64,000 bases of DNA from the NCBI GenBank assembly GCA_963716725.1, contig CAVQUB010000033.1, forward strand, positions 1 through 64,000, read 5' to 3'. Both the position numbers and the translations under genes were made by a program. Numbering within the stretch: position 1 is the stretch's first letter; each line of letters starts with the position of its first letter. Source of the DNA: an uncultured delta proteobacterium (GTDB taxonomy: Bacteria; Myxococcota_A; Polyangia; Polyangiales; Polyangiaceae). This document shows positions 1 through 64,000 of the stretch, piece after piece. The notes under the pieces are model-generated. The model saw nothing but the letters and a program-made list of their open reading frames with translations. It searched no databases and was not told where the DNA came from.

Positions 1-693
1 ATCCAGCAGATCGCCAAGGAGCGAGGTCGAACCACCACGATGGTGACTCTCGAGGACCCCATCGAAATCGAGCTGCCTTTTGCGACCCAGACCCAAATGC
101 ACCCCAAGGCCGGCATGACCTTCGCGGGCACCTTGCGCAGCGTGCTCCGCCAAGATCCCAACGTGCTGATGGTCGGAGAAATCCGCGATCGGGAGACGGC
201 GGAGATCGCCATGCAGGCGGGACTCACCGGGCACTTGATCCTGACCACGGTCCACGGCCAAAGCGCGGCGGGCGTATTCGCTCGCTTGGTGGAGATGGGC
301 ATCGAGCCCTTCATCTTGGCCAGCGCGACGGTCGGGTGTTTGTCGCAGCGCCTGGTGCGAACGCTGTGCACCGCGTGTCGCCGCCAAACTCCGCCCGACA
401 GCATCGTCGTCGAACGCTTCCGCGAGGCAGGTATCGCTTTGCCGGACGGCGTTTACTACGAACACGTCGGCTGCGACTTCTGCGAGGGCCAAGGCTTCAC
501 TGGCCGCCTGCCAATCGCGGAGATCATGCTGTTGAACGAGTCCGTGCGTCGCGCGGTCAACGCGCGCAAGCCCACGGGCGAGCTGCACCAGTTGGCGGTC
601 TCCGAGGGCATGACGCCGTTGCTGCGCGACGGCCTGACGCGCGCACAACGCGGCGAGACCTCGCTGGCGGAAGTGCTGCGGGTGGCCGGATGA
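1..693 (+). CDS. GspE/PilB-family secretion/pilus ATPase, C-terminal part (5' end outside window)
   Basis: Motifs VTLEDPIE (Asp box), LRQDPNVLMVGEIRD (Walker B), TGHLILTTVH (His box), CxxC...CxxC zinc site and GFTGRLPIAE; frame is open from the window start. Confidence 0.93.
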   Translation: MQQIAKERGRTTTMVTLEDPIEIELPFATQTQMHPKAGMTFAGTLRSVLRQDPNVLMVGEIRDRETAEIAMQAGLTGHLILTTVHGQSAAGVFARLVEMGIEPFILASATVGCLSQRLVRTLCTACRRQTPPDSIVVERFREAGIALPDGVYYEHVGCDFCEGQGFTGRLPIAEIMLLNESVRRAVNARKPTGELHQLAVSEGMTPLLRDGLTRAQRGETSLAEVLRVAG

Positions 694-1130
694 TGCGCGC
701 TGCCGTGGCGCGCGCCAGCGGGGTCGCCCAGGTGGTGGCCGCGGGGCTGCTTGCGGTCATGGGCGTGCGCTTCGGTGTAGAAGGTGTGCTCTTCGCGGTG
801 CGCGAGCGGGCACCCACCCTGGACGACAAGGCAGCGCCGCCGCCCCGGCCGGCGCCGACGACGACCGGTTCTTCGGCCCCGGTGGCTCCAGTGCCGACGG
901 GCACGCCGGTGAAGAGTGGCTCCGCGATCCGCGTTCCGCTCGTGGTGACCGGGGGCGCCGATCGTTCCGAGCTCCGGGTGGACGGCGTCAAGGTGGGCCA
1001 GACTCCCTACGTCGGCGAGGTCACGTGCCGGGCGGGGGAGGTCGTTCGCTTGGAGCTCTTGCCGCCCAAGGGCCTTCCCAGCTCTCACGAGCGGAAGTGC
1101 TTGCCTGGCACCATCAAGGTGGAGGAGTAG
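690..1130 (+). CDS. Membrane-anchored PEGA-like domain protein
   Basis: ATG overlaps the upstream stop (ATGA); N-terminal TM, Pro/Thr linker, then ELRVDGVKVGQTPY, a PEGA-like motif. Confidence 0.65.
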   Translation: MMRAAVARASGVAQVVAAGLLAVMGVRFGVEGVLFAVRERAPTLDDKAAPPPRPAPTTTGSSAPVAPVPTGTPVKSGSAIRVPLVVTGGADRSELRVDGVKVGQTPYVGEVTCRAGEVVRLELLPPKGLPSSHERKCLPGTIKVEE

Positions 1131-2160
1131 CCGGCGCTTCGCCGCCGGACTGAGCGGCGCCCGCGCCGGAAGCTCGCGCAGCGAAACGCGCCGCCGCCTC
1201 GCCAACCAGCGCGATCGCCTCGAGGCCATCTGCGGCGTCGATCAGGAGGTGCCTCGCTTCGTTCGGCACCAGCCCGACGGCGTGCACGCCGTACAGTCGC
1301 TCGCTGGGGACCACGACACGACGCCATCGAATCCCGAGAGCGCGCCGCTCGACCACCAGCTCGCGGGGCCCGAGCGTGGCGCTCACCCGGTCAGTGAGCA
1401 TGAACAGCCCGACGCCGAGGATGAACCCGAAGAGCGACGCAGAGAGCGCGTAGCTCAGCAGCGCGGTGGGTTCTCCGCGGCCGATCCGCGCGCCGTGCAT
1501 CAGCGCCAAGGCGGTGCCCACTACGACCGCTCCGCCGATGACGCAGATGGCAGTTCCGAGCTCGCCCTCGAGGGGGCGCCCTCGCTCCGAGACCGCGGCG
1601 TCGGTGGGCTCCGATTTGCGGTGGCGGCGCGCTCGCCACGGCTCGGAACCCGCACGAAGGCCCCAACCCGGCGTGACCGGCAGCGGGAGGTAGGCGAGGG
1701 CGCGGCGCAGCTCACGGATCACGACGCTGGGATCCGGACTCTCGATCAGCACCACCCGATCGCCTCCCTCGATCAACAACTCGGCACGGTAGCGGGCGAA
1801 GGCCGCAGCCTCGAGGGTCGACCCCCCGGAGCTGAGCACCCAAGTGCGCGCGGCGGCCAAGGGCAGACTGCGAGCGCCGTCGTCGATGACGCCTGCGTCG
1901 AGCGTGATCCGGACGTAGCGGTCGCGGGGGCGAGCGCGGGCGCCCAGCACGAGCGCCGTCGCTGCCAGCAGTGCGGCGAAAGCCGCCCGCGCGCCGGTCA
2001 CGGGACCGGGGGCCAGGACCGGCGTGAGGGCGAAGGCGCCGATCACCGCTGCCGCCAGGAGCGACGCGCTCCAAGCTCCGCGCCTGCGGAATTCGAGACG
2101 GGCCGGGGTCGCGGTGTGCAAGAGCATCCGGCCCGGCTTTGTAGCGCGTGAACGCTGCAC
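1114..2160 (-). CDS. Hypothetical membrane protein (two TM-pair + soluble modules)
   Basis: 348-aa ORF with two pairs of hydrophobic helices, each followed by a beta-rich segment; true start may be ATG 2127. Confidence 0.6.
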   Translation of the reverse strand: MQRSRATKPGRMLLHTATPARLEFRRRGAWSASLLAAAVIGAFALTPVLAPGPVTGARAAFAALLAATALVLGARARPRDRYVRITLDAGVIDDGARSLPLAAARTWVLSSGGSTLEAAAFARYRAELLIEGGDRVVLIESPDPSVVIRELRRALAYLPLPVTPGWGLRAGSEPWRARRHRKSEPTDAAVSERGRPLEGELGTAICVIGGAVVVGTALALMHGARIGRGEPTALLSYALSASLFGFILGVGLFMLTDRVSATLGPRELVVERRALGIRWRRVVVPSERLYGVHAVGLVPNEARHLLIDAADGLEAIALVGEAAARFAARASGAGAAQSGGEAPATPPP

Positions 2161-2378
2161 GCCAACAAAAAGATTAGCGGCAGCCAGGGCGGAGGGGGGG
2201 GAACGCCACAGGCTGCCGCTGTCTGCTACTAGAGCAAGTCTCGCGCCAGTATTCTGGAACTGAATTTCAATGACTTGTCGGTCGCCGGCAGTGCAACTCT
2301 GAAAGACGGCGATTCGTGATTGAAAGAATGACGGGTTTTTGGCCGCGCGTCCAGGGTTTGCGCCATTTCACCAGGGAC

Positions 2379-4016
2379 ATGACGGGTCGATGCTCCCTCT
2401 TTCTGGTCGTGGCAGCCGCGAGCGCCTGCTCGCGCGGGGAAACGCCGACGCTGGCCAGCGCCCAAGCAGCGACCAGCGCCCAGACCCCAGAAATCAGCGT
2501 ATCGGCGGCGCCCGGACCCGCGCCCAAGGCGCGCCCACGGGTTGTCGAAGCCGTCACGCTGGCCGGGGAGAGCGCGCCGGTGCCGGCGGTCTTGGCTGCG
2601 GCGGGCAAGCCTCGGGTGCACGCCCGGGCGCTGCGCGCATGGATTTACGAGCGACCCTCCTTCCGCTCCGCGCGGCTCGGGTACCTGCGAGTCGGATCGT
2701 CTAGCCCCAGTGACGGTCGCGCGGCGGGCTTTGAAGGCTGCAAGGGCGGGTGGCACCCCGTTGAGCCCGACGGCTTCGTGTGCGTGGGCAAGCGCGCGAC
2801 CCTCGACGGAGACGATCCCGTGGTGGCCGCCACCCGCGAGCACCCACCCGATCCGACCCAGAAGCTCCCGTACATTTACGGGACGGTGCGCAAGCCGGGT
2901 CCCATCTATGGGCATCTGCCCAGCGACGAGGAGGTCGAGCAGGCCGAGCCCAAGCACGCTTCGCGGATGCAAGAGTGGCTCGACGCCGAAGGTGAGACGG
3001 GCGCCGCGTATGCCCAGGACGTCTGGCTGGGCGGCAGGGGCGAGCTGGTGCCAGCGGCGCAGGCGTGGTCCGAGAAGCTCAGCGACCCACTGCCGGCGTT
3101 CTTGCGCGACGGCGCGCAAATCCCCGGCATGCAGACCGACGACGACGAGGCCTCGGAGGTCAAGAGCACGGGCAGCACGCTGGTCACCGAGCGCATGCGT
3201 TCCCGCGTGGGCTACTCGTTCTTGCAGACCTTCCTGCACCGCGGCCGGCGCTACGGGGTGACCACGGATCTGAAGGTGATGCCGACCGATCGCCTGCGAC
3301 CGATCCGCGGCTCGGACTTCAAGGGCTTCGAGATCCCGAAGCAGATCGATTTTCCCTTTGCCATTGTGCGGCGGCCCGACGCCAAGCTGTGGCTCTGGCA
3401 GAAATCCGGGAACAAGCTGATCGACGCCGGGAGCGCGCCCTACCGCGGCTCACTGAAGCTCACGGGCAAGCAGCAGTTCTTCAAGCAGCGCCTCCACTAC
3501 GAGACGACTGAAGGCAAGTGGATCAGCGACAAGGACGCGTCGCGCCTCGATGCGGCCAAGCGCATGCCTGCCTGGGGCAAGAACGGTGAGAAGTGGATGG
3601 ACGTCAACCTGACGAAACAAACCGTCGTGCTCTACGAGGGTGAGCGCGCGGTCTACGCGACGCTGATCTCGAGCGGCGAGGCTGGGCTCGAAGATCCGAA
3701 ACACACCACCGCGACCAAACGCGGAATCTTTCGCATTCACACCAAGCACGTGACGGCGACCATGTCGTCCGACGAAGTGGGGGAGGAGTTCGAGCTCCGC
3801 GACGTGCCCTACGTGCAGTACTTCGACAAAGAAGGTTACGCGCTGCACGGCGCCTACTGGCACGACCGCTTCGGCGTGCCCAAGAGCCACGGTTGCATCA
3901 ATCTCGCGCCGGAGGACGCCCGGCGCATCTTCCACTGGACCGAGCCCCAGGTTCCGGTGGGCTGGCACGGGGTGCTCTTGCCGCTGAAGGGCACGATCAT
4001 GTTCGTGCACCCCTGA
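2379..4016 (+). CDS. L,D-transpeptidase (YkuD family) lipoprotein
   Basis: C-terminal YALHGAYWH...SHGCINL catalytic motif; signal peptide with lipobox-like ASAC. Confidence 0.9.
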   Translation: MTGRCSLFLVVAAASACSRGETPTLASAQAATSAQTPEISVSAAPGPAPKARPRVVEAVTLAGESAPVPAVLAAAGKPRVHARALRAWIYERPSFRSARLGYLRVGSSSPSDGRAAGFEGCKGGWHPVEPDGFVCVGKRATLDGDDPVVAATREHPPDPTQKLPYIYGTVRKPGPIYGHLPSDEEVEQAEPKHASRMQEWLDAEGETGAAYAQDVWLGGRGELVPAAQAWSEKLSDPLPAFLRDGAQIPGMQTDDDEASEVKSTGSTLVTERMRSRVGYSFLQTFLHRGRRYGVTTDLKVMPTDRLRPIRGSDFKGFEIPKQIDFPFAIVRRPDAKLWLWQKSGNKLIDAGSAPYRGSLKLTGKQQFFKQRLHYETTEGKWISDKDASRLDAAKRMPAWGKNGEKWMDVNLTKQTVVLYEGERAVYATLISSGEAGLEDPKHTTATKRGIFRIHTKHVTATMSSDEVGEEFELRDVPYVQYFDKEGYALHGAYWHDRFGVPKSHGCINLAPEDARRIFHWTEPQVPVGWHGVLLPLKGTIMFVHP

Positions 4017-4121
4017 CAGACCGAGAAGAACTCGGGAGCCGCGGCAGCGCGGTGGTGGGCCCAGCCCCGGTCTGCTCCTTTGTCTTCGCGACCCAGTCTG
4101 GGGAGTCGAGCGCATCGCAGC

Positions 4122-4152
4122 GGCGTCGGTGGGCGTCGGTGGGCGTCGGTGG
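4122..4152. repeat. 10-bp tandem repeat (ggcgtcggtg)x3
   Basis: Seen directly in sequence. Confidence 0.8.
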
Positions 4153-4363
4153 AAGGGAGGTGCACGGCCCTGCCAGCCTCACCGTCCGTCCCGCAGGCGT
4201 GGGCGACCATTGTTCCACGGCATGCGCCCGCGCGTGCGGCGCCATGCGTCTGCTATCTTGAGTCTAAATCGCCGTTCCATCACCGGCGACAAGCGATGAT
4301 GGGCACATCGGTTTTGTAGCGGCGCCCGACGTCGGAGGGCGTCATCGGCCTCGGCCAGCGCGG

Positions 4364-4410
4364 CCGCGGCTGCGGCTGCGGCTGCGGCCCTCGGCTTTCG
4401 GCTTTCGGCC
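4364..4410. repeat. Microsatellite-like tract of (gcggct)n and (cggcttt)2
   Basis: Seen directly, just upstream of the four-helix-bundle remnant. Confidence 0.7.
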
Positions 4411-4415
4411 GCGGG

Positions 4416-5780
4416 TCACGTCCTCTTGCCGCACTCCGGCGCGGCTCCACCTCGACCGCGCAAAGGCCGCGCCAGCTCCGTCACTTCACGACTGTGCGGC
4501 TCTTCGCTGTCACGGCCTTTGCGCGAGGGGTCGGCGAAGCCGCGCCGGAGCGCGGACGCATGAAACAACCTCCTCGAACCGAAGCCGGGGAGGCCGCTGC
4601 GGCCCTCGAGGCCGTCGTCGCCCTCGGCCTCGGGCCACGCGGCGAAGCACAGGCCGTCATGGTCTTGCTCAGTCGGCTCTGCGCCATGCTCACCGGCCTG
4701 TGCAAGAAGGCCGGGGGTTGAGCCCAGCGCGGGCGGGCCGCCGGACCTCGGCGCCGCGGTCCGTTTGCTCGCGGGCCACGGCGAAGCGCCGTCGAGCCAG
4801 CGCGCGACCGCCTCGCACAAGCTGTGCAGGCTTCGGTGTCGATGATTGCGCGTCACGTTCGCGTGCAGGTCCTGCCAAAGCCGTTCGATGCGGTTGTGGT
4901 CTGGGCAATAGGGCGGCAGGAAATGCAAACGAATCCTCGACAACCGACCCAGGGCTGCGCGCGTCGGCCGCGCTTTGTGGATGACGTAGTTGTCGCAGAT
5001 GACATGGATGACCTTGGCCTCGCGGTAGTGTTTGTCCAAGCGCTCCAGCATCTTCACGAAGAGCTCGCTGTTCTTCTTCTCAGCTCCCACCCACAGCACC
5101 GTCCCGTCGCGAGCGTCGAGTGTTCCTGCAAGGTAGCCCTTTGCGTTCTTGCCGGGCGTGAGCACCTCCTTCTGCACACCTCGTGGCATCCAGTCCAACC
5201 CGATCTTCGGGTTGAGGTGCACTTCGGCTTCATCCTCGTAGACCGCCACCTCGTCCCCGGGCAGCTCCACCACCAAGTTCCGAATCTCGGCCAACCGCCG
5301 CCGCTTCTGTCTCGACGACAGCGGGCATGCCACGGTCGGCTTCGGTCGGCCGCGACGCGCGCCTATCCGAGACAGGATGCGAGTCATCGTCGTCACGCTC
5401 ACCCGCACCGCCGTCTGCTCCTCGGTCACCCGCAAGAGCAACTCTCGCGTCCACGTCGGCCGTGGGTAGCCGAAGTCCTCGGGAGACCTCGCCACCAGGC
5501 TATTCACGGTCTGGTCCCCACGGGCGTCGGCCTTGCGCCGACCCGCAAAACGGCGCCCGTCGATCAGCGCCTCTCGGCCCCTGAAGCTGCCGAATCGCGC
5601 CACCGTGCGGTACACATGCGAGCGATCGCATCCCACCACCTCCGCCACCTGGTCGGCGCTCAGCCCCGCTGCCGCGCGCGCCAGTATCTGCGCGCGCGCG
5701 CCAGCGATCGGATCCCCGCAGCTCCGAGCCCAACGCAAAAGTCCCCGTCGCACCCGACGGCGCATGTGCGGTATCTTCAT
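4416..5780 (-). mobile_element. IS630-family transposase (ORF reads about 100 aa past the usual end)
   Basis: N-terminal HTH (LSADQVAEVVGCDRSHVYR), WTRELL winged helix, DDE motifs YEDEAEV / ICDNYVIH / LPPYCPDHNRIERLW. Confidence 0.92.
4451..4721 (+). pseudogene. Degraded four-helix-bundle protein (23S rRNA IVP/bAvd-like) remnant
   Basis: Fragments LDRA..., EGSAKPRRSAD* and, in another frame, AGEAAAALEAVVALGL...VLLSRLCAMLTGLCK resemble the family pattern LxRA...AEGxG...SAxExAAALD...LLxRxxAML; frameshifts and a stop present. Confidence 0.5.
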
Positions 5781-5923
5781 CCCGCGCCTCAACCCCGCTC
5801 AGCGTTCTGCGCCGCGGGCTTGTCGAACACATCGCGGGCGCCGTCTCGACCGAGATCCAGCCGAACGGTCGCGTTTGCCACAGCTGTCGCGACAAGAGTC
5901 GCGTAGCTCAGTTCGCGGACGCT

Positions 5924-6085
5924 TTGGAAAGCCAACGCGGCGAGCTGTCGGTGCTCGAACGCGACATCTCCGCCAAGGCCGCGCGGCACTCCGCAATCGC
6001 GGAGCACATCGGCGACATGTTCGAGCAACGCCTGAAATTGGGGCAACGCCTCGCCGACCGGGTGGCGTCCGTCGGCGGCTCGTGG
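5924..6085 (+). pseudogene. DUF1003-family membrane protein fragment
   Basis: LESQRGELSVLERDI...FEQRLKLGQRLADRVASVGGSW matches the segment before the DUF1003 TM helices; similarity ends abruptly after GGSW and the 5' part is replaced by the IS630 region. Confidence 0.6.
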
Positions 6086-6358
6086 CCGCGGAAAGGAGTC
6101 GAACGCCAACCAGCGCATGAGCTTTTTCAGACGCGGATGACCGCCGGGACGCGACAACACCTCGGTGCCGCCGCGCTGCCGGTTGCGCTCGCTCTCATCC
6201 GCGAGGCGCTCGCGCCGTGAAGCGCGCGTCGCACTTGCACGCGTCAGGACGGAGCGGCTGGCGCTTCCGGCGCGGCCATTAGGGGAGTGTTCGGGGACGC
6301 ACGTGCGTTTTGGTCACCAGTAGCGGCGGCGATGTGTAGGATTGGGGACTGAGGGAAG

Positions 6359-7741
6359 ATGCGTAGGCTCAGCATTGTCGCGGCCGGGCTGTTGAGCCTG
6401 TTCTGCTCGAAGAAGGATGCTCAAAACCGAGCCGAGCCGGAGCCCATCACGGCTGGTTCAGCCCGCTCGGCTGCGCAGTCACCAAAGCAGGAAGCGCCGA
6501 AGGTGGTGCGTTTCGCGCTCGAAAAGAAGTTCACCACGGCAGCGGAGATCTTCCCGGTCGGAGCGGCTGCCGTCGTGTGCGAAGCGCCTTGTGTGTTCCA
6601 GGAGGGGCCTCCGAAGCAGACGTGGTTAGTCGACGAGATCGGCGTCAATGAGGCTCCGACGCTGTGGCCGGGAAGCGTCTGGCAACGATATCTCAAAAAA
6701 CTTGAAGGTCGGCTCGAAGTCTCCTTCCAAGGTGAGTACCCGAAGCTCCGCGCCAAAGCGGTCGCCCACTACCACCCCTGGCACGTGTTGGTAGCGAAGC
6801 TCCAGAACAAACGCTGGGGCGAGGTTGACAGGGGCCCGGAGGACGACGCTGAAGCACTTTCCCGGTTGGGTCTGGCTCCTCGCCGATACGATGCCGCCCT
6901 GCTCACCGCGCCCGTGAACTACGATCCGAGCACGCGCCTCGTGTACGGCGCGGGTGGACCGACACTCTTGGTGTCCGCCAAGAAGTTGCACGTGTTCGAA
7001 AAGGAAAGCTGGGCGACCAGGGACGCGCCCTGGGGAAAAAATGCCGACGCGCGACGTCTCGAGGGCGGCGGGACGCTGGTGCTGTACGACGGCGGCGGAT
7101 ACTGGGTGAGCGAGGATCTGAAGGTACAGGACATCGAGTTTGAAGATCCGAAGGCGGCAACTTCGCTGTCGTTCCTCATGCTGGGCAAGACCGTTCGCGT
7201 CGCGTCTGCCGCCAAGAGCCTGCGATTGTATCGCCCCGTTGAGACTGCGGGTCTCCGAGCGCACACGCCCGAAGCACGAGAGAAGCTACCGCAACGACGC
7301 GAGACTGGCGCCGTACCTCCCGTGAGCGACGGCGCGGTGGCTTCGAGCGGGATGCCGGTACCGGTGCGCTTTACCAGTGCGTGCAAGACGCCCTTCGTGA
7401 TCCTCGCGACGCCAGCGGGGCTTTGGGACCAGCAGGGCGGACGCGACGGAACCACCGGCAAGGGCCTCGCCGGCCATCACGAGCTCGCGCCCAAGCTGAC
7501 CTTTGTTGCGTATCGGCGGGGCCAAACGAACTACTTTGGCGCTCAAGCCAAGGACGAAGCATCCGCGCGCGGGCTGGTTGCACTGCTGCAGAAGAACGTC
7601 CCTGCTATGAAGCCGCAGCTCGGCTGCCTAGACGCGGTGCGACACATTGGAGATCCCTACACGGCGCCCAGGGACATGCAGATCGTGTATTTGCATCTTG
7701 GCTCGGGCAGAGAAATGCCGCTTGGACCTCCGCCGGGTTGA
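6359..7741 (+). CDS. Hypothetical lipoprotein
   Basis: 460-aa ORF, signal peptide MRRLSIVAAGLLSLF-C, no recognised domain. Confidence 0.7.
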   Translation: MRRLSIVAAGLLSLFCSKKDAQNRAEPEPITAGSARSAAQSPKQEAPKVVRFALEKKFTTAAEIFPVGAAAVVCEAPCVFQEGPPKQTWLVDEIGVNEAPTLWPGSVWQRYLKKLEGRLEVSFQGEYPKLRAKAVAHYHPWHVLVAKLQNKRWGEVDRGPEDDAEALSRLGLAPRRYDAALLTAPVNYDPSTRLVYGAGGPTLLVSAKKLHVFEKESWATRDAPWGKNADARRLEGGGTLVLYDGGGYWVSEDLKVQDIEFEDPKAATSLSFLMLGKTVRVASAAKSLRLYRPVETAGLRAHTPEAREKLPQRRETGAVPPVSDGAVASSGMPVPVRFTSACKTPFVILATPAGLWDQQGGRDGTTGKGLAGHHELAPKLTFVAYRRGQTNYFGAQAKDEASARGLVALLQKNVPAMKPQLGCLDAVRHIGDPYTAPRDMQIVYLHLGSGREMPLGPPPG

Positions 7742-7795
7742 TGCGCCCAATGCGACCTGAGCCGTTCGCGCGAAAACACGGTGGCGCTGCCCGCG

Positions 7796-8022
7796 CTAAC
7801 CGTGATCGCCACCGAAGGACGCGTTGGCCGCGCTCGGCCCGACCGCCGGACGGATCCAGAGCCGCCCCGCCTCGGGTCGTCCCGAGTCGGCAGTGAACAA
7901 GAGAAGCGCGCCGACGCCAAGGGCAACTCCCCCGACCGCGAAGGTCACGGTGGAGATGTCTGCGGCGGTGCGAGAATCCTTGGCCGCTCGAGCGCCTCCC
8001 GCGCTGCACTGATCGTCCTCGG
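7796..8022 (-). pseudogene. C-terminal fragment of a myxobacterial PEGA/TPR-type membrane protein
   Basis: CSAGGARAAKDSRTAADISTVTFAVGGVALGVGALLLFT...IRPAVGP resembles the typical C-terminus of these proteins; no N-terminal part upstream. Confidence 0.45.
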
Positions 8023-8301
8023 GACGGTGACCCATCAGCGACGCCGGGATGCGGGTCGCGAAAAATCGTGCGTGGGGCTCAGTCCAGCGTTTTCTTGAAG
8101 GCCGCAGGCGTCATGGCCTCGAGCGGCAGCGCGAAAACGTCGCGGTGGGTGCGGGCCCCGCCGCCGCAGCCGCCGCCCTGCGCGAGCGCGATGCCGCCGT
8201 CGGGTGGCTGAGTTCGCTCGTGATTTGACGCCGGGCGCGTCGGGCCGGTATACGGCGCGCAATCAAGAAAACCGTGTCGCGGCTCCGCGACGCGAAGAAG
8301 G

Positions 8302-8937
8302 ATGACCATGAACTTTGCAAAGATCGTAGTGACTGTGGTTTCGGTGTTTGGACTCACTCTCGCGGCCTGCGGCGGGGACGACAGCAGCGGCGGCGGCACC
8401 GGCGGCAGCGGCGCCGGTGGCGGCGGCGGTAGCGGCGGCGGCAGCGGCGGCGGCGGCGGCTGCGGCGGCAGCGGTGGTGACGGGTGTCCGGCGTACACCG
8501 ACTGCATGCAGCAGAAGTGCGACACCGAGTACCAAGACTGCCTGGGTGCGGGCTACAAGACCGGCAACTACGCGGGCGGCAAGTGCGCGACGTACATGGG
8601 GTGCGTCAGCAAGTGCGGCTGCGACACCACCTGCACTCAGAAGTGCGCGATGGATCAGGCCTGCCAGACCTGCATGGTGACCACCCTCGGGGGCTGCGCC
8701 GGATCCAAGTGCTCGGCCGAACTCCAGGCCTGTTCGAGCAGCGGCGGCGCCGGTGGCGGTGGCGGCGCTGGCGGCGGAAGCAGCAGCGGCACCTGCGCGG
8801 ATCTCGAGGCCTGCTGCGCGAAGCTCAGCGGTTCGGACAAGACGAACTGCGACACAACCTATGCGCAGATCAAGGCGGGCGGCGACGCGGCCTGCAACAC
8901 TCTGCTCCAGAGCTACAAAGCTTCCGGCAAGTGCTGA
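8302..8937 (+). CDS. Gly-linker, Cys-rich lipoprotein
   Basis: SD-like AAGG; lipobox LAAC; Gly tracts separating helical Cys-rich modules. Confidence 0.85.
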   Translation: MTMNFAKIVVTVVSVFGLTLAACGGDDSSGGGTGGSGAGGGGGSGGGSGGGGGCGGSGGDGCPAYTDCMQQKCDTEYQDCLGAGYKTGNYAGGKCATYMGCVSKCGCDTTCTQKCAMDQACQTCMVTTLGGCAGSKCSAELQACSSSGGAGGGGGAGGGSSSGTCADLEACCAKLSGSDKTNCDTTYAQIKAGGDAACNTLLQSYKASGKC

Positions 8938-8953
8938 AGCGCGGATGAACGGC

Positions 8954-8979
8954 GGCGCGTCACCTTCGGGTGGCGCGCC
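8954..8979. terminator. Hairpin with cUUCGg tetraloop between convergent genes (probable bidirectional terminator)
   Basis: ggcgcgtcacc-ttcg-ggtggcgcgcc, 11-bp stem with one G-U pair. Confidence 0.6.
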
Positions 8980-8995
8980 ACGTTGCCTTCAGCCC

Positions 8996-9673
8996 TCAGT
9001 CGCTGCCGGCGTCGGCCGCGTCGCTGGCCGCGTCCGCGTCGGCCGCGTCACTGCTGGCGTCGTCGCTCGCGCCCGCGGCGTCCGCGGCGTCGTCCGGCGC
9101 ATCGATGCCCGCCTCCGCGTCGCTCATCGCGTCCGCCGCTGCGGCATCCGCGTCCGGGCCGGCGTCGCTCGCTCCTGTGCAGCCCCCGACGGGCTGCACG
9201 TCGACGGTGATTTCGGCGAAGAGCGGCGCCTTGGTTTCTTGGTCGATGACCGGCTCTCCGAGCCGGTTTTCGAGCTCGACGCGAAAGGTCCGGTTGCCAG
9301 CGCCAAGCGTCGCGAGCTTCGCCTCGATGGCGACTTGGGCGGCCTCGATCCGCAGGGCTTCGCCCGTTCCGCTGGGATCGACCCGCAGCACCGCCGTCCC
9401 GCATTGCCTGGAACTGCCGCAGGTTCCGGGCGGACGCAGCACGAAGTCGGAGGTGGTGATGGTGACCACCACCGTTTGCTCCGCATCGTGTCCGAGTTCG
9501 ACGCAGCCCTGCTTGGCCGGGGTCCAGACTGGTCCGCCGACGCCCTGCACGCTGACGATGGCAACGCCAGGTGGCGGTAGCGGCGCGGGCGAAGCGGTCT
9601 CGTCGTCACCACTGCAGGCCGCCACCACTAGCGCGCCTGCGAGCCCGAGCGCGGGCAATATCGCTTTGTTCAT
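8996..9673 (-). CDS. Hypothetical lipoprotein with Asp/Ala-rich tail
   Basis: Lipobox VAAC; ATG overlaps the MCP stop (ATGA). Confidence 0.8.
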
Positions 9674-11661
9674 GTCTTGGCCTCAGGGAGCGCCTTCAGC
9701 TCCGCTTCATCGAGCAAGGCGCGCTCCGCATCGATGCGGAAACCGCGAACGCTCTGCTCGAGCTCGTCCGCGAGTCGTTGGAGGGCGTCGCCTTGGGCGA
9801 CGGCGTTTTCGCTGGACAAGAGCACGGCGCCGGCGATTCGCTGCACTGCGTCCATGTTGCGCGCGATCTCGTCGGAGGCGATGGCCTGCTCCTGAACGGC
9901 CGCGGCGGTATCGTCCACGACGCTGATCAGCGTCTTGAGATCGGCGAGGGTGGTCTCGACCAGGCCCGTGCCTTCTTCGACGACCTGCGTTCCGTCCTTC
10001 ATCACGCTCACCGCCTCGGTGGTCTGATCGCGGATGGTCGCGATCAGATCCTCGATGTCGCGTGCGCTCTGGCCGGTGCGCTTTGCCAGTGAGCTCACCT
10101 CGTCGGCCACCACGGCAAAGCCGCGGCCGTGCTCGCCGGCGTGCGCGGCCTCGATGGCGGCGTTCAGGGCCAGCATCGTGGTCTGCTCGCTGATCTGTCG
10201 GATCACCTCGACGATGTTGCCGATGCGCTTGCCGCTCTCGCCCAGCGCGCTGATGCGCTGGGCGGCTTCGTCGACGACGCGGCGGATCTGCTGAAGGCGC
10301 TGGATGGCGCGGGTCACGGCCTCGCCGCTCTGCTTGGCAGTGCGCGTTGCCTCCGCGGCGTTCTCGGCCACCTGCTGGATAGACGAGGACAGCTCGGTCA
10401 CCGCCGCCGTCGAGTTCGAGATCTTGCCGGCCTGCTCCTTGGCACCGTCGAGCATCTGCTTGCTCACGCTGGAGATCTCGCCGCTGGAGGCGTTCACTTG
10501 GAAAGCCGATCGCTGCACGCCCGCCGCCAAGCTGTGGATCTTGGCGAAGACGCGGTTCAGGTTTCCGGCGAGCACCCCCAGTTCGTCGTTGGTCTCGACC
10601 GTGAGTCGCTTGGACAGGTCGGCGCGTCCCTGGGTGAGGCCCTCGGTGGCTTCGATGTAGCGGCGCAGCGGCCGGGTGATCTGCACCGCCAGCAAGTAGC
10701 CAAGCAAGAGCGCCACCGCGAGGGCGATGGCAAACACCACGGCCATGTCGCCGATGGCGTCGCGGATCTTCGCGGCCTGGTGCTCGCGGGTGCGCACCAT
10801 GTACAGCGTGCCGATCTTGCTGCTGTCCGGGTCACCGTTGCGCTCGTAGCCGAAGACGGGCTCGCTCCACACGTCCCAGGTCTTGCTCGAAAACTCCAAG
10901 ATTGGCACTTGCTGGTCGCCCTCCTTGGCCGTCTTCGGGGTCCTGGCCGCCTCGGCCAGGGGCTCGCGCTCATCCTTGCCCAGCGCGCTGGCGACGACTT
11001 TGTCCCCGGACACCAGGGCAAAGCGGTGCTGCTTGTCCGGCTTGTCACTGCCGCTGTTGGCCGCCACGTCCGCGAACCAAGTGTCCAGTTGCATGGCGAT
11101 GAGCACGGTGCCCACGATGCGCTCGCCGCCGGGCGCGCCCGGGGCTTGGGGTTCGCTGCGGCGCACGGTCGCTCCAGCAACGCGATACGCTTTGCCGTTG
11201 ATCAGCGCGAGCTTGCCGCGGACGGGCTTGCCTTCACGCAGATCGGAGTAGAGGCGCGTGGCGCGGTACTCGGCGCCGGGCAGCGTCTTGATGCCGCCGA
11301 CCGGATGCGTATTGCCCGAGGCGTCGGAGATCACGACCAGATCCGGCGCGACCGTGCTCTGGAGCGGCTCCATCAAGCGTTTGATGGTGTCGCCGACCAG
11401 TGCGGCTTCGCCGCCGTCGAGGGCTTGACCGAGGGCGGGGTCACTCGCGATGACGCGCGAGATGGCGTAGTCGTTGGTGCCCAGGCTCTGCAGGTTGGAC
11501 TTGTAGCGTTCGTAGTGCTTTTGCAGCACCGGGCCGCCGCGACCGCCGGTGCTGGTGACGGCGTCGAAGGCTGCCCACGCTCCGAGGGCCAGCACCATCA
11601 CCGACACGGCGACGATCGTGCCCATGATCTTGCCGCGCACACTGAGCTTCGGGCCGCGCAT
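9670..11661 (-). CDS. Methyl-accepting chemotaxis protein (TM-sensor-TM-HAMP-signalling domain)
   Basis: ITRPLRR...DLSKRL...[12 protein letters not shown]; hairpin-tip motif [33 protein letters not shown]. Confidence 0.95.
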
Positions 11662-11712
11662 CGGGCGAGAAGCTACCTCCCAGGGGGTGGAGCTGTAAAA
11701 TCTCCTGAGAGA

Positions 11713-12909
11713 TCAGCGCCGGGCCGCCCGATAGCCGCGGTTTTGGGCCCAGGACGCGGCCACGATCAGCACGGCCGCCCCGAGTCCCACGCTCGACAGC
11801 ACGGTCGGGTTGGCCCCGACCAGGCCGAGCGCCACGCCCCCGACCAGCGACGCCCCGGGCACCGTGAGGCCGATGACGACGGTGCGGGCGAAGGCCCGGC
11901 GCGAGGCCGGCATCGCTTCGTAGAGCAGGTTGGCCACCGGAGTGCGCAGCGCGTTGCGAAGCTCGCCTTCGACCAGCCGCGCTGACAGAGCAACGGTGAC
12001 CGACGCGGGCCCGAAGCTGAGGGCGACCTGGGCGGCGAGGTAGAGCATCGACCATGTGCTGTTCAACCACCCGAGGCCGCCGGCGCCGAGCAGGCGCCCC
12101 ACCACCAGGAGCTGGAGGACAAACGCGATCAGGTTGGCGCCGGTGAAGTAGGCGCCGAGCACTCGGTTCAAGTCGGCCTCCCCGTAGGCACGCTCGAGGA
12201 TCGCACCGCTCTGCGTGACCAGCGCGAGTCGCCCCAGCGCGAGGGCGACGGCGCCGACCACGATGGCGACGAGCAGGCCATTGCGTCGATCTTCTTCGGG
12301 GGTCGGCGGCGGTGAGCCGCGAAGGGAGGGCGGCGCGTGCGGGCTCGGTCGGATCGAGAGCAGCGCAGCGACGTAGAGGGCGGCCGCGAGTCCGATCAAC
12401 CAGTGCGAACCCAGGGCGGGACCGGCGAATACCAAGAGGGGTCCGGCCGCGATGCCGCCCAGTCGCCCGCCAGCGTGGATCACCGGCAGCGCGCGGGCCG
12501 CCGTGTTCCCGGGCCAGTCGGCGATGGTGAGCACGCCGAAGTGAATGGTCTTGAGACGAGCCACGGAGCTGACCACGACGTAGGCCGCGTACACGCCGGC
12601 CGCGCTGGAGAGCAGTGCGGCCGAACACGAGAGCAAGATGGCGCAAGCGATGGCGACCACGCGCATGGCACGCCCTGCGCTCGATCGCGCGAGCAGTCGC
12701 TCGAATCCCAGCGAGATCGCCACCTCGACGAGCGCTCGCACGGCGAGGGCGGTCGGCAGCGCGGCGGCTCCGACGCGGCTGAGGAAGGCCGAGAGCACCA
12801 CGCCCTCGGCCAGGATCTCCGCCCCGGTGGTCAGCGCCAGCAGGGTCCCGAGCCGACGGATACGGGGCATCGCCTCGGGATCGACTCCCAGGAGGCGGGC
12901 GGCGATCAC
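11713..12909 (-). CDS. MFS-like multi-pass membrane protein (resembles Npt/TLC-type transporter domains)
   Basis: About 12 hydrophobic segments; motifs SAFLSRVGAAALP, ARALPVIHAGGRLGGIAAG, LRTPVANLLYEAMP; GTG 12909 overlaps the kinase stop (alternative ATG 12870). Confidence 0.7.
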   Translation of the reverse strand: MIAARLLGVDPEAMPRIRRLGTLLALTTGAEILAEGVVLSAFLSRVGAAALPTALAVRALVEVAISLGFERLLARSSAGRAMRVVAIACAILLSCSAALLSSAAGVYAAYVVVSSVARLKTIHFGVLTIADWPGNTAARALPVIHAGGRLGGIAAGPLLVFAGPALGSHWLIGLAAALYVAALLSIRPSPHAPPSLRGSPPPTPEEDRRNGLLVAIVVGAVALALGRLALVTQSGAILERAYGEADLNRVLGAYFTGANLIAFVLQLLVVGRLLGAGGLGWLNSTWSMLYLAAQVALSFGPASVTVALSARLVEGELRNALRTPVANLLYEAMPASRRAFARTVVIGLTVPGASLVGGVALGLVGANPTVLSSVGLGAAVLIVAASWAQNRGYRAARR

Positions 12910-15900
12910 GCGCGCTTGCTCACGGGCTCGGGAGCTACCCGCTTGCTGCCGAGCGGCCAAGTCGCGTGCGTCAGTTTCCGCCCGGCCTGCGCCAGGGCCT
13001 TTCGGATCTCGGTCACGCTGGGACGGGCGCGCGAATCGCGCCGGAGGCACGCGGCGAGCACCAGCGCAACGTCCCCTAGATCCGGCAGCTGGCTGAGCGC
13101 GGCGAGTCGCTCCGGCCAGCCGTCATGCGACAGGTGATGCGAGAGCATCGACGTCTCGTCCGGACCCTGGAACAGCGCGCCCCCCGTCAGCACCTCGAAA
13201 GCCAAGCAAGAGAACGCGTAGACATCGGCCGAGAGCGGGCTCGGCGTGTATCCCTCCGGCGCGATGCCAATGACCTCAGGGGCGCAGTAGTCGAGGGTGC
13301 CGCAGCCCGGACGCAGCTTGCGGCCGCTCAGCCCAAAGTCCACCAGCACCGGGGTGTCTCCGTCCCGCACGATCACGTTGGAAGGCTTGATGTCCAGGTG
13401 GCCGACGCCGGCGCTGTGCATCGCCTCGAGTCCGGCGAGGATCCCGTCGAGGTGCGAGAGCGCGCGTTGGACGGTCAGCGAGCGGCTGCGGACCAGACGT
13501 TCCAGCCCCGCGCCGCGGATCAGCTCCATCACCAAGATGGGCTTGGGCCGGGCGGCCATGTCGAAAGTCACGAAGCGCGCGAGGTTCTCGTGGTGCGGCA
13601 GTGAGAGGAGCGCGCCGGCTTCGTCGCGAAACATTTCCATGAACTCCTGCTCGGACAGGCTGCGCGCCGTCGCCGGGTCGAACTGAGGCACCTTCAGCGC
13701 GAAGCTCTCGGCCTTCGAGTCGTGGCGTTCCTCGAGCCGTCGGGCGACGAACACCGAGCTCACTCCGCCGGCTCCGAGCGGGCGCACCACCCAAAAGGCG
13801 CCCAGGGTGCGGCGGGGCAAGAGCCAGTCCGGGAGCTCGGCTCGGCGGCGGCCGAGCGGGATCGCGACGATGTCAGTGGGCGCGACGGCCGGCAGGTTCG
13901 TGACACGGGACAGGACGCTGGCGATCGCCGTCGAGATCGGACCGGGGATTTCCCGGAGCAGCTCAGCCAGGGCGGCGGCGAATTGGTCGGCGTTCGGCGG
14001 AACGGAAGCGCTCACCGCGCGTTCGAGCAAGAGCGGGAGCGTGGGCAGGTCGGCGACGACCTCCGCCGCGTCGGGCTCTTGACCGAGGACGCGCCGGTTC
14101 GCGCCCGCGGCGAGGGTCCGGAGCGCGTCGAGCGCGTGCTCGAGGTCGTCAATGGCAGAGGTGCTCGCTGTCTCTTCGCCGATGTCCGAGATCCCGCGAG
14201 CGGCGAGGATGGCTTCGAGGGATCTCGCCACGCGCAGCACCGTGCCGCGCAGCGCCTCGGCGCGGTGGGAGCCGCCGGCGGCGAGGCCGGCGCTGAGCCC
14301 GAACATGCGTCGAGCCGCCGTCGCGGCCCTGGCATCGCCTTGGAGGCTGATGGTTTCGGTGTCGTGGGTGCTCTCGGCGCGCGAGTCGACCCCACCCGTC
14401 GATGGATCGAGGAAGCCGGCGTAAGCACCGAGCACGGCGCTGACGTCCTCGTTGGTGCTGGCTTCGCCCAGGGTCAGGATGGAATGGCGATCGGCGAGGC
14501 GATCGGCGACGAGCAGGAATACGTCGCTCGGCTCGGCGACACCTTCGCGGACCGCCGCGTCGCAAGCGCGCGCCAACGTCGCGCACACGATTCGGTGCAC
14601 CGAAGCGTCGGGCCCCGCCGCAAGGCGTCGGAGCAAGACGTCCAGCGCTCGCCGGACGCGCCCGCGCAACCTCGAGGCGGCTTCGTCCACGTCCGCGTGA
14701 GCCGTCTCGGTGTCGACCAAGTGGAGCAGGGCGCGCAGTCGGCGCTGATTGCCGAGGGATCCCAGCCGCGACCAGGCCGCGTCCATTTCGTTCTCTTCGG
14801 CGTCGAGCAGCCAGTTGCCCAGTCGATCGAAGAGGCGGTCCATCTCGGGCAAGCTGGCGTCGGAGTCGCCGGGTCGCTTGCCGAGCAGCAAGAGCTCCGA
14901 CAGCCGGCTCGATTCGAGGGCGAGACCATCGATGTCGCCCAGAAGCGAGATCGATTCCGGCAGCAATCCGCTGTCGTGGGCGTCGAGAGCGAGCAGACGA
15001 TCGAGGGCAGTGCCTGCCCGGGCCGCCGCTTCGAGGGCGTGGTCGTGGGCCCCCCGAGCGCCGTCCGTCTCGAAAGCGACCATGGCTCGGCGCAGCGACT
15101 CTGCGAGTCCCTCTTCGCCGCCATCGCGGTCGAGGTTGGCGAGCGTTCGTTGGGTGATCCCGCGCAGGGCCGGGGGATCGCTGTCGAGCTTGGAGGCCAG
15201 CACCGAGCGCAGCATGTCGGCTGCGCGGCTGCCGAAACGCGAGGGGCCGAGCTCCGCGAACAGTTGAGCCACGGCCTCGGCGACGTCGGGTCGTCGTGAT
15301 GCGGCGAGCAGGTCCAAGAGCTGCTCTGCCGCGTCGGGCTCTGCTTCGATGACCGGCCCCAGTCCCCAGATCATCGTCGCCGCGATGCCCGGGTCCCGCT
15401 GCAGCATCTCGCTCTTGAGCAAGCGCTGACAGGCCTTGAGCCCGCCTGCTGCATCGGTCGCCATGGTGGCCACCAGCGAGACCGCCGCACGCCGCCATTC
15501 GGTGGGCGAGAGCTGGGGATCGAGCGAGAGATCGATCTGCTCGCGCAGCTGTGCGTCGACGGTGGACAAGAGGCCCCGGGACACGGCGGCGTGGCGCCAC
15601 ACGAGGGGTTCGCGATCGGAGAGTAGGCGGCGTCGAACGGGCCGGACGACCTCGCCGGCGAGCAGCTCCCGGGGCAGGGCGTCTCCCTGTTGCGAGCGCA
15701 TGACGGCCTCGCGTGCGGCGCGTTCGAGGATCCGCGCTGCCATGCGCCGCGCGGGCAGCGCTGCGAAGCTCGGGCGGATCATCCAGCGCTCGGCCAGCTC
15801 CCGCCGCGTGGCCAGCGTGAGCGCGAGGGCATCGCCATCCACGCCCGAGCCGATGGGGAAGTCGACGACCAAGCCCACTCGCGCGCGCATGGTGGCGGGC

Positions 15901-16289
15901 TCGAGGGCCTTGGCGGAGCCGAGGGCCATGCGCGTCGCGACGGCGGCGAAGGTGCCGGCGGTACCCTCGTACAGCCGAGTGAGCACTCGGCGCCCGAGCT
16001 CTCGCCGCTCCGGCCCCGCGGGCAGCGCCATCATTATCTCGTAGAGGGCGACGGTGCCCGGCCCCGGCGCGACGAAGTCCAGGTCGTCTGCCAGCCCTTG
16101 GTCGAAGGCGACGCGTAGCGCGTGGGCCAGTGTCTGCGGATCCACGCCGTCGAGCGGGGGCGGCCCCGTGACCCGCATTTGCTGACCGAGGGCGGCCACC
16201 GCCTGCCGAAAGCTCGCCGCCCGTTCCAGGGGATCGGGGAGCCTGCCCACTGCCAGGAGCGCAGTCGCTGGATTGATGCGTCCGCGCAT
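12906..16289 (-). CDS. Ser/Thr protein kinase with ~840-aa helical N-terminal region and C-terminal kinase domain
   Basis: LGAGGVSSV, FALK, HLDIKPSN, VDFG, GTLDYCAPE, DVYAF. Confidence 0.9.
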   Translation of the reverse strand: MRGRINPATALLAVGRLPDPLERAASFRQAVAALGQQMRVTGPPPLDGVDPQTLAHALRVAFDQGLADDLDFVAPGPGTVALYEIMMALPAGPERRELGRRVLTRLYEGTAGTFAAVATRMALGSAKALEPATMRARVGLVVDFPIGSGVDGDALALTLATRRELAERWMIRPSFAALPARRMAARILERAAREAVMRSQQGDALPRELLAGEVVRPVRRRLLSDREPLVWRHAAVSRGLLSTVDAQLREQIDLSLDPQLSPTEWRRAAVSLVATMATDAAGGLKACQRLLKSEMLQRDPGIAATMIWGLGPVIEAEPDAAEQLLDLLAASRRPDVAEAVAQLFAELGPSRFGSRAADMLRSVLASKLDSDPPALRGITQRTLANLDRDGGEEGLAESLRRAMVAFETDGARGAHDHALEAAARAGTALDRLLALDAHDSGLLPESISLLGDIDGLALESSRLSELLLLGKRPGDSDASLPEMDRLFDRLGNWLLDAEENEMDAAWSRLGSLGNQRRLRALLHLVDTETAHADVDEAASRLRGRVRRALDVLLRRLAAGPDASVHRIVCATLARACDAAVREGVAEPSDVFLLVADRLADRHSILTLGEASTNEDVSAVLGAYAGFLDPSTGGVDSRAESTHDTETISLQGDARAATAARRMFGLSAGLAAGGSHRAEALRGTVLRVARSLEAILAARGISDIGEETASTSAIDDLEHALDALRTLAAGANRRVLGQEPDAAEVVADLPTLPLLLERAVSASVPPNADQFAAALAELLREIPGPISTAIASVLSRVTNLPAVAPTDIVAIPLGRRRAELPDWLLPRRTLGAFWVVRPLGAGGVSSVFVARRLEERHDSKAESFALKVPQFDPATARSLSEQEFMEMFRDEAGALLSLPHHENLARFVTFDMAARPKPILVMELIRGAGLERLVRSRSLTVQRALSHLDGILAGLEAMHSAGVGHLDIKPSNVIVRDGDTPVLVDFGLSGRKLRPGCGTLDYCAPEVIGIAPEGYTPSPLSADVYAFSCLAFEVLTGGALFQGPDETSMLSHHLSHDGWPERLAALSQLPDLGDVALVLAACLRRDSRARPSVTEIRKALAQAGRKLTHATWPLGSKRVAPEPVSKRA

Positions 16290-16420
16290 CTGGACCCGAG
16301 AGGATATCTCACCGGGAGCGCAGGGGAAAAAGCCAGGACGAGAACCGCTGTTCACGCCCCGGATCGGGTCGGCGCGTCCACGGTCCCAGGGTCCACTGGG
16401 GAAATGCGGGGAATACTGCC

Positions 16421-16436
16421 TGGCCCGGTCCTTGAA
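16421..16436 (+). promoter_or_regulatory. Possible sigma54-like promoter (TGGCCCG-N4-TTGAA)
   Basis: Correct -24/-12 spacing but GA instead of GC at -12; 32 bp upstream of ATG 16469. Confidence 0.35.
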
Positions 16437-16468
16437 AGGGAGCTCTGCGAGCCGGGAGACAAGACATC

Positions 16469-17455
16469 ATGAACAAGTGGTTTTCGATAGCGGGCGTATT
16501 CGTGGCGGTGGCGGCCTCTTCTCAGGCCTGCGTGCTCAAATCGGAGGACGACGCCTCGAGGTTCCAGGAGGTCATTCCCCGAGCCGACCACGTGAAGGTC
16601 GCCGGCCCCGAAGACACCCAGGGCAGCGGCAGCTCGTCGCAGAGCATCCAGTCCGACGAGCCGTGGGCCAATGGCCCTTGGGCGAAGTACTACGGGTTCA
16701 CCCGGCACGTTCGCAAGAGCGTGAACCAGGTCGCCGGCGCGGTGCTCGGCAGCGTGTGGATCATCGTTCACACGAAGCCCACCAGCGTGGACGAGAAGGA
16801 AGCCACCTGGGGTCCGTGGACGGACTCGCTCGAGCCGGTGACCTATCAGTTCCGAGTCACCGAAGTGGCGGAGGACGAATACGAGTACCGCCTCGAGGGT
16901 CGTCCGAAGAACACTCAGGGCGAGTTCAGGACAGTTCTGCTCGGCAAGGGTTGGGGCAAAGGGCACACCAGCCACGGGGACGGTTCCTTCATGCTCGACC
17001 TGGATGTGGCCCACGAGCTCGATCCCTTCAACGGCGAGACGGGCAAGGTCAAGATCACCCACGACCTGCCGCCCAACATCACCTCGGATCTGTTCTCGCA
17101 GCCGCGGACCATCACGGCCGAGGTGACGCCCAGCGGCACCGACGAGTGGTACACCGTGACGAGCAAGAGCGAAGCCGACGGCACCGGCACGCTGAAGGTC
17201 GACGCCTTCACCGACGCCGACGACAGCAACACCACCAAGAAGGAAGACATCCTGATCCTGAGCCAGTGGAACGCCACCGGCGCGGGTCGGGCGGACATCA
17301 CGCTGACCGGCGGCGATCTGCCCTTCGAGAAGGTGAGCGCGGTCGAGTGCTGGGGCTCGGACTTCTTCCAGGTCTACTACGAGGACTCCGTCGGATACGC
17401 CTCGAAGGAGGGCGACGTCAGCGCCTGCGCCTACGCGAGCCCAGTGTCGCCCTGA
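16469..17455 (+). CDS. Hypothetical lipoprotein (beta-rich)
   Basis: SD GGAG; signal peptide ending SQAC; GC3-rich coding-like codon usage. Confidence 0.85.
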   Translation: MNKWFSIAGVFVAVAASSQACVLKSEDDASRFQEVIPRADHVKVAGPEDTQGSGSSSQSIQSDEPWANGPWAKYYGFTRHVRKSVNQVAGAVLGSVWIIVHTKPTSVDEKEATWGPWTDSLEPVTYQFRVTEVAEDEYEYRLEGRPKNTQGEFRTVLLGKGWGKGHTSHGDGSFMLDLDVAHELDPFNGETGKVKITHDLPPNITSDLFSQPRTITAEVTPSGTDEWYTVTSKSEADGTGTLKVDAFTDADDSNTTKKEDILILSQWNATGAGRADITLTGGDLPFEKVSAVECWGSDFFQVYYEDSVGYASKEGDVSACAYASPVSP

Positions 17456-17475
17456 CCAGCCCCAGTCTCGACGCT

Positions 17476-17509
17476 TCCCCCTCTTCCAGCCCGGGAGAGG
17501 GGGATTTGT
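17476..17509 (+). terminator. Intrinsic terminator-like hairpin
   Basis: tccccctcttcc-agccc-gggagaggggga followed by tttgt. Confidence 0.6.
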
Positions 17510-17546
17510 CGTCCATTGGGCAGACACTTCCTTTAGCCTTCGCGTC

Positions 17547-18935
17547 ATGCAGAAGGTCGGTCTCGTGGGGTTGGCGGTGATGGGGGAGAACCTGGCCCTC
17601 AACATCGAAGAGAAGGGGTTCCCGATAGCGGTCTTCAACCGCTCGGTGGACAAGGTCGACGCCTTCGTGGCGGCGAACCCCGGCAAGAACATCGTCGGCT
17701 GCCGATCGCCGGCAGAGCTCTGCGCCGCCCTCGAGCGCCCGCGCAAGATCATCATGATGGTCAAGGCGGGGCGCCCGGTCGACGACACCATCGCCAGCCT
17801 GATGCCCTACCTGGAACCCGATGATCTCTTGATCGACGGCGGCAACGAGTTCTTCGCCAACACCGAGCGACGCAGCAAGGAGCTCGCGGTTCGCTTCGTC
17901 GGCATGGGCGTCTCGGGCGGCGAGGAAGGCGCGCGCCACGGGCCGTCGATGATGCCCGGCGGGCCCAAGAGCGCCTACGACGAGCTGGCGCCCATCCTCA
18001 CCAAGATCGCCGCGCAAGTGGACGACGGCCCCTGCGTGGACTGGATGGGACCGGGCGGTGCCGGGCACTACGTGAAGATGGTCCACAACGGCATCGAGTA
18101 CGGCGACATGCAGCTCATCGCCGAGGCCTACGACGTGCTCAAGACCCTGGGCGGCCTGGGCAACGATCAGCTCGCGGATCTCTTCGCGGAGTGGAACAGC
18201 GGCGAGCTCGAGTCGTTCCTGATCGAAATCACCAGCAAGATCTTCCGCAAGCGGGACGATCTCGGCGACGGCCATCTGGTCGACAAGATCGTGGACGCCA
18301 CCGGCATGAAGGGCACCGGCAAGTGGACGGTGCAACAGGCCGCTGAGCTCGGCTCCCCGATCCCGACCATCGCCAGCTCGGTGGAGGCGCGCATGCTCTC
18401 GGCCATGAAGGCCGACCGCGTCGCGGCCTCCAAGCTGATTGAAGGGCGCACCCTGCCCACCGGCGCCATCGATCCGAAGCAGCTCGCCGAGGACGTGCGC
18501 CACGCGCTCTACGCCGCCAAGGTGCAGAGCTACGCCCAAGGCATGAACCTGCTCCGCGCAGCCTCCACCGAGCACGGCTGGGATCTGCGGCTCGGCGCCA
18601 TCGCGCGCATCTGGAAGGGTGGCTGCATCATCCGAGCCCGCTTCCTCGATCGGATCAAGCGCGCTTACGATCGCAACGCCGATCTGCCGAGCCTGCTGGT
18701 CGACGCCGAGTTTTCGCGGGAGCTCGCGGAGCGACAGCTCGCGTGGCGCCGGGTCGTCGCGTTGGCGGTGCAGGCGGGCGTTCCGGTGCCCACCTTCTCG
18801 GGCTCCTTGGCCTACTTCGACGGCTATCGACGGGAGCGCTTGCCCGCCAACTTGCTCCAGGCCCAGCGCGACTTCTTCGGCGCCCACACCTACCAGCGTA
18901 TCGATCGAGAGGGCGCGTTCCACACCGAATGGTGA
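17547..18935 (+). CDS. gnd: NADP-dependent 6-phosphogluconate dehydrogenase (decarboxylating)
   Basis: GLAVMGENLALN, GMGVSGGEEGA, KMVHNGIEYGDMQLIAE, KGTGKWT, QAQRDFFGAHTY. Confidence 0.97.
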   Translation: MQKVGLVGLAVMGENLALNIEEKGFPIAVFNRSVDKVDAFVAANPGKNIVGCRSPAELCAALERPRKIIMMVKAGRPVDDTIASLMPYLEPDDLLIDGGNEFFANTERRSKELAVRFVGMGVSGGEEGARHGPSMMPGGPKSAYDELAPILTKIAAQVDDGPCVDWMGPGGAGHYVKMVHNGIEYGDMQLIAEAYDVLKTLGGLGNDQLADLFAEWNSGELESFLIEITSKIFRKRDDLGDGHLVDKIVDATGMKGTGKWTVQQAAELGSPIPTIASSVEARMLSAMKADRVAASKLIEGRTLPTGAIDPKQLAEDVRHALYAAKVQSYAQGMNLLRAASTEHGWDLRLGAIARIWKGGCIIRARFLDRIKRAYDRNADLPSLLVDAEFSRELAERQLAWRRVVALAVQAGVPVPTFSGSLAYFDGYRRERLPANLLQAQRDFFGAHTYQRIDREGAFHTEW

Positions 18936-19001
18936 CCGGTGTGCTCCAAGGTGCGCAGAAGATTACTTAGACGGCTCTCCCCACTTTGATAAGATCACGG
19001 G

Positions 19002-20498
19002 ATGTCCGTACGTGCACGCATCATCACGGGGCTCGCCGTCGTCACCCTCTTTGCCGGCACCGCTCTGGGGCCTCCGGGCTGCGGGAGCGACGACGAAGAG
19101 GACGCCAAGAAGACCAACAAAGACGCGTCGTCGGACACCTCGCCGGACGGCAGCGGGGGCAGCGCCGGTAGCGGCGGAGCGGCCGGAGCGGGCGGAACCG
19201 GCGGCGCGAACCCGAACTGCAAACTGGCCGGGGTGACCTGCGCCTCGAACGCCGACTGCTGCTCGGCCAACTGCGATCCGGCGACCAACGCCTGCGTGAA
19301 CCCCATCGGGACCTGCAAGAGCGCGGGTCAGGGCTGTTCGTCGCCCACCGAGTGCTGCACCCTGGTGTGCAACGGCGGCAGCTGCGGCGCCACGCTCTGC
19401 ACCTCCGACAACCAAGCGTGCACCAGCAGTGCGCAGTGCTGCAGCGGGAGCTGCGGCGACGCGGGCTGCGTCCCGCTCAACGGGAGCTGCAAGACCGCTG
19501 GCAACTCGTGCAGCGCGCACGGCGATTGCTGCTCGAAGCTCTGCAAGAACGGCAACTGCGCCGCGCAGCCGTCGTTCTGCACGCAACAGGGCGATCTGTG
19601 CTCGGTCAACACGGACTGCTGCACCGGGATCTGTACCAAGGCGAGCGGTTCCAGCGTCGGGACCTGCACGGAGCCCAAGGCGCCCGGCGCGACGGGTTGC
19701 CTCGTGGCCGGACAAGTCTGCGGCGAGGGAGCCAGCGCCGACGGCGGCGTCGTGAAGAACGACGCAGGCGTCCCGGTGTGCGGCGGCGAGTGCTGCAGCC
19801 GCTCCTGCGCACCCTACGGACCGACAGGCGTGCTGGTGTGTCAGCCGCCGAGCGGCTGCCGGCCGACCGGTGAGGTCTGCACGCAAGACTCGGATTGCTG
19901 CGGCTCGCCCGGGCTCCCGGGCGGTAATGGCTCGGTGAAGTGCAGCAAGGGCGCCGGCGAACCGGTGGGGCGCTGCGACAACGGCAACGCATGTCGCCCG
20001 TCGGGCGCGGTGTGCAAGCTGGCCTCCGGCAGCTGCAACGCCGAGAACAACTGCTGCGCGGGCAACGTGAACAAGGACCCGAGCGTCTGTCAGCAGGATC
20101 TCTTGGGGATCCCGCGCTGCACCGGCGTCGGCGACTGCACCGAGGCCGGATCGCAGGTGGGCAAGGCCTGCGCGACCAGCGCCGACTGCTGCGGGTTGCC
20201 GTGTTTGCCCAACGCCAACGCGGGCGACGGCGGAGCGACCTACATCTGCGGCTCGAGCTGCGTGCCGTCGGCCGGCGCCTGCACCACGGACGCCGATTGC
20301 TGCGCCGGGTTGCCCTGCAAGGCGCCCCCCGGATCGACCCAAGGCGTCTGCGGCTACAAAGACACCCCGGACGCAGGAACGGACAGCGGCAGCGACGCCG
20401 GTACCTGTGCGTACTACGGCCAGACGTGCACCGTCGCCGCCGACTGCTGCAACAACGTGCCGTGCACGAACGGCAAGTGCGTGTACAAGATCAACTGA
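19002..20498 (+). CDS. Cys-rich lipoprotein with 11 tandem C-C-CC-C-C modules
   Basis: Signal peptide ending PPGC, Gly linker, repeated Cx6Cx5CCx3C...C units. Confidence 0.85.
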   Translation: MSVRARIITGLAVVTLFAGTALGPPGCGSDDEEDAKKTNKDASSDTSPDGSGGSAGSGGAAGAGGTGGANPNCKLAGVTCASNADCCSANCDPATNACVNPIGTCKSAGQGCSSPTECCTLVCNGGSCGATLCTSDNQACTSSAQCCSGSCGDAGCVPLNGSCKTAGNSCSAHGDCCSKLCKNGNCAAQPSFCTQQGDLCSVNTDCCTGICTKASGSSVGTCTEPKAPGATGCLVAGQVCGEGASADGGVVKNDAGVPVCGGECCSRSCAPYGPTGVLVCQPPSGCRPTGEVCTQDSDCCGSPGLPGGNGSVKCSKGAGEPVGRCDNGNACRPSGAVCKLASGSCNAENNCCAGNVNKDPSVCQQDLLGIPRCTGVGDCTEAGSQVGKACATSADCCGLPCLPNANAGDGGATYICGSSCVPSAGACTTDADCCAGLPCKAPPGSTQGVCGYKDTPDAGTDSGSDAGTCAYYGQTCTVAADCCNNVPCTNGKCVYKIN

Positions 20499-20576
20499 AA
20501 GCGGACGCCTTTGTGGGCGTCCTGCGGCTCGCGCACTAGGCATAGCGCCCGGCGTGTATTAGGCACTCGGGCGACC

Positions 20577-21761
20577 ATGGAGCTCGAACGCGCGCGGGAA
20601 CACTGCTTTCTGTCTGGGGTGGGGGACGTTGGCGAGCAGCTGTGCGCTGCAAACATGCCCTTCGGCATCGCCAAGATCCAGCACGTGCAGCGGGGGCTGG
20701 GCCTGCCGATGGACGCGAGCTTCATCGGTGCACCCGACGCCACGGTGACGCGCAACCTGGCGCGCTGGGGCCAGGGCTTCGGCTACGGCGGGCGTATCCA
20801 GTGGACCGGCGACTTTTCCGTGCTCGACATCAAGAGCAACCACTGCGGCATGATCGCGCTGGCGCTGCACGATCCGCCGCCGCCCGCCGAGATCGAAGCG
20901 CGCGCGCGCCAGTTGCTGAAGAACCCCCTGGTGGTCGACGACGTCGAGATCGAGTTCGACCTCACCGAGAGCAACCACTTTCTCGACATCTGCGCGGTGC
21001 GCGAGCGCTACAGCGACGACGCGCCCAAGGCCGACACCATCGCCATCATCCACTCGTCGGGCCACGAGCATCGCGAGCGCTCGCCCAAGGGACCGGGCAT
21101 CTACTGGGATGCCAGCGAGCCGTTGCGCCAGATGATGGAGACTCGCGACACGCCCTGGGGCCCCTTGCACGTGCTCACCGGCGACAAGGCTCGGGAGTTC
21201 GATGAGGCCTACGGTTGGTGCCAGGACTTCAGCTTGCGGCGGCGCGAGGCCCTGGCCCGCGCGCTGCTCGGACCCCTCGACGTGATCGTGAACCGCACTC
21301 ACCAGGGCCTTCAGGCGATGAACGACGCCATCTTGGGCTGCTACTGCTTCGACGAAGCCGACCTCGCGGCAGGGCAACTCTTCCCGCTCACGCTCTCGCC
21401 GGATCTGCCGGCGTATCTGGTGAAGCCGGTGCCCAACTTCGACGCCGCGGCCCTGGACGACGCGGGCTTTCGCGAGCGCGCGGAGCGCCACGGGCTCGTC
21501 GAGCGGCTCTCCAAGGCCAACCTGCTCCCGCACGGCGGCGGCTACAGCTACTCGCAGTATCGCAAGGTGACGGGAGTGGTCGCAGAGGACGCTCAGCGCA
21601 GCTTCGAGATCGAGAAGCCCGACGGCCAGCGCGAGCTGGTGAGCGACGTGCGCACGGCGGCCTACGGATACCGTGGCGACGAGGTGCGGCAGCGCATGAT
21701 CGATCTCCGCCTCGGGGAGCCGGTCCTGCGGGCGGAGATTACGTACATTTTGCGGATTTGA
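20577..21761 (+). CDS. Divergent RtcB-superfamily protein (putative RNA ligase)
   Basis: Collinear motifs APD, GFGYGG, DIKSNHCGM, SNHFL, IHSSG, THQ, PHGGG, AYGYR correspond to RtcB PDxH/GxPIG/DIxCG/GNHF/HxGSRG/HN/HGAGR/AYK. Confidence 0.7.
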   Translation: MELERAREHCFLSGVGDVGEQLCAANMPFGIAKIQHVQRGLGLPMDASFIGAPDATVTRNLARWGQGFGYGGRIQWTGDFSVLDIKSNHCGMIALALHDPPPPAEIEARARQLLKNPLVVDDVEIEFDLTESNHFLDICAVRERYSDDAPKADTIAIIHSSGHEHRERSPKGPGIYWDASEPLRQMMETRDTPWGPLHVLTGDKAREFDEAYGWCQDFSLRRREALARALLGPLDVIVNRTHQGLQAMNDAILGCYCFDEADLAAGQLFPLTLSPDLPAYLVKPVPNFDAAALDDAGFRERAERHGLVERLSKANLLPHGGGYSYSQYRKVTGVVAEDAQRSFEIEKPDGQRELVSDVRTAAYGYRGDEVRQRMIDLRLGEPVLRAEITYILRI

Positions 21762-21854
21762 TCCGGGCTCGGGAGTCGCGCGCGAGTTGTGCCAGATCCG
21801 CCGTCGTTGTGATCTGGTCGTCGAGACCTCCGAGCGAGTAGTGTCAACGGCAAG

Positions 21855-22229
21855 ATGAAGTGGTTCGTTGGGGTTGGCTTGTTGGTCTTGGTTGCGCTCG
21901 GATGCAGTTCGTCATCGACGAATCCAGGTGCCGGTGGCAGCGCCGGGTCCAGCGGCAACGCGGGTTCTGGCGGCAGCGCGGGTTCCGGCGCCAGCGAGGC
22001 TTGTGCAAAGACTTGTCTGAACAAGCACTCCGACCAGGTGCTGGCGTTCAACCTGGGAGTGGAAGGCTGCAACGTGAGTTGCTGCGCCGACTGTTCGTGT
22101 GGCGACGCCACGACGCCCGACAGCAAGTGCTTGAGCTGTATCAAGGGCAACACTTGTTTGAGCAAGGCGTGTCTGGTGGACGGCTGCGGCGATCTCACCG
22201 CCTGCTTGACCGGCTGCGGCGCGTTCTGA
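21855..22229 (+). CDS. Small Cys-rich lipoprotein
   Basis: Lipobox ALGC, Gly/Ser linker, many Cys. Confidence 0.75.
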   Translation: MKWFVGVGLLVLVALGCSSSSTNPGAGGSAGSSGNAGSGGSAGSGASEACAKTCLNKHSDQVLAFNLGVEGCNVSCCADCSCGDATTPDSKCLSCIKGNTCLSKACLVDGCGDLTACLTGCGAF

Positions 22230-22359
22230 GCAGCCCGTCCGCCGCCGTGACGACGCGTTCACGGCGAGCGACCGCGCGGCACTCCCGCTGCGGGAAGATG
22301 TCCCGACCACCCCGCGTAGGAGGGCGCAGTTTCGGACTCTGATGGAGGAATGTCGGTTC

Positions 22360-22986
22360 ATGAACGCAAAGATGCTCGTGGTTTTCGGCCTCGCGACGGC
22401 CCTCATCGGTTCGGGATGTGGCAAGAAGGTCTCGGCAGGCGGCCCCGATGCGGCGCCGAGCGCGAGCGCCCCGGGCGCCGCGCCGCCCAGCGCTGCCGCT
22501 CAGCCGCAGGTCGCTGCCGGAGGAGACAAGTGCTCAGCCCTCGGCTGCACGGGTGAAGGCACCTTCTTCGAGATGTGCGACTGCAAGACGAAACCCCAGC
22601 CGGTGCCCTTCGCCGCGAAGTACAGCGGCAAGTACAGCTCGTTCTTCAAGCAGCCCGAGTGGCAGATCACCAACACCACGGACAAGGATCTCCACTGGGG
22701 GAGCGCCGCGGTCTACTACTACGACAAAGCGGGCAAGCAACTCGAAGCCAAGATCAACGACAAGCCCTACACGGCGTCGCGAGTCAACGGTAGCAACCTG
22801 ACCCTCAAACCCAACGAGACGAAGACCATCCACATCGGCTTCAAGCAAGACAGCGAGCCAAAAGGGGTCGCCAGTATGGAGATCGTCTTCGACGGCTGGT
22901 GCTACGGCAAGTACGACGACAAGAGCACGCACCAATGCATGAGGATCGAACGCGCGCCCGACCAGCGAGCACGCTCGGGAAGCTGA
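22360..22986 (+). CDS. Hypothetical lipoprotein (Ig-like/FxLYD-like beta domain)
   Basis: SD GGAGG; lipobox GSGC; ITNTTDKD...VYYYDKAGKQL...LKPNETK pattern. Confidence 0.75.
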   Translation: MNAKMLVVFGLATALIGSGCGKKVSAGGPDAAPSASAPGAAPPSAAAQPQVAAGGDKCSALGCTGEGTFFEMCDCKTKPQPVPFAAKYSGKYSSFFKQPEWQITNTTDKDLHWGSAAVYYYDKAGKQLEAKINDKPYTASRVNGSNLTLKPNETKTIHIGFKQDSEPKGVASMEIVFDGWCYGKYDDKSTHQCMRIERAPDQRARSGS

Positions 22987-23016
22987 TCCATGGTCGACCC
23001 CGCCGCTCGAGGGCCG

Positions 23017-23916
23017 TCATCGACTCGCGCGAGTCGGGCTGAGTTGACCGCTGGCACCGTGGGTGACCGCTCGATCGTCCTCCGCCGCATCCCTCGCATC
23101 CGGCGAGGCTTCCGCCGGCGCGACTCGCACCCGCGGCGATGACTCGATCCGGAAGCGGCGCTGCCGAAGCAGTCGCCTGAGCGCGCGCCGATCGCTGCGA
23201 GTCAGGAAGGCCCGGCGCTGCTTGGTGAGGAGCATGGCTGTCGGCTGCGAGGTGCGCAGCGCACACAGCGCGAGCACCAAGGGCGGCAGCTCAGGCCCGA
23301 TGGCGCCGACCACGACCGCGTGATGCATGGGATCGCGGCTGCCGAGCAGCGCCCAGGCCGCGCCGGCCCGCGCCTCGGCCGAGCGTGAGGGGCCGCGAAA
23401 CACGCCGAGCACCTGCTCCCAATCCAGAGGTTGCCCGCGGTAGGGCCCGGCGCTGGCGGCCGCGATCCGAGCGTCGATGCTCGCCAGCCACTCATGCAAA
23501 CCCCTGCCGTCGCGCTCGAACCCCGTCGCGCTCGCATCATGCTGCGCCATGGCCGCGTCCACGCTGCTGAACGCTTCTACCAGGCGGGCGGTTTCGAGCT
23601 CGAAGTGACGGCACAGCACCTTGCCGCGTTGGTCTCGCGCCACCAGCTCTTGCCCTTCAATCTCGAGGCGCTCGATCTGCGGGTAGGGCACGTAGCGGCG
23701 CAGGAGCCCGCCGAAGCGTGTGGTCATCAGGCCTGCTTCGTCGATGGCCAGGGAGTGACGCCGAGCCGCGAAGGCGAGCCCGAAGAGCACGGTGAAAAAC
23801 AACCCGAAGGCTCCCGCCCAGGGGTAGACGAAGAACAGCGCAGCGCTGAGGATGAGCCCCGACTTCAGCGGGCGTGGCCGATACTCCTCGGGTTCCTGCA
23901 ACGAATAGGCGCCCAC
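23017..23916 (-). CDS. Hypothetical membrane protein; paralogue of 46759..47586
   Basis: Two N-terminal TM segments; shares RYVPY, ELVARD-RG-VLCR, TGFER, AAW-LLGS-DP and LPPLVLA-CALR with the paralogue. Confidence 0.75.
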   Translation of the reverse strand: MGAYSLQEPEEYRPRPLKSGLILSAALFFVYPWAGAFGLFFTVLFGLAFAARRHSLAIDEAGLMTTRFGGLLRRYVPYPQIERLEIEGQELVARDQRGKVLCRHFELETARLVEAFSSVDAAMAQHDASATGFERDGRGLHEWLASIDARIAAASAGPYRGQPLDWEQVLGVFRGPSRSAEARAGAAWALLGSRDPMHHAVVVGAIGPELPPLVLALCALRTSQPTAMLLTKQRRAFLTRSDRRALRRLLRQRRFRIESSPRVRVAPAEASPDARDAAEDDRAVTHGASGQLSPTRASR

Positions 23917-25293
23917 TCAGTGCCTCGCCGCGCCGTAGGCTCGCGCTGCCAGGCCTTCGCTGCCCGCGTGAACGCCGATGTGCACGACCTCCTTCGCGCC
24001 CTCTGCCGCAGCTTGGCCGAGCACGGGCGCGACGCGCGCGGCGGTGGCCTTGCCGGCCGCGTCCACGGCGTGGTGCACCCCAGGTACCGAACCGACCGCG
24101 TACCCGACTCCCGCCAGCGCCACGCTCAGAGCCGCGTGCGTAGCTGCACCGTCGAAGTCCTTGTTCAGCGCGCCGATGGCCTTGGCCTGATCGGCGAGGG
24201 TGGCCGCGTGCTGCTTCACCTCGGCGCCCAGGGTTTCGAGCTGCTTGGCCGTCTCGGCGACGCCCGCGTGATCTCCGCTGCGGATAGCCCCCACCTGCCG
24301 AGCGTACACGGTCTCGAATCGGTCGGAGGCCTGGAGCAGTTTCACCGCGGTCTGATTGGCTGCGCGGATCTTGCCGCTGAGTTCCCCGGACATGAAGGCA
24401 CCGGCCCGATCGGCTTCGTGCAGCGCCTTCTTCAGGGGGGCTGCGCTGCGGGTGACCGCCGCTTCGCCGGCCGCGACGATGCCTGCGCCGAGGGTGCCTG
24501 TGGCGGCGCCGGCCCCGACGAGAGTTTCGGTGATCCGACCGAGCTCGCCCATCGCGTGCACCGTACGGTGGACCTGTCCGACGAGCTTGCGCACGGCGCT
24601 TGCGTTGGCCTTTGCATTGGCGAGCGCCCGCGCGGTGAGCTCGGTCGTGGACCCGGGCTGCCGGGCCCGGGCCTCGGCGGCCGCGATCTGCACGTTGTCC
24701 TTCTTCTGCAACGCCACGGCACTCTCGAAGCGTTCGCCGGCTCGGACTCGACCGAGGATGTCACCGCGCCCGTCCTTGTCGAAAGCTGCAAGCGCCGCGA
24801 TGCTGCGCTCACACGCTCCGTAGCGGCCAGCGCCCTGCGCTCCGCTCTGTCGCACTGCCGCGGTGACCAGCTCGCGAGTGTCCGCATCGAGGCCCCGGAG
24901 TCGAACACCAATCAGCGCGTCCGCGTGTTCTGGGTGGCGGGCCAGCGTCTCTTGCACGAAGGCGAAGCGCGCCTCCTGCTTGATCTGGTCCGGGGACTTG
25001 TTCGAGTTGGCGTAACGCGCGGCGAACGCGTCGGCGTCTTGCCCCGAAGCACGGGCCAACTCCCCGACGGCGGAGCGCGCGGCTTCGACCCGCGCTCGAC
25101 CCGTGTCGGCCGCGGCGAAGGCGGCCAGCTTGCTGCCCCGGCCTTTGCCGGCCGCGTCCACCAGGGTTTGGGTTCCCTTCGGCGGAAGGGGGGAGGTCTT
25201 GGTCTTGGTGGCGCCCCCGGCGGCGGCCTTCGTCTCGTCGGGCTCAATCGGTCGAGGCGTGATCGCGCGAGCCTCGGTACGGGGGATGCTCAT
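23917..25293 (-). CDS. Hypothetical Ala-rich helical protein
   Basis: Long ORF with coding-like codon usage; no signal peptide; two hydrophobic Gly/Ala stretches; stop abuts the next gene start. Confidence 0.7.
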   Translation of the reverse strand: MSIPRTEARAITPRPIEPDETKAAAGGATKTKTSPLPPKGTQTLVDAAGKGRGSKLAAFAAADTGRARVEAARSAVGELARASGQDADAFAARYANSNKSPDQIKQEARFAFVQETLARHPEHADALIGVRLRGLDADTRELVTAAVRQSGAQGAGRYGACERSIAALAAFDKDGRGDILGRVRAGERFESAVALQKKDNVQIAAAEARARQPGSTTELTARALANAKANASAVRKLVGQVHRTVHAMGELGRITETLVGAGAATGTLGAGIVAAGEAAVTRSAAPLKKALHEADRAGAFMSGELSGKIRAANQTAVKLLQASDRFETVYARQVGAIRSGDHAGVAETAKQLETLGAEVKQHAATLADQAKAIGALNKDFDGAATHAALSVALAGVGYAVGSVPGVHHAVDAAGKATAARVAPVLGQAAAEGAKEVVHIGVHAGSEGLAARAYGAARH

Positions 25294-25587
25294 GCCGCCG
25301 CCATCGGCCGTCAGGCCCGGCCGGTTGCTAGAAAACCCCCGTTCGGCGCGCGACCCTTCAGAGCCTGTGAAAGAATCCCCGCCGCCCACGAAGGAAGGAG
25401 CACCGGCAGCGCTTCGGGGTCGCCGGCATGGGGGCGAGGCGCGCGAGAGACGCTGGGTCGGGTCTGTGCGGAGCCGCGAGCAGCAGTGTCGCGGACTGGG
25501 CGCGAGCGCTTCCGACCTGGACGCCTTCCCGCCCGGAACTCTACCGCGCTCGAAGGCGAAACGGTCCTGCCAAGCGTCAGTTCCGGA

Positions 25588-25833
25588 CCCACTGCGCTGC
25601 CGCTGACAAGGACCTGAGGGGGCGTCCCGTGCACGACCCTTGGAAGTCCCTGGCGAGGGACGACCCTTGGAAGTCCCTGGCGAGGGACGACCCTTGGAAG
25701 TCCCTGGCGAGGGACGACCCTTGGAAGTCCCTGGCGAGGGACGACCCTTGGAAGTCCCTGGCGAGGGACGCCCCTTGGAGGGGGGCGTGCAAGCACCGTC
25801 CCACGCTCGGCGTCACGAGGGAAAGAGCACCGC
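25588..25833. repeat. Left arm of long imperfect inverted repeat flanking the HNH gene (contains hairpin and tandem array)
   Basis: cccactgcgctgccgctg...tcccgtgcac...gtgcaagcaccgtc...agggaaagagcaccgc aligns with the reverse complement of 27301-27397. Confidence 0.85.
25633..25778. repeat. 27-bp tandem repeat, 5 perfect copies plus a partial copy (acgacccttggaagtccctggcgaggg)
   Basis: Copies start at 25633, 25660, 25687, 25714 and 25741; no spacers. Confidence 0.97.
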
Positions 25834-26022
25834 ATCCCCATTTCTTTCTTGACGCGTTTCCAGGCGACTCGGGCTCGCACTTCGCCGGGCATGTCACCGA
25901 AGGCGTCTCTGTTGCGCGACGAAGCTCGCCCATCGTGTTTCGCTCGAGCGACGACGCGCGACGCGTTTGGACGCGTGAAACGCGCTCACCGTGTCGGCCG
26001 CGAGGCCAAAAAACAGCGTGTT

Positions 26023-27318
26023 ATGCCAGAAAGCATGCACGCTCTCTCTTCGGTCTCCGATCGCGAGCTTCGCGAGCGCCTCTCCTCCGCCGTGAGCGCC
26101 GAGCAGCTGGCTTCTGCCGACGTCATCTTCCACCTGGCGGAGCTCGACCGCCGAAAGCTCTACCTCGAGGACGCCTGCTCCTCACTCTTCGCGTACTGCG
26201 TGGAGCGGCTCGGCTACTCCGAGGACGGCGCGAGCAAGCGAGTCCGTGTCGCCCGCTTGGTTCTGCGTTTTCCCCAGGCCCTCGACGAGCTCGCGAGCGG
26301 CGCCATCCACCTGACCGGACTGTTCCTGCTCTCCGGGCACCTCACGGAAGACAACGCCAATCGACTCATCGCCGAGGCTCGCGGCAAGTCGAAGCGGCAG
26401 CTCGAGGAGCTGCTCGCTCGGTGGGCGCCCCGGTCCGACGTACCGGCGACCATCACCCCGAGCGGGCCCGAGCCAGCTCGAGCGGAGTTATCAACAATGT
26501 CCGGGACAGGTGGCTCCGAGCTGTCGGCGCCGCCGCCATCGGCGCACCGTCCTCGTGTCGAGCCGCTCTCGGCCACGAGCTTCCGCGTGGAATTCACCGC
26601 CAGTGCCACGCTCCGCGACAAGCTCGAACACGCCCGGAACCTCCTCAGCCACGCCGTGCCGAGCGGGGATCTCGCGACCCTGATCGAGCGAGCCATCGAT
26701 CAGCTCATCGCCGTGGAGACGAAGCGCCGCGCGGGCGCGGGCCAGCCACGCAAGCGCCGTGAAACTCGCGCCGGCTCGCGCCACGTGCCGGTGGAGGTCC
26801 AGCGCGCGGTGCGGGAGCGGGATGGCAACCAGTGCACCTTCGTCGATGCCGAGGGACGCCGCTGCTCCGAGAATAGACCGTCCGGCCGGGCCGGAGGAGC
26901 GCCGTCCGCTGATGCGAACAGTCGCAAGGAGCCATCTCGAGTCAGGACGCTGAACACGAGTGGTTTCCTGACCATCGAGCACGTCGACCCGTACGCGATG
27001 GGAGGACCAACGACAGTGGATAACTGCTGCCTGCTTTGTTCGGCTCACAACGCCCACCGGGCGCGACAGGTCTACGGCGAGCAGCACGTCCGGAAGAAGG
27101 TCTCGGAGGCTCGCGCGGGCCGGGAAGCGAGCGGTGTGTCTGCGGGGACTGCGGCCGAGCTGAAGAGCGAAGTGTTCGAGAAGGTGCTGGCGGCTCTGCT
27201 TCACTCGGGGTTCAAGCGGCACGAGGCGCGGCGAGCCCTCGAACAGGTGCGCTCGCTCGGAGTCGAGCCGCAGCTCGAGCCCGTGCTGCGCGGAGCGCTG
27301 GCGGTACTCACTCCCTGA
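26023..27318 (+). CDS. HNH endonuclease with DUF222-like N-terminus and RuvA C-terminal-like tail
   Basis: N-terminal SDRELRERL...HLAELDRRKLY...SSLFAYCVERLGYSE; RDGNQC...RC...EHVDPYAMGGPTTVDNCCLLCSAHN; C-terminal VLAALLHSGFKRHEARRAL...EPVLRGALAVL; alternative start 26035. Confidence 0.88.
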   Translation: MPESMHALSSVSDRELRERLSSAVSAEQLASADVIFHLAELDRRKLYLEDACSSLFAYCVERLGYSEDGASKRVRVARLVLRFPQALDELASGAIHLTGLFLLSGHLTEDNANRLIAEARGKSKRQLEELLARWAPRSDVPATITPSGPEPARAELSTMSGTGGSELSAPPPSAHRPRVEPLSATSFRVEFTASATLRDKLEHARNLLSHAVPSGDLATLIERAIDQLIAVETKRRAGAGQPRKRRETRAGSRHVPVEVQRAVRERDGNQCTFVDAEGRRCSENRPSGRAGGAPSADANSRKEPSRVRTLNTSGFLTIEHVDPYAMGGPTTVDNCCLLCSAHNAHRARQVYGEQHVRKKVSEARAGREASGVSAGTAAELKSEVFEKVLAALLHSGFKRHEARRALEQVRSLGVEPQLEPVLRGALAVLTP

Positions 27319-27397
27319 GACGGTTCGTGCACACCCCCGACAAAGGGGGGGGTGCACGGGATGCCGCCTTTGGTCCCGGCAGCGGCAGCGCCGTGGG
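27301..27397. repeat. Right arm of inverted repeat with strong hairpin
   Basis: Overlaps the last HNH codons; hairpin cgtgcac-a-ccccc-gacaaag-ggggg-g-gtgcacg at 27326-27358. Confidence 0.85.
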
Positions 27398-27427
27398 CAC
27401 GAATGCCGACGGATAGAAGTGTTCGTG

Positions 27428-28693
27428 ATGAGCTCTTCACACTCAGATCCGAAACGCGGCGCCCGACTTCGACAGGCCCATCGTGAGCAACTCGGCTGGG
27501 GGCGCATCGATCTGGACGCGCAGGTACCTCACGACCACCCCGTGCGTGCCATCGCCGCGGTGATCGACCGCCTGGACCTCTCGAAGCTCTACGCTCGCAT
27601 CGATGCACGCGACTCGAACCCCGGAGCGCCGGCCATCGACCCCAAGCTCTTGCTCAGCCTGTGGGTGTACGCCACCAGCGACGGCGAGAACAGCGCTCGG
27701 GAGATCCAGCGCCTGACCGAGCTGCACGCCGCCTATCGGTGGCTGTGCGGCGGGGTGAGGCTCAACCACCACACGCTCAGCGACTTTCGCAGCCACAACG
27801 CCGAGGTGTTCGACGACCTGATCACGCAGGTGCTGGCCTTGCTCATGAGCCACGACCTGGTGGACCTCATCCGTGTCGCGCAGGACGGCACGCGCGTACG
27901 GGCCAGCGCCGGAGCGTGTTCTTTTCGCAAGGGCACCACGCTGGAGGCTCTGCGCCAGGAAGCTCGTGCACATCTGGCCGCGGTCACGGCAGACACCGAG
28001 AGCGGCTCGCGGCGAGCCGCGGCGCAGAAGCGTGCGGCCCAGGATCGCCTGGACCGGCTCGACGCGGCGCTCGCGCAGTTGCCCGGGGTCACGAAGACCA
28101 AGAGCAAGAGCGGCGCCAAGGACCCGACCCCTCGAGTGTCGACGACCAATCCGCAGGCACGGGTGATGAAGATGGGCGACGGAGGATTCCGGCCCGCCTA
28201 CAACGTGCAGCTCGCCACGACCGCCGACGACGCGCGGGTCATCGTCGGTGTCGCCGTCACCCACCGCGGCAGCGACATGGGCGAATCGACTCCGATGCTC
28301 GAGCAGATCGAGAAGCGGACGGGCGTCCGGCCACTAGAGCTCCTCGTCGATGGGGGATACGCGAAGCATGAAGCCATCGACGAAGCGGCCGCGCGCAACG
28401 TCACCGTCTACGCTCCGCTGCCCAAGCCCCGCGACGACGACGGCTCTGACCCTCACCGGCCGAGGGATACCGACAGCGCAGCCGTTGCCGCCTGGAGACA
28501 GCGCATGGCCACCGACAAGGCCAAGCAAATCTACCGGCAACGGGCCGCGACCGCCGAGACCGTCCACGCGGACGCCAAAACGCACCGCGGGCTCGACTCG
28601 CTGACCCTGCGGGGACGGGGCAAGGCACTGGCCAGCGTGACGCTCTTCGCGCTCACCTACGACATCCTGCGCGCCATCACACTCGGCGTCTGA
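27428..28693 (+). CDS. IS1182-family transposase
   Basis: VPHDHPVRAI, GAPAIDPKLLLSLWVYA, AYRWLCGG, HHTLSDFR (DUF772); DDE motifs AQDGTRVRASA / LVDGGY / RAATAETV. Confidence 0.93.
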   Translation: MSSSHSDPKRGARLRQAHREQLGWGRIDLDAQVPHDHPVRAIAAVIDRLDLSKLYARIDARDSNPGAPAIDPKLLLSLWVYATSDGENSAREIQRLTELHAAYRWLCGGVRLNHHTLSDFRSHNAEVFDDLITQVLALLMSHDLVDLIRVAQDGTRVRASAGACSFRKGTTLEALRQEARAHLAAVTADTESGSRRAAAQKRAAQDRLDRLDAALAQLPGVTKTKSKSGAKDPTPRVSTTNPQARVMKMGDGGFRPAYNVQLATTADDARVIVGVAVTHRGSDMGESTPMLEQIEKRTGVRPLELLVDGGYAKHEAIDEAAARNVTVYAPLPKPRDDDGSDPHRPRDTDSAAVAAWRQRMATDKAKQIYRQRAATAETVHADAKTHRGLDSLTLRGRGKALASVTLFALTYDILRAITLGV

Positions 28694-28827
28694 CCCCGCC
28701 ACCGCTCTGCTTCCGCGCTCGGACCACCCGAATCGCGTCGCGCCCCACGCGCTCCCGCCCTGCGCCTGGGACTCGCCCTCGCTCGATTTCCCGGCGGCGC
28801 ACGCTCAACCGATTTCTTCTCACCCTC

Positions 28828-30456
28828 TCAGTCTTTGGCCAAGAACGGATAGCGCCAGCTGGTCGGGGGCGCGAAGGTCTCCTTGATCGTTCGGGGGGAC
28901 ACCCAGCGGATCAGGTTCCAGAGCGAGCCGGCCTTGTCGTTGGTGCCCGACGCTCGGGCGCCGCCGAAGGGCTGTTGCCCGACCACCGCGCCCGTCGGTT
29001 TGTCGTTGATGTAGAAGTTGCCGGCGGCGTGCCGCAGGCGCTCGGTGGCGGTCTCGATGAAGCCGCGATCCTGGGAGAACACGGCCCCCGTGAGCGCGTA
29101 GGGCGAGGTCTCGTCGCAGAGGGTCAAGGCATCGTCCACGCGAGCCGCGTCGTAGACGTACCAGCTGAGCACCGGGCCGAAGATCTCCTCGCGCATGCTC
29201 TTGGACTTGGGGTCGGTCGCCTCGATCAGGGTGGGCTGGATGAACCAACCGACCTTGTCGTCGTAGGTCCCGCCGGCCAGGATCTTCGAGCCGTCGCCGC
29301 GGGCGTGCTCGATGTAGCCCACGTGGTCGCGGTAGGCCTTCTTGTCGATCACCGCGCCCATGAAGTTCGAGAAGTCGCCCACGTCGCCCACGGTCAGCTC
29401 CGCGATCATCGCCACCACGCGCTGGCGCACGTCGTCGGCGATGGTGCTCGGCAAGTAGACCCGCGAGGCAGCGCTGCACTTCTGTCCCTGAAATTCGAAG
29501 GCGCCCCGCACGATGGCCACGGCGAGGGCCTGCCGGTCCGCGCTCTCGTGGGCGAAGATGAAGTCCTTGCCGCCGGTCTCGCCGACCAGCCGGGGATAGG
29601 TGCGGTAGCGGTCGATGCGCTCGCCGATGCGCCGCCACATTCCCTGAAACACGCCGGTCGATCCGGTGAAGTGCACGCCGGCGAGGTGCGGGCTGTCGAG
29701 CACGAGATCGCCGACGGCGGCCCCCGAGCCGTAGACCAGGTTGATGACTCCTGGCGGCAGCCCCGCCTCCATCAAGAGCTGCATGATGAAGTGCGCGGAG
29801 TAGACCGCGGTCGACGCCGGCTTCCACACCGCGGTGTTGCCCAAGATGGCCGGCGCCGTCGGCAGGTTGCCGGCGATGGACGTGAAGTTGAAGGGCGAGA
29901 CCGCGAACACGAAGCCCTCGAGGGGTCGCGACTCGACCTGGTTCCAGATGCCCGGACCCGAGATGGGCTGCTCGGCCAAGATGCGCTCGGCGAAGTGCAC
30001 GTTGAAACGGAAGAAGTCGATCAGCTCGCAGGCCGCGTCGATCTCGGCCTGATGCGCGGTCTTGCTCTGGCCGAGCATGGTCGCGGCGTTGAGCACCGGG
30101 CGATACTTGGTGGCGAGCAACTCCGCGGCCTTGAGGAAGATGGCCGCCCGCGAGCCCTGGGACATGCGTGCCCAGTCGGGTTGCGCCGCGACCGCCGCGT
30201 CGATGGCCGCGCCCACCTCGGTCGGCCCTGCGAGGTGATAGTGACCGAGCAGGTGGGCGTGCGCGTGGGGCATGACCGCGGCGCCCAGCTTGCCCGTGCG
30301 GATCTCCTTGCCGCCGATGATCAGCGGCATCTCGGTCTCGGTCCCCGCCAGGCGCGCGAGCTCGGCCTTCAGCGCCGCGCGCTCCGGTGTGCCCGGCGCG
30401 TGGCTCAGCACGGGCTCGTTGAAGGGAGGCGGCGCGTGGCTCAGGGCGTTCAGCAT
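28828..30456 (-). CDS. pruA: Delta-1-pyrroline-5-carboxylate (L-glutamate gamma-semialdehyde) dehydrogenase
   Basis: QAEIDAACELIDFFRFN, SPFNFTSIAGNL, FTGST, GETGGKDF, FEFQGQKCSAASR, GARASGTNDKAG. Confidence 0.95.
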   Translation of the reverse strand: MLNALSHAPPPFNEPVLSHAPGTPERAALKAELARLAGTETEMPLIIGGKEIRTGKLGAAVMPHAHAHLLGHYHLAGPTEVGAAIDAAVAAQPDWARMSQGSRAAIFLKAAELLATKYRPVLNAATMLGQSKTAHQAEIDAACELIDFFRFNVHFAERILAEQPISGPGIWNQVESRPLEGFVFAVSPFNFTSIAGNLPTAPAILGNTAVWKPASTAVYSAHFIMQLLMEAGLPPGVINLVYGSGAAVGDLVLDSPHLAGVHFTGSTGVFQGMWRRIGERIDRYRTYPRLVGETGGKDFIFAHESADRQALAVAIVRGAFEFQGQKCSAASRVYLPSTIADDVRQRVVAMIAELTVGDVGDFSNFMGAVIDKKAYRDHVGYIEHARGDGSKILAGGTYDDKVGWFIQPTLIEATDPKSKSMREEIFGPVLSWYVYDAARVDDALTLCDETSPYALTGAVFSQDRGFIETATERLRHAAGNFYINDKPTGAVVGQQPFGGARASGTNDKAGSLWNLIRWVSPRTIKETFAPPTSWRYPFLAKD

Positions 30457-30509
30457 GGCGGGCAGGTTAGGTCAGCGCTCCCCGCCGGGCGACAGTGAAT
30501 TTCTCTCGC

Positions 30510-31274
30510 TCAGAACGCCGTGAAGCCGCCGTCGACGCACAGGGTCTGCCCCGTCACGAAGGACGCGGCGTCGCTGGCCAGGAACAACGTGGCGGCGGCG
30601 ATCTCTTCCGGGCGTCCGACGCGCCCGAGGGCGGTGTGGCGGTTGGCGTGCTCGACCATCTCGGGGCTGGCCAAGATGGCCGCGGCGAGCCGCGTCTCGA
30701 CCAGGCCGGGCGCGATGGCGTTGACGCGCACGCCGCTCTGGCCGAGCTCGAAGGCCAGGGTCTGCGTCATGCTCCCGAGGGCCGCCTTGGTCATGCCGTA
30801 GACGCCTTGAAGCGGCGCGGCGCGCAGGCCCGCGACGCTGGTGATGCTAACGATGGATCCCGTGCCCTTGCGGTCGATGATGTGCTGCGCAAACACGCGG
30901 CTGGTCTCGAAGGCGCCGCGCAGGTTCACCTCGAAGGTCTTCTCGTAGGCGCCGGGATCGATGTTGACCATGGGTCCGAAGTACGGATTGGTGCCGGCGC
31001 AGTTGACCAGCACGTCGACGCGGCCGAAGCGCTCGATGGCGCTCTTCACGAGCGCGTGGCACTGGTCCGTGTTGCCGACGTGGGCCGCGACGGCGAGCGC
31101 ATCGGTTCCGCGATCGCGCAACTTGGCCGCGACCGCCTCGACGCCCTCGAGCTTGCGTGACGAGACGACGAGCTTGGCGCCCGCATCGGCGAAGGCCAGG
31201 GCGATGGCTTCGCCGATGCCTCGGCTGGCGCCGCTGACGACGGCAATCTTGTCTCGAAGGTGAATGATCGACAT
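30510..31274 (-). CDS. Short-chain dehydrogenase/reductase
   Basis: SGASRGIG, VNCAG, YGMTK catalytic motif, VNAIAPGLVET. Confidence 0.95.
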   Translation of the reverse strand: MSIIHLRDKIAVVSGASRGIGEAIALAFADAGAKLVVSSRKLEGVEAVAAKLRDRGTDALAVAAHVGNTDQCHALVKSAIERFGRVDVLVNCAGTNPYFGPMVNIDPGAYEKTFEVNLRGAFETSRVFAQHIIDRKGTGSIVSITSVAGLRAAPLQGVYGMTKAALGSMTQTLAFELGQSGVRVNAIAPGLVETRLAAAILASPEMVEHANRHTALGRVGRPEEIAAATLFLASDAASFVTGQTLCVDGGFTAF

Positions 31275-31400
31275 GGTTCGCCCGTGTACGGCTCGCGGCG
31301 CGGGGCGGCAAGGGGCTCGGGAAATCCCAGAAAACCGTCGCTCACGACCTCAATTGCGTCGATGTCAGCCCCAGCATCATCAACGCGCCGCTGAGCGTGG

Positions 31401-32000
31401 TCAGCTAACGCACTGACCGGCCTGGCAGTTGCCGGTGCAGCAGCGAGGGTTAGCTCCGTCCTGAGGACCGCTCCCGCAGGAGAGCCCCGTCTTGACGCAG
31501 CACTTGCCGCTCTGACAGTCGTCGCTGGCGTTGCACTGTTCCTTGCACTGGCATGCGGTCCCCACCGAGAACCCGCCCTGGGCCACGCACTTGCTCGACT
31601 GGCAGACGTCCGGGCAATAGCAGTTGCCGCAATTTTCGCTGCGGTTGATCCCGCAATTATCGTTGCCGGTCGTGGGCCCGCAATCTGAGGCCTTCTGCGT
31701 GCAGAAGGTGTTCTTGTCCCACGGGACGCAGGCGTCTCCCCCGGCGCCACCGCTCGGGGCTCCGCCACCGCTCGGGGCTCCGCCACCGCTCGGGGCTCCG
31801 CCACCGCTCGGGGCTCCGCCACCGCTCGGGGCTCCGCCACCGCTCGGGGCTCCGCCACCGCCGGCCACACCACCTCCGCCCGGCCCTCCACCCGTGCTGG
31901 CGCCGCCGGTGGAGGTGCCGCCCGCGCCCTCGGTCGTCGTGCTGCTGCTGCACGCCGCGAAACACCCGAACACCAGCAACGCCAGGGTCGTGCGAATCAT
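31401..32000 (-). CDS. Gly-rich, Cys-rich lipoprotein
   Basis: Lipobox FAAC; (GGGAPS)6 linker; Cys-rich C-terminus. Confidence 0.8.
   Translation of the reverse strand: MIRTTLALLVFGCFAACSSSTTTEGAGGTSTGGASTGGGPGGGGVAGGGGAPSGGGAPSGGGAPSGGGAPSGGGAPSGGGAPSGGAGGDACVPWDKNTFCTQKASDCGPTTGNDNCGINRSENCGNCYCPDVCQSSKCVAQGGFSVGTACQCKEQCNASDDCQSGKCCVKTGLSCGSGPQDGANPRCCTGNCQAGQCVS
31746..31860. repeat. 18-bp coding tandem repeat x6 (gccaccgctcggggctcc) encoding GGGAPS
   Basis: Six perfect copies seen directly. Confidence 0.95.
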
Positions 32001-32148
32001 GCGTCCAGCCTACGCCGGGCTTCGAACGAGGTCGAGCGTCGCCGGTGGGCGACCGGCGCACTCCATCCAGGGGCTTGGCCCCCCGTTCGGAACAACGGGG
32101 TCCGGAGCGGTCTCGCGCTGGCGCGCCGTCGAGGTTCGACTTCGCGCT

Positions 32149-33060
32149 ATGCTCGCCGCGACGATGCCTCTCGGCCCGCATGACGGCGTGCTCTTGGTCG
32201 CCCACGGCACGGTGAGCGATCTCGACGATCTGCCTGCGTTCCTCGCCCAGATCCGACGGGGTCGGCCTGCGCCGCCCGCGCTCGTGGCCGAACTGCGCCA
32301 CCGCTACCAGACCATCGGCGGCTCGCCGCTGCTCGACATCACCCGCGCCCAGGCCACGGCGCTCTCGAAGCGCCTCGACGCGCCGGTGCTGGTGGGCATG
32401 CGCCTCTGGCGTCCAACCGTCGAGGACGTGCTGCGCGGGATCGCCGGGCTGAAGCTGCGCCGCCTGTGCGTGCTGCCCCTCGCGCCCTTCTCGGTGCACG
32501 TCTACCTGTCGGCGGCCCAGGAGTCCTTCGCCGCCATGCGGCAGGAGCTCGGTCCGCTCGCGCCCGAGCTGGTTCCCACCGAGCCCTGGGGAACCGAGCC
32601 GGCCTTCGTCGAGGGACTCGCGGAGTCGATCCGCGCTCGCCTGAGCGACAACGCCAAGACGACCAGCGTGGTGCTCACGGCGCACAGCCTGCCGACCCGC
32701 GCGATCCGCGAGGGCGATCCCTACGAGGCGCAGTTCCGCGCCTGCGCGACCGCGGTCAGCGAGCGTCTGGGTCGTCGATGCGTGGTGGCCTTCCAGAGCC
32801 AGGGCGCCGACGGCGGCGACTGGCTCGGTCCGGATCTGAAGAGCGTGCTCGAGGGCGAGCGCGCTGCCGGAAGCGAGCGCGTGGTGCTGGCCCCCATCGG
32901 CTTTCCCGCCGAACACGTCGAAACGCTCTACGATCTGGACGTGGAGGCGGCGGGCTGGGCCCGGGAGCTCGGGCTCGAGTTGTCGCGCGTGCGTGCCCTC
33001 GACGACGACCCTCGGTTGATCGACGCGCTCGAGTCGGTGGTGCGTCGCGCTTTCGGCTGA
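32149..33060 (+). CDS. hemH: Ferrochelatase
   Basis: LLVAHGT, YQTIGGSPL, GMRLWRP, TAHSLP, FQSQG...WLGP, PIGFPAEHVETLYDLD; alternative start 32164. Confidence 0.92.
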   Translation: MLAATMPLGPHDGVLLVAHGTVSDLDDLPAFLAQIRRGRPAPPALVAELRHRYQTIGGSPLLDITRAQATALSKRLDAPVLVGMRLWRPTVEDVLRGIAGLKLRRLCVLPLAPFSVHVYLSAAQESFAAMRQELGPLAPELVPTEPWGTEPAFVEGLAESIRARLSDNAKTTSVVLTAHSLPTRAIREGDPYEAQFRACATAVSERLGRRCVVAFQSQGADGGDWLGPDLKSVLEGERAAGSERVVLAPIGFPAEHVETLYDLDVEAAGWARELGLELSRVRALDDDPRLIDALESVVRRAFG

Positions 33061-33097
33061 GCTTGTGCCCCGCGCTCGCTCTCCGTAGCATTGGGGC

Positions 33098-35254
33098 ATG
33101 AGCCTCTCGAAGCGCAGCATCATCGCCGTAGCTCTCGCCGCGTTTGCACTCGCCCACGCCTGCGGAGGCGATGAGGGCGGCGGCGTCGCCGGCAACACCG
33201 GCGGATCGCTCAACACGGGCGGCAACGGCGCGACGGGTGGCAGCGGCACCGGCGGCGACGCAAGCTTGAACTTCGACGGGCCGCAGGGCGAGGTCGAGTC
33301 GATCAGCATCGAGCCGTCGACGGCGGTGATTGACGTGGTCAACGGCACCAGCACGCCAGCGCAGTTCAAAGCCGTGGGCAAGCTCAAGACCGGCGGCGCC
33401 GCGGCGGTGCCCGCGACCTGGAGCTTCGACCGCGTCGATCTCGGGGTGATCTCCTCGGCCGCTAGCCTGAAGGCTCACGGCAACAAGGGCGGATCCGGGA
33501 CCGTGACGGCGACCTTCGGCACGCTCACCGCGACGGCCACGGCCACCATCAACCTGAAGCTCGAAGACGACACCGCCAGCCTGACGCCTGCCGACAAAGC
33601 GAAGTTTGCGACGCCCGATTCGAACCCCAGCGGCACGCTGCTCTACCCCTACGACAAGACCGTGTTCGCGCGGGGCATCTTGGCGCCCGAGTTGATGTGG
33701 AGCGGCGGCGGGGCGGGGGACAAGTACAAGCTCGAGATCAGCGACAAGGGCGTGTCGCTGGTGGCCTACTTCAGCGCCGATCCGCCCAGCCGCTTCACGA
33801 TGAAGAAGGAGTGGTGGACGGCGCTCACCGAGAGCAGCGACGGCTCGCCGGTCAGCGTGAAGCTCTCGCGCCTCGACGCTGCCGGTACCGCGCATCAAGC
33901 CATGGCGCAGACTTGGAAGATCGCGCCCGGCAGCTTGCGCGGCACCATCTACTACTGGGCGGTGAACCTCGGGCAGATCGTCAAGATCAACCCGGGCGCT
34001 GCCGCCCCGGTGCCGGCCTTCGATCCGGGAGTCGCGAGCCAGCTGGGCAACCCCGCGCCGGTCGGCGGCTACCAGAACGAGAACCCGCCCTGGGACTCTG
34101 CGGGCGGCGGCAAGCGCTGCGTGGCCTGTCATACCGTCAGCAAAGACGGCTCGACCTTGGCGGCGAGCTTCAGCGCTTGCGAGAAGGCCAAGACCGGCTG
34201 CGCCCGACCCTGGGGCATCGTCGACACCGCCACCGAGAAGATCAAGCTCATCAGCACCTATCAGCCCGCGCCGGCCATCTACTCGGCGCTGAACCCCGAC
34301 GGCAAGCGGCTGGTCACGGACACCACGAGCTTCAAGATGAACATGTTCGACTCGGCGACGGGCGCGCCCATCGCGTCGGCCCTCGACGGCTACTCGCAGG
34401 TCGCCGTTCCGCAGTTCTCCCCCGACGGCAAGCTGATGGCCTTCGCGTCGAACACCACCGGCGCCTATCCGGTGGAGTTCAGCAAGTCCGATCTCGACGT
34501 GGTCGACGTCGATCTCGCCACGGCGCCGTATTTCACCAATCGACGCACGATCCAGGTGGCGGCGGCGTCGAACGAGGTCATCAGCTTTCCGAGCTTCTCG
34601 CCGGACAGCAAGTGGGTGTTCTACCAGCGAGGCAACTACAGTCGGGCCAGCTACCAGACCGTGGCGGGTGGCCCGCTGCTCACCGGGTTCAACGACTTGT
34701 TCATGGCGGACGTCGACAAGAACCTGGGCCAGATCAAGCTCGCGCTGGCCAATGGCGAGGGCACGCTGCCGGCCAAGGAGGCCAAGCGCAACTACCAGCC
34801 GCGGGTGAACCCCGTGGCCGTCGGGGGCTACGCCTGGGTGGTCTTCGTCAGCCCCCGCGACTACGGCAACCGGATGCAGTCGGCGAGCGACGCCACCGTC
34901 GAAAACCGCAAGCAGCTCTGGGTCGCGGCCATCGATCTGAACCCGGCGCCCGGCGCTGATCCGAGCCATCCGGCCTTCTGGTTGCCGGGACAGGATCAGA
35001 AGACCATCAACATGGACGCCTACTGGGCCCTCGAGCCGTGCAAGCAGAACGGACTCGACTGCAACGAAGGCTACGAGTGCTGCACCGGGTTCTGCCGCGA
35101 TCAGGGTGATGGCACCTTCAAGTGCGTTCCGCCGCCCACCAACGACTGCGCCTTGGTCAGCGAGAAGTGCACCACCACGGCCGACTGCTGCGTGAAACCC
35201 GGCTCCAAGATCCAGTGCATCGGCGGGTTCTGCGCCTTGCCGGGACCGGCCTGA
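33098..35254 (+). CDS. TolB-like (PD40 beta-propeller) lipoprotein with CxxCH motif and two C-terminal Cys modules
   Basis: Lipobox AHAC; Ig-like segment; CVACH; PQFSPDGK and FPSFSPDSKW repeats. Confidence 0.85.
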   Translation: MSLSKRSIIAVALAAFALAHACGGDEGGGVAGNTGGSLNTGGNGATGGSGTGGDASLNFDGPQGEVESISIEPSTAVIDVVNGTSTPAQFKAVGKLKTGGAAAVPATWSFDRVDLGVISSAASLKAHGNKGGSGTVTATFGTLTATATATINLKLEDDTASLTPADKAKFATPDSNPSGTLLYPYDKTVFARGILAPELMWSGGGAGDKYKLEISDKGVSLVAYFSADPPSRFTMKKEWWTALTESSDGSPVSVKLSRLDAAGTAHQAMAQTWKIAPGSLRGTIYYWAVNLGQIVKINPGAAAPVPAFDPGVASQLGNPAPVGGYQNENPPWDSAGGGKRCVACHTVSKDGSTLAASFSACEKAKTGCARPWGIVDTATEKIKLISTYQPAPAIYSALNPDGKRLVTDTTSFKMNMFDSATGAPIASALDGYSQVAVPQFSPDGKLMAFASNTTGAYPVEFSKSDLDVVDVDLATAPYFTNRRTIQVAAASNEVISFPSFSPDSKWVFYQRGNYSRASYQTVAGGPLLTGFNDLFMADVDKNLGQIKLALANGEGTLPAKEAKRNYQPRVNPVAVGGYAWVVFVSPRDYGNRMQSASDATVENRKQLWVAAIDLNPAPGADPSHPAFWLPGQDQKTINMDAYWALEPCKQNGLDCNEGYECCTGFCRDQGDGTFKCVPPPTNDCALVSEKCTTTADCCVKPGSKIQCIGGFCALPGPA

Positions 35255-35348
35255 CCTCCGCCCGACTCGGCAAGGGGAGGGCTATCCTCCGGCCCGCGTA
35301 GAACGACATGTGTCGCAGAGCGCGAAGAACCACGCTAGAAGAGGCGCC

Positions 35349-36425
35349 GTGAAGAAGCGGCGCAGGCAGCCCACGCGAGTCGTTCCCCTCCGACTGCGGC
35401 TCTTCGGGCTGCTCTGCGTGCTGGTGCTCGGGGTCGGCTGTCCTTGTGTGAAGGGACCCGTCAACGCCAGCCCCGGCCTTCGCTGGTGGCTGTTCTCGAA
35501 CTTCGGCGCGCAGAAGGTCTGTCCGGAGATGCTCAAGCGCGGCGCGCCGCTGAAGCTGACGCCCACCGGCAACACCATCGGGCGCTTCTTTCCCACGCGC
35601 TGCCAGCACGAGATCCACGACGACCGCAAGGCCATGACCTTGCACTTTGGCGGGACGGGCTTTGCCTGGACACCGGTCGCGGGGCGCGTCGGGTTCTCGG
35701 TGGAGACCTCCATCGAATACAATTTCGACTTCTTCATGTCGGACGACGACATCTATGTCTGGGCCAAGCAGCCGCAGATCCTCCGTGGACCGGATTTTCA
35801 AGTGGGCTCCGTCGAGAACACGGTCGTCAACTGGGGCCTGAAGTCGCCGGCCGGATCGATGGTCAATCAGTTCGGCTCGCAGATCGTGTCCAGCCAGCTC
35901 GCGAGCGGCTTCACGGTGCTGCACGGCGACGACGGTGACGACTTCACCTTGGGCATCTTGCAGCCGCCGCAGAAGCCCCGGCACCCCTACGACACGTCCA
36001 AGGGCGAGCGCTTCGTCTTTGCCAACGAGACCACCGAAATCCGCGCCAACCAAATGGACTTCCTCGGTCCCTTCGAGGTCGCGGACGACGAGCAAGCGCT
36101 GTTCTTCCGCATGCGCGTGGACGGGCCCGCGGTCGAAGCCATGCTCTTCCCGCGAGGCACGGCCGATCTCTGGCGCGAGGCGCTGCAGAAGGGCGCGCCC
36201 CTCGGTCCGCCGCCCGGTCCGCCGGTCACGGGCTTTGCGCTGCAGCCCGGAGTGGATCTGAAGAAGCGCATCCCGGTGCGCCAGGGTCAGTACTACCTGG
36301 TGGTCGACAACTCGGCTGCGGTGGGTCAAGTCTCGCCGCCGTGGAACCCGCTCGCCGTCGTCGGCGGCGCCGCAGCGGTGGTCTCGTACGTGGCAGAGAT
36401 CGGCGACGACGACGACGAGTTCTAG
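35349..36425 (+). CDS. Hypothetical lipoprotein
   Basis: SD GAGG before GTG; basic N-terminus, hydrophobic core, GVGC; start uncertain. Confidence 0.75.
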   Translation: MKKRRRQPTRVVPLRLRLFGLLCVLVLGVGCPCVKGPVNASPGLRWWLFSNFGAQKVCPEMLKRGAPLKLTPTGNTIGRFFPTRCQHEIHDDRKAMTLHFGGTGFAWTPVAGRVGFSVETSIEYNFDFFMSDDDIYVWAKQPQILRGPDFQVGSVENTVVNWGLKSPAGSMVNQFGSQIVSSQLASGFTVLHGDDGDDFTLGILQPPQKPRHPYDTSKGERFVFANETTEIRANQMDFLGPFEVADDEQALFFRMRVDGPAVEAMLFPRGTADLWREALQKGAPLGPPPGPPVTGFALQPGVDLKKRIPVRQGQYYLVVDNSAAVGQVSPPWNPLAVVGGAAAVVSYVAEIGDDDDEF

Positions 36426-36490
36426 GGAGATTCCGCTCCTGGTGCGAGCGCACCCGGCTCCTGCTCAGCGGAGCCGGAAGACGAGCTTGC

Positions 36491-37447
36491 CTACGGCAAG
36501 AACCGATACGTGAACGAGATCCACGGCAGGGCCGCGATCTCGGGCTCTTCTTCGGTGTCGAGGGGCCGCAGCAGCGCGAGATCGAGGGACCAGGTGCGAT
36601 ACGGGAAGCGGAAGCCGCCGCCCGCGAGCACGCCGCTGTACTCGCCGATCTCGCCGCCGAGGGGCACGGCCGTGTCGACCTCGACCAAGAGCGCGGCGCC
36701 GTCGGAGATGCGCCAGATGGCCCCCGCTCCGTTGACCATCATGGTGCCTGGGCCCGCGAGCATCACGTGACTCGAGAGGCTCGCGCTCGACTCGCATTCG
36801 TGATCGAAACACAGCTCGGCGACCGCGCCCACTCGGCCGAGCACGAAGTTGCCTTGATCGACGCCGAAGATCCCGGAGGCCGACCCCAGCGCCGCGAGGC
36901 GAAGCGGACCCTTTCGCACGAAGGCGCCTTTGAGGCTCAGATCGAAGAAGTAGACGCGGTCCGGACCATCCGAGATGGGTGGCACTCCGGTCAGCGTGAT
37001 CTGCGTTGCGTCGCTGATGGCGTAGCCCGCCTGCAGCAGCACGATCTCGTTGCTCGTGAAATACAGCGTGCCCTCGGGGTGCGTGTAGGCCGTGGGCAAG
37101 AGCAGGACGCGATCGGCGTGGGCATTGGCGACGCGTGCGTCGCGGCGCGGCGCCAGCGAAGGCGCTGGAGGAGTCCAGGGCGCGTAGGTCGGGGGCGCGT
37201 AGGTCGGGGGCGCGTAGGCGGGCGCCGCGTAGGCGGGCGCCGCGGGGTGGCCGGGTGGGGTGTACGCCGGCGCCGCCGGCGCGGGTGCCGGCGTGGCCGG
37301 CAGTTCACTCGGAGGTGTGACCCCGGGTTGGGGGGCAGGCGCGTCGGTGGCGGCGGTCGCGGGCTGCGCGATCGCTGACGCCATGGACACGAAGCACGCG
37401 CTCGCGGCCGTGATCGCCTGGGATCTCATCCGTGTCGTTCTGTGCAT
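36491..37447 (-). CDS. Secreted protein with Pro-rich linker and putative outer-membrane beta-barrel
   Basis: Signal peptide, (PAYA/PPTYA)n linker, alternating beta pattern ending WISFTYRF. Confidence 0.7.
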   Translation of the reverse strand: MHRTTRMRSQAITAASACFVSMASAIAQPATAATDAPAPQPGVTPPSELPATPAPAPAAPAYTPPGHPAAPAYAAPAYAPPTYAPPTYAPWTPPAPSLAPRRDARVANAHADRVLLLPTAYTHPEGTLYFTSNEIVLLQAGYAISDATQITLTGVPPISDGPDRVYFFDLSLKGAFVRKGPLRLAALGSASGIFGVDQGNFVLGRVGAVAELCFDHECESSASLSSHVMLAGPGTMMVNGAGAIWRISDGAALLVEVDTAVPLGGEIGEYSGVLAGGGFRFPYRTWSLDLALLRPLDTEEEPEIAALPWISFTYRFLP

Positions 37448-37568
37448 CGGGGTGCTCGGGGCTCGGTGGTCAAGATCTGCCCGAGCTGCTACTTTCGCTC
37501 ATGTCGGGCCCGGTGTGGACTGGTTCCGGCTTTGCATTCACGTCGTGTTCCAACCCGAGCTCCCCGTG

Positions 37569-38168
37569 ATGCCCTCCCGCATTCGCCGCTTGATCCGCCT
37601 GGGATTGCCCCCGCTGGGGGCGGTGTTGCTGGGCCTCGCCTGCGGTCGCAGCGGGCTCGAGGCCGACGACTACGAGTGGATCGACGGTCAGCAGCCGCGG
37701 CCGGATGCAGCGGTGCCCGTTGGCCCGGACGCCCAGCAGGGTCCGTGTGTGCCCAGCGAAGAAGTCTGCAACGGTAAGGACGACGACTGTGACGGCCTGC
37801 TGGACGAGCTGTCACCCCTCCCGTGTCCCGACGGGGGGGAGCGCTACTGCGTGGGCGGGGCATCGAGCGCCTGCCCAGAGCGCTGCGAGGAGTGCATGCC
37901 CGGCAGCGAACGCATCTGCTTCCTCTCGTTCTGCAAGCACTGGGCGGTGCAGACCTGCACGGCCGACGGCAAGAGCTTCGGCAAGTGCCACGAAGAAGAT
38001 CCGCCGCCCGAGTGTGCCTCGGTGGCGAAGGACAAGAAGTACTCCAAGGAGCTCGAGCAGTGCTGTCTCGACAACGGCTACTGCTGTCGTGACACCTTCG
38101 ACCTCGACGACGACGGCAACACCGGCGAAATGCTCGGTGACTGCGAGGAAGTCCTGTGCAAGCCGTGA
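37569..38168 (+). CDS. Cys-rich lipoprotein with MopE-like putative metal-binding motif
   Basis: Lipobox GLAC; EVCNGKDDDCDGLLDE. Confidence 0.8.
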   Translation: MPSRIRRLIRLGLPPLGAVLLGLACGRSGLEADDYEWIDGQQPRPDAAVPVGPDAQQGPCVPSEEVCNGKDDDCDGLLDELSPLPCPDGGERYCVGGASSACPERCEECMPGSERICFLSFCKHWAVQTCTADGKSFGKCHEEDPPPECASVAKDKKYSKELEQCCLDNGYCCRDTFDLDDDGNTGEMLGDCEEVLCKP

Positions 38169-39019
38169 GGCGCTGCGCACAGGTGACCCTCGCGCTCTCG
38201 GCTCTGCTCGCTCAGCACCCGGCCGAGGCCGCGTGCAACCGCCCGGACATCCAGTTCGCGGTGCCGCCGGACGGTGCGGACGGCGTGCCGCCCAACGCCA
38301 AACTCTTCGCGCGTTACCGATCCAACGCCGAATATACCGGCGAAGAGATCAACTTGGAGCAAGTCGGCGGGAGCACGCAGCAGCTCACCGGCGAGTGGAG
38401 CTCTGCCGAGACCCTGCTCGGGGTGGTGCCTTCGCTGGAGCCGGGTGAGAGCTACAGCATCGACTGGCCGCGCCTTCGAGGCGTCAACTCGGCGAGCCTG
38501 GGCAAGGGCAAGACCGTGGCCTTCGACGTCGGATCCAGCCTCGACGAAGCGCCGCCCGAGTTCGGCGGCCTGTCGGGTGTCTCCTGGGACGTGGATCGCG
38601 AGCGCGACGACTGCACCGACAGCCTCGAAGAGCGCTACGTCTTCGACTTCGATCTGGGGCCGGCCAGCGATGACGGCGGACGCGAGTCGCTGATGGTGCT
38701 CCTGTTCCAAACCAAGGGCCCACACGTGAAGGGCGACGCTCCGGAGCCCGTCAGCGTGCAACGCATGCCACGAGCCGGAGACACGCTGCGGCTGACCCGG
38801 ACCCTCGACGACGGCGAAGGCGACGTGTGCTTCGCTGCGGTCGCGCGGGATCTGACCGGCAAGGTCAGCGCCAGCGGGGCAGAGGAGGTCTGTGTCGAGA
38901 CGGTGGCGCCGCCCTTCTTCAACGGCTGCAGCGCCACGCGGTCGCCCGCGCGAGGCGCTGCGCTCGCGCTCCTCGGCCTGCTGCTCGCGGGAGCCGTGCG
39001 CCGCCGGAGCCGGCGGTGA
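38165..39019 (+). CDS. Ig-like domain protein with MYXO-CTERM-like C-terminus
   Basis: GTG overlaps the upstream stop; PPDGADGVPPN Ig-like start; GCSAT-hydrophobic-RRRSRR tail. Confidence 0.8.
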   Translation: MRRCAQVTLALSALLAQHPAEAACNRPDIQFAVPPDGADGVPPNAKLFARYRSNAEYTGEEINLEQVGGSTQQLTGEWSSAETLLGVVPSLEPGESYSIDWPRLRGVNSASLGKGKTVAFDVGSSLDEAPPEFGGLSGVSWDVDRERDDCTDSLEERYVFDFDLGPASDDGGRESLMVLLFQTKGPHVKGDAPEPVSVQRMPRAGDTLRLTRTLDDGEGDVCFAAVARDLTGKVSASGAEEVCVETVAPPFFNGCSATRSPARGAALALLGLLLAGAVRRRSRR

Positions 39020-40053
39020 GATCCCGCGCGGCGGCGCTCGTCGCGCTCTCGACCTTGGCGGCGCGGGCCCAAGAAGCGACCCCTCCGCCCGTGCCCGCGC
39101 CCTCGATCGCGCCCTCGGCCGCACCCACGCCTCCGATCGTGCCCGCACCCGCACCACCGAGCGCACCCGCGACCCCTCCCGACCCCCCAGCCATGGGTCC
39201 TCCCGTCGCCGTCTTCAACGTGCACCTGGCGCCGGGCATCGATCCCAGCCTGACCTCGCTGGTGGAGCGACAACTCGTCAAGAGCGCGCGCGAGCTCGGT
39301 TATTCGATCACCGATCCGCAGACGACGGCGCGAGTGCTCGCCGGGATGTCCGGCGGGCTGACGGCCGATCGCGCCTCCGCGCTGGTGCGCGACAGCGGAT
39401 CCGCCTTCGGTCTGTTCGCGAGCGTGACCAGCCTGCCGGGCCGCTATCGCGTCAGCGTGCAGGTGGCGCCGCGGGACGGTCCCGCCCGGACCGCCGAGGC
39501 CTCCGGGGTCTCGTCGGATCTGTACGCGTCGATCGACGTGGCGCTGCGTTCGATCTTGCCGGCGCCCGCGCCGCCTGCGCAGTCCGCGCCCGCACTGGCG
39601 CCTGCACTGGCGCCCTCTTCCGAGCCTTGGCCCGATGGCAGATTTCGTCTCGCCTTCGGTGGGGCTGCGGCCTTCGGCGTTTCACCGGGGCCCTTTCAGA
39701 ACTATCTCGCGGGCCTGCGCGCCGATCGCCGATTCAGCGACGACGCCTCCCTCGGCGTTGGCGTGTACTACGCCAACCTGAAGGGCAAGGACGGTCGCGC
39801 GCACAACTGGTTGCCCTGGGCGCTCTTCGAATATCGCGTGGATCTCGGGGCCGGCTGGGCGCTGCCGTTCCGTTTCGCCAGCGGCTATTTGCCCAAGAAC
39901 GGCCCCGTCGTGAAGACCGCCGTCGGTGTCGCGCTGCCGATCGGCGACGACCTCGAAATCAGCACCGAGCTCTTCGCCCCGACGGTGTGGATCACCCACG
40001 AACGCGCGGTGGTGTCGCTGGATGTCGCGGCCGAGGTCGGTATCACGTTCTGA
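39016..40053 (+). CDS. Secreted protein with C-terminal putative beta-barrel
   Basis: GTG overlaps the upstream stop; signal peptide ARA-Q; Pro linkers; terminal AEVGITF (OMP-like terminal Phe). Confidence 0.75.
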   Translation: MRSRAAALVALSTLAARAQEATPPPVPAPSIAPSAAPTPPIVPAPAPPSAPATPPDPPAMGPPVAVFNVHLAPGIDPSLTSLVERQLVKSARELGYSITDPQTTARVLAGMSGGLTADRASALVRDSGSAFGLFASVTSLPGRYRVSVQVAPRDGPARTAEASGVSSDLYASIDVALRSILPAPAPPAQSAPALAPALAPSSEPWPDGRFRLAFGGAAAFGVSPGPFQNYLAGLRADRRFSDDASLGVGVYYANLKGKDGRAHNWLPWALFEYRVDLGAGWALPFRFASGYLPKNGPVVKTAVGVALPIGDDLEISTELFAPTVWITHERAVVSLDVAAEVGITF

Positions 40054-40068
40054 GCGCACAGCTTCGCG

Positions 40069-40084
40069 CGGCACGCACTTTGCT
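40069..40084 (+). promoter_or_regulatory. Sigma54 promoter (-24/-12)
   Basis: CGGCACG-cact-TTGCT matches YGGCACG-N4-TTGCW; intergenic and oriented towards 40205. Confidence 0.6.
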
Positions 40085-40204
40085 GGAGTTTGTTAGAGGC
40101 TGAACTGGCGTAGCGGGTTGCGTTCGCACCGGGTGAGCGAACACAATGCGGCCTTCGGGCCCTACCGATCGATGTGGCTCGGGCTTAGGTGTTTGGGGGA
40201 GACC

Positions 40205-40714
40205 ATGGAAAACGCCAAACCGCACGTCTTGCATCGCGTGGACGCGGTGGCCTTCGTGGAGAACGACATCGTCGCGTGTCGCACCTTCGAGATCGGGGTC
40301 GACGGAGCCAGCGTGAGCGCGGCCGCGCCTCACGCCACCGGGACCTTCGTTCGCCTCCAGTGCCACCTCGACGAGACCCACTGGTTGGACGCCGACGCGG
40401 TGCTGAACGAATGCACGCGCTACGGGGACGAATGGCATTGGCGGCTGCACTTCGTCTGCGTGAAGGCGCCCTCGCCCAGTGCTTTCGACCTCTTCCTCCG
40501 ACAGCGGGTGCGCCCCGTGTCGACCCAAGCACCGGCGCGTGGATTGGGACCACAGGCCAGTCCGAAGCCGACCCGCCCTCGGGAGTCTTCGCCGCCGCCG
40601 CGCCCGACCGGCCCGCCGCCTCGGCACCGGAGCGGCCCCGCGCCGGTCGCCTCGGATCAGGAGCTGGCCGCGCTGTATCGGGAAGCCCTCGACGCGCTGA
40701 AGACCAAGCGCTGA
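40205..40714 (+). CDS. Degenerate PilZ-like domain protein
   Basis: SD GGAG; CRTFEIGVDGASV (cf. D/NxSxxG), FVRLQCHL, WRLHF beta pattern; Pro-rich tail. Confidence 0.5.
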   Translation: MENAKPHVLHRVDAVAFVENDIVACRTFEIGVDGASVSAAAPHATGTFVRLQCHLDETHWLDADAVLNECTRYGDEWHWRLHFVCVKAPSPSAFDLFLRQRVRPVSTQAPARGLGPQASPKPTRPRESSPPPRPTGPPPRHRSGPAPVASDQELAALYREALDALKTKR

Positions 40715-40725
40715 CTCTCTGAGCT

Positions 40726-41229
40726 TCACTCCGCCGGTGGGGGCGCCACGACCACCGAGTCGATGAGCCAGCCGTCTTTGGTCTTGGCAAACCCAAAGCT
40801 GACCCGGCGCTGGTCGCGTTGGGTCCCGCTGCCTCGGTCTCCGACCAGAGTGGCGCTGCCGCTCACCATCGCGCTGGAGCCGCCAGCGATCAGGTCCACC
40901 GAGCTCGCGTCGATCTCGACGTCCGCGCTGCGGAAGATGGTGCCGGCGCGGGTCGCCACCCCCACGAGTTCGGTCCGACCGGAGGAGATCTGCGTGAGCT
41001 CCGAAATGTCGACCCGCACGTTGGGCACGAAGAGCTTCTCGAATTTGTCGTGGAGGCGCTTGCCGCGAAAGATCGGGTTCTCGTCGGGACCGGACACGCG
41101 CACGGCCTGGGCGAGCTGGTCGAGTTGCTCGCGGATCAGCTCCTCGTCGGACTTCTTGGCGAAGACCGCGTAGAGCAGGATCGCGATGCCGAGCACGGCG
41201 GCGGCCACGGCGAGCGCGCGCCGATTCAC
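40726..41229 (-). CDS. Membrane-anchored hypothetical protein (NTF2-like)
   Basis: N-terminal TM, SDEELIR helix, terminal FGFAKTKDGWLIDSV strand. Confidence 0.7.
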   Translation of the reverse strand: MNRRALAVAAAVLGIAILLYAVFAKKSDEELIREQLDQLAQAVRVSGPDENPIFRGKRLHDKFEKLFVPNVRVDISELTQISSGRTELVGVATRAGTIFRSADVEIDASSVDLIAGGSSAMVSGSATLVGDRGSGTQRDQRRVSFGFAKTKDGWLIDSVVVAPPPAE

Positions 41230-42264
41230 TCAGTTCCTCGCGAGCTTCACGCGCCAGTCTACAGGCAGATCCAAGAAGCCCTCGAGGCACAAGAAGTCGT
41301 AGATGCCATCGCAGATGACCTCGGCGGTATCGCTGAACAGGTGCGGATCGGTGAAGAAGCGCACGGTCTCTTCGAGGAACGCCTCTTCGCTGTTCGACAG
41401 GCGCGCGAGCAACTCATCGCCGCAGTAGTTGACCATCTGCTCCATGAAGATCCGCTCCCAATGGGCGCGAAACTCGGGAAATTGGCTGCTCAGGACCTTG
41501 TAGTTGACGGCCCCGGCGCCGCGGCCCGTTTCGGCGGAGCGCAGGGTCGCGCGGCACATGGCCTCGAGGCGTGGGGGCAGGTGCTTCTGCAAGAACTCGA
41601 GCAGCACGCTGCTGTGGATGTGCATGACCCGGTTGAGCTCGGGGGACCGTCGCGACAGGAAGCCGACCTGCAGATCGCGCTCCATCTTGGTGAGCAGCTC
41701 GAGCGTGAGCTGCTTGACGTCGTTGCTGGCGTACTCGAATCCGTCGAGCTCGGCGCGCAGGCGGTTCTTGTACCGACTCAGCACGTAATACACGCCTTGT
41801 TCGGGGTGGCGGATGATGCGGTCCTTGTCGCCGCGGGTCTTCTCGTGCAGCTCGCTCTCGAAGAACAGCTTGGCGATCCGCCGTCCGATGGTCTTCAGGT
41901 TCTGCGTCGCGAAATTGCCCTCGACGGCGAACAGTCTCGCCAAGAGCCGCGACATGGTCTTGGTCTGTTGATCCTCGAGCAGGTCGGGTGAGGAATCAGG
42001 ACTCGCGCTGGAGCCCAGCGCGGCTTGCATGCCCTTGATCTGGGCGACGACCTGGGCCGTGATGGCGTCGAGCTCCGGGCTGGTCTCGAGCTCGCCTTTG
42101 TAGTGGACGATGCGCGCTTGGACCTGCTCGTTGAGCAAACCCAGCGCCTGGAAGGTCAGCTTCTGCTTGTCGGTCTCCGACATGGTCGGCTGATCGCGCC
42201 GTGGTGGCGGTGGGCGCTGGGGGGGCTTCGGCGGAGGCTTTCGGGGCGGCGCGTCGTCGGTCAC
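41230..42264 (-). CDS. Hypothetical cytoplasmic helical protein
   Basis: Strong coding bias; start GTG 42264 or ATG 42183. Confidence 0.75.
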   Translation of the reverse strand: MTDDAPPRKPPPKPPQRPPPPRRDQPTMSETDKQKLTFQALGLLNEQVQARIVHYKGELETSPELDAITAQVVAQIKGMQAALGSSASPDSSPDLLEDQQTKTMSRLLARLFAVEGNFATQNLKTIGRRIAKLFFESELHEKTRGDKDRIIRHPEQGVYYVLSRYKNRLRAELDGFEYASNDVKQLTLELLTKMERDLQVGFLSRRSPELNRVMHIHSSVLLEFLQKHLPPRLEAMCRATLRSAETGRGAGAVNYKVLSSQFPEFRAHWERIFMEQMVNYCGDELLARLSNSEEAFLEETVRFFTDPHLFSDTAEVICDGIYDFLCLEGFLDLPVDWRVKLARN

Positions 42265-42354
42265 AATCGCGGAGGATAGCCGAGCTCCGCCCGAGAGTCG
42301 CCCTGGTCGTATGCGCGGTCGCCGGCCGCCCGACCTTGAGGTAGCGTCGCGGCC

Positions 42355-44454
42355 ATGCGCCTTGGAATTCGCCCCCTCGTTTTGACCAGTCTGCTCGGCT
42401 TGCTCGCCATCGGCTGCGCTCGCGGCCCCAACGTCTCGACCGATCAGCTCCCGCTCAAGCGCGTGGTCGTGTATCGGAACGGCGTCGGCTACTTCGAGCG
42501 GTCGGGCCACGTGGACGCGGACGCCGTGACCTTCAAGATGCGGCAGCGCATGGTCGGGGATTTCTTGGCCACGCTAGCCATCGTCGAGCGGGGCGGTAGC
42601 TCGGTGCGCTCCGCGTCCTTCCCGCTGGAGATCGAGGACGACGACGACGATACGCAGCTGGATCCGCGGCTGCAAAGCATGCTCAAGCCCTGGCCGGGCC
42701 CGCCGAAGAAGAAGGAAGAGAACCCACTGCGCGAGGTGATTTTGCGCCTCGACGGCAAAGAACACGATCTCTCCATCGGCTACGTCTCCGAGACGCCGGT
42801 GTGGCGGCCGTCGTACCGGCTCGTGGTGCAAGAGAGCGGCAACGCGGATCTGCAGACCTGGGGCATCGTGCAAAACGTGTCCGGAGAGGAGTGGAAGGAC
42901 GTCGACCTGGTGCTGGTGGCCGGTGCGCCGCTCGCCTTCGAGTCGACGCTTGGCGATCCGGTCATCCCCCAGCGGCCCATCGTGACCGACACCGGTGAGG
43001 TGATCGCCGCGGTGCCCACCGGAGTGACCAGCCTCGGGCAGCGCAAGAACGCGGAGCTCGAGCGCTTTGGGGGTGAGAGCGCCGACCAGCCGGCGCCCAG
43101 CGAGCAGATGGGCGAAGGCGGCCTCGGACTTCGGGGTACGGGGCGCGGCGGCGGCGGGAAGGGGGACGCAGCCCCAGAGGACCTCGAGGAAGCCGACGAG
43201 GACCAGGGCAAGGAGGCGGCCGATCGCAGCGGAAAGTACAAGGACAAGAAACCCGCGCCCAAGCGCGCGGCTTCGAAATCCGTCCGCTACCCCGGCGCGC
43301 CTCCCGCCGCCGAGCCGGCCCCGAGCGGCGCAGCGGGGCCCCGTCCGCCGAGCCCCGACCAGCGTCGGCGCATGGCCCTCGAAGAGGCGAAACGCGAAGG
43401 GCTCTCGGCTCCGCGACGCATGAGCGCGCTGGCGGCGGTGGCTGTCGAGGCCGGCGCGACTCGCTACGAGATCCCGACCCCGATCACCGTCCCCAATGAG
43501 AGCGCCACCATGGTGCTGCTCTTGAACAAACGCGTGCCCGGGGAGGCCGTGTTCCTCTTTGCGCCCGATGGCGGCGTGCCCCAGTCGACCACCCACCCGT
43601 TCCGAGTGGCGCGCTTCACCAACGCGACCAATGGCTTGCTCGAGCGCGGCCCCATCGCCGTCTTCGAGAAGGGATCGTTCCTGGGTCAGGGCATGCTCGA
43701 TTCGCTGCCGCCGAAAGCGACCGCGGTCGTGCCCTTCGCGCTCGAGCGAAGCCTCGCGGTGGCCATCGACCGCAAGTACGACGAGCAAGGCGCCCGCGTG
43801 TTCAAGATCGAAGCCGGAGAGCTGTGGATCGAGCGCGACAGTGTGCAGAAGACCCTGTACACGGTCTCGAACGGCGGGGACAAACCCGGCAAGGTGCTGG
43901 TCAAGCATGCCCGCGCGGCGGGCACGCGCTTGTTCAAGCCAGCGCCTGGCACCGAAGACAACGCCGGCCTCGGGCATGCGCTGGTGCCGATGAGCGTCAA
44001 GGCCTACGGCAAGAGCGAGCTCACCGTCGACGAGCGGCGCGCTCACCAACAGATCGCGAGCTGGCTGTCGCCGCTGGCTGACGAGGCAGTGAAGGCGTTC
44101 CTTGCGGACAGCCGCGCCAGCGCGCAGGTGCAAGCTCAACTCAAGAACGCCTGGGCGGTCCGCGAGGTTTGGAAGAAGAGCGTGGACGAACAGCGCAAGC
44201 TGGTCGACGAGCAGGCAGAGCTCGAGAAGGCCGCAAACGAGACGCGCCTTTCGCTGCGGGCCATCGAGAAGAACACCCAAGCCGCGGATCTGCGCGTCAA
44301 GCTCACCAAACGGCTCGACGAGGTCACCCGGCGCATGGAGCAGATCACCAAGCGGCTGATCGAGGTGAAGATGGCGATGAACGAACAGGAAGTGCGCTTC
44401 CGGGACGCCGTCCGCGAGATCAAGCTCCTGGCGCCCCCGCCGCCCAAAGACTGA
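42355..44454 (+). CDS. DUF4139/DUF4140-like lipoprotein with C-terminal coiled coil
   Basis: Lipobox AIGC; LPLKRVVVYRNGVGYFER, PVWRPSYRL, WGIVQNVSGEEWKDVDLVLVAGAP. Confidence 0.85.
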   Translation: MRLGIRPLVLTSLLGLLAIGCARGPNVSTDQLPLKRVVVYRNGVGYFERSGHVDADAVTFKMRQRMVGDFLATLAIVERGGSSVRSASFPLEIEDDDDDTQLDPRLQSMLKPWPGPPKKKEENPLREVILRLDGKEHDLSIGYVSETPVWRPSYRLVVQESGNADLQTWGIVQNVSGEEWKDVDLVLVAGAPLAFESTLGDPVIPQRPIVTDTGEVIAAVPTGVTSLGQRKNAELERFGGESADQPAPSEQMGEGGLGLRGTGRGGGGKGDAAPEDLEEADEDQGKEAADRSGKYKDKKPAPKRAASKSVRYPGAPPAAEPAPSGAAGPRPPSPDQRRRMALEEAKREGLSAPRRMSALAAVAVEAGATRYEIPTPITVPNESATMVLLLNKRVPGEAVFLFAPDGGVPQSTTHPFRVARFTNATNGLLERGPIAVFEKGSFLGQGMLDSLPPKATAVVPFALERSLAVAIDRKYDEQGARVFKIEAGELWIERDSVQKTLYTVSNGGDKPGKVLVKHARAAGTRLFKPAPGTEDNAGLGHALVPMSVKAYGKSELTVDERRAHQQIASWLSPLADEAVKAFLADSRASAQVQAQLKNAWAVREVWKKSVDEQRKLVDEQAELEKAANETRLSLRAIEKNTQAADLRVKLTKRLDEVTRRMEQITKRLIEVKMAMNEQEVRFRDAVREIKLLAPPPPKD

Positions 44455-44500
44455 CGGACCGGGTTGACAAAGCTGACCTTAGGTAGCATTTGAAGCCCGC

Positions 44501-44752
44501 ATGATGGCGCCGGAAGCGGTTCAAGCCCTGCTCACGCAGGCCTTCCCCGACGGGGACATCCACGTCGAGGACACGACGGGGACCCTCGATCATTTTGAAG
44601 CTCGCATCGTCTCCGAGGCGTTTGCGGGCAAGAGCCGCATCGAGCAGCATCAGCTGGTGTACGCCGCCCTGGGCGAAGCGATGCACGGCCCCATTCACGC
44701 GCTCGCACTCAAGACCTACACCCCAGAGGCGTGGGCCAAGATCAAAGGTTAG
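44501..44752 (+). CDS. bolA: BolA/IbaG family protein
   Basis: DHFEARIVSEAFAGKSRIEQHQLVYAAL, IHALALKT. Confidence 0.95.
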   Translation: MMAPEAVQALLTQAFPDGDIHVEDTTGTLDHFEARIVSEAFAGKSRIEQHQLVYAALGEAMHGPIHALALKTYTPEAWAKIKG

Positions 44753-44755
44753 GCC

Positions 44756-45070
44756 ATGGACGACACACTCCGTCAGAAGATTCAGGAAACCATCGGTGAG
44801 AGCGGCGTCGTGCTGTTCATGAAGGGCAGCAAGATCTTCCCCCAGTGCGGCTTCTCGGCCCGCGTGGTGCAAGTCCTCAAGGAGGTCGGCACCGACTTCC
44901 GCGACGTGAACATCTTGAACGACCCCGATCTGCGTGAGGGGCTGAAGGCCTACTCGAATTGGCCGACCTTTCCCCAGCTGTACGTGAACGGGAAGCTCAT
45001 CGGTGGCTGCGACATCGTGAACGAGATGTTCGAGAACGGCGAGCTCGCCGGGCTGGTCAAGAAGTCCTGA
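44756..45070 (+). CDS. grxD: Monothiol glutaredoxin Grx4
   Basis: LFMKG, PQCGFS, WPTFPQLYVNGKLIGGCDI. Confidence 0.97.
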   Translation: MDDTLRQKIQETIGESGVVLFMKGSKIFPQCGFSARVVQVLKEVGTDFRDVNILNDPDLREGLKAYSNWPTFPQLYVNGKLIGGCDIVNEMFENGELAGLVKKS

Positions 45071-45171
45071 GCGGGGCCGATCGCCGTCCTGGCTTCGGGC
45101 AAGGTCGTGCGCCTCTGGCAGAGCCGCGGCGGGGCGAACTACGACTGGCCCGACGCGTTCGGCGCCGGGCT

Positions 45172-45282
45172 GAGGATCTCGGCGTCACGGGCAACGCCCT
45201 GACGAAGGAAGGCATCGCGGCGCTGAAGAGCAGCCCGCACTTCTCCAAGACGACGATCGCCGTCGACGCCCCGAACCCCTAG
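45172..45282 (+). pseudogene. Possible C-terminal LRR-protein fragment
   Basis: DLGVTGNALTKEGIAALKSSPHF resembles an RNI-like LRR unit; no start or upstream body. Confidence 0.3.
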
Positions 45283-45405
45283 CGTGGCTCCCGGGAGGCG
45301 CTGCGTCCGCCGGACTACGCGCTCGTCCGCGTCGTTCCGCCCTCGTGCTGGGCGCTGCCGAATCCGATCTGGAGATGTCCTGAGGTGACGCATCCGAGTG
45401 AGCGC

Positions 45406-46560
45406 TCACTCGGTGCAGCACACCGTCGTTGGCCCCGTCGGTGTCACCGTCCCGTTTGGCGCGCCGCCGCTCTGTTGGCACGTCGCCCCAACCAGGCTGG
45501 CGTTCGCGACGAAGTACCCCGAGCCCGGCGGCTTGGGGACGCAGCCGGGCACCGCTCCCGATCCCAAGTTGTTGCCCGTGCAGCCTACACCCGACCGCAG
45601 CGCGAGCGTGCCCTGGCAGCTGCCGCCGCTGGGGGTTCCGCAAGAGCAGGCGCTGCACCCCCGCGTGTCATCGGCGCCACCGTAGACCACCCTGCGCTTG
45701 GCGTAGGGCCCGGCTGGACATGGCAAATCGCCCGCCTGCCGCACGCACGCCCCGGAAGCGAACGGCGCGCCCGGCTGCGGGACACAGACGTTACCGCCCG
45801 CGCAGCCGCCGGGTGCCAGTGAGAGCGAGCCGCAGCCGAGCACCGCCAATTTCCAACTCGGGGAAGGTGGAGCCACGGTGTTCTCGACCGCCGCGCACGA
45901 AGCGCTGCTGGTGGCGGTCACGCTGGCTTTCCACGCTACGATCGGCGCGGTGTTGGCCGTGGAGCAGGTGCCGGAGATGTAGGGGTAGCAGGTCCCGAAC
46001 TCGAGGGAATTCGAGCCGCCGGCGCAAGATGGAGCGGGGCAGCTGGCTTGCGCGTAGTTCTGCAGGCTGTAGGAGCCCTTGCACGAGGTGCCCTTGAGCT
46101 CACAGGTGCACGAGCACTGCGCAGGATCGGGCGTCGCGAGGTCCGCGTTTGCTGCCAGCGCGCTCACGGCCATGGACGGCGGACAACCCGGCGCGGGGGC
46201 TTGACCCGAGTACAAGACGATCGGACCCGTCCATCCGGCCGGCGCGGGTGCCGCGCATACCCCTCCACCCTCGCAGCTCGCGGGCGCTCCGCCCGTACCG
46301 CCTGAGTTGCCCCCGCCGCCCGTCGCGCTACCAGCGGCACCGCCGGAGGCCGTTCCAGCGCTCCCACCCGTTCCGGCGCCGCCCACTGCGCCGGTTGCGC
46401 CGGTTGCGCCAGTTGCGCCAGTCCCGCTCGCCGCGGTTCCTCCTGCTCCTCCCGTCGCCGTACCGCCCCCACTGCCACCCGAGCCTCCTCCTGAGCACGC
46501 GGAGAAGAGACCGGTTGCGAAACACGACAGCAGGAACGCGAGGGACGGTCGAGCTAGCAT
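45406..46560 (-). CDS. Gly-linker Cys-rich lipoprotein
   Basis: SD AAAGGTGG; lipobox FSAC; PAGWTGP...C, DDTRGCSACSCG, PTTVCC. Confidence 0.85.
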   Translation of the reverse strand: MLARPSLAFLLSCFATGLFSACSGGGSGGSGGGTATGGAGGTAASGTGATGATGATGAVGGAGTGGSAGTASGGAAGSATGGGGNSGGTGGAPASCEGGGVCAAPAPAGWTGPIVLYSGQAPAPGCPPSMAVSALAANADLATPDPAQCSCTCELKGTSCKGSYSLQNYAQASCPAPSCAGGSNSLEFGTCYPYISGTCSTANTAPIVAWKASVTATSSASCAAVENTVAPPSPSWKLAVLGCGSLSLAPGGCAGGNVCVPQPGAPFASGACVRQAGDLPCPAGPYAKRRVVYGGADDTRGCSACSCGTPSGGSCQGTLALRSGVGCTGNNLGSGAVPGCVPKPPGSGYFVANASLVGATCQQSGGAPNGTVTPTGPTTVCCTE

Positions 46561-46758
46561 GAAACCACCTTTCGGAGACCATCATCTCACGCTGGGCGCG
46601 AGGAGGCTACGGCAAGCCCGGCGCGCAGGGCGAGCGCGGATGGTTGCACGGTCGTGATCGACTGCGCCGGAGAGATCCAGCACTACAGGTGAGTTGCAGG
46701 GCTGCGACGGAGTTCCGCGGAGTGGGGTGGGGCGCGGTCAGCCCCGCGACGGGAAGCA

Positions 46759-47586
46759 TCACGCTCCCATCGCGCCCTGGAGGCGCTGGTTTGGCGTCGC
46801 CGCGAGTGGAGGGGTCGCGCTCCGGCCGCCGGCGCGAATCATGCGCTTCCACGCGCGTCGGTCGCTTTGGCCGAGGTAACGCAGCCGGTCCCGCGCCAAG
46901 GCGGCGGCGGCGCGACTCGAGCTGCGGAGCGCGCACACCGCCAGGACCAGCGGTGGGAGCCGGGGCCCGATGGATCGGATGACGGCTTCGCGGTGGTCGG
47001 GATCTTCGCTGCCGAGCAGGACCCACGCTGCGGCCGCGCGAACCTCGGGCGTGCGTGCCGCGTTTCGAAATGACCCGAGCGCCAGCGCCCAGTCTCGGGC
47101 CTGCCTGCGGTACGCGTCCCCAAGCGAGGGGTCCGGGCCTGCGTCGACGCGTTCCAGCCAGTCTTCCAAGCGTGCGTCGCCGCGCTCGAACCCCGTCGGA
47201 CTGCCATCCGCCGAAGCGACTGCCGCCTCGATGGCCTCGAAAGTCTGTATGGCGCGGGCCGTCACGATGCCGTAACTGCGGCATAGCACGCTGCCGCGGG
47301 CATCGCGGGCGACCAGCTCCCGGCCTTCGAACTCGAGCCGGTCGATGCGACCGTAGGGCACGTAACGATGCACGAGTCCGAGCGTGTCGTCGGTCATCAG
47401 GCCCCCTTCGTCGAGGGTGAGGTTTTGGCGACGCAACATCCGGGCGAACACGAAAACGATCACACCTGGGCACGCCAGCAATGCGAAGAAAGGGTGCAGA
47501 GAGAACAGCACCACGCAAGTTCCCAGGGTGACCGCGACGTACCGCAGAATGACGCTAAATCGACCATCGCGCTTTTGGTCTTCCAT
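46759..47586 (-). CDS. Hypothetical membrane protein; paralogue of 23017..23916
   Basis: SD GGAGG; shared motif blocks with 23017..23916. Confidence 0.78.
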   Translation of the reverse strand: MEDQKRDGRFSVILRYVAVTLGTCVVLFSLHPFFALLACPGVIVFVFARMLRRQNLTLDEGGLMTDDTLGLVHRYVPYGRIDRLEFEGRELVARDARGSVLCRSYGIVTARAIQTFEAIEAAVASADGSPTGFERGDARLEDWLERVDAGPDPSLGDAYRRQARDWALALGSFRNAARTPEVRAAAAWVLLGSEDPDHREAVIRSIGPRLPPLVLAVCALRSSSRAAAALARDRLRYLGQSDRRAWKRMIRAGGRSATPPLAATPNQRLQGAMGA

Positions 47587-47698
47587 ACGATCCTCCGGGG
47601 CGGTGCGCAGAGCAGCGGCCCAGACGCTCCATCGGCGCGTGCCTCGGCCCAGTTGCGGCCAAAGTTTGGGTGGCCTGGTGGCCTGGCTCGATCTCGAT

Positions 47699-50056
47699 CT
47701 ACCGCTCGACGCCGACTTCGCTCACCCGAGCCAGTTCGAAGCTCGCCCGGGCGGCGCGATTGGCGTCGGCGAAGGCGAAGGTGAGGGTGGCCGGACCCTC
47801 GGCCTTGCCCGTGATCATGCCGTCGAACTGGCCGACGATGGCGCGCACCTTGTTCCGATCCAGGGACTGGGACTTCTCGGAGATCCGGCCAAACGCCCCG
47901 GAGGCCTGCAGGTCACCTCCGCCGTCCGGGAAGAGCACGGACTGGCGCACCTGGGCCGGATCGGCAAAGGCGCCGATCCAGTAGACCAACGACGCCGCGG
48001 CCCCGCCGGGGCTCGGGCCGAGGAACCACGCGCCCATGTGGTGCGTCGTGCCCAGCGCGCAGCGGGCGTAGAGCGCTCCGTGGGTCGCGCCGAGCTTCTC
48101 GGCCAGGGCGTTGGCGACCTTCAGGTAGGCGCGGCGTTCTCCCGAGTAGAAATAGGGCGTGACGTACTTGCCGGCGAAGGTCATTCGCACGCCGTGAGGC
48201 GAGCTGTCGAGGGGGACGAGCTCGGGGGCGACGCTCACCTCGGTGCCAAGGCCTTCGTGTCCGGAGATTTCGGCGGCCTCTTTCCAGACGAAGCGCGTGC
48301 CGCTGACGAAACTGGAGAGCCCCGGATCCTTGGCGGGATTGGGGGCCACGCGGCCAAGGGCGATCTCGACGACCCAGCCCTCGACCTCGGTCGGGCCGAT
48401 GGCAGCGCCGCGCATGATGCGCGAGCGCGTGGCTTCACACACCCGTTGCGCGCGTGCGACGCGCTCACGTTCGTAGTCGTCCGCGCTGATGGCCGGGGCC
48501 GTGGTGCTCGGCGTGGTCCAGGGCCATTTGGCGCCGGGCGCCAGGTATTTGTAGGCGGCGCCGACGCCGGCCGCGGCCACGGCCAAGACGGCGAGCGGCG
48601 CGAGCCAAGACGGAAGCCATCGCCCTCGGGACCTGCCGCTGTCTCCGACCGCTTCACGGCGGGCCTGTACCAAGCGCCGCGCAAGATCCGAGGCGCGCCG
48701 CTGCTTCAGCTCGGGCGCCAGAGTGCCCCAGCCTTCGGTGGCCGCGCCCAGCGCGCACGACGCCTCGGGCCCGGAGCCCACCAGGCGGATCCGGTCGGCT
48801 TCGACCAGCGCCCGGCCCGCCATGCCGAAGCGAGCCACGGCCTCGCTCACCAGCGCTTCCAGATCGGCCTGCGCGTAGGGGTCCTCGGCCGCGACGGGCG
48901 TCGGCACGCTCACTCGGGCGCCATGTTCGAGATCGACGAACAGATCGAGGTTCGCGGCGCTCGGGCTCGCCTCGCGTCCACGTTCCGTGGGTGCCGAGGG
49001 CGAGGCGGGAAGTATCAGATCAGGGACCTCGAATGCCCCGTCGGTATCGACCTCGGGCATCGAGGGCCGCTGGTCGCCGGCGCGCACCCGGCGCAAGAGC
49101 TCGCGTTTCTGCGCGGCGCGGTCACGGAAGAGGCCTTGCATCAACTCAGCGAGCGCTTGCGTGGCGTCGGCGGCACCCAGCGTGTCGTGGGTGACAGCGA
49201 GCAGATCGCTCCGCATTTCTGCTGCCGTCGAGTAGCGGGCCGCGGGGTCGCGCTCCAGGGCCCGGGCCACCACCCGTTCGAGAGACGGCGGGCAGTCTCG
49301 GGCGACTTTGCTTGGCCGGGGGATCGGGTCTTTGGTGATGGCCTCGAAGGTCGCGAGCATGCTGTCCCGCTTGAACAGCCGCCGGCGCGCGGTCAGCTCG
49401 TAGAGCACGACGCCAAGGGCGAACACGTCGCTGCGGCGATCGAGCGGGAGGCCGCGCACCTGCTCCGGCGACATGTACTCGGTCTTGCCCTTGAGCTCGC
49501 CGGTGTTGGTCTCCGGCGAGACCCTCACCACCGCTTTGGCGATGCCAAAGTCGAGGAGCTTGACCTCGCCCGAGTAGGTGACCAGCACGTTCTGCGGCGA
49601 GACGTCGCGATGGACCAACTCGAGTGGCTGGCCGTCCTCCCCGCGGAGTTCGTGGGCGGCATGCAGTCCCGCGCAGGCCTCGGCGACGATGTATGCGGTG
49701 AGTCCGTAGGGGAGGCTCTGCTCCTCGGTCAGGCTGCGCTTGATCAGGCTCGCGAGGTTCTCGCCTTCGAGGTACTCCATCACCAAGTACAGGTGCTCGC
49801 CGCTGTGACCGAGGTCGGTCACCTGCACCACGTTCTTGTGCTGAATGCTCGCAGCGATGCGAGCTTCGTCGAGGAACATGTCGACGAAACGCGGCTGCTC
49901 GGCCAGGTGGGGCAAGATGCGCTTGATCACCACCGGCCGCTCGAACCCGCTCGGTCCGTTGATGCGGCCCAAGAGGATTTCCGCCATGCCGCCCTTGGCG
50001 AGCTGCCCGACGATCTCGTATCTGCCGATCTCTGAAAGGCTGCTGGTGGACCCCAT
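47699..50056 (-). CDS. Transmembrane Ser/Thr protein kinase
   Basis: LAKGGMAEI, VVIKR, HRDVSPQN, LDFG, GKTEYMSPE, DVFALG; TM helix then ~260-aa C-terminal domain. Confidence 0.93.
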   Translation of the reverse strand: MGSTSSLSEIGRYEIVGQLAKGGMAEILLGRINGPSGFERPVVIKRILPHLAEQPRFVDMFLDEARIAASIQHKNVVQVTDLGHSGEHLYLVMEYLEGENLASLIKRSLTEEQSLPYGLTAYIVAEACAGLHAAHELRGEDGQPLELVHRDVSPQNVLVTYSGEVKLLDFGIAKAVVRVSPETNTGELKGKTEYMSPEQVRGLPLDRRSDVFALGVVLYELTARRRLFKRDSMLATFEAITKDPIPRPSKVARDCPPSLERVVARALERDPAARYSTAAEMRSDLLAVTHDTLGAADATQALAELMQGLFRDRAAQKRELLRRVRAGDQRPSMPEVDTDGAFEVPDLILPASPSAPTERGREASPSAANLDLFVDLEHGARVSVPTPVAAEDPYAQADLEALVSEAVARFGMAGRALVEADRIRLVGSGPEASCALGAATEGWGTLAPELKQRRASDLARRLVQARREAVGDSGRSRGRWLPSWLAPLAVLAVAAAGVGAAYKYLAPGAKWPWTTPSTTAPAISADDYERERVARAQRVCEATRSRIMRGAAIGPTEVEGWVVEIALGRVAPNPAKDPGLSSFVSGTRFVWKEAAEISGHEGLGTEVSVAPELVPLDSSPHGVRMTFAGKYVTPYFYSGERRAYLKVANALAEKLGATHGALYARCALGTTHHMGAWFLGPSPGGAAASLVYWIGAFADPAQVRQSVLFPDGGGDLQASGAFGRISEKSQSLDRNKVRAIVGQFDGMITGKAEGPATLTFAFADANRAARASFELARVSEVGVER

Positions 50057-50122
50057 CCGTCGTCCGCCGGTTCAGGGTAGTCGACAGCGGCCCCGAGTTG
50101 TGCACTTTTTCATGGCGCCGCC

Positions 50123-50902
50123 ATGACCCATCGCCCCTTGATCCTGCTCTCCAACGACGACGGATATCGATCGCGCGGGCTCTCGACGCTGCGCGAAGCG
50201 CTGACGCGAGTCGCCGACGTCGTCGTGTGTGCGCCCGAGACCGAACAGAGCGCCGCGAGCCACGCGCTCAGCCTGCACCGACCGCTGCGGCTGTACCGGC
50301 ACGAGCCCGGGGTCTTTTCGGTCGATGGCACGCCAGCCGACTGCGTCTACGTCGCCCTGGCCGCGGGCGACCGAGTGCTCTCCAGAAGACCCGACGCCGT
50401 GGTCAGTGGCCTGAACCACGGCCTCAACCTCGGCGACGACGTCTTCTACAGCGGGACAGTGGCGGCGGCGCGGGAGGGCGCCCTCAAGGGGCTGCCGACG
50501 CTGGCGGTCTCGGCCGGCGCAGGTGCAGACTTTGCGGCTGCAGCGGAGACGTCGGCCCGCTTGGCGCTGGCGCTGATCGCAGAGCACAGTGGCCGCGGCG
50601 TGCTCTTGAACGTGAACTTCCCGGCGGGAGCCGGCTGGCCCGTGCGCGCGACCCGCCTCGGACGGCGCGAGTACGAGGAGAGCATCGAGTTCCGGCGGGA
50701 CCCGCGCGGGCGAGAGTACCTCTGGATCGGCGGCCCGCTGCGCGAACATCGCCATGTGCCAGGTTCCGACACCGAGGCCTTCGACCAAGGCGTGGTCGGC
50801 GTCACACCCCTGGTGCTCGACCTCTGGGGTCGTCACAAGCAAGAGCAGGCCGAACGTGTCGTGGCGCGCTGCGATGAGAGCTTGGGGGACGGGGAGAAAT
50901 GA
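50123..50902 (+). CDS. surE: 5'/3'-nucleotidase SurE
   Basis: ILLSNDDG, APETEQSAASH, GTPADCV, SGLNHGLN, YSGTVAAAREG. Confidence 0.96.
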   Translation: MTHRPLILLSNDDGYRSRGLSTLREALTRVADVVVCAPETEQSAASHALSLHRPLRLYRHEPGVFSVDGTPADCVYVALAAGDRVLSRRPDAVVSGLNHGLNLGDDVFYSGTVAAAREGALKGLPTLAVSAGAGADFAAAAETSARLALALIAEHSGRGVLLNVNFPAGAGWPVRATRLGRREYEESIEFRRDPRGREYLWIGGPLREHRHVPGSDTEAFDQGVVGVTPLVLDLWGRHKQEQAERVVARCDESLGDGEK

Positions 50903-50919
50903 ACTATTGAAGGCGACTC

Positions 50920-51588
50920 ATGGCCGCCCGAAAGCGTTCTGCCCCGAGCCCCAAGACCCGACCGCAATCCCGGGAGAAGCTCACGCCCCGCGGCGGGCGC
51001 AAGAAGGCGGCGGTGCGCAAGGCCCCGAAGCACGCCTTGCCGCACATCGCCTCGGAGTTGGTCGACGGGTTCAGCTACGTGCGCAACCTGATCCGCGAGA
51101 TCCCCAACTTTCCCCAGCCGGGGGTTTTGTTCAAGGACATCACGCCGCTGCTCGCCAACCCCAAGGCGTTTCACATCGTGCTCGACGCCATCGCCGAGCG
51201 CTTCATGGGCGAGCACATCGACGCGGTGGTGGGCATCGAGTCCCGCGGCTTCATCTTCGGTGGAGCGCTGGCGGCGCGGCTCAACGCCAGCTTCGTGCCC
51301 GTGCGCAAGCCCGGCAAGTTGCCCTACCGCACCGACAAGGTCAGCTACTCACTCGAGTACGGTGAGAGCGAACTCGAGATGCACCGCGACTCGCTCTCGG
51401 AAGGCAGCCGCGTGCTGGTGGTCGACGACCTCTTGGCCACCGGGGGCACCGCAGCCGCGGCGGGCGAGCTGGTACACCGCCAAGGCGCCTACGTGGCGGC
51501 CTATGCCTTCGTGGTCGAGCTCTTGTCCTTGGACGGCCGCGATCGGCTGATGCCCACGCCGGTCATCTCGTTCTTGCAGTACGACTGA
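50920..51588 (+). CDS. apt: Adenine phosphoribosyltransferase with basic N-terminal extension
   Basis: IPNFPQPGVLFKDITPLL, GIESRGF, VRKPGKLP, YSLEYG, VVDDLLATGGT. Confidence 0.96.
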   Translation: MAARKRSAPSPKTRPQSREKLTPRGGRKKAAVRKAPKHALPHIASELVDGFSYVRNLIREIPNFPQPGVLFKDITPLLANPKAFHIVLDAIAERFMGEHIDAVVGIESRGFIFGGALAARLNASFVPVRKPGKLPYRTDKVSYSLEYGESELEMHRDSLSEGSRVLVVDDLLATGGTAAAAGELVHRQGAYVAAYAFVVELLSLDGRDRLMPTPVISFLQYD

Positions 51589-51630
51589 GCGTGCCTTTCG
51601 GATCCTGGCAGATCCCGCTATGATCGCCCG

Positions 51631-54132
51631 ATGGCGTTTCGGGGATGGTGGGTTCTAGGGCTTGGTCTTGCGCTGCCGCTGGCGACGCAGGGCTGTGACG
51701 ATGGCGCGTACGAAGGCGGCGACGGCACCGGCGGCAGCGGCGGCGGCACGCCCATCACCGGCGGCGGAGTCGGCGAGAGCTGCAGCGGGATCGACCCCTG
51801 TCGCAAGGGCCTGGCCTGCGTCAACGGAGCCTGCGAGCTCGGCCGTTCGACGCCCGAGGGTGAGGTGTGCGTCATCGGCGGCGAGTGCCAGGACGGCCTG
51901 CAGTGCCTCGGGGGCAAGTGCCTGAAGGGTGGCGCGGGCGTCGCCGGCGAGAGTTGCAGCAGCGACGTGGACTGCAAGAGCGGCTTCCGCTGCGTGCTCG
52001 CCGGTTTTTCTGCCCAATGCGCGCCGGAAGGAACCGGCGACCTCGGCGCGAGCTGCAAGGTGGCGGGCGACTGCTACTCCGGGCTGACCTGCACGCTCGG
52101 CAAGTGCGGGCAGCCGTTGCCCGGCGCGCCCACCTTCGGCATGCCGACCTGGCAGGGCGTGAGCTGCGAGGCTGAAGCCGCGGGCAAGGTCCGCGCCTAC
52201 TTCGAGGTGCCCGGCGCGACCCCGAAGGGCAAAGAGGGTGACTTCTTCCGGCTGCCCTTCCCGAACGACGCGCGCATCAAGGGCGGGTGGGTCGATCTGT
52301 CCGGCTTCCCCACGCCGGGGCCCGAGCTTCTCGGCTTTGATCCGGTGAAGCTCTACGTCGACGCGCTCCAGAAGAACGAGAGCGCTTGGGGCACGACGCC
52401 GACGGTGATCTTCCGCTTCTCGGGCGAGCTCGATTTCGACAGCTTCAAGACCGAGAAGAACGGCGTCTTTCCCATCCAGTGGGTGGACATCACGAAGGGC
52501 ACGGCCGAGTACGGCACGAGCGTGGGCCTGTACTTCGTCTACGACCCGAACAAAACCAGCTACATCTGCCCCTACGCCGTCTCCGTGCGCCGCCCGCTGG
52601 GGGCACCGATGGTGCCGGGCCACCAGTACGCCGTGTACATGACCACCGCGGGCACGGGCAAAGGCGGCGCGACCATCGAGCGCTCCGAGCACCTGGTCGC
52701 AATGCTCGGCGACGCAGCGCCGTCGGACGGCGCGCTTGCCGCGGCCCACGGCAAGTACGCCCCCTTTCGCGACTACCTGAAGGACAAGCTGATCGGGACC
52801 GAGTTGGTGCTCACCGCGTCGGTGATCACCGCGGGCAAGGTGCGCGAGCCCATGCAGCAGCTCGCCACCGCCCTGGCGACCCAGGGCGTTCCGACCGCCA
52901 AGGGCTGGGTCAAATGCGGCGGCGGCGCCAAGTCACCCTGCCCGCAGGCCGAAGGTGATCGCGCCTGTGGCGACGGCAGCTCGGTGGACTTCGACGAGTA
53001 CCACGCGCTGGTGTCGCTCCCGATCTTCCAGAAGGGCACGCCGCCCTACGCGGAGTCCGGCGGAGACGTCAGGATCGACAAGCCGGAGCGCAGCGAAGAC
53101 GTGTGCATGGCGCTCACGGTCCCCAAGGGGACCATGCCGACCGGCGGGTGGCCGCTGGCCGTTTACGGCCACGGCACCGGCGGCTCGTTCCGGAGCCACG
53201 TGCGCGCCGAGATCGCGGGCGCGCTCGCCAAGGCCGCGACAACCTCGGGTACGGTCGGGTTTGCCGTGCTCGGCATCGATCAGGCGCAGCACGGCCCTCG
53301 CCGTGGAGCGTCGACGGGGTCGCCCAACGATCTCTTCTTCAACTTCAAGAACCCGGCGGCGGCCCGCGGCAATCCGCTTCAAGGCGCGGTCGATCAGCTG
53401 TCGCTCGCGCGCTTCGCCGCGGCGCTCGACGTCGACGCTGCAACGAGTGGGGGCGACGCCATCAAGGTCGATCCGGCCGCGATCGTCTTCTACGGACACT
53501 CGCAGGGTTCCACGGAGGGCAGCCTCGCGTTGCCCTTCACCGACACCTACAAGGCAGCGGTGCTCAGCGGCAACGGCGCGAGCTTGACCCACTCGCTCCT
53601 GGCCAAGAAGCAGCCGGTGAACATCGCCGGAGCGTTGCCCTTCGTGCTGGCCGACATTGGCGACGCCGGTCAGCTTCGCGGCGGCGACATGCATCCGGTG
53701 CTGACGCTGCTCCAGATCTGGGTCGATCCGGCCGATCCGCTCAACTTTGCCCGTGTGATCGGCGCCGCGCCGGAGACCGGCAAGGCCCCGAAGCACATCT
53801 TCCAGACCTACGGGATCGGCGACACCTACAGTCCGGCCAAGACGCTGGCGGCCTTCGTGCTCACCGCGGGGCTCGAACTGGCGACTCACGACGCCAGCGC
53901 CAAGGATCCGGAGATGATCGGCGATCCGCCGGGACTGGCGCAGAAAGCCTTGCCCCTGGCGGGCAACGTGAAGGTGGGCACTGCGTCGGTCACCTTGGGA
54001 GTTCGGCAGTACGGCCCCCCGACCGGCAAAGACGGTCACTTCGTGGCGCTCGACGTGCCCTCGGCCATGGCGGACATCGCTCGCTTCTTGGGCATGGCGG
54101 CCGAAGGCGCCGTGCCTCAGATCGGCAACTGA
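51631..54132 (+). CDS. Lipoprotein with Cys-rich repeats and alpha/beta hydrolase domain
   Basis: Lipobox TQGC; four GExC...C..GLxC...C repeats; YGHGTGG oxyanion region and GHSQG nucleophile elbow. Confidence 0.85.
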   Translation: MAFRGWWVLGLGLALPLATQGCDDGAYEGGDGTGGSGGGTPITGGGVGESCSGIDPCRKGLACVNGACELGRSTPEGEVCVIGGECQDGLQCLGGKCLKGGAGVAGESCSSDVDCKSGFRCVLAGFSAQCAPEGTGDLGASCKVAGDCYSGLTCTLGKCGQPLPGAPTFGMPTWQGVSCEAEAAGKVRAYFEVPGATPKGKEGDFFRLPFPNDARIKGGWVDLSGFPTPGPELLGFDPVKLYVDALQKNESAWGTTPTVIFRFSGELDFDSFKTEKNGVFPIQWVDITKGTAEYGTSVGLYFVYDPNKTSYICPYAVSVRRPLGAPMVPGHQYAVYMTTAGTGKGGATIERSEHLVAMLGDAAPSDGALAAAHGKYAPFRDYLKDKLIGTELVLTASVITAGKVREPMQQLATALATQGVPTAKGWVKCGGGAKSPCPQAEGDRACGDGSSVDFDEYHALVSLPIFQKGTPPYAESGGDVRIDKPERSEDVCMALTVPKGTMPTGGWPLAVYGHGTGGSFRSHVRAEIAGALAKAATTSGTVGFAVLGIDQAQHGPRRGASTGSPNDLFFNFKNPAAARGNPLQGAVDQLSLARFAAALDVDAATSGGDAIKVDPAAIVFYGHSQGSTEGSLALPFTDTYKAAVLSGNGASLTHSLLAKKQPVNIAGALPFVLADIGDAGQLRGGDMHPVLTLLQIWVDPADPLNFARVIGAAPETGKAPKHIFQTYGIGDTYSPAKTLAAFVLTAGLELATHDASAKDPEMIGDPPGLAQKALPLAGNVKVGTASVTLGVRQYGPPTGKDGHFVALDVPSAMADIARFLGMAAEGAVPQIGN

Positions 54133-54153
54133 TCAGCAAGCATCAGCTTGCGT

Positions 54154-55362
54154 TCAGATGGTGTCCCGAGGGAAGGCTTGAACGTCGCGGATTGTCGACA
54201 GCCCGAGAGCGAGCGCGACCAGTCGATCGACCCCCAGGGCGTTGCCACCGGCCGGTGGCATGCCCTCCTCGAGGGCGGCCAGGAACCGCTCGTCGAGATC
54301 GTAGACCGGCCGTCGCGCACGCCGTCGCGCACGTCGATCGGCCTCGAAGCGCGCGCGCTGTTCAACGGGGCAGGTGAGCTCACCGAAGCCGTTGCAGAGT
54401 TCGACGCCGCCCAGATAGAGCTCGAAGCGCTCCGCGACGCTCGGATCGTCGGGACAGCGCCGGGCGAGGGAGGCTTGATTCGCCGGGTATTCGACGAGGA
54501 ACACCGGCCGACGTCGCTTTGCCAGCGCCGGTTCGACCACGTCCACCAAGAGCTGGAAGAAGCGGTCCTCGTCCGTCGCCGCCAGATCCACCGCGTCCAT
54601 CAGGCCGGCGTGGCGTCGGAAAGCGTCGCGCACCGTCAACCGAGCGAAGGGCGCGCGGACATCGATGCGCCGGCCATCGGCGAGGACGACGCGCGGTTTG
54701 CCGGACACCCGCGTGACCACTCGCTCGACCACGGCCTCGGTGTCGGCCATGACCTCGGCGGTGCCCGCGAATGCGCGGTACCACTCGAGCATCGTGAACT
54801 CGGGTTCGTGCAGCGCGCCGAGTTCTTCTGCACGGAAACAGCGCGCGAGCTGAAAGCAGCGAGGGAGGCCGCCCACCAGCAGGCGCTTCATCTGGAACTC
54901 GGGCGAAGTGGACAGGAAGCCGCCTTCGGCTCGGAGTGCGTCGACGTGCAGGTCGAGTCCGGGCGCGCGCACCCGCGCCGGCGTGTCGATCTCGAGGAAG
55001 CCCGCTCCCGCGAAGTAGTCGCGGATTTCGGCCATGGCTCCGGCGCGGGCGGCTAGGTGCTCGCCGACCGACCGCCAAGTGAAGCGAGCGATCTCGCCGG
55101 CTCCGCGGGGGGTGGGGTAGGGGAAGCGATCGCGGAGCTCGGCGTCGACCAGTTGCCTGCCACTCCAGCGACCGACCACGACCACCAAGTCGCCCGGGCG
55201 TGCTTCGCTCGGGCGCACGAGAGTGACGTCCACGCTCGCCAACGCGTCGGAGAGCACGAGCCGGGGGCCCTCCGCGGCCGCGACGCGTCCGCCCACGGCG
55301 ATGCGTGCGCGGCGCGCGCGGAATCGCGCTCCGAGGTCGCTCGGCGCGACGACCGAGGTCAA
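54154..55362 (-). CDS. epmA: EF-P lysine aminoacylase (EpmA/GenX) with N-terminal OB-fold-like extension
   Basis: LSTSPEFQMKRLL, FQLARCFRAEE, HEPEFTMLEWYR, ERFELY..GVELCNGFGEL, GMPPAGGNALGVDRL; TTG start overlaps the upstream stop. Confidence 0.9.
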   Translation of the reverse strand: MTSVVAPSDLGARFRARRARIAVGGRVAAAEGPRLVLSDALASVDVTLVRPSEARPGDLVVVVGRWSGRQLVDAELRDRFPYPTPRGAGEIARFTWRSVGEHLAARAGAMAEIRDYFAGAGFLEIDTPARVRAPGLDLHVDALRAEGGFLSTSPEFQMKRLLVGGLPRCFQLARCFRAEELGALHEPEFTMLEWYRAFAGTAEVMADTEAVVERVVTRVSGKPRVVLADGRRIDVRAPFARLTVRDAFRRHAGLMDAVDLAATDEDRFFQLLVDVVEPALAKRRRPVFLVEYPANQASLARRCPDDPSVAERFELYLGGVELCNGFGELTCPVEQRARFEADRRARRRARRPVYDLDERFLAALEEGMPPAGGNALGVDRLVALALGLSTIRDVQAFPRDTI

Positions 55363-55616
55363 CCGCCCGCGAACACGCGCGCGGCGAAGGCGGCGATTTG
55401 AGAGCCCATCCATGGTCCGGCGATTGCCAGCACAACGGCTACCACGACCAGTCGGGGAAGATGCGCGATGGTGACGTCCTGGACCTGAGTCGCAGCCTGC
55501 ATCACCGCGACGGCGAGGCCGATCACGGCGGCAGCGCCGACCACCGGGAGCGACACCGCCACGGCCAAGAGCAGCGCTTCTTGCGCATTGTTGATCAAGT
55601 GCGCCGAGGTCGGCAC
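55359..55616 (-). CDS. FliQ/SctS (EscS) family export apparatus subunit, orphan
   Basis: 85 aa, SLPVVGAAAVIGLAVAVMQAATQVQDVT...PRL...GPWMGSQI. Confidence 0.88.
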   Translation of the reverse strand: MPTSAHLINNAQEALLLAVAVSLPVVGAAAVIGLAVAVMQAATQVQDVTIAHLPRLVVVAVVLAIAGPWMGSQIAAFAARVFAGG

Positions 55617-55619
55617 GAC

Positions 55620-56063
55620 TCAGTCCACCGCCGCGTCGCCGGCAGCATCAGCGCTGTCGGAGGTTGCGTCGGTCGAGCCCCCGTCGCTGCCCGCGCTTCC
55701 GCCGCTGCCTGCGCTTCCGCCGCTGCCTGCGCTTCCGCCGCTGCCCGCGCTTCCGCCGCTGCCCGCGCTTCCGCCGCTGCCGCCGGTTCCTGGTGGAATG
55801 GGCGGCGCGTCCACCGACGGATCGGGCTCGTAACTCTCGACCTTGGCCAGACACGCGTTCGCTGAAGCCTTGGCGGGAGGTGCCGGACAGCAGACCGAGT
55901 CCTTCGAGCGGACCTCCCAGGTTCCGCGACAGATCAGGCCCTCGTCGCAGTCGTCGTTGCCGTTGGCGAGATCACAGCCCTCGCCTTCGCCCGCGTCGCC
56001 GCACGCGCCGAAGGCGATCAAGGTGAACGCCAGCGCGCCGATTTGAGCGAAGCGCTTCGTCAT
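55620..56063 (-). CDS. Cys/Gly-rich lipoprotein (paralogue of adjacent gene)
   Basis: Lipobox FGAC; GEGEGCD..NG.DDC..GLIC...CCP; (GSGGSA)5 tail. Confidence 0.8.
   Translation of the reverse strand: MTKRFAQIGALAFTLIAFGACGDAGEGEGCDLANGNDDCDEGLICRGTWEVRSKDSVCCPAPPAKASANACLAKVESYEPDPSVDAPPIPPGTGGSGGSAGSGGSAGSGGSAGSGGSAGSGGSAGSDGGSTDATSDSADAAGDAAVD
55685..55781. repeat. 18-bp coding tandem repeat x5 encoding GSGGSA
   Basis: gcttccgccgctgccYgc repeated. Confidence 0.9.
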
Positions 56064-56521
56064 CAATCCCCTCCGGAGTCGCTGGACGTGCCCCCGCTGC
56101 CGGAGCTGCCGTCGTTGCCCGCGTCGCTGCCGCTGCTGCCGCCACTGCCGCCGCCGCCGGACGCGCCGCCGCTACCGCTGCTACCGCCGCCGCCGGACGC
56201 GCCGCCGCCGCCAGACGCGCCGCCGCCAGACGCGCCGCCGCCGCCAGACGCGCCGCCGGTGCCGCCGGTGCCGCCGGTGCCGCTCGTGCTACTGGGCAAG
56301 CAACTGTCGACGCTGATGGGCTGGCCCTCGGGAGGGCAGCAGCGATCGGTGATGTCGTTGATCAGCGAAGCTGCGGGCGCGCAGACCAACCCCGTCTCGC
56401 AGTCTTGATGTCCGTTGCGGTTGAAGTCACAACGGTCTCCCTCGCCCTGCTTGGAACAGCCCGGGACCCAGAGCAGGAGCGACAAAGGCAGGACGCAGAG
56501 GCGGGGCAGGAGGCGGTTCAT
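56063..56521 (-). CDS. Cys/Gly-rich lipoprotein (paralogue of adjacent gene)
   Basis: Lipobox VPGC; GEGDRCD...NG..DC..GLVC...CCP; Gly-rich tail. Confidence 0.8.
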   Translation of the reverse strand: MNRLLPRLCVLPLSLLLWVPGCSKQGEGDRCDFNRNGHQDCETGLVCAPAASLINDITDRCCPPEGQPISVDSCLPSSTSGTGGTGGTGGASGGGGASGGGASGGGGASGGGGSSGSGGASGGGGSGGSSGSDAGNDGSSGSGGTSSDSGGD

Positions 56522-56606
56522 CTGGGGGCTGTGCTTAGCACGTTTCAGTGGTGTGCTGTCAGGGGTTGTCTGGGGTGCGCACCGGTCTTTGTGCTCCATT
56601 TCGGCC

Positions 56607-57308
56607 TCACTCGCCGCCCACCCGCCGCTGCTTGGCTTCGACGGCCTCGGCAAACAAGCCGACGTACTGGAAGGCGCTGGTGAGCGAGAAGAAGAGCGAG
56701 ATGTAGACCAGGGTCCGCCCCACCACGACCAGGTCCACCACGCCGAGATCGATGGGCCCCAGCGACAGGTGGTACGGGTAGCCGACGATGAGCGCGATGA
56801 TTCCGATCATCTGGAGCGCGGTCTTGCTCTTGCCGTCGTCGCCGGCAGCGATGACCACGCCCTCGCTGCTGGCGATGGACCGCAGCCCCGTGATGCTGAG
56901 CTCTCGCGCCAAGAGCAGCGCAACCGCCCACTCGGGGATGCGTCCCATGGGCACCATCCAGACCAGCGTCGCCATCACGATCAGCTTGTCGGCGAGCGGG
57001 TCGAGGAACTTCCCGAGTACGCTCACCACGCCGAGCCGACGCGCGAGATAGCCGTCGAGCAGATCGGTGATGGCCGCCGCGCCGTAGACGATAGCCGCCC
57101 AGGTGCAGTCCGTCGGTGTGCCGCTCGAGAGCAACCAGAGGACCAGCGGGATGACCGCGATGCGCCCGAAGGTCAGCAGGTTCGGCAGGTTGAGCGCGTC
57201 CTCTTTCAGCGAGCGTCGTCGCTCGGCCCGGACCTTTGGGTCGAGCTTCGGCTTACGACGGCGGGGCCGGCGCGAGCGGCGGGAGGGCGGCGCTGCCGAA
57301 TTGGGCAT
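56607..57308 (-). CDS. pgsA: CDP-diacylglycerol--glycerol-3-phosphate 3-phosphatidyltransferase
   Basis: NLPNLLTFGR, TDLLDGYLARR..VVSVLGKFLDPLADK, RELSITGLR, GKSKTALQ. Confidence 0.93.
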   Translation of the reverse strand: MPNSAAPPSRRSRRPRRRKPKLDPKVRAERRRSLKEDALNLPNLLTFGRIAVIPLVLWLLSSGTPTDCTWAAIVYGAAAITDLLDGYLARRLGVVSVLGKFLDPLADKLIVMATLVWMVPMGRIPEWAVALLLARELSITGLRSIASSEGVVIAAGDDGKSKTALQMIGIIALIVGYPYHLSLGPIDLGVVDLVVVGRTLVYISLFFSLTSAFQYVGLFAEAVEAKQRRVGGE

Positions 57309-57385
57309 CGGGGGCGGGCAGCATACCGCACCTCGAGCCAATTGGACCGGGTGACCTGGCGGCGTGCTTCTCGTACGCTCTGGGT

Positions 57386-59017
57386 ATGCGGCAAGGCATG
57401 CGGGCGGTGGTGGCGAGCGCGCTGGCGATGGGGACCCTAGGGCTGACGGGTGTGGCGTCGGCCGCGACCTACAAGGTCGGCCCCAGCCAGCAGTACAAGC
57501 AGCTGTCCGCGGTCAAGGCGCTGCTCAAACCCGGCGACGTCGTCGAGGTCGATGGCGACGCCAGCTACGCCGGGGGCGTCGTCTTCGATCAGCCTGGCAG
57601 CGCCGCGAACAAGATCACCATCCGGGGCTTGCGCGTGAACGGCAAGCGCCCCGTGATCAGCGGCGCTACCAACACCATCGAGGCGCAGGCCGATCACTAC
57701 GTCTTCGAGGGGCTCGACATCACGGGCGGATCGTTCCGGTGCTTCTATCACCACGCCCACGACATTACCTTGCGTGACTCGGTGATCCACGATTGCGCCA
57801 AGCACGGGCTGCTCGGCGCCGATCAGGACTCGGGCTCGCTGCTCCTCGAATACGTCGAGGTCTACAAATGCGGAGGCGGCACCTTCGACCACCAGATCTA
57901 CATGGCAACGGACGAGACCGCGCACCCGAAGAGCGTCTTTCGCATGCAGCACTGCTACGTGCACGACGCCAACGGCGGCAACAACGTGAAGTCCCGCGCC
58001 GAGCGCAACGAGATCTATTACAACTGGATCGAAGGCGCGCAGTACCACGAGCTCGAGCTGATCGGCCCCGACGGGCAGACCGAGGCGCTGGCGCGCGAGG
58101 ACTCGGACGTGGTGGGCAACGTGCTGGTGAAGACCGCGACCACCTTCGTCGCGCGCTTTGGCGGTGACGGCACCGGTCAGACCCACGGGCGCTACCGCTT
58201 CGTGAACAACACCGTGGTCACCCAACCGGGCGGCAGCGCGGTGTTCCGGCTCTTCGACGGCATCGAGAGCGTCGAGATGCACAACAACGTGTTTTGGGCC
58301 ACGGGCTCCGGCACGGTGAACCTGGTGCGGATGGTCGAAGCCACGTGGAAGAGCGGCAGCGCCGTGATCGGCGGCAGCGCCAATTGGTACAAAACCGGAT
58401 CGACCAACGCGCCGAGCCAGTGGACCGGCAGCCTAAACGGAGCAAATCCGGGTTTCATCGACGCGACCACCTCGGATCTCCGGCTGACCGCCGGCAGTCC
58501 GGCCATCGACAAGGGCGGCACCACCGCGAGCCCGAACGGCTATGCGTTCCCGTCGCCGCTCGGAGCGCCCGGCTATCACCCGCCGCTGCACACCGTGATG
58601 GCCAGCGGCAGCGCGCCACCGCGGCCGAGCGTCGGCGCCATCGATCTGGGCGCCTTCGAATACGGCACTGGCACGGGCGGCACCGGCACGGGCGGTACCG
58701 GCACGGGCGGCACCGGCGGTGCTGGTGGCAGCGCAGGATCAGCGAGCGGCGGCAGCGCCGGGGGCGCCGGCGCCCCCAGCGGCGGTGCGGCAGGAAGCGG
58801 CGGCGCGTCGAGCGGTGGCGTGACGAGTGGTGGCGCGTCGAGTGGCGGCGCGTCGAGTGGCGGCGCCCCCGGAACGGGGGGCAAGGCGAGCTCGAGCGGC
58901 TCCGGGGACGACGACGGTGGCTGCGGTTGCCGCGCGAGCGGCGGCGATCGGACCAGGTTGCTGGGCGCGCTGGCGTTGTCGTTGCTGCTCTTGGGTCGGC
59001 GGCGCCGCCAGCGTTGA
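57386..59017 (+). CDS. Secreted right-handed beta-helix protein with MYXO-CTERM tail
   Basis: Signal peptide ASA-A; LKPGDVV, HQIYMATDE, KSRAERNEIYYNWIE; DLGAFEY; GCGCR-hydrophobic-RRRRQR. Confidence 0.88.
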   Translation: MRQGMRAVVASALAMGTLGLTGVASAATYKVGPSQQYKQLSAVKALLKPGDVVEVDGDASYAGGVVFDQPGSAANKITIRGLRVNGKRPVISGATNTIEAQADHYVFEGLDITGGSFRCFYHHAHDITLRDSVIHDCAKHGLLGADQDSGSLLLEYVEVYKCGGGTFDHQIYMATDETAHPKSVFRMQHCYVHDANGGNNVKSRAERNEIYYNWIEGAQYHELELIGPDGQTEALAREDSDVVGNVLVKTATTFVARFGGDGTGQTHGRYRFVNNTVVTQPGGSAVFRLFDGIESVEMHNNVFWATGSGTVNLVRMVEATWKSGSAVIGGSANWYKTGSTNAPSQWTGSLNGANPGFIDATTSDLRLTAGSPAIDKGGTTASPNGYAFPSPLGAPGYHPPLHTVMASGSAPPRPSVGAIDLGAFEYGTGTGGTGTGGTGTGGTGGAGGSAGSASGGSAGGAGAPSGGAAGSGGASSGGVTSGGASSGGASSGGAPGTGGKASSSGSGDDDGGCGCRASGGDRTRLLGALALSLLLLGRRRRQR

Positions 59018-59039
59018 CGGACAGGATCCGGTTTGACCG

Positions 59040-60554
59040 TCAGAGCGCGTCCACGAACACCGCGCCGTCGCCGTTCATGTGAACGAGTCCCGCCTGCGCT
59101 GCGGCCAAATCGCCCGGCGACGCGGCCTGCGGCAAGATCCGACCGACCCAGCCGACGACCGTCGCGCCCCGCAGCACGGCGGGGCGCTCGGCGCTGACCT
59201 CCACCGCGAACAGCGCCTTGCTCGTCGCGAGCGCCAGCAGTCCCTCGCCCGACAGTTGCACCATCGGTACGTGCTCCATGGCGCCGATGGAGAGCCGGCC
59301 GCTCTCGTGGCGCAGCGAGAGGTCGAAGCCGATCACGCGGTCTTCACGCGCGTAGAACAGCTCGCGCTCGAGGCGTGTGACCAAGAGGTTGGGCTCCGCG
59401 GACACCACCAGCGAGCCGCGCCCGTCGAGAACGACCAGCGGCGTGCGCATGCCCCCGAGCGGCTCGTCCAGATCCCGCCCGCGAGCGCGACGATGGATGC
59501 TCGACTGAGTGAAGGGACCGGCCTCGGGCAGCAGCGCCCGGACGCGGTCGAGGCGGACCGCAAATGAGCCATCGAGGCGGATCAGCGCGACCTCGTCGCT
59601 GCTGCGAGCCACCCGTCCTTCGCTTGGCGGCGAGAGCATGAGCCGGGCAGCCAGTTGGCGGGGCGAGCTCTGGGCGGGGGCCTTCGGCTTCGGGGCGGCG
59701 TCGACCGGGACACCGACGTCGACTGCGGAAGGCGGCGCGAGGGGTGGCGGCGGCGGGGCGGAGGGCCGCGATCGTGACGATCGCGACGGCGGCGGCAGAT
59801 CGCCGCCGAGCTCGTGGGGATGCCAGTGACCGGCGAAGCCGGGCTCGGCCTGGCCAGAGACGGCGCGGCTGAAGGCGTGCGCGTCCGTGTCGAGCTCGTG
59901 CACCGCGTCGGCGGCGACGGCCCGCACTGCCTGCATCTCCGGGCTCGGTCCGGGCTCGATCAGATCCTGAAGTGTTTCGTGCATGCGCCGGGCGAGGTGC
60001 GGCTGCCCCGCCCGCTCGAAGGCCGACGCGGCCTGTTCGAACTCACCCAGGCGCTGGTGAGCGAGGCCGAGGTAGCCGGCGGCGCGCTTGTGCTTCGGGC
60101 TCAGCTCGAGCAGTTCGCCGAGGGTGTCGCGTGCGCGGAGCAGCTGTCCCGTCTTCAGGTAGCAGAGCCCGAGATTGAGACGCGGGGTCTCGGCCTCCGG
60201 CCGCGCATGCACGATCTCTTCGAAGATGTGAATGGCACGCGGATACATGCCCAGGCGGAAGTAGACGACGGCCAAGAGCCCTTGGCCTTCAATGTCTTCG
60301 GGTTGAAACCCCAGCGCGCGCTCGAGCTCTTCCTTGGCCTCGCCCACGCGGTTCTCTTCCAGGAGCTCGCTGCCGCGATACAGATGGAACAAGAAGTCTT
60401 CGGCGGCGAAGGTTCCGCTGGTCGGCAGCTCCGACTCGCGCGGGCCGGTGCTCGGCTCGGCGCCCACGATGGGCTCTTTCCCGGCAACGCGGGCGCTCTC
60501 CGCTTCGAGGGAGGGCAGGGCGCCGGGGTTGGAGCCAAGGCCGGGGCGGGTCAT
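59040..60554 (-). CDS. TPR-repeat protein with C-terminal AIM24-like domain
   Basis: About four TPR-like helix pairs (LAVVYFRLG, NLGLCYLKTG, YLGLAHQRLG); Pro linker; LDGRGSLVV, FYAREDRVIGFD, VQLSGEG. Confidence 0.75.
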   Translation of the reverse strand: MTRPGLGSNPGALPSLEAESARVAGKEPIVGAEPSTGPRESELPTSGTFAAEDFLFHLYRGSELLEENRVGEAKEELERALGFQPEDIEGQGLLAVVYFRLGMYPRAIHIFEEIVHARPEAETPRLNLGLCYLKTGQLLRARDTLGELLELSPKHKRAAGYLGLAHQRLGEFEQAASAFERAGQPHLARRMHETLQDLIEPGPSPEMQAVRAVAADAVHELDTDAHAFSRAVSGQAEPGFAGHWHPHELGGDLPPPSRSSRSRPSAPPPPPLAPPSAVDVGVPVDAAPKPKAPAQSSPRQLAARLMLSPPSEGRVARSSDEVALIRLDGSFAVRLDRVRALLPEAGPFTQSSIHRRARGRDLDEPLGGMRTPLVVLDGRGSLVVSAEPNLLVTRLERELFYAREDRVIGFDLSLRHESGRLSIGAMEHVPMVQLSGEGLLALATSKALFAVEVSAERPAVLRGATVVGWVGRILPQAASPGDLAAAQAGLVHMNGDGAVFVDAL

Positions 60555-60593
60555 CGCTGGCCAGGGTAGCGAAGATCCCTCGGGAGGACGAGT

Positions 60594-61313
60594 TCAGCCG
60601 CGTGTTCGAGCCACGGCGTCGCTCAGGCTGAAGCGCCCCTCGTGCAGCGCGCGGCCGACGATCGCCGCCGCGATGCCGCCCGGCGCCCCAGATAGCGCGC
60701 TCAAGTGGTCGAGGGTCCCGACGCCGCCGCTGGCGATGACCGGGATGGACGTGCTTGCGGCGAGCCTGGAAGTCGCCTCGACGTTGGGACCCACCTCGGT
60801 CCCGTCGCGATCGATGTCCGTGTACAGGATGCCCGCGAGCGGGAGCTCCGACAGTTCGTGGACCAGATCTTCCACGCGTCGGTCGCTGGTCTTCTCCCAG
60901 CCCTCAGTGGCGACCCAGCCGTCTTTTGCGTCGACGGCGACGATGATTCGCTGCGGGTGGGTGAGGGCTGCGCTCCTCACCAACTCGGGCTCGCGGATGG
61001 CCGCGGTGCCGAGCACCACGCGCTCGACGCCGAGCGCCAGATAGCTCTCGACGGTCTCGATACTGCGCACTCCGCCGCCGACCTGAACGCCGGGGCCGAA
61101 GGCCGCGGCCACGCGCCGGACCAGCTCCTGCTGCACGGCGCCGCCCGCGCGTGCGCCGTCGAGATCCACCACGTGCAAGCGCGACGTGAGCGCGCGCCAC
61201 TCGCGGGCAATGTCGGCGGGGTCGCGCTCGTACTGGGTGACGTCGTCGTAGTTGCCGCGGCGAAGGCGCACTGCCTTGCCCTGCAACAGATCGATGGCGG
61301 GGATGACTTCCAC
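60594..61313 (-). CDS. hisA: ProFAR isomerase
   Basis: IPAIDL..GKAVRL..G, LHVVDLDGA, QVGGGVR, YTDIDRDGT..GPN, ASGGV. Confidence 0.96.
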   Translation of the reverse strand: MEVIPAIDLLQGKAVRLRRGNYDDVTQYERDPADIAREWRALTSRLHVVDLDGARAGGAVQQELVRRVAAAFGPGVQVGGGVRSIETVESYLALGVERVVLGTAAIREPELVRSAALTHPQRIIVAVDAKDGWVATEGWEKTSDRRVEDLVHELSELPLAGILYTDIDRDGTEVGPNVEATSRLAASTSIPVIASGGVGTLDHLSALSGAPGGIAAAIVGRALHEGRFSLSDAVARTRG

Positions 61314-61320
61314 GGTCAGC

Positions 61321-61953
61321 TCAGCTTGCGACGAACGCGGCCAGGAGCGCGAGGCCCGGATCTTGGCTCTTCTCGGGGTGAAACTGCACGGCGAACACGT
61401 TGTCCCGGCCGACGGCCGCGGTGACTCGGTGCGGACCGTGGCTCGACGTCGCCAAGACCAGCGTCGGATCGCTGGGGACCGCGTGGTACGAGTGCACGTA
61501 GTAGACCCAGGCGCCGGGGCCGCCCGCAGCTCGGAGCAGCGGGTGCCCAGCGCCCACCGGCTCGAGTTGGTTGTAGCCCATGTGCGGGATCTTCACGCCG
61601 ACGGGGCTGAGGCCTTCGACCCGACCCCCGAAGTGGCCGAGCCCGGCCACGCCTTCGGCTTCGGCGCTGGAGTCGAACAAGACCTGGAGGCCCAGGCAGA
61701 TGCCCAGATAGGGCGTGCCCGCCGCGATGCGCTCGAGGAGCGCCGCGCCGAGGCCCGATCCGAGCGCGATCATGCAGTCGCGAAACGCGCCTTGTCCTGG
61801 GAAGACCAGCTTGTCGGCGCTCCGGAGTCGGTCAGGATCCGAGCTGCGTTCGAGCTCGAGACCCGCCACGCCGGCCCGCTCTGCCGCCACGACCAGGGCT
61901 TTCTCCACTGAGCGCAGGTTGCCGAGCCCAGTGTCGACCACGAGCACCCGCAC
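61321..61953 (-). CDS. hisH: Imidazole glycerol phosphate synthase glutaminase subunit
   Basis: GNLRSV, PGQGAF, LGICLGLQ, PHMGYN, YYVHSY, VQFHPEKS. Confidence 0.96.
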   Translation of the reverse strand: MRVLVVDTGLGNLRSVEKALVVAAERAGVAGLELERSSDPDRLRSADKLVFPGQGAFRDCMIALGSGLGAALLERIAAGTPYLGICLGLQVLFDSSAEAEGVAGLGHFGGRVEGLSPVGVKIPHMGYNQLEPVGAGHPLLRAAGGPGAWVYYVHSYHAVPSDPTLVLATSSHGPHRVTAAVGRDNVFAVQFHPEKSQDPGLALLAAFVAS

Positions 61954-62543
61954 TACAGGACGCCCTTGGTCGACGGGACGCCGGCGGCGCGCGGATCGCG
62001 CTCGACCGCGACGCGCAGCGCGCGAGCGAAGGACTTGAAGCAGATCTCGACGATGTGGTGCAGGTTCTCCCCGGAGTGCATCACCACGTGCAGGTTGGCC
62101 TCGGCGCTGCGGGCAAAGGCCTCGAAGAACACCTCGGCGAGCTCGCTGTCGAACTCGCCGATCTTCGCCTTCGGCAGCGGGACTCGCCACACGAAGAAGG
62201 CTCGCCCCGAGAGATCGAGGGCTGTGGTGACCAAGGCCTCGTCCATGGGCAAGGTCGCCGATCCGTAGCGGCGGATGCCCGCGCGGTTGCCCAGCGCCTC
62301 GAGCACGGCCTTGCCCAGCACGATGCCCACGTCTTCGGTGGTGTGGTGCCCGTCGACCTCGACGTCGCCCGTGGCCTTCACCTGCAGATCGATGGCGCCA
62401 TGACGCGCGATCTGCTCGAGCATGTGGGACAAGAAGGGAAGCGGCGTGTCGATGCTGCTCTCGCCGGTCCCGTCCAAGTCGACCTCGACCGTGATGGAGG
62501 TCTCGCGGGTCGTGCGCTCGACGCGCGCGGTCCGCCCGCTCAC
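61953..62543 (-). CDS. hisB: Imidazoleglycerol-phosphate dehydratase
   Basis: RTTRET, HML, DGHHTTEDVGI, PMDEAL, DLSGR, NLHHIVE. Confidence 0.96.
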   Translation of the reverse strand: MSGRTARVERTTRETSITVEVDLDGTGESSIDTPLPFLSHMLEQIARHGAIDLQVKATGDVEVDGHHTTEDVGIVLGKAVLEALGNRAGIRRYGSATLPMDEALVTTALDLSGRAFFVWRVPLPKAKIGEFDSELAEVFFEAFARSAEANLHVVMHSGENLHHIVEICFKSFARALRVAVERDPRAAGVPSTKGVL

Positions 62544-63220
62544 CGGAACTCCTCGATCTTCCAGAGCCCGTGCTCACGGAGGAGTTCGACGGTTCCTCCG
62601 GCGCCGTACGACATCGTCGCTCGCTCGCCGATTCGCTCGAACTTTGCGGTGGGCAAGGCCGCCGCAAGCGCCTGGGTCAAGCGCGAGGTCTCCTCCTTCT
62701 GCTCGCCTTCCCAGGTCTTCTCGAGCTTCGCCGCGTCGAGCCCCTCGCGCTTGGCGTCCGGCACGAAGCGCATCAGCACGTCCCACCGCTTGTTCTCGAA
62801 GGCGCGGATGAACGCGCGCACCGCGGCCTCCGGTGACGCCTGGCTGTACAGGTCGATGGCCGAACCGTCGACGCGCCAACGCCCGGCCTCGTACACGAGC
62901 AACAGAGATTCGCCGTTGGGTGCTGTCACGGTCGCGGTGACCAGCGGGGGCCCCGAAGGCCGGCCCAGAGCCCGGGAGATGTCTCTGACCTCTTCGGGGT
63001 TCTCCTTCACCATCCGGGCGAAGGCCTCGTAGGGCAGCTGCTTTTTCGCCTCGTCACTCAGGAGCGCATAGGCCTCCTCCACCCGGCCGGCTGCCAGGGC
63101 GTTGGCGTAGGCGTCCAACGTCTCTTTGGGGCCGTGGGCGGGCTTTTGCGCGGCGCAGCCCAGCGCAAGCGAGGCGATGGCGGCGGCCAAGGTCGGCAGG
63201 CGGAGGCCGATGGGATTCAC
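62540..63220 (-). CDS. Hypothetical lipoprotein at head of the his operon
   Basis: Lipobox ALGC; two NTF2-like repeats (PKETLDAY / PEAAVRAF ... WRV / WKI); stop overlaps the hisB start. Confidence 0.78.
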   Translation of the reverse strand: MNPIGLRLPTLAAAIASLALGCAAQKPAHGPKETLDAYANALAAGRVEEAYALLSDEAKKQLPYEAFARMVKENPEEVRDISRALGRPSGPPLVTATVTAPNGESLLLVYEAGRWRVDGSAIDLYSQASPEAAVRAFIRAFENKRWDVLMRFVPDAKREGLDAAKLEKTWEGEQKEETSRLTQALAAALPTAKFERIGERATMSYGAGGTVELLREHGLWKIEEFR

Positions 63221-63294
63221 GCCGCCCGGATACCACAGGCCGGGCGGAGCGTCAGCGTACTGGCCTTTGCCCATGGGCGTACTACTGTCTGGGT

Positions 63295-64000
63295 ATGGCG
63301 CCCGCACCGCCGAAGCCACCTGGCACCGAGCGCGTTGCGATCGTCCCGCTCCGCAACTCGGTGCTCTTCCCGATGTCGGTCGTCCCGATCAACGTTGGGC
63401 GGCCCCGCAGCGTCCACCTGGTCGAAGAGCTGGTGGGCAAGGAGAGCGCGCTCGTCGGCGTCCTGACCCAACGCAACGCCGACACCGTCGAGCCGACCTT
63501 CGACGATCTCTACGAGATCGGCACCCTGGCCCGCCTGGTGAAAGTCATCCGTCTCGGCCCGAGCAACTACTCCGTGGTGCTCAACGGCATCGGGCGGTTC
63601 CGGGTCGACAAAGCCCTGGGTCTCGAGCCCTACATGCGGGCCGACATCGTGCGGCTGGCGGACGAGGGCACGGAGGATCCAGCGCTGCCGGACCTCGCCA
63701 AGCGCCTGCGCGAGGCGACCCGCAAGATGCTCGGGCTGATGCCCAACCTGCCCAAGGAGACCGCTGGGATCCTCGACAACGTGCGCGATCCCGGCGCGCT
63801 CGCCGACCTGATCGCGTCGAACCTGCCCGAAGACCAGGCCGAGATTGCCTTTCGGCAACGGGTCCTCGAAGCCGTCGACGTCCGTGCAGCGCATCGAGAC
63901 CGTGCTCGCGGTGGTCGAGCGCCACCTCGACGTGCTGCGGGTCAAGGGCGACATCACGGCCATGGTCCAAGAGGAGCTCAGCCGCTCCCAGCGCGATCTG
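63295..64000 (+). CDS. lon: Lon protease, N-terminal part (runs off window; apparent +1 frameshift near 63883)
   Basis: Translated by hand: VPLRNSVLFPMSVVPINVGRPRS, LYEIGTLARL, LNGIGRF, PGALADLIASNL, RQRVLEAVDV; continues in the +1 frame as QRIETVLAVVERHLDVLRVKGDITAMVQEELSRSQRD. Confidence 0.9.
   Translation, partial: MAPAPPKPPGTERVAIVPLRNSVLFPMSVVPINVGRPRSVHLVEELVGKESALVGVLTQRNADTVEPTFDDLYEIGTLARLVKVIRLGPSNYSVVLNGIGRFRVDKALGLEPYMRADIVRLADEGTEDPALPDLAKRLREATRKMLGLMPNLPKETAGILDNVRDPGALADLIASNLPEDQAEIAFRQRVLEAVDVRAAHRDRARGGRAPPRRAAGQGRHHGHGPRGAQPLPARS

Follow-up and report, generated by a model that had tools for sequence, protein, structure and literature searches.

In the 64-kb stretch of DNA analyzed here (hereafter the window), pruA, which encodes L-glutamate gamma-semialdehyde dehydrogenase, now lies 3.47 kb from a co-oriented downstream gene, and the intervening DNA contains both an HNH endonuclease gene and an IS1182-family transposase gene. 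Are these the remains of separate insertions, or does the nuclease travel with the transposase? A first-pass annotation had suggested that an IS1182-like element encloses the HNH cassette, either through a nested insertion or because the nuclease is a passenger. Our analysis supports the enclosure and suggests that both descriptions apply, nesting to the probable origin of the arrangement and passenger to its present state.

The host gene pruA has been kept intact. Its product matches TIGR01236 (760.9 bits; cut-off 613.6) over model positions 2-531 of 533, and excision of the intervening DNA would leave the pruA TGA 64 bp from the ATG at 25293, the distance given for the plausible empty site that had been proposed. 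The downstream gene has no Pfam or NCBIfam match, and a promoter and terminator scan of 25200-28900 returned nothing beyond shuffled expectation.

Features of the pruA locus, in window coordinates.
Feature	Coordinates	Strand	Basis or remark
Co-oriented downstream host gene	23917..25293	-	ORF list
Left target-site duplication, TCA	25358..25360	.	same triplet at 28828-28830
IRL, left terminal inverted repeat of the IS1182-family element	25360..25379	+	relatives' matrix, 23.4 bits
Segment A, non-coding left arm between IRL and HNH module	25380..25587	+	
HNH-module left inverted repeat	25588..25639	+	pairs with 27347-27397
27-bp tandem repeat, 5.4 copies	25633..25779	+	Tandem Repeats Finder 287, 99% matches
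HNH endonuclease gene, 431 aa	26023..27318	+	Pfam HNH and RuvA_C
87-nt in-frame insertion (29 aa) inside HNH core	26878..26964	+	absent from relatives
HNH-module right inverted repeat	27347..27397	+	strong hairpin just inside, 27326-27358
Short leader between module and transposase start	27398..27427	+	
IS1182-family DDE transposase	27428..28693	+	NCBIfam transpos_IS1182, Pfam; siblings' start
IRR, right terminal inverted repeat	28809..28828	-	24.3 bits, top site of window
Right target-site duplication, TCA	28828..28830	.	pruA stop codon
pruA, L-glutamate gamma-semialdehyde dehydrogenase	28828..30456	-	TIGR01236

The ends of the element had been proposed from a match of 25360-25377 to the reverse complement of 28811-28828, with TCA on either side. 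Both observations hold (13/18, ungapped), although taken alone such a match and a 3-bp direct repeat are poor evidence. We built a terminal-repeat weight matrix from 20 repeats of 13 related IS1182 elements, excluding the window's own ends, and scanned both strands of the whole window. The two highest-ranking sites are 28809-28828 on the minus strand (24.3 bits) and 25360-25379 on the plus strand (23.4 bits), the latter being the left repeat of the first-pass annotation. With the same matrix, the terminal repeats of the relatives themselves score 23.5-34.2 bits. The third-ranking site in the window reaches 13.2 bits, and in 60 first-order Markov simulations of 64 kb the best score per run averaged 12.7 ± 2.4, with a maximum of 17.2. 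The six next-best sites after the two ends (at most 13.2 bits) all fall outside the element. As had been noted, no terminal repeat adjoins the transposase; on the plus strand, 26900-27460 contains no site above -0.4 bits. Nor does the scan find a second right-repeat-like site between 25380 and 28808, and 28809-28828 is therefore the sole partner for the left repeat.

The flanking triplets agree with those of the family. In each of the 18 complete relatives, the triplets on the two sides are identical; 17 have T[C/G]A, and the relative L018 has TCT. In the window, the right-hand TCA coincides with the stop codon of pruA, which reads TGA on the minus strand. Because the ends picked by the matrix have TCA on both sides, we place the element at 25361-28827, about 3467-3469 bp, compared to a family median of 1657 bp. 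In its transposase type, its inward-facing terminal repeats and a target-site duplication like that of its close relatives, it belongs to the IS1182 family. We propose that a single 3467-bp transposon inserted at the pruA stop codon with a 3-bp TCA duplication, and that its DDE transposase would act on both terminal repeats, mobilizing all of the sequence between them.

The transposase itself scores 326.5 bits against NF033551, the NCBIfam equivalog transpos_IS1182 (cut-off 270), and its Pfam domains DUF772, DDE_Tnp_1 and DDE_Tnp_1_6 are all above their cut-offs. We place its start at ATG 27428; the ORF lister had put it at GTG 27419. Siblings P0122-P0125 (85-89%) begin where ATG 27428 lies, so the window transposase is full length for its lineage. 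One feature sets this lineage apart from the 66-73% relatives: a PTLFPLPP-type N-terminal motif, seen in 10 of 11 aligned relatives, is missing from it. We considered whether the HNH module might have severed such an N-terminus and rejected the idea, because a profile of the motif gave noise-level scores in 25361-25620 and because P0122-P0125 start at the ATG 27428 position.

These results bear on one objection to a single element, namely that the left repeat derives from a different, older insertion, the transposase copy is 5'-truncated and the enclosure is accidental. The window's two repeats do agree at only those 13 of 18 positions, and under the T[C/G]A rule the middle base of the triplet would match by chance 1/2 of the time. 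However, the transposase shows no truncation relative to its lineage, window 28671-28832 aligns with the right-end read-through of P0125 (an 85% sibling), and the left-end arrangement is repeated at three other sites with different flanks (see below). An accident of two events is thus extremely improbable.

Within the element, the nuclease gene occupies a discrete module of 1810 bp (25588-27397) that is bounded by its own inverted repeats of ~50 nt. At 46.4 bits, they constitute the strongest inverted repeat of the 4-kb region; simulations gave a mean best of 29.6 ± 4.2, and 1 of 150 reached that score. The outer part of the left repeat is kept in a diverged copy, P0246; that of the right repeat is kept in the HNH homologue P0026 (66%), within its read-through tail. 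The right-repeat region has a DNA fold z-score of -3.99, and no target duplication was found around the module's own repeats. Without the module, the element would measure ~1659 bp, almost exactly the family median. Both the module's own repeats and this fit to the family size argue for a nested origin. Most likely, an IS of ~1.66 kb received a separate HNH element in its non-coding left arm by a single insertion, and the joined unit later spread in its entirety, carrying along the HNH gene, which would be dispensable for movement. We consider it likely that the module was once nested in the left arm in this way and is now cargo of the DDE transposase. The module may thus once have been mobile in its own right; we saw none outside an IS.

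The related insertion sequences provide a background for this arrangement. Complete elements (n = 18) range from 1476 to 3188 bp. Of 80 related loci, 32 had an IRL that could be located, and the left arm has a median length of ~150 nt. The contigs of the 89% siblings P0123 and P0124 are 1624 and 1658 bp long. Neither 25380-25587 nor the module has nucleotide similarity to the 66-73% relatives outside the terminal repeats. In L018 (3188 bp), an IS701-family transposase is nested in the left arm, a precedent for nesting at this position; it is the sole other relative with a long left arm and credible ends. We dismissed an apparent 2.8-kb left arm in another locus, L040, where the terminal site scores 17.9 bits and the intervening ORFs, judged by eye, are of ordinary host type. 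The window contains no further copies of the element, and an HNH search of it likewise found none.

Copies at other sites were found using the minus-strand ORF 25311-25892, translated across the left junction. Besides the window's own entry (P0242) and a relative at 48%, P0246, the search returned P0241, P0243, P0244 and P0245, all with the same order of module left end, 27-bp repeats, segment A and IRL. In P0241, P0244 and P0245, homology stops precisely at the outer end of the IRL, and the sequences run on into three distinct flanks, none like that of the window. The next codon past the IRL begins with A in all three, matching the T[C/G]A rule, and P0243 terminates on a TGA exactly at the flanking triplet. 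The translation of segment A is 99% identical in P0244 and P0245 and 71% identical in P0246, whose module left end, segment A and IRL persist at a translated identity of just 48%. A HMMER search of 1.84 billion representatives with segment A and the module repeat, both translated, found only P0244, P0245, P0246 and an unrelated repeat protein (P0247), and no cassette-free sibling. The presence of the joined unit at several sites suggests that the HNH gene moves as cargo today. It need not be in every copy, since the similarity of P0245 to the window gives way to unrelated sequence where the 27-bp repeats end on their inner side (~25781).

In these other copies the left junctions are what we observe, and a transposase to the right of the module is what we would expect. 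The mobile unit could instead consist of the left repeat, segment A and the HNH module only, a non-autonomous unit moved in trans, with the adjacent transposase peculiar to this locus. Such a unit would need a right end, but the sequence between 25380 and 28808 offers no second right-repeat-like site; moreover, identical TCA triplets flank the whole element, and the element minus its module has the usual family size. These points outweigh two others that lean toward movement in trans. The transposase cluster has 53 members, compared to 7 and 22 in the HNH clusters, and P0121, a 99% transposase sibling, deviates near the module. It matches the window from 27413 onward and its first four codons fit 27403-27412, but 92 extra nt intervene, so the junction upstream of 27413 appears to differ in at least this sibling. 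We regard the smaller unit as very unlikely and retain the whole element as the mobile unit.

The HNH protein is laid out as a helical N-terminal domain, an HNH core and a RuvA-domain-III-like tail (model pLDDT 79). Its match to PF01844 (HNH), at 21.4 bits, equals the cut-off, and all 14 aligned family members match both Pfam HNH and RuvA_C. Residues C271, C281, E319, H320, C339 and H342 are invariant among 67 sequences, and N334 and N343 nearly so. By profile and conserved residues it is an HNH endonuclease of the beta-beta-alpha-metal fold, with predicted nuclease activity. A Foldseek search of the model against the PDB gave nothing at E <= 0.001. Individual domains provide weak leads to ParB/Noc, McrA and RuvA domain III: the tail superposes on RuvA with an rmsd of 1.3-1.7 Å over 46-48 columns, at Foldseek E-values above 4, and a profile search against PDB sequences returned RuvA domain III (E = 0.032) and McrA (E = 0.077). 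The 566 homologues come mainly from Myxococcota, and Polyangiaceae assemblies hold several members of the HNH + RuvA_C family per genome. A tblastn search of 72,556 plasmids with the HNH protein found no match.

The window copy also carries an insertion in its HNH core that is missing in 13 of 13 aligned relatives, including the otherwise 99% identical P0002. It is modeled as a disordered loop (residues 289-313, pLDDT below 50). The same insertion is present in P0001, an HNH protein with one substitution, which derives from just one contig, 247,026 bp long. P0244 is on a contig of identical length, presumably the same one; therefore, an insertion-bearing copy appears to have moved too.

Could the nuclease be a working accessory rather than cargo? 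It might cut empty or donor sites or bind the repeat array, aiding retention or copying, or it might serve as a host defense nuclease. The association does survive divergence in P0246 (48% translated identity), and the catalytic and zinc-binding positions are kept across the 67 sequences, but a copy with 29 extra residues in its HNH core nevertheless appears to have spread. Some IS relatives have a small DUF6788 gene in the left arm, for which we found no literature in open-access text, so this arm does hold accessory genes; an HNH homologue, however, is present in 0 of 80 related IS loci, and the tidy module with its own inverted repeats resembles an insertion. The RuvA-like tail, found in all 14 aligned members, would fit a protein acting at recombination intermediates. 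On the other hand, the protein has neither a RuvC domain nor a matching guide-RNA family. Overall, an accessory role seems unlikely, and we favor cargo that probably plays no part in transposition.

TnpB and IscB are transposon nucleases that act as retention devices and are ancestors of CRISPR effectors. To our knowledge, all known transposon-borne retention nucleases reside in IS200/IS605/IS607 elements, whose transposases are Y1 or serine enzymes. The window element is like these in carrying a nuclease gene besides its transposase, an analogy drawn in the first-pass annotation, but its transposase is a DDE enzyme and its nuclease is HNH only. IscB combines a RuvC domain split by HNH with a guide RNA from the element's end. 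The window protein scores 17.8 bits against guided_IscB (cut-off 175), over the HNH part only; Pfam finds no RuvC family in it, and Rfam finds no IscB-associated (HEARO) RNA in 25000-29200 at E <= 1. The analogy does not extend to membership.

Another multi-copy HNH gene, REP13E12, was reportedly described in 1999. This mycobacterial DUF222-HNH gene is known as a genomic repeat (PMC10589994) and resembles the window gene in its multiple copies, ~400-aa product and helical N-terminal domain. Nevertheless, the window protein has no DUF222 match up to E = 5, and in its family DUF222 matches 1 of 14 members (E = 0.032). The window family also differs in its RuvA_C-like tail and its occurrence mainly in Myxococcota, and the window gene lies inside an IS1182 element.

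A transporter IS (tIS) is an IS with passenger genes inside its ends. The window element is like one in that its terminal repeats enclose a gene that is probably dispensable for transposition; the left ends of the other copies (four copies, three distinct flanks) suggest that this passenger may move with the IS. With a simple IS1182-family IS it shares the transposase equivalog and terminal repeats that conform to the consensus from 13 relatives, and like the 18 complete relatives it has a 3-bp duplication at a short target resembling a palindrome; it differs in being twice the usual length through the 1810-bp module in its left arm. Some IS1182 members target palindromes, according to a review cited in PMC4923244. 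The same article describes TnSha1, in which IS1272 (IS1182 family) and an upstream sh-fabI are mobilized via a surrogate left repeat (PMC4923244). The window element, as proposed here, is like TnSha1 in that an IS1182-family transposase moves a ~3-kb unit whose passenger lies upstream of the transposase, with an outer left repeat on one side and the IS on the other. The outer repeat of TnSha1, however, is a 69%-similar surrogate and its IS retains its own left repeat, whereas the outer repeat of the window element is of the normal family type and an inner repeat is absent. Insertion of TnSha1 takes place at hairpins and causes deletions but no duplication, in contrast to the 3-bp duplication here. 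TnSha1 carries a metabolic gene, the window element a nuclease module bounded by inverted repeats of its own. We found no report in open-access text of an HNH nuclease as the passenger of a DDE IS.

A DDE IS that carries an HNH nuclease at several sites may represent one selfish element hitch-hiking in another, or it may hint that nuclease-assisted retention arose repeatedly. In a bolder version of the latter, a Myxococcota IS1182-family lineage would have gained a working partner in the nuclease, with its ParB/Noc-like head and RuvA-domain-III-like tail. The nuclease would recognize its own palindromic 27-bp array or the emptied donor site, and repair would be steered, perhaps via RuvB, so that the element is kept or copied. 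Alternatively, the module could represent a class of HNH-only mobile elements, so far undescribed, that have inverted repeats of ~50 nt. This pair of ideas is speculative and, in our view, distinctly unlikely. If true, the working partnership would be a protein-guided counterpart of TnpB/IscB retention, independently arisen in a cut-and-paste IS.

Every unit of the 27-bp array is capable of forming a hairpin. Unit number varies among the copies, from 7, 6, 2 and 1 at the four other sites to 5 in the window. Two matches to the Guanidine-II riboswitch (mini-ykkC) scored 30.4 bits, below the Rfam threshold of 32; the gene ~250 nt downstream is the HNH nuclease, which is not guanidine-related, and we rejected this candidate. 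The locus also draws attention to a large, unstudied HNH + RuvA_C family whose members show repeat-like behavior. Annotators should note that the element has twice the length that an IS finder would expect and that 2 kb separate its true left end from the transposase.

The HNH endonuclease gene and the transposase gene lie together on the plus strand, between pruA and a gene that points the same way as pruA and matches no known family, in a region of about 70% G+C (see table). Neither has a second copy elsewhere in the 64-kb window. The transposase contains the domains DUF772, DDE_Tnp_1 and DDE_Tnp_1_6. Two neighbouring ORFs, 31401-32000(-) and 31046-31891(-), encode short tandem peptide repeats, a Gly/Pro/Ser-rich heptad in about six copies, and are unrelated to the element described here.

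Genes and terminal repeats of the element, its flanks and the DUF6788 genes of related loci
Feature	Position	Strand	Evidence
pruA	30456 to stop codon at 28830-28828	-	TIGR01236, 760.9 bits (cut-off 613.6), full model coverage
Co-oriented gene, no known family	25293-23917	-	no family match
HNH endonuclease gene	26023-27318	+	
Transposase gene, 424 aa	27419/27428-28693	+	NCBIfam IS1182 equivalog, 326.5 bits (cut-off 270)
Left terminal repeat (IRL)	25360-25379	+	matrix 23.4 bits, second site in window
Right terminal repeat (IRR)	28809-28828	-	matrix 24.3 bits, top site in window
DUF6788 gene, locus L001	2138-2509	-	
DUF6788 gene, locus L012	4942-5304	-	
DUF6788 gene, locus L006	~5497-5796	-	

The first-pass annotation had placed the ends of the element using a 13/18 match between them and a TCA on either side. 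Both features are present in the sequence and are, by themselves, weak proof. We therefore compared 80 loci whose transposases are related to this one; the closest share 66-73% amino-acid identity with it, and no locus is from the same genome. At 12 of the 13 closest loci, nucleotide similarity to the window is confined to ~27446-28704, and at the thirteenth (L013) it covers only 27559-28685; in none of the 13 does the HNH region or 25361-25587 find a nucleotide match. One of them, L005, has a clear 20-nt terminal repeat pair. Using this repeat as a query, with mismatches permitted, we located at least one end, left or right, at each of the 13. A weight matrix built from these 20 terminal repeats, with the window's own ends excluded, was then used to score the whole window. 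Its two best sites are the proposed ends, and the third-ranked site scores 13.2 bits. In 60 simulated 64-kb sequences, the top score per run averaged 12.7 ± 2.4 and never exceeded 17.2, and the relatives' own ends score 23.5-34.2 bits on the same matrix. The competing placement raised in the first-pass annotation, with a true left repeat at 27398-27427 close to the transposase start, finds no candidate: the top plus-strand site in 26900-27460 scores only -0.4 bits.

The flanking triplets define the exact boundaries. If the ends are taken as GAG...CTC, each of the 18 complete relatives has identical triplets on either side (T[C/G]A for 17 elements, TCT for L018), and most of their target sites are CTNAG-like palindromes. 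The window element is flanked by TCA at both ends, which puts the element proper at 25361-28827 (3467 bp). Since the pruA stop codon is itself the duplicated triplet, the insertion leaves pruA intact; the predicted excision product has 64 bp between pruA and the ATG at 25293. The transposase, the ends and the target duplication all place the element in the IS1182 family.

Within the element, the HNH gene occupies a module with boundaries of its own. The module ends (25588-25639 and 27347-27397) are imperfect inverted copies of each other, about 50 nt long; at 46.4 bits they make the strongest inverted repeat in 25001-29000. The top score in simulated 4-kb sequences averaged 29.6 ± 4.2, and the real score was reached in 1 of 150. 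We found no target duplication around the module's own repeats. From one outer repeat end to the other the distance is 3469 bp; without the 1810-bp module (25588-27397), 1659 bp remain, the usual size for the family. The contigs carrying P0123 and P0124, two 89% siblings of the transposase, are 1624 and 1658 bp long, which is circumstantial evidence for collapsed cassette-free copies of the IS.

Directly inside the left module repeat is a 27-bp tandem repeat (25633-25779, 5.4 units), and directly inside the right one, 3' of the HNH stop codon, is a strong hairpin. Each 27-bp unit can fold into a short G+C stem capped by an ACGA loop, or alternatively into a 6-bp hairpin that competes with it, and the whole array folds far better than shuffled sequences (z = -4.9). 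The Guanidine-II (mini-ykkC) riboswitch model matches the array twice, at 25652-25694 and 25706-25748 (+), with 30.4 bits, below the gathering score of 32 (E = 0.0023).

To find other copies of the joined unit, we used as a protein query the minus-strand translation across the left junction (25892 to 25311), expecting the same spurious ORF to have been gene-called elsewhere. Six proteins were returned, one of them the window's own ORF (see table). Four (P0241, P0243, P0244 and P0245) share the module left end, the 27-bp repeats, the IS left arm (25380-25587) and the left terminal repeat, with the number of 27-bp units varying among copies (7, 6, 5, 2 and 1, counting the window's).

Proteins returned by the left-junction query
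Protein	Contig	27-bp units	Arrangement
P0241	798,724 bp	7	complete left-end arrangement, then own flank
P0242	140,664 bp	5	window's own ORF
P0243	448,439 bp	6	same arrangement, frameshifted; stops on TGA at target triplet
P0244	247,026 bp	2	complete left-end arrangement, then own flank
P0245	1,214 bp	1	left arm and left repeat, then own flank; diverges inside module
P0246	2,648 bp (longest)	0	diverged relative, 48% identity

Beyond the left repeat, P0241, P0244 and P0245 run into flanks that are unlike one another and unlike the window's flank. In all three, the first codon past the repeat starts with A, which fits the T[C/G]A rule. Over the left arm and the module left repeat, identity to the window is 99% for P0244 and P0245, and P0245 departs from the window sequence at the inner end of the 27-bp repeats. 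In the more diverged P0246 the parts stand in the same order, and the association of HNH module and IS is therefore not recent. Terminal repeats, flanking triplets and left-end copies confirm the first-pass observation and support its reading, that an IS1182-like element encloses the HNH cassette. Most likely the module was nested once in the IS and has since been carried as cargo; for the other copies, the comparison covers their left ends. We saw no HNH module away from an IS.

Just outside its left repeat, the P0244 flank (residues ~178-208) contains a second, diverged left-arm-plus-repeat segment, 64.5% identical over 31 aa to window 25348-25440, so IS ends are stacked side by side there. 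P0121, a 99% sibling of the transposase, matches the window from 27413 onward and has a different 34-residue stretch upstream; its first four codons fit 27403-27412, implying 92 extra nucleotides at 27412/27413. This difference is bordered by a short direct repeat and reflects either a small insertion in P0121 or a deletion in the window.

The left arm of the IS seems to tolerate insertions. We could place the left repeat at 32 of the 80 relative loci, where the left arm has a median length of ~150 nt, and the 18 complete relatives have a median size of 1657 bp (range 1476-3188 bp). Only one other long element among them is credible, L018 from Planctomycetota (3996-7183, 3188 bp), in which an IS701-family transposase gene is nested in the left arm. 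A long left arm at L040 was dismissed, as the site is weak (17.9 bits) and the intervening sequence, judged by eye, apparently holds ordinary host ORFs. No HNH homologue is encoded at any of the 80 loci. In seven of the 13 closest relatives (L001, L004, L006, L008, L010, L011 and L012) the left arm is longer, 420-590 nt. There, between left repeat and transposase and on the opposite strand, lies a DUF6788 gene (~120 aa with a Cys- and His-containing motif; Pfam E = 6e-29; partial in L008). DUF6788 had no mention that we could find in open-access text, and it appears to be an accessory gene, so far unstudied, of this IS subgroup.

Among known systems, the element works like TnSha1, in which IS1272, an IS1182-family element, moves sh-fabI. 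As described for TnSha1 in PMC4923244, the cargo lies upstream of the transposase in an IS1182-family transposon; unlike there, the outer repeat here belongs genuinely to the family and there is no remaining inner repeat. The mycobacterial REP13E12/DUF222 repeats, as outlined in PMC10589994, likewise have a multi-copy HNH gene, but the window HNH gene has no DUF222 match. An IscB/TnpB system is ruled out: the HNH protein lacks a RuvC domain, there is no guide-RNA match, and guided_IscB scores 17.8 bits against a cut-off of 175. Open-access text yielded no earlier description of a DDE IS with an HNH passenger.

The HNH protein belongs to a large family with 566 matches, chiefly in assemblies of Polyangiaceae and Myxococcales. 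Several members lie on same-size contigs and many on contigs 1.3-5 kb long, a pattern expected of repeats. HNH and RuvA_C profiles match all 14 aligned members, the DUF222 profile matches one of these 14, and the catalytic and zinc-binding residues do not vary among 67 sequences. The AlphaFold model (pLDDT 79) predicts a confident helical N-terminal domain, an HNH core and a helical tail. A PDB fold search with this model gave no significant match, only weak domain-level likenesses of the predicted fold to ParB/Noc (in the N-terminal domain), McrA and RuvA domain III. The last, the part of RuvA that contacts RuvB, resembles a C-terminal domain (residues ~377-431) found in all 14 members; the modelled tail superposes on RuvA with an rmsd of 1.3-1.7 Å over 46-48 columns, with weak overall E-values. 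A bolder reading is that the HNH nuclease, in a putative role, may help the transposon persist.

The window copy of the HNH gene carries an 87-nt in-frame insertion (26878-26964; 29 aa) inside the HNH core. It is missing from all 13 aligned relatives, including the otherwise 99% identical P0002, its sequence was seen nowhere else in the window, and the model shows it as a disordered loop. The same 29-aa insertion recurs in P0001, an HNH protein that differs by one substitution and whose only contig measures 247,026 bp, the size recorded for P0244. If the two share that contig, then a copy with an altered HNH core has also transposed, and the spread of this insertion-bearing copy would point to the DDE enzyme as the mover.
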